NCBI GenBank assembly: GCA_038046345.1
Contig: JBBSWJ010000030.1
Span: 1 to 13,449, forward strand
Direction: 5' to 3'
DNA: 13,449 nucleotides
Source: Nanobdellota archaeon
GTDB lineage: Archaea; Nanobdellota; Nanobdellia; SCGC-AAA011-G17; JACPNG01
Made by a program: the position numbers and the translations under genes. Each line of letters starts with the position of its first letter. Position 1 is the first letter of the stretch. The notes beneath the pieces are model-generated. The model was given only the letters and a program-made list of their open reading frames with translations. It searched no databases and was not told where the DNA came from. Positions 1 to 13,449 of this stretch are shown one piece after another.

Positions 1-22
1 AAACCTGCTTATTTAGTTGATA

Positions 23-1087
23 TTATTCTACAGTTACCAGCACATAGGTTGTAGAGTTATCACCATCAAAATCCTTTGTTGTAAAAGAAACATTATATGT
101 ACCTGAATTAAATGTGTGTTGTGGATTTTGTTGTGATGTGTTTCCTCCATCAGTGAAATTCCATGCATATGTTAGTGGAGTATCCCCTCCAATTACTGTT
201 CCAGTAAAATTCACAGTTAATGGCCCAACTCCGGAACTTGGATTAGCAGATGCTGATGCAACTGGCTGACTATCGGTCACATTCAATGAAAATAAAGTGC
301 TTCTTACTTTTCCATCTCCGCTTCCTGTAATATTAATCACATATTCTCCTACCGGTGTTGTGGAATACGTCAAAACTGTAAAATTAGATGTATAAACTGG
401 GCTACCGCTAGATGGAGTAAAATAACATAACGCTCCACTAGGACAGTTAGTAGCTGATAGAGCCACACTTTGTGATGTGCCCCCCAACAAGTTTACATTA
501 ACAGCAGTAAGCGTGCTTCTTGCTTGAGCAATAGTTGCGCTATTAGGAGATACAGACAAAGAAAAATCAAATGGTGTGTAAGTCACGTTAACAGGCACCC
601 AGTCTAATCTACAGACTGGATTTGAGCCCGATGTAGGCTTCTTAAAGCAAGTTACATTTACTAAAAAATTAGTGTTATTTAGTTTTTGAGGTGTCCATGA
701 CAAATCATTTGTTACATCTATATTAAAAGTTTGCTCTGCTGTGTTACCCCCAACTACATGGCTTGGACCATAAGTAACGCCACCATCCCCACTTACTCGT
801 ACGTTAATAAAACCCCTAACATTACTAGCAAAGAAATCAGCTCTTACTTTCACACTATCTATTTTCGAGCTATTTGTAATTGAAAACCCATAATTGTTCC
901 ATCTTCCAGAACCATTTAACGAATTTGTTGCTGTGAATGTAGCACGATTAGCATCATTTACAAAAGCATTAGTACATGAACCCCATTGACCATTACAAGC
1001 TGTTGGAGAATTTTGTGATGTTGCCGCAAAAACAATTAATGCAGAACTTAACAAGAATAAGAATAGTATCACAACTTTTTTTTTCAT
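23..1087 (-). CDS. Secreted/surface protein with N-terminal signal peptide, Ser/Thr/Asn-rich beta domains and a C-terminal PKD domain
   Basis: 354 aa ORF. The N-terminus MKKKVVILFLFLLSSALIVFA is basic plus hydrophobic (signal peptide). The C-terminus PVASASANPSSGVGPLTVNF...YAWNFTDG...NPQHTF..GTYNV is a typical PKD pattern. Many N-x-S/T sequons. Confidence 0.8.
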   Translation of the reverse strand: MKKKVVILFLFLLSSALIVFAATSQNSPTACNGQWGSCTNAFVNDANRATFTATNSLNGSGRWNNYGFSITNSSKIDSVKVRADFFASNVRGFINVRVSGDGGVTYGPSHVVGGNTAEQTFNIDVTNDLSWTPQKLNNTNFLVNVTCFKKPTSGSNPVCRLDWVPVNVTYTPFDFSLSVSPNSATIAQARSTLTAVNVNLLGGTSQSVALSATNCPSGALCYFTPSSGSPVYTSNFTVLTYSTTPVGEYVINITGSGDGKVRSTLFSLNVTDSQPVASASANPSSGVGPLTVNFTGTVIGGDTPLTYAWNFTDGGNTSQQNPQHTFNSGTYNVSFTTKDFDGDNSTTYVLVTVE

Positions 1088-1205
1088 TAATTAACTTTAA
1101 AGATCTAGCTTATATTTAAGCATTATTGGTTTGTGTTTTATTATATCAGACTCCAGTATATTTACTCCCAAAATACTTATATACTACTTATTCCAGAAAG
1201 TCTGT

Positions 1206-1724
1206 ATGGCAACGATTGGAGAGAAAGCACCGGAATTCACATTACAAGCTTATCAGGCTGGAAGTTTAACAAAAGTTTCATTACATGATTTTAAAGGTAA
1301 ATGGGTCGTGCTGTTTTTCTACCCATTAGACTTTACTTTTGTATGCCCAACTGAAATTAAAGGATTTCAATCAAAATTAAATAAATTTAAAGAAGCAAAC
1401 GCTATTGTTATTGGAGCAAGTACAGATTCAGAACATTCACATAAAGCATGGTTTGAAAGAGACATGCCAGAAGTTAAATTTCCTGTATTAGCTGATACTG
1501 CCCACACTTTAAGCAGAGATTACGATGTTCTTATTGAAGAGAAAGGAATAGCTTTGAGAGGGACATTTATTATAGACCCAGATGGTATATTACAGTATAA
1601 AGTTATATCTAATCTTAATGTTGGCAGGAGTATTGAAGAAACTTTAAGAGTTCTGAAGGCTTTCCAAACAGGCGGGTTGTGTGCTGTAGACTGGAAGCCA
1701 GGTGATGATAATTTACATCCTTAG
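1206..1724 (+). CDS. ahpC: Peroxiredoxin, AhpC/TSA family (2-Cys type)
   Basis: Peroxidatic motif FYPLDFTFVCPTE, then RGTFIIDPDG, and C-terminal GGLCAVDWKPG with the resolving-Cys region. Start moved from the listed 1131 to ATG 1206 (MATIGEKAPEF, 172 aa), matching the family N-terminus. Confidence 0.95.
   Translation: MATIGEKAPEFTLQAYQAGSLTKVSLHDFKGKWVVLFFYPLDFTFVCPTEIKGFQSKLNKFKEANAIVIGASTDSEHSHKAWFERDMPEVKFPVLADTAHTLSRDYDVLIEEKGIALRGTFIIDPDGILQYKVISNLNVGRSIEETLRVLKAFQTGGLCAVDWKPGDDNLHP
1682..1724 (+). repeat. Direct repeat copy 1: 3' end of ahpC
   Basis: 1682-1722 matches 3439-3479 at 36/41 nt, with identical blocks of 18 nt (tgctgtagactggaagcc) and 14 nt (gatgataatttaca). Confidence 0.9.
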
Positions 1725-1761
1725 TTTTAGACAGTATATAACATGGTAACCGTTCAACAAT

Positions 1762-1971
1762 CTAAATCTGTTGGTGTTCAAGAAGCATTTCAAAGAAGAT
1801 TAGACAATTAACTCGTAACTCTTTAGATAGCAATATTGAGATAGGCAGATTTTTGATAAAGTATTTTCTTGTTGCTCCTTTTTTTGCTTTTTCTGGTATA
1901 ACGCAGAGTCTGTTGATGTTAGTCATGTATTTTTCGTATCTTTTGTTGTTGTAGATATCGTTTTCTGCCAT
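1762..1971 (-). pseudogene. Decayed N-terminal fragment of a DPANN-type tyrosine recombinase/integrase (tentative)
   Basis: The start MAENDIYNNKRYEKY...RKYFIKN resembles N-termini I recall from Woesearchaeota/Pacearchaeota integrases. After KN the frame loses resemblance, and an alternative frame gives NRFRLLNG. SD-like GGGAG upstream. No catalytic domain is present. From recall, not searched. Confidence 0.45.
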
Positions 1972-2067
1972 GCTTGTTTCTCCCTTGCACAGCGTTGTTT
2001 ATATTATTTAGGCACTAGCAGCTTGGAAAACATGTGGTATGCACTGGCCGTGCTAAAGTCAAAGCTA

Positions 2068-2757
2068 TCACTTTATTTTTTCTAAATCAGATAGTAGTTT
2101 CTTGTTTCTTTCGAAAATTTTGCCATCAACCATACCAAAAACCCCTTGTAGCTCATCTTTAAATTGCTTGGAGTTAATTTGATGTAATATCTTAGAAAGT
2201 CTTTCTTTTAAGTCGTATCGTTCAGAGATTTCTTTTTTTACCCAGAGTTTCTCTTTCACAAGAGTAATCAAGAAAAAAAGATCTCTGATATCAGTTTGTC
2301 GACACGCAATGAATTTCATCACAAACAATGCATCAGCATCAATAATTCTCAGCTTTAGCCGTTCGCTAAATGTTTTCCCTTGTAGTTGTCGAACAGCAGA
2401 ATGCTCGAAAACCCAGTCAGCAGAGAATTTCGCATTAGTCTGTCGATCCAAAATTTCGCCGATCAGAATGTCCATACTTACTTTGAAGTTTTTTCCTAGG
2501 TTTTTCTCGTATCGCTCAAAACCTCCATCATAAGGAATTCCATGATGGTTTTTTATCTTATCATATCCTACTTCAAAAAGAGCCCGAGAGATCCCTTGGA
2601 GCACACTTTTATCCTTAATCACAACATCACAGTCCACAGAGAATCGGGGCAGCGTATAGGCATTGACTGCATACCCTCCAACCACGACAAATTCATGATT
2701 CCTAAGTTTTTTCAATGTCGCAAAGATTTCTTTCTCTCTAAGTGTTAGCTGTTCCAT
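2068..2757 (-). CDS. Pol-beta superfamily nucleotidyltransferase, AbiEii/DUF6036-like putative type IV TA toxin
   Basis: 229 aa. The N-terminal VVVGGYAVNAY..RFSVDCDVV is a GG...DxD NTase motif, with a later MKFIACRQTDIRD (K...R..D..D). Overlaps the upstream gene by 20 nt. Confidence 0.75.
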   Translation of the reverse strand: MEQLTLREKEIFATLKKLRNHEFVVVGGYAVNAYTLPRFSVDCDVVIKDKSVLQGISRALFEVGYDKIKNHHGIPYDGGFERYEKNLGKNFKVSMDILIGEILDRQTNAKFSADWVFEHSAVRQLQGKTFSERLKLRIIDADALFVMKFIACRQTDIRDLFFLITLVKEKLWVKKEISERYDLKERLSKILHQINSKQFKDELQGVFGMVDGKIFERNKKLLSDLEKIK

Positions 2758-3340
2758 ACTTCTCCTTCATATAATGATAAGGATACGCATAGAAACTATT
2801 TGATTTTGCAATCTTTTCTGTTGCGCTTAATGTTTCTACACATAAGTCATCTTTTTTTGTTGACTTTAAGGTCTTTACCGTGATGAAAATGACAAACTCT
2901 CCAATGGTTGTACCAGTATTCACATAATTCGGCACCCTATAACGATTAAAAAATGCCCTCCAGAAATTCAAATCTTTCCTTAAAACTTTGATATAATACG
3001 GAGATTTCTCTCTTCCTCGTTGAACGTAGGAATAATCCGACCAAATTTCTATTGCCGATAATCCTGTAAAGGCATATGGTCTCTTTGCTTGTTTGATGAT
3101 TTGAGGGACTTTAAACTCTAATAATCCCATTAAGATCTCTTCAGGGCGTATGCACTTATACGAATTTGAAGAAACTTTCTTGATCCAACCGTTATTGACC
3201 AACAAAGCAAAAATTTTCTTCTTCATACTCTGTCTAACAATCCAATCTAATTCTGACTGAGAAAATTCCTCATGTGCGCCATGTTTCGAAAAGAACAAAG
3301 CGTATGCTCTTAATCCATAGCCTGGAATCTCATTGTACAT
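2738..3340 (-). CDS. Winged-helix protein, putative AbiEi-like antitoxin/transcriptional regulator
   Basis: 200 aa. N-terminal wHTH-like pattern (EFSQSEL...KKIFALLVNNGWIKKVSSNSY) and C-terminal YAFTGLSAIEIW. It is the first gene of a two-gene operon with the NTase and is preceded by a palindromic operator. Confidence 0.6.
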   Translation of the reverse strand: MYNEIPGYGLRAYALFFSKHGAHEEFSQSELDWIVRQSMKKKIFALLVNNGWIKKVSSNSYKCIRPEEILMGLLEFKVPQIIKQAKRPYAFTGLSAIEIWSDYSYVQRGREKSPYYIKVLRKDLNFWRAFFNRYRVPNYVNTGTTIGEFVIFITVKTLKSTKKDDLCVETLSATEKIAKSNSFYAYPYHYMKEKYGTANT

Positions 3341-3370
3341 GGTTACCTAATAGGTAACCTTATATTTAAA
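3341..3370 (-). promoter_or_regulatory. TATA box plus perfect palindromic operator directly before the TA operon start codon
   Basis: 3341-3359 ggttaccta-a-taggtaacc is a perfect 9-bp inverted repeat abutting the ATG at 3340. Minus-strand TTTAAATATA at 3361-3370. Confidence 0.75.
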
Positions 3371-3438
3371 GGTTTCGGAATCCTGAGCTGTAAAGTAAAC
3401 AATGATCAAATTTTTGCGGTCGAAGGAATATATCAGCC

Positions 3439-3481
3439 TGCTGTAGACTGGAAGCCCAGCGATGATAATTTACACTCTTGA
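3439..3481 (+). repeat. Direct repeat copy 2: displaced/diverged ahpC 3' end
   Basis: Encodes AVDWKPSDDNLHS-stop(TGA), versus AVDWKPGDDNLHP-stop(TAG) in the intact gene. Confidence 0.85.
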
Positions 3482-3497
3482 TTATTTTATAACCATA

Positions 3498-3569
3498 CTA
3501 TTTTTATCCTAAATAGGATCAAAAATAGAGAAATTTTCTATAAATCATCCTAAATAGAAATATTTATAA
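3498..3569 (+). promoter_or_regulatory. Putative operator/promoter of the wHTH-Fic gene
   Basis: Imperfect inverted repeat 3498-3528 (ctatttttatccta-aa-taggatcaaaaatag, one bulge). Direct repeat atcctaaatag at 3506-3516 and 3547-3557. TATA-like tttataa at 3563-3569, 22 nt before ATG 3592. Confidence 0.5.
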
Positions 3570-3591
3570 GATATTAAGTACTAAGATTTGT

Positions 3592-4833
3592 ATGGTTACT
3601 AAATACGACATATTCGAGATAATCCACCAAAATCATGCACCTATTAAACCAGCCGAGATAGTCAAAAGATTAAAGAAAGATAAATCTTTTTACAAGAATA
3701 TCTATAGGATTATTAATCAATTAAAAAAAGAAGGATTCTTAGTTAAGAAAAATCATGGGTTTGAATCAAAGAATTCAGAAAAATCTAAAATGCTTTTTGA
3801 CTTAATTGCCTATTGTTTGCATAATGGGATTAACTATAATTATCTTCTAGATGAAAGATTAGTTAGTTTCTTAAATTCAGCTATTAACAAAAAAGAGTTT
3901 CAACAAAAAGACTTTAGTATAGACTCGAAAACTTTTAGTAAGTATATAGCCATCCTAAACAAGTTTGGATTGCTTCTCATAATATCCAGAAAACCTCTCA
4001 AGGCGAGGTTATTTTATAATACTCTAATTAACAACTTACTTGTTTATTTTGGGTACAAACAAACATCCATAAAACTGTTTAATGTTGACTATTTAGACCA
4101 CATAGAAAAAGAGCTTATTTTATTTAAAAGATTAAAGAAAAATAATGAATCTGGATATAGGAAGATTGTTAGCGAATTTGAAATATTTTTTATTCAACAT
4201 AGCTTATCATTAGAAGGTAACCCCATAACACTTCCTGATACAATAAAAATCTTAAAAGACGAAATTATTCCAAAGGATCTAAGGAAAGAAGACATTGATG
4301 AGGTTCAAAATTATCAAAAAGCTATTCATAAAATGTTGAAAGATGCAACAGGCAAAAAACCGTTAACAAAAGAGTCTATTTTAGAGTATCATAGACTTGC
4401 TATGGAGCATAAGCATAAAATTGCTGGGGCAATAAGAAAAGAATCTGTTTATATCAAGAACAATCCAAACTTTAAGATCACTAAAGTATCAGAAATCGAT
4501 AAAGAATTAGATAAGCTATTAAAAGAATACAATAAATTTATGGATAAGAAGGATCCTCCTATCAAAGATATAATCAATTTTTCTGCATATTTTCATAATG
4601 AATTCCAACATATCCATCCTTTTTTAGATGGCAATAGCAGGACTACAAGACTGCTAACTTTTCACTTGTTACAATCTCATGGAGTGCCAATTCTAGATAT
4701 TCCGCTTGGATTATTGGATGAGTATTTGGAGCACACTAAAGGATCTAATGAAAGATTTGATAAAAGCCTATTTGAAATGCTACAAAGAATAATCTTATTC
4801 AATCTAAAAAAGATAAACTTTCTGTTAAGTTAA
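3592..4833 (+). CDS. Fic-domain protein (class II, autoinhibited type) with N-terminal winged-helix region
   Basis: Fic motif HPFLDGNSRTTR (nt 4615-4650). Inhibitory (S/T)xxxE(G/N) motif SLSLEGN (nt 4201-4221). N-terminal IKPAEIVKRL...YRIINQLKKEGFL is wHTH-like. Confidence 0.88.
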   Translation: MVTKYDIFEIIHQNHAPIKPAEIVKRLKKDKSFYKNIYRIINQLKKEGFLVKKNHGFESKNSEKSKMLFDLIAYCLHNGINYNYLLDERLVSFLNSAINKKEFQQKDFSIDSKTFSKYIAILNKFGLLLIISRKPLKARLFYNTLINNLLVYFGYKQTSIKLFNVDYLDHIEKELILFKRLKKNNESGYRKIVSEFEIFFIQHSLSLEGNPITLPDTIKILKDEIIPKDLRKEDIDEVQNYQKAIHKMLKDATGKKPLTKESILEYHRLAMEHKHKIAGAIRKESVYIKNNPNFKITKVSEIDKELDKLLKEYNKFMDKKDPPIKDIINFSAYFHNEFQHIHPFLDGNSRTTRLLTFHLLQSHGVPILDIPLGLLDEYLEHTKGSNERFDKSLFEMLQRIILFNLKKINFLLS

Positions 4834-4864
4834 ACAAGCATAAAGGGCTAAGTTTTAAATTATA

Positions 4865-4936
4865 TGCGCTGGCCGGGGTTCGAACCCGGGTCAGAGCGTT
4901 GGCAACGCCCTATGCTAACCACTATACTACCAGCGC
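4865..4936 (-). tRNA. tRNA-Gly (anticodon GCC), no intron, no encoded CCA
   Basis: GCGCTGG/CCAGCGC acceptor stem with discriminator A, anticodon arm GGGCG-TTGCCAA-CGCTC, T-loop GTTCGAAC. TATA TTTAAATA at 4959-4966 (minus strand). Confidence 0.97.
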
Positions 4937-4961
4937 ATTGTTCAGACTCACTAATTATTAT

Positions 4962-6146
4962 TTAAAAAGTTTTTGTAATGAGGTACCTGCTAGGACTAAT
5001 CCCAACACCGAATGTTGCTTCTATTTTAATGTTATCATGCACTACTTCAATCTCTGGATTAAGCTGATCAAGTCTCTTTCCAGTTATATCACCCAAATGC
5101 TGCAAGAATCCATTTAATTCATCAGACGTATTGTACAAAATGTTGGTTGTCATCTCTTTTCCATTAATTTCTACAACAACAGGCTTTCCAGGACCATCAC
5201 AAATTATTTTTTTTACGTTTTTATCTTTTAATAAAGGATCAATCTTACCATAAAATAATATATCCCTCCATGCATAGTATTTTATTGAATTATATTTCTC
5301 AGTATCAAATACTATACCTTTTTTTAAAAAGATTTTTTCTACTAACGGTTTTAAAAATGAATCATCTTTGACTATGTTCACATTTTTTTCTACATCTTTT
5401 CTTATACTTTTATATAACTCCGCTATAACACCCTGTTCAACCAAAGGTTCCGCCAAGTTGTATTTACCGCCACTTATTTCTACACTAGCTAGCGGTTTAT
5501 TACCCACCAAGATTATAGGGTAAGAAGTATTTTTCTCCTGTGTTGGATAATCAAGCACGGATTCTAACCCGGAGTCATTCGGACTTGGAGCCTCTGGTAT
5601 TTCTGGCTTTAACCTAATAGCTGGTTTTTTTAATTCTTTAGTATACAATGGTTTTATTGGACCTTTTGGTGGTATGTTTGGTTTTATGTTTTTTTGAGGC
5701 AATGGTTTTATCATTTTAAGCGGCGGTATTAAATCTTTAGCTGGCTCATGCATTAACGGGCTTACAACTCTTCTTTGAAATAATGGTTTTATAGGTTCTG
5801 GCAGATGGATATTCGGTTTTACTATCTTTAATGCAGGAGTTATATCACTAACAGCACCCTGCATTAACGGGCTTACAATTTTTCTTTGAAATAATGGTTT
5901 TATTTGTTTGTCCATAATACTGGGAGATAATACTCTTTTATCCAATACATTTTGTTCTATTTGTTTGCTTACCTGTTTCGGTGTTGGTTTAGATCGCTCT
6001 GATGCTTTTATCAATCCATAAAGAAATCTCTTTGCAAACTTACCACCATTACTGATTGGTTTTTCTTCTAGAATATGCAATATCTCTCTTAAGTGCTCTA
6101 ATCTCTCTTTCTCAAATTCGTCTCTTAAGAACTTAATGTCTTCCAT
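4962..6146 (-). CDS. Protein with Pro/Lys-rich repeat linker and a C-terminal domain resembling the N-terminal part of FlaI/VirB11/TadA secretion ATPases, lacking the ATPase domain
   Basis: C-terminal YYAWRDILFYGKIDPLLKDKNVKKIICDGPGKPV...TNI...ELNGFLQHLGDITGK matches the pre-ATPase region of that family. No Walker A/B before the stop. Start moved to ATG 6146 (MEDIKFL, 394 aa), 1 nt after the upstream gene's stop. Confidence 0.65.
   Translation of the reverse strand: MEDIKFLRDEFEKERLEHLREILHILEEKPISNGGKFAKRFLYGLIKASERSKPTPKQVSKQIEQNVLDKRVLSPSIMDKQIKPLFQRKIVSPLMQGAVSDITPALKIVKPNIHLPEPIKPLFQRRVVSPLMHEPAKDLIPPLKMIKPLPQKNIKPNIPPKGPIKPLYTKELKKPAIRLKPEIPEAPSPNDSGLESVLDYPTQEKNTSYPIILVGNKPLASVEISGGKYNLAEPLVEQGVIAELYKSIRKDVEKNVNIVKDDSFLKPLVEKIFLKKGIVFDTEKYNSIKYYAWRDILFYGKIDPLLKDKNVKKIICDGPGKPVVVEINGKEMTTNILYNTSDELNGFLQHLGDITGKRLDQLNPEIEVVHDNIKIEATFGVGISPSRYLITKTF
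5749..5903 (-). repeat. Intragenic 44-nt direct repeat with a 111-nt (37 aa) period
   Basis: 5749-5792 versus 5860-5903 are 42/44 identical (IKPLFQRKIVSPLM / IKPLFQRRVVSPLM). Further IKPL motifs (aatggttttat) lie near 5701 and 5647. Confidence 0.9.
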
Positions 6147-6147
6147 A

Positions 6148-6462
6148 TCAAAAGTCTGATCTAGGCAATGGTTTTGGAGGGAAGTTATCTTCCACATTAA
6201 CTCTTTCTCTTACATATCTCTCCAATAAGATCAACCCTCTTGCAATATTCTTATTTTGTTCTAATAAACTGTCTAATTTTCTTCGTAATGGTTCATCAGA
6301 TCCAGATTCTATATGTTTTGCTGCTTCTTCAAATAATGATACCATTGCATCTATCCTGCTAGTTAAACTGTTGATTGATTTGATAAGCTCTGTCGTTTTA
6401 TGTTGAAGGGCTAAAGAATTATCTACAAGTTTTTCAATAACGTCCTGAGAAGATTTTACCAC
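6148..6462 (-). CDS. Hypothetical coiled-coil protein
   Basis: 104 aa, GTG start with GGAGG about 9 nt upstream, heptad-like amphipathic helices, Pro-rich tail. Translationally coupled to the next gene. Confidence 0.7.
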   Translation of the reverse strand: MVKSSQDVIEKLVDNSLALQHKTTELIKSINSLTSRIDAMVSLFEEAAKHIESGSDEPLRRKLDSLLEQNKNIARGLILLERYVRERVNVEDNFPPKPLPRSDF

Positions 6463-6600
6463 TTTTATCTGCCTCCATTCCTAAATAGCTTAAACAATTT
6501 GACTATAAAAAAGTTGTGGTTAAAATTACTGTAAAGCTAACGTCAGCTTGTTCAATATTTTTATTCACTTTGCTACATTAACTGTTGAATCCAAGATTAA

Positions 6601-8223
6601 CTACATCATCCCTGGAGGCATACCATCCATACCATGAGGCATTCCAGATGATCCTCCACCTTTATTTGCACCAGCTATAACATCATCAATTCTTAATATT
6701 AATTCAGCAACTTCAGAAGCACTTGAAACCGCCTGAGTCTTAATACTTAATGGTTCTATAACCCCCAATTTCCATGCATCTACCACTTTACCTTTAAACA
6801 CATCAATACCAGCCCACTTCATTTTTTTATCATGATGTGATTTTAAGTCAGTAAGCACATCAATTGGGTCAAGACCTGCATTTTCTGCAAGAGTCCGCGG
6901 AATAACTTCAAGTGACTCAGCAAAAGCTAAAACTGCTAATTGTTCCCTGCCACTTAAGCTATTAGCATAAAGACGTAACTGTCTTGCTACTTCAACCTCT
7001 GACGCTCCAGCACCAGCCACAACCTTACCGCTCTTTATTGCTGCACACAAATCACCCAATGCATCTTTTACTGCTCGTTCTACTTCTGCAACAACATGCT
7101 GTGTTCCACCGCGCACTAAAAGTGTTACCGCTTTTGGATTTTTACATTCTTTTACAATTGTCATTTCTTCATCATTTATCATCACTGATTCAACAACACC
7201 AGCATATCCAAGATCTTCCTTTTGCAGCTCCTTGACGCTGGATATAACATTAGCACCAGTTGCTCTTGCTAACTTTTCCATATCAGAACTTTTAATTCGC
7301 CTTGCTGCATATACCCCCGCTTTTGCCAGATAATGCTGCGCCAAGTCATCTATTCCTTTTTGGCATAAAACCACATTAGCACCAGTTTTAATTACAACAT
7401 CCGTCATTTTTTTTATCATGGACTCTTCCTGCTCAAGGAAAGCCTGTAATTGTGATGGGTCACTAATCTGAATCTTAGCATCAGTTTCAGTTGATTTTAT
7501 TTCTAAAGCCGCATCTAGCAATGCTATCTTTGCATTTACTACCCGCTTAGGCATAGCACTATGCACTTTTTCTTTATCTAACAATATCCCTTTTATCAGC
7601 TCGGATTTTTCTATGCTTGATCCGGTTTTTGCTTCAAGTTTTATATAAGCTATATTTATTGTTTTATCTTCATCTCTAATCTGCTGGACTGCCTGAACAG
7701 CTAGCCTAGCTAAATGCTCTTTTGCACTTTCCCCGCCTTTACCGGTCATTGCTGTTACTGCTATTTTTTGTAAGATCTGGTCTTCATTTTTAATATCCTC
7801 TGCTATTTCTTCAAATATTTTTAGCGCTTTATCTGCTGCGAGCCTATACCCCCTAGCAATCACAGTTGGATGGACATCTTTATCAAGTAATGTCTCAGCA
7901 TTTTTTAATAATTCTCCAGCTATAACCACCGCAGTTGTTGTACCATCCCCTATCTGATCTTCCTGAGTCTTTGCTACTTCTACAAGCATCTTCGCAGCTG
8001 GATGTTCTATACCCATCTCTTCTAGAATTGTTACACCATCATTTGTAATAGTAATATCCCCAAGCGAATCAACTATCATCTTATCCATGCCCTTGGGGCC
8101 TAGAGTTGTACGAACTGTTTCCGCAACCTGTTTTGCTGCGGCGATATTATTTCTTTGAGCATCTTTGCCTATAGTTCTCTGATATCCTTCAGGTAAAATA
8201 AATATTGGTTGTGTCTGCGCCAT
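6601..8223 (-). CDS. ths: Thermosome subunit (group II chaperonin)
   Basis: [33 protein letters not shown] motifs and a Gly/Met-rich C-terminal tail. 540 aa. The alpha/beta subunit type is not resolved. Confidence 0.98.
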
Positions 8224-8353
8224 TTTTGTTATTAATTTTCTTAAAAATTTCTGTTTAAAGCATGGTCAGTACTATATAAATATTACTGCATAGCAAAAAT
8301 ATCGATATTGTATGATAAATATGTTTATTACTCCATATTTTAAAAGTTAAGTA

Positions 8354-10012
8354 ATGAGAGAGAAACTGAGCAAACCAAAATTTATTTTTATATCAGGAGG
8401 GGTGATTAGCAGCGTTGGAAAAGGAATATTCACTGCCTCTCTTGCATGTCTTATTGAATCTCAGGGGTATAAGGTTGAAGCTATTAAGATTGATCCATAC
8501 ATAAACGTTGACGCTGGTACTATGCGCCCAACTGAACATGGAGAGGTATTTGTAACAGCTGACGGCTTTGAAACCGACCAAGATCTTGGCAGTTATGAAC
8601 GATTTTCTTCAATGATAACCACCCAAAACCAAAGCTTGACTACTGGACAAATATACCTCAAAGTGATTAACGATGAAAGAAGCGGTAAATTCAATGGAAA
8701 ATGTGTTGAAGTTGTTCCACACATACCACAAGAAGTAATAAAAAGAATTTGTAAAGTTCAATCAGAAAAAAACGCTGATTTTGTCCTTGTTGAAGTAGGC
8801 GGCAGCGTGGGAGAATATCAAGCATTTCCATTTCTTGAAGCATCACGCATGATGAAGGGCTTGGGGATGGATACTGCTCAGATACATGTTGGTTATATTC
8901 CAACACCTACAATGGTTGGAGAACAGAAAACTAAACCTATACAAGAATCAATTAAAAAACTTAGAGAACAATGCGGAAATCCTGATTTTGTTGTAGCAAG
9001 AAGCCACGATGCATTAGATAATGTTAGAAAACAAAAAATATCAATGAGCTCCGGTCTTCCTTTAAGCCATATTATCAGCGCTTTTGATGATGACTTGATT
9101 TATCGTATTCCATTAAACCTTGCCAACCAAAATTTACATACTAATTTACTGCACTTATTTGGACTACCATTTGATATGAATAACTGTTTGAAAGAATGGC
9201 GTGAAATGGTGGCACATATTGAAAAGTTACAAAGTGGAGATAAAATAATTAAGATCGGGATTGTTGGCAAATATTTTAGCAACGGAAATTTTAGTTTAAG
9301 TGATAGCTACATAAGTGTTATTGAAGCTGTAAAACATGCTTCATGGCACAATGATAATAATGTAAAAATTTGTGCTATTAACGCTAAAGATTTTGAAGAT
9401 AAAATAAAAGATATTGATTACTTAAAAGAGTTTGATGGTATCATTATACCGGGTGGGTTCGGTGACTCTGGTATTAGCGGCAAAATTGAAGCAATTAAAT
9501 TCTGCAGAGAAAATAAAATTCCATTCTTAGGATTGTGTTTAGGCATGCAACTTTCTGTGATTGAATTCGCAAGAAATGTTTTAAACCTTAAGGATGCTAA
9601 CTCCACTGAATTTCATCCCAGCACTACAAACCCGGTTATATCTTTGTTAGAGGAACAGCTTAATAATGTAAGCCAACACCATATTGGCGGTACTATGAGG
9701 CTTGGCAGTTATACTGCCCGATTAAAAGCTGGAACAATTGTATCAGGAGCTTACGCATCATTAACTACCACTGAACGCCATAGACATAGATGGGAAGTTA
9801 ATAATAAATACAGAGCTGATTTAGAAGCTGCTGGTTTAGTTGTTTCAGGAGTTTATGAACAAAAAAATTTAGTTGAATTTATTGAATTACCTCAAAATAA
9901 GCATCCTTTCTTTGTGGGAACACAAGCCCACCCAGAATTTCAATCAAGATTTTTACGCCCAAGTCCTTTATTTAATAAATTTATTTCAGCTGTTATTAAA
10001 AACAAAGGCTAA
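8354..10012 (+). CDS. pyrG: CTP synthase
   Basis: GGVISSVGKG, KIDPYINVDAGTM, EHGEVFVT, glutaminase GLCLG, ERHRHR and HPE motifs. 552 aa. Confidence 0.97.
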   Translation: MREKLSKPKFIFISGGVISSVGKGIFTASLACLIESQGYKVEAIKIDPYINVDAGTMRPTEHGEVFVTADGFETDQDLGSYERFSSMITTQNQSLTTGQIYLKVINDERSGKFNGKCVEVVPHIPQEVIKRICKVQSEKNADFVLVEVGGSVGEYQAFPFLEASRMMKGLGMDTAQIHVGYIPTPTMVGEQKTKPIQESIKKLREQCGNPDFVVARSHDALDNVRKQKISMSSGLPLSHIISAFDDDLIYRIPLNLANQNLHTNLLHLFGLPFDMNNCLKEWREMVAHIEKLQSGDKIIKIGIVGKYFSNGNFSLSDSYISVIEAVKHASWHNDNNVKICAINAKDFEDKIKDIDYLKEFDGIIIPGGFGDSGISGKIEAIKFCRENKIPFLGLCLGMQLSVIEFARNVLNLKDANSTEFHPSTTNPVISLLEEQLNNVSQHHIGGTMRLGSYTARLKAGTIVSGAYASLTTTERHRHRWEVNNKYRADLEAAGLVVSGVYEQKNLVEFIELPQNKHPFFVGTQAHPEFQSRFLRPSPLFNKFISAVIKNKG

Positions 10013-11508
10013 AACTTCTTAAGCTTCAATGTTGGAAAGAACATAACCTCTTTTATGTTAACTGCATCTGTAAAAAGCATTATCATCCTATCAACCCCTA
10101 TCCCAAGACCACATGCGGGTGGAAACCCATATTCTATTGCTTCTAAGTATTCGTAATCTGTTTGTTGAGCCTCTTCAAACCCAGCCTCTTCTTTTTTCTT
10201 TTCTTCAATAAATCTTTTACTTAATTCTTGAGGGTCATTTAGCTCAGAGTAATTATTCCCGATTTCTGATCCAAACGCGAATACTTCAAAACGCTGAGTG
10301 AACCTTTCATCAATGCATCTTTTTGCTAAAGGTGAAACTTCTACCGGATAATCATATATTATTACCGGCTGGATCAATTTATCTTCTACTATCTCCTCAA
10401 AAACAAAAGCTATCATTTCACCAACAGTACTCATCTTATCTAGCTCTGCAAGTTTTTCTTTTGGTATATTCATTTTTTTAATTGCAGATTTTGCTTCTTC
10501 TTTTGTTTTCCACTTTAATGGATCTATACCACTGAATTTTTCTACTGCTTCAACTAATTTATACCTTTTCCATGGCCGCTTAACATCAAGGGTATGGTCT
10601 TTAAATTTTATCTTAGTCGTACCAAATAATTTTTTGGCAATAGCCTCAAATAATTCTTCAATTAAGTCCATCCCATACTTATAATCTTTGTATGCAATTT
10701 GTGCTTCAAACATTGTAAACTCCGGGTTATGATCAAAGTCTATCCCTTCATTTCTAAATACTTTAGTGATCTCATATACTTTTTCTATACCACCAACTAA
10801 AATTCTTTTAAGATACATCTCATCTGATATTCGCAGATAAAAATCATTTTTTAGTTCATTATGATGAGTAACAAACGGTTTAGCAAATCCGCCGCCATAA
10901 ATTGCCTGGAGAGTTGGAGTTTCTACTTCTACAAATCCTCTTTCATTAAAAAATGCCCTTAACTCTGTGATTATCTTAGTTCTCAACAACAATCTTTGTT
11001 TGACTGACGGATTCATTATCATATCTAAATATCTTTTTCTATATCTTTCTTCTACGTCTTGAATCCCATGCCATTTCTCAGGTAGCTGTCTTAATCCCTT
11101 TGTTAATATGCTAAAATCTTTAACATAAACACTTATCTCGCCGGTCTTTGTTGTAAAAATAGTGCCTTTCGCTCCGATTATATCACCAATATCTAATAGT
11201 TTTATTAAACTATACGCTTGTTTTCCTACGTCATCTTCTCTGAAGTATATCTGTATCCTTGCAAACTGGTCTTGTAAATGCATAAATGTTGCTTTCCCCA
11301 TGCCTCTTAATTGAACTATTCTTCCTGCAACACTCACTAAATCCTTTGTTTTTGTTTCTTTGTCTAAATGTTTATATTTTTCAAGCAAATCTTTTGAGTG
11401 ATCTTTTTGATCAAACGAATAAGCATAAGGATTAATTCCTTTTTTTCTTAGATCGCTTAATTTTCTTTCTCTTTCTTTTATCAAAGAGTCACTATATTTT
11501 TGCTGCAT
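10009..11508 (-). CDS. lysS: Lysyl-tRNA synthetase, class II
   Basis: N-terminal OB fold (VAGRIVQLRGMGKATF), motif 2 FRNEGIDFDHNPEFTMFE, motif 3 GLGIGVDRMIM. The 3' end overlaps pyrG by 4 nt. Confidence 0.97.
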   Translation of the reverse strand: MQQKYSDSLIKERERKLSDLRKKGINPYAYSFDQKDHSKDLLEKYKHLDKETKTKDLVSVAGRIVQLRGMGKATFMHLQDQFARIQIYFREDDVGKQAYSLIKLLDIGDIIGAKGTIFTTKTGEISVYVKDFSILTKGLRQLPEKWHGIQDVEERYRKRYLDMIMNPSVKQRLLLRTKIITELRAFFNERGFVEVETPTLQAIYGGGFAKPFVTHHNELKNDFYLRISDEMYLKRILVGGIEKVYEITKVFRNEGIDFDHNPEFTMFEAQIAYKDYKYGMDLIEELFEAIAKKLFGTTKIKFKDHTLDVKRPWKRYKLVEAVEKFSGIDPLKWKTKEEAKSAIKKMNIPKEKLAELDKMSTVGEMIAFVFEEIVEDKLIQPVIIYDYPVEVSPLAKRCIDERFTQRFEVFAFGSEIGNNYSELNDPQELSKRFIEEKKKEEAGFEEAQQTDYEYLEAIEYGFPPACGLGIGVDRMIMLFTDAVNIKEVMFFPTLKLKKF

Positions 11509-11704
11509 GGTAATAAGACCATATGTATTTATTTAAGGATTATGGTAGCGGTTGGTGCAGCCTATGAAAAATGCAATACTTCAACCTAACTGATGGAGAG
11601 TTACCTGAAGACCAGCCTTATAATTGATATTTTTTAAACAACTTAAATCCAGAACAGTTGAAGCAACACAAAGAACAAGATCAAAAAGAATTCCTAAAGA
11701 AAAG

Positions 11705-12733
11705 TTACAAATTTTCGATGATATGAAAGATGAGTTTTCTTCTAAAATTGAAACTATTTCCTAGACGGGCATATCCAGACCAGCCATAAAATGTTTTCAA
11801 CACTGACCGTTTTGAATTCACATTGAAACTACACCCGTCAAGTAAGCTATTGATTCTTGCATAGATCTTTTGTTTATTCCTTCGTAAAATTATCCGATGA
11901 TGATAAAAATTCTTAAATCCTAGAAAACGGATTCCAGTTTGTAGAAGAACAATTTTACATTTATCTGGATGTAATTCTAAGTGAAGAGCCTTCAAGAATT
12001 TGTTAATTTTGGTTTCATAAATAATTAATGTTTCTTTTGATTGATGGAGAATAATAAAATCATCAACATAGCGTATGTAATATTTAGCTTTCAATTTATG
12101 CTTAACAAACTGATCAAGTTCATTTAAGTAAATGTTTGCAAAGAACTGGCTCGTCCAGTTTCCAAGTGGCATGCCCTTTCCTTCTTCCTCTCCATGATAA
12201 TTGTTTAATATTTTTCTGATGAGCCAAAGAACGTTCTCATCTTTAATATACTTTTTAATCATGTCAAGAAGAATTTCTTGATCTACTGTTTGAAAATAAT
12301 GTTTGATATCCGCTTTGAAAATATAACAACTCTTTGTGTTGTTCTTTGTTACTTTCCGTTTAAATTGATCAAACCTCCTCAATGCTAAAGATGTTCCTTT
12401 TCCAACTCTACTTGCATAACTATCATAAACTAACTTAGGATCAAAAATAGGATGAATAATATTAATCAACGCATGATGCACAACACGATCACGGAAATCA
12501 CTAACACAAATCTTTCTTGTCTTTGGATCTCTCAAAATAAACTGCTTTAATAGCTGCGGAGTGTAAGTCTTATTTTGTAATTCTATAAGCAATTTAGAAA
12601 GTTCTTCCTCGTAATGCTCTTCAAACTTTTGAACGCTTGCGCGATAGGTCTTTCCTTCTTTTGCTTTGTCATATGAAGCTTTTAGGTGTTCATAGGTACA
12701 TAATTGTTGCCAAAGATGGTTGTATGTTTTCAT
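11705..12733 (-). CDS. DGR reverse transcriptase
   Basis: ICVSDFRDRVVHHAL, DIKHYF, GMPLGNWTSQFFANIYL, YIRYVDDF and FLGF motifs. True start is probably ATG 12733 (MKTYNHL, 342 aa) with GGAG 6 nt upstream. The listed TTG 12829 extension is just the TR read in frame. Confidence 0.95.
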   Translation of the reverse strand: MKTYNHLWQQLCTYEHLKASYDKAKEGKTYRASVQKFEEHYEEELSKLLIELQNKTYTPQLLKQFILRDPKTRKICVSDFRDRVVHHALINIIHPIFDPKLVYDSYASRVGKGTSLALRRFDQFKRKVTKNNTKSCYIFKADIKHYFQTVDQEILLDMIKKYIKDENVLWLIRKILNNYHGEEEGKGMPLGNWTSQFFANIYLNELDQFVKHKLKAKYYIRYVDDFIILHQSKETLIIYETKINKFLKALHLELHPDKCKIVLLQTGIRFLGFKNFYHHRIILRRNKQKIYARINSLLDGCSFNVNSKRSVLKTFYGWSGYARLGNSFNFRRKLIFHIIENL

Positions 12734-12750
12734 GGTAAGCTCCGAAGAGA

Positions 12751-12832
12751 GTGTCCATTCACGAGCAGGCCTATTGTCATTGTTGTTGGCATTGATGTTG
12801 AAGTTGTTGTCGTTCGAACCCAACAGCAAAGC
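12751..12832 (-). repeat. DGR template repeat (TR)
   Basis: 82 nt reading ALLLGSNDNNFNINANNNDNRPAREWT, with 26 adenines and 9 AAY codons. Aligns to VR 13083-13161. Confidence 0.95.
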
Positions 12833-13068
12833 TCAGTAGCCTTGTCATCCTTCCGTTCACTGCTCCTTTAATGTTCACATGTGATGTTACATAATTATCG
12901 GAGCTGTATTTTATGACATTACTGCCTTGATAACAAGACGTGTGGGCAACTCTCTCAGCCAGATGCAATTTAATTGCATGATAGGCATCGGAGTCAACCT
13001 GTTGTTTATGAGAAATTAGTTAAAGCTTTTGCTATTCTATAAAGTTTCATTTTTTAAACCTTTATCTC

Positions 13069-13449
13069 CTATGAAATCACCCGCGCCCACCCACGAGCAG
13101 GCCTATCGACATCGTTGCTGGCATCGATGATGAAGTTGAGGACCAAACCCAACAGCAAAGCCCGTCGTTGCTCTCTTGCCGGTACACCAAACCGATACAA
13201 GTACGAATACTCTTCAAACAATTCATAAAAAACTTCCTCCACAACACTAGCCCCTGCATTGAATGATAATCGTGCCACTTCCTCCTTGTCAGTAGCTTCA
13301 CTCAAATACCCACCCTCACCGCGTAATACTCCATCCATCGAATACTCATTTGGGCTTCCAACTTCATGCAACACCCTATCAACACTACCAGCCTGATAGA
13401 CTAAACAAGTGCTAGTCATCATCCACGGTTTTGATGAACCAAAATCTTT
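13069..13449 (-). CDS. DGR target protein, 5'-partial; C-terminal VR, probably C-type lectin fold
   Basis: The frame is open to the window edge (KDFGSSKPW precedes the listed MMTST), so ATG 13422 is probably internal. It ends RALLLGLVLNFIIDASNDVDRPARGWARVIS, with the VR in the last ~30 codons. The CLec fold is inferred from known DGR targets. Confidence 0.85.
   Translation of the reverse strand, partial: KDFGSSKPWMMTSTCLVYQAGSVDRVLHEVGSPNEYSMDGVLRGEGGYLSEATDKEEVARLSFNAGASVVEEVFYELFEEYSYLYRFGVPAREQRRALLLGLVLNFIIDASNDVDRPARGWARVIS
13083..13161 (-). repeat. DGR variable repeat (VR)
   Basis: 79 nt. Versus TR: 13 substitutions at TR adenines, one C>T, and one 3-nt deletion. Confidence 0.95.

Follow-up and report, generated by a model that had tools for sequence, protein, structure and literature searches.

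The locus described here raises the question of what a diversity-generating retroelement (DGR) varies when it lies in the chromosome of an archaeal cell, and what the varied proteins are for. For DGR targets in DPANN archaea, the usual guess is that they are adhesins for a host cell; the operon to which the targets of this element appear to belong gives a testable clue to their role. The stretch of DNA that was analyzed (hereafter, the window) is 13,449 nucleotides long and comes from a groundwater DPANN archaeon of Woesearchaeota type. Our main reading, to which we assign a probability of roughly 0.85, is that this is an intact chromosomal DGR whose lectin targets, encoded in one probable operon with an ATPase and an HExxH-vWA protein, would act as exchangeable recognition subunits. 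The features of the window on which this reading draws are collected in Table 1.

Table 1. Coordinates of the DGR parts and of the neighboring gene in the window.
Feature	Position	Strand	Remarks
lysS, class II lysyl-tRNA synthetase	10009..11508	minus	downstream of the RT; tRNA-synt_2, E 1e-84
DGR reverse transcriptase (RT) P0001	11705..12733	minus	342 aa, intact reading frame
IMH*-like end of TR	12760..12749	minus	GAATGGACACTC
Template repeat (TR)	12832..12751	minus	82 nt, 26 adenines, 9 AAY codons
RT-16 RNA motif, Rfam RF03019	12831..12977	minus	structured leader, abuts the 5' end of TR
IMH-like end of VR	13081..13092	minus	GGGTGGGCGCGG, same letters in VR1, VR2 and VR3
Variable repeat VR1	13161..13083	minus	79 nt, final 26 codons of T1
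Target gene T1, 3' part	13069..13449	minus	126 codons and stop; 5' end cut by the contig end

Reverse transcriptase, repeats and RNA leader

The RT gives an RVT_1 match (E 6e-28), contains LGNWTSQ and YVDD, and has a complete set of catalytic motifs. Its best match in the PDB is the Bordetella bRT (8ub7), aligned over the full length with E 4e-38, while the best group II intron RT reaches 1.5e-19. It also matches the phage family phrog_1423 (E 9e-107), and in the phage collection its best match is the DGR RT of the archaeal virus ANMV-1, with 39% identity over 98% of the length. Pattern scans of genome and metagenome contigs for close RT relatives returned none; a separate genome search found relatives whose RTs are 50-56% identical and adjoin TR/VR pairs with mismatches on adenines. 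Judged by motifs and best matches, the RT is of the DGR type. The first-pass annotation of this DNA had named, beforehand, clustering of the RT outside the DGR clades as the outcome that would speak against it; the matches to bRT, to ANMV-1 and to the relatives with TR/VR pairs place it within the DGR RTs.

All DGR parts in the window lie on the minus strand, and the 3' end of TR is separated from the RT start codon (12733) by 17 nt. This spacing, the 82-nt TR upstream of an intact YVDD RT and the 79-nt VR closing the upstream gene had been proposed in the first-pass annotation from the sequence alone, together with a hand count of 13 changed adenines among the 24 aligned TR adenines and one non-adenine change; both coordinates and counts were reproduced, with the upstream reading frame (13449..13069) cut by the contig end. 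The alignment of TR with VR1 contains a single 3-nt gap adjoining an AAC; one more adenine is changed in a GAG just upstream, and the sole non-adenine change is TCG>TTG. The hypergeometric test, which gives the chance of mismatches landing on adenines, yielded P = 2e-7 for the whole repeat and P = 2e-5 for the core alone. The adenine bias seen by hand holds.

Two further variable repeats are adenine-specific relative to the same TR. VR2, located on contig C26 of the same genome, emerged from the genome scan for additional VRs that had been recommended for this locus, and VR3, collinear with TR, is carried by a T1-like gene of the sister assembly L004, a gene that may represent a third paralogue, a recombinant allele or an assembly chimera. 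The share of mismatches located at TR adenines is 14/16 for VR1, 20/22 for VR2 and 21/23 for VR3 (P 2e-7 to 1e-12). A tRNA-type mini-intron in TR was considered and ruled out: TR is collinear with VR3, VR1 is 3 nt shorter and VR2 is 6 nt longer.

None of the adenine-containing TR codons can be converted to a stop, as had been noted earlier and as a codon check bears out. The earlier estimate of the sequence space needs correction. While the count of 26 TR adenines stands, the derived 4^26 does not: the last four adenines belong to the IMH*-like end, and each of the three VRs has G at these positions, leaving a usable space of about 4^22. The 22 adenines of the diversified core correspond to 1.8e13 DNA variants and 7.4e12 protein variants. 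The sequences GGGTGGGCGCGG and GAATGGACACTC probably function as an IMH/IMH* pair. A GC-rich hairpin or cruciform follows the VR in many DGRs, though not in all. No convincing or significant hairpin was found 3' of VR1 or VR2, where the stretch after the repeat holds only a weak 7-bp stem with wobble pairs (z-score -0.6 for VR1 and -1.8 for VR2).

The gap between VR1 and TR is occupied by the RT-16 motif, which was detected by cmscan over the full model (1-158) at 72.2 bits, against a gathering score of 50, and with E 1e-10. At 11 related RT loci, this RNA is located immediately 5' of the RT gene, and it ends at the start of TR in L112 and L113, the two related loci with a mapped TR. A literature search returned no paper on the RT-16 motif itself or tying RT-16 to DGR templates. 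The locus thus represents one more case of this orphan RNA leading a DGR template, here in an element without Avd: a search for Avd (PF05635) across the entire genome, at 97% completeness, gave no match. Phage and bacterial DGRs typically carry Avd, although it is no defining component, and a very divergent helper may still be encoded. In the same gap, a 14-codon remnant reading frame, MKLYRIAKALTNFS, lies at 13006..13050 on the minus strand. Its start and upstream spacer are similar to the beginning of the vWA gene located after VR2 on C26, and it looks like a trace of a duplication of the junction between a target and a vWA gene.

Predicted lectin-fold targets and the probable ATPase/vWA operon

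The available part of T1 is 80% identical to a full-length relative, P0003 (258 aa), on which the structure prediction suggested by the first-pass annotation was carried out. The model (pLDDT 86) adopts a C-type-lectin fold. Its best match is the nanoarchaeal AvpA (5ioo; Z 10.9, rmsd 3.3, 163 residues aligned), followed by TaqVP (5vf4; Z 8.9) and then by C-type lectins with Z 7-8.5. Identity to AvpA in the structural alignment is 12%, none of the AvpA motifs GxxVVVYAH, HPxxxPFxG and RFxGV could be recognized in P0003, and a profile of the target family compared with PDB sequences gave no chain below E 0.19. On the evidence of the model, the target has an AvpA-like fold but belongs to a different, unnamed sequence family. 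Since this family comprises more than 100 sequence clusters and has a lectin fold, T1 is not an orphan. The varied residues, which would make up the binding face, are predicted to form a C-terminal hairpin and a loop that surround an invariant Phe. At least two paralogous targets of about 258 aa are served by the element, namely T1 (in the window) and T2 (on C26), and in the cassettes the targets are separate genes of ~222-285 aa. The target, the vWA protein described below and a 63-aa reading frame in the gap have no Pfam or PHROG matches.

The operon to which these targets likely belong is invisible from the window because the contig ends inside a target gene. Contig C8 ends in the same manner: the stop codon of an AAA_5 ATPase gene overlaps the ATG of a target gene, which is then cut. 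Contig C26 carries, in this order, VR2, a vWA gene and the start of a target gene, with a stop/start overlap between the latter two. The target gene on C8 and the one at the end of C26 break at the same base. A search of the genome for the middle of both target genes (approximately residues 38-130) showed that this part is missing from the assembly; for this reason, the contig order C8, C26, C30 is derived from synteny and matching break points and not from continuous sequence. The likely order of the locus is AAA+ (MoxR-like), T2, HExxH-vWA, T1, RT-16/TR, RT and lysS. Loci of this type are missed as assemblies break inside the paralogous target genes.

The AAA+ gene matches PF07728 (AAA_5) at 30.8 bits, with a cut-off of 22, and encodes the Walker A motif GDTGSGKT and the Walker B motif VVDE. 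This modest score and the vWA partner point to the MoxR class, an assignment at the level of class only. The vWA protein is 577 aa long, with an N-terminal HExxH region and a C-terminal vWA domain that contains a complete MIDAS site (D390-x-S392-x-S394 with T460 and D508). Across 30 homologues, no change was seen at H87, E88, H91, D390, S392, S394 or D508, and T460 is almost as constant. Comparison of the protein with the PDB by sequence found nothing; by fold, the best match of the vWA domain is NorD from the MoxR-vWA pair NorQ/NorD (probability 1.00), with Rea1-MIDAS and vWF A1 also at probability 1.00. A 55-aa reading frame precedes the AAA+ gene and gives no ribbon-helix-helix match, unlike the reading frame at the same position in L113.

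The same gene order was observed on the long contigs L112, L113 and L114, and the interleaved order of target, ATPase and vWA genes recurs across genera of related DPANN archaea. The cassettes of G000, L112, L113 and L114 contain only a small upstream reading frame, the AAA+ gene, targets, the vWA gene and the RT. L112 and L113 each carry one TR and three VRs; all mismatches (11-15 each) fall on adenines in five of the six pairs, and in the sixth, whose VR stands apart at 5.9 kb upstream of the L112 cassette, 7 of the 8 mismatches do. Eight of the nine relatives that possess the vWA family also carry the RT, and in six cassettes from five of these relatives the RT and vWA genes share a strand and are separated by 1-2.2 kb. 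G022 carries this operon without a matching template, as neither of its templates matches its lectin array. A literature search returned no paper describing the ATPase/vWA context of a DGR for archaea.

These observations suggest the following course of events. A transcript would comprise the RT-16 leader, the 82-nt TR and probably the RT reading frame, and the RT would copy it while inserting random bases opposite the template adenines. The cDNA, whose priming mode, like the present activity of the element, we infer, would be guided by the GC-rich IMH-like end and replace the last ~24 codons of T1 and T2. The 13 adenine-bearing codons could in this way yield ~7e12 protein variants, never creating a stop. 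The resulting lectin proteins would be exchangeable hypervariable recognition subunits that dock, by a shared N-terminal segment, on an intracellular ATPase/vWA machine and bind a putative ligand. The gene order is what suggests that targets and the ATPase/vWA pair are physically coupled, and the narrower proposal that DGR-varied lectins serve a cytoplasmic MoxR-type ATPase/HExxH-vWA machine as plug-in recognition subunits is offered tentatively, as a possibility that we would not bet on. If true, the cassette would provide DPANN archaea with a reprogrammable intracellular system of an immune-like or surveillance kind, which would contradict the published view, in which DPANN DGRs lack partners from conflict systems and are used for host attachment only. 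The translational coupling of the target genes to the AAA+ and vWA genes and the recurrence of this arrangement across genera make the role of the targets open to concrete tests.

Ownership, purpose and integrity of the cassette

The cassette could belong to a mobile island or an integrated virus that uses it, for example, for host attachment, instead of serving the cell. The RT is present in 1 of the 16 other genomes of the same family versus 23 of the 44 genomes of other families in the same order, a patchy distribution that would suit mobility. Similarly, L113 encodes a tyrosine integrase and a tRNA at 1.4-2.7 kb past the RT, toxin-antitoxin pairs are found upstream in L112, and the closest viral RT is that of ANMV-1. 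In DGR-less relatives, the gap between lysS and the gene of a DnaG-type primase measures only 0.85-1.9 kb, which fits an insertion of ~7 kb here; a clean insertion between these two genes was nevertheless rejected, as lysS has the opposite orientation in G012 and G014. No capsid, terminase, portal or integrase genes were detected in the window or at the C8 end, where the PHROG scan matched only the RT and a Fic-domain protein. The chromosomal neighbors of the DGR are the housekeeping genes lysS and pyrG and a thermosome gene, and the targets have no tail-fibre context. We therefore regard foreign ownership as unlikely, in line with the cellular DGR that had been suspected from the proximity of lysS and from the lack of visible phage genes.

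An unlikely explanation, too, is that the targets are surface or secreted adhesins for host attachment, with the ATPase and the vWA protein being unrelated to them or confined to a role in assembly or export. Both the target and the vWA protein lack a signal peptide; no 19-residue window of the target is hydrophobic enough for a membrane helix, and the vWA protein contains no hydrophobic segment. According to these predictions, the targets are apparently small, cytoplasmic lectin-fold proteins. The stop/start overlaps that join AAA+ to target and vWA to target, their interleaved order in several genera, and the structural similarity of the vWA domain to NorD, which pairs with a cytoplasmic MoxR ATPase, likewise speak against adhesins. 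The adhesin explanation draws on the literature, in which host interaction is favored for DPANN DGR targets (Handa 2016, PMC5006420; Dore 2024, PMC10907252), and on the often adhesive nature of vWA/MIDAS domains, with integrin I domains and pilins among the fold matches of the vWA protein.

We consider it still less probable that the DGR is a fossil, in which the repeats record past mutagenic homing, the element is dead and the VRs evolve as ordinary sequence. The 3-nt deletion and the C>T change in VR1, the latter beyond the reach of the template, could be marks of older or imperfect events, as could the 6-nt insertion in VR2 relative to TR; in-frame indels beside AAC runs are, however, known in ~7% of DGRs, where they were ascribed to RT slippage (Wu 2018, PMC5758913). 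The VR2 sequence does not differ among three assemblies, but these represent replicate filters of one well and not independent populations. The failure to find Avd also fits a dead element. Conversely, the RT frame is intact with all catalytic motifs, TR retains its 9 AAY codons, none of them stop-prone, the IMH-like end is identical in the three VRs, and VR3 is collinear with TR and differs from it on adenines. Finally, the idea that a group II intron or retron-type RT merely stands beside a chance or duplicated repeat is already refuted: the strongest NCBIfam match of the RT is indeed a group II intron RT/maturase model, but its 158.7 bits are far below the model cut-off of 300 and the match stops at model position 332/353, the RT is only 342 aa long, the match to bRT surpasses that to any group II RT by 19 orders of magnitude, and adenine-specific mismatches occur in three independent VRs as well as in relatives.

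Comparison with known systems

An intact chromosomal DGR with lectin targets, as preferred here, most closely resembles the AvpA DGRs of the DUSEL4 Nanoarchaeota/DPANN, which are also chromosomal elements of very small archaeal genomes (Paul 2015, PMC4372165; Handa 2016, PMC5006420). Those DGRs share with the present one a short VR (~26 codons) that is AAY-rich and permits no stops, and an IMH/IMH* pair with the same G-versus-A logic (TGGGGT versus TGGAAT; Paul 2015, PMC4372165). The ~7e12 variants estimated here lie within the published range of 7e10 to 9e12 (Paul 2015, PMC4372165). AvpA (PDB 5IOO) is the best structural match of the target in spite of the low identity and the motifs that are not visible, and it carries a 46-residue tail after the VR, whereas here the VR lies at the extreme C-terminus, the IMH-like end being followed by 6 to 8 codons. 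A location of targets inside an AAA+/vWA operon is not described in either of the two reports.

The DGR of Bordetella phage BPP-1 has an RT of the same family, adenine-specific transfer from TR to VR and an IMH at the 3' end of VR, and its target, Mtd, has a lectin fold with a C-terminal VR. BPP-1 possesses Avd, which was not found here. Additionally, the present TR lies only 17 nt before the RT start, with no long spacer, and is preceded by the structured RT-16 leader. In contrast to the viral BPP-1, this is a cellular element with small, predicted cytoplasmic targets rather than tail fibres.

The DGR-associated VMAP ternary conflict systems known from cyanobacteria and gammaproteobacteria (Kaur 2020, PMC7159879; Dore 2024, PMC10907252) also combine a MoxR-class AAA+ protein, a MIDAS vWA domain and a DGR lectin (FGS). 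In the present cassette, however, the lectin is a separate small protein that is not fused to vWA, no VMAP protein (peptidase, cyclase, adaptor) or recognizable effector is encoded, the vWA protein has an N-terminal HExxH region, and the host is archaeal. From its gene content, we take the cassette to be only analogous to the VMAP ternary systems and not a member of them. The NorQ/NorD pair, one of the MoxR-vWA chaperone pairs (PDB 9QHE; PMC13036017), shares with it the NorD-type C-terminal domain and an AAA_5 ATPase in the same operon, the sequence similarity between NorD and the vWA protein being below detection. Unlike in NorQ/NorD, the operon encodes no metal enzyme as a client, and the clients would be the hypervariable lectins. 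Taken by itself, the DGR is an unremarkable representative of the known DPANN group; new here are VR2, VR3, the RT-16 motif abutting TR, the predicted fold of the target and the likely ATPase/vWA locus, and it is this ATPase/vWA context that makes the element interesting.

Template repeat, variable repeats and reverse transcriptase

The window comprises the whole of contig C30, from a genome of 821 kb in 35 contigs (97% complete). The first-pass annotation described a template repeat (TR) 17 nt before the start codon of a reverse transcriptase (RT) gene and a 79-nt variable repeat (VR) closing the upstream gene, a geometry whose coordinates were reproduced.

Features of the retroelement in the window and of the second variable repeat
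Feature	Position	Strand	Description
RT gene	12733..11705	minus	open ORF, 342 codons
TR	12832..12751	minus	repeat, 82 nt; 3' end 17 nt before RT ATG
VR1	13161..13083	minus	TR copy, 79 nt; last 26 codons of the T1 ORF
T1 ORF	13449..13069	minus	target gene, 5' side cut by contig end
RT-16 (Rfam RF03019)	12977..12831	minus	full model, 72.2 bits, gathering score 50
VR2	contig C26 (2.1 kb), about 1957..1870	minus	3' end of truncated paralogous gene T2

Formal alignment of TR and VR1 requires one 3-nt gap, located beside AAC. It gives exactly the numbers previously counted by hand: changes at 13 of 24 aligned TR adenines, with TCG>TTG as the lone non-adenine change; one further changed adenine lies just upstream. 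Mismatches are enriched on adenines over compositional expectation (P 2e-7, or 2e-5 for the core alone). None of the adenine-bearing TR codons is able to mutate to a stop, as had been proposed. VR1, VR2 and VR3 (VR3 from the metagenome contig L004) all end in the same 12 nt, GGGTGGGCGCGG, while the TR has GAATGGACACTC at this place, which follows the G-versus-A IMH/IMH* logic known from nanoarchaeal diversity-generating retroelements (DGRs) (Paul 2015, PMC4372165). Because the four adenines of the IMH* end are fixed as G in the VRs, the sequence space of 4^26 suggested earlier has to be reduced. The diversified core contains 22 adenines in 13 codons, nine of them AAY, and allows 1.8e13 DNA variants and 7.4e12 protein variants.

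The RT carries the motifs LGNWTSQ and YVDD, which constitute the DGR signature, and matches the Bordetella bRT (8ub7) over its full length with an E value of 4e-38. Its identity as a group II intron RT was rejected, as the best match of that kind reaches only 1.5e-19 and its score amounts to half the cut-off of the NCBIfam group II model. Among 50,697 phage records, the nearest RT is that of the archaeal virus ANMV-1 (39% identity, 98% coverage), whose DGR has been published (Paul 2015, PMC4372165). Of 60 related genomes, 24 encode RTs of 50-56% identity, often with several in the same genome, and at the loci examined these RTs adjoin TR/VR pairs with mismatches on adenines. The sequence evidence thus indicates that the element is a DGR, and the assignment of its RT to the DGR type holds. 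In the related genome G022, A-to-G changes make up 13 of 13 and 10 of 11 differences in its two TR/VR pairs (L116:2697-3213 and L117:2604-3110), which is unusually narrow for DGR mutagenesis.

The Rfam RT-16 match lies in the gap between VR1 and TR and extends to where the TR begins. At 11 related loci this motif is likewise found a short way upstream of the RT gene, and in the two where the TR was mapped (L112 and L113) its end is the TR start. A literature search found no paper on the RT-16 motif itself. No match to Avd (PF05635) was detected in the whole genome, and the VR1-TR gap contains no Avd coding sequence.

Target proteins and further variable repeats

Scanning the genome for further VRs, as the first-pass annotation had advised, revealed VR2, which has a 6-nt insertion after AAC and 20 of 22 mismatches on adenines. 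In-frame indels beside AAC runs are found in about 7% of DGRs and have been ascribed to RT slippage (Wu 2018, PMC5758913). VR2 is unchanged on L004 (2.95 kb), a contig of the same population assembled from Hainich H51 groundwater, and is the same in three assemblies, all from one well; there is therefore no direct sign of present DGR activity. L004 also encodes P0003, a full-length T1-like protein of 258 aa, whose gene ends in VR3, collinear with the TR and with 21 of 23 mismatches on adenines. This gene (L004:2157-2953) is identical to T1 until about 45 nt before VR3 and T2-like thereafter; possible origins are a third paralogue, recombination or chimeric assembly. After its IMH-like end, 32 nt resemble the 3' part of the gene for a 577-aa von Willebrand factor A (vWA) protein.

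Structure prediction of a full target, also advised earlier, was performed on P0003, which has no Pfam or PHROG match and no hydrophobic segment. An exhaustive search yielded 121 cluster representatives of 230-300 aa, with a conserved C-terminal frame of roughly ...VLG....F.I.A.....RPARG, in which the variable columns are the template-adenine positions. Target paralogues of one genome share a nearly identical N-terminal segment, and an IPDxF/W-x-G core is common across genomes. The family profile found no relative of solved structure. The AlphaFold model built with the family alignment (pLDDT 86) best matches the nanoarchaeal DGR variable protein AvpA (5ioo; Z 10.9 over 163 residues), followed by Thermus TaqVP (Z 8.9) and many C-type lectins (Z 7-8.5). 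P0003 shares with AvpA (Handa 2016, PMC5006420) a short VR with a fixed mid-VR aromatic residue, here F238; however, it is only 12% identical and lacks the AvpA motifs.

The probable AAA+/vWA operon and its genomic setting

On C26, the vWA gene begins 10 nt after VR2, and at its stop it overlaps the start codon (ATG) of another target gene, which breaks off after 37 codons. The end of contig C8 carries a 494-aa AAA_5 ATPase gene with Walker A and Walker B motifs; its stop likewise overlaps a target-gene ATG, and this target gene is broken at the same base as that on C26. The vWA protein has homologues of 52-61% identity in more than 120 clusters from Pace- and Woesearchaeota. Its HExxH and MIDAS residues are invariant, and the model of its C-terminal domain matches NorD, Rea1-MIDAS and vWF A1 with probability 1.00. 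Long contigs from other DPANN archaea show the gene order AAA_5, target(s), vWA, target, RT-16/TR and RT, in some cases preceded by a small ORF. Two of these loci (L112 and L113) have one TR and three VRs each, with nearly all mismatches on adenines. Eight of nine relatives with the vWA family also carry the RT; five of these eight genomes contain six cassettes in which both genes share a strand at a distance of 1-2.2 kb.

From the ends of C8 and C26 and the gene order in relatives, the locus here is likely arranged as AAA+, T2, HExxH-vWA, T1, RT-16/TR, RT and lysS. In same-family relatives without a DGR, lysS lies only 0.85-1.9 kb from a DnaG-type primase gene, which on C8 adjoins the AAA+ gene; this closeness fits the three contig ends being neighbours, although lysS is inverted here. 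A small ORF behind T1 (14 codons; window 13006-13050, minus) and the spacer preceding it are similar to the beginning of the vWA gene that follows T2, which suggests that T1 may have arisen by duplication of the T2/vWA junction. C8 (at its end), C26 (at both ends) and C30 (at 13449) stop inside paralogous target genes, two at the identical base, and many public contigs bearing the vWA family measure only about 2 kb. Assembly is interrupted at such repeated and hypervariable genes, so that cassettes of this kind are easily overlooked. Another operon, L107 (G022:C1:486000-502000), combines AAA+ and vWA genes with six or seven lectin-fold paralogues sharing an N-terminal segment. It has no RT nearby, and neither of the two G022 templates matches its paralogues, so that a unit of ATPase, vWA and lectin genes can occur in the absence of a matching template.

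The nearest relatives by thermosome are Candidatus Woesearchaeota genomes from groundwater (72-73%). The window and the C8 end contain housekeeping genes and no virus structural genes, in agreement with the cellular DGR proposed previously. In the relative L113 (13514-14854), genes for a tyrosine integrase and a tRNA are located past the DGR RT at a distance of 1.4-2.7 kb, which hints that the cassette can travel on an integrative element. Together with the patchy distribution of the cassette among relatives, this makes a mobile-island origin possible. Elsewhere in the window, the gene of a 229-aa AbiEii-like nucleotidyltransferase (2068-3340, minus), supported by a weak Pfam match, overlaps a gene upstream of it that encodes 200 aa and has no family match, and the two may form a type IV toxin-antitoxin pair. 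A 413-aa Fic/DOC-domain protein (3592-4833, plus) strongly matches phage protein families of unknown function (phrog_11900, E 5e-34), and a 411-aa protein (4864-6197, minus), adjoining a tRNA-Gly gene, shows only weak and partial similarity to the archaellum ATPase FlaI.

Relation to known systems

The original finding is real and its interpretation as a DGR is right. As a DGR, the element is a further member of a known DPANN group; the lectin fold of the targets in this group, the service of several targets by one template and indels that keep the frame have likewise been published (PMC4372165, PMC5758913, PMC5006420). MoxR-vWA systems with DGR-varied lectin domains have been described in cyanobacteria and gammaproteobacteria (PMC7159879, PMC10907252). 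Those systems include a VMAP component, and their vWA protein itself carries the lectin domain as a fusion, whereas the locus described here has stand-alone lectin proteins and no VMAP gene. Its distinctive feature is the placement of stand-alone lectin targets in an archaeal AAA+/vWA operon with an RT-16-led retroelement that lacks Avd.
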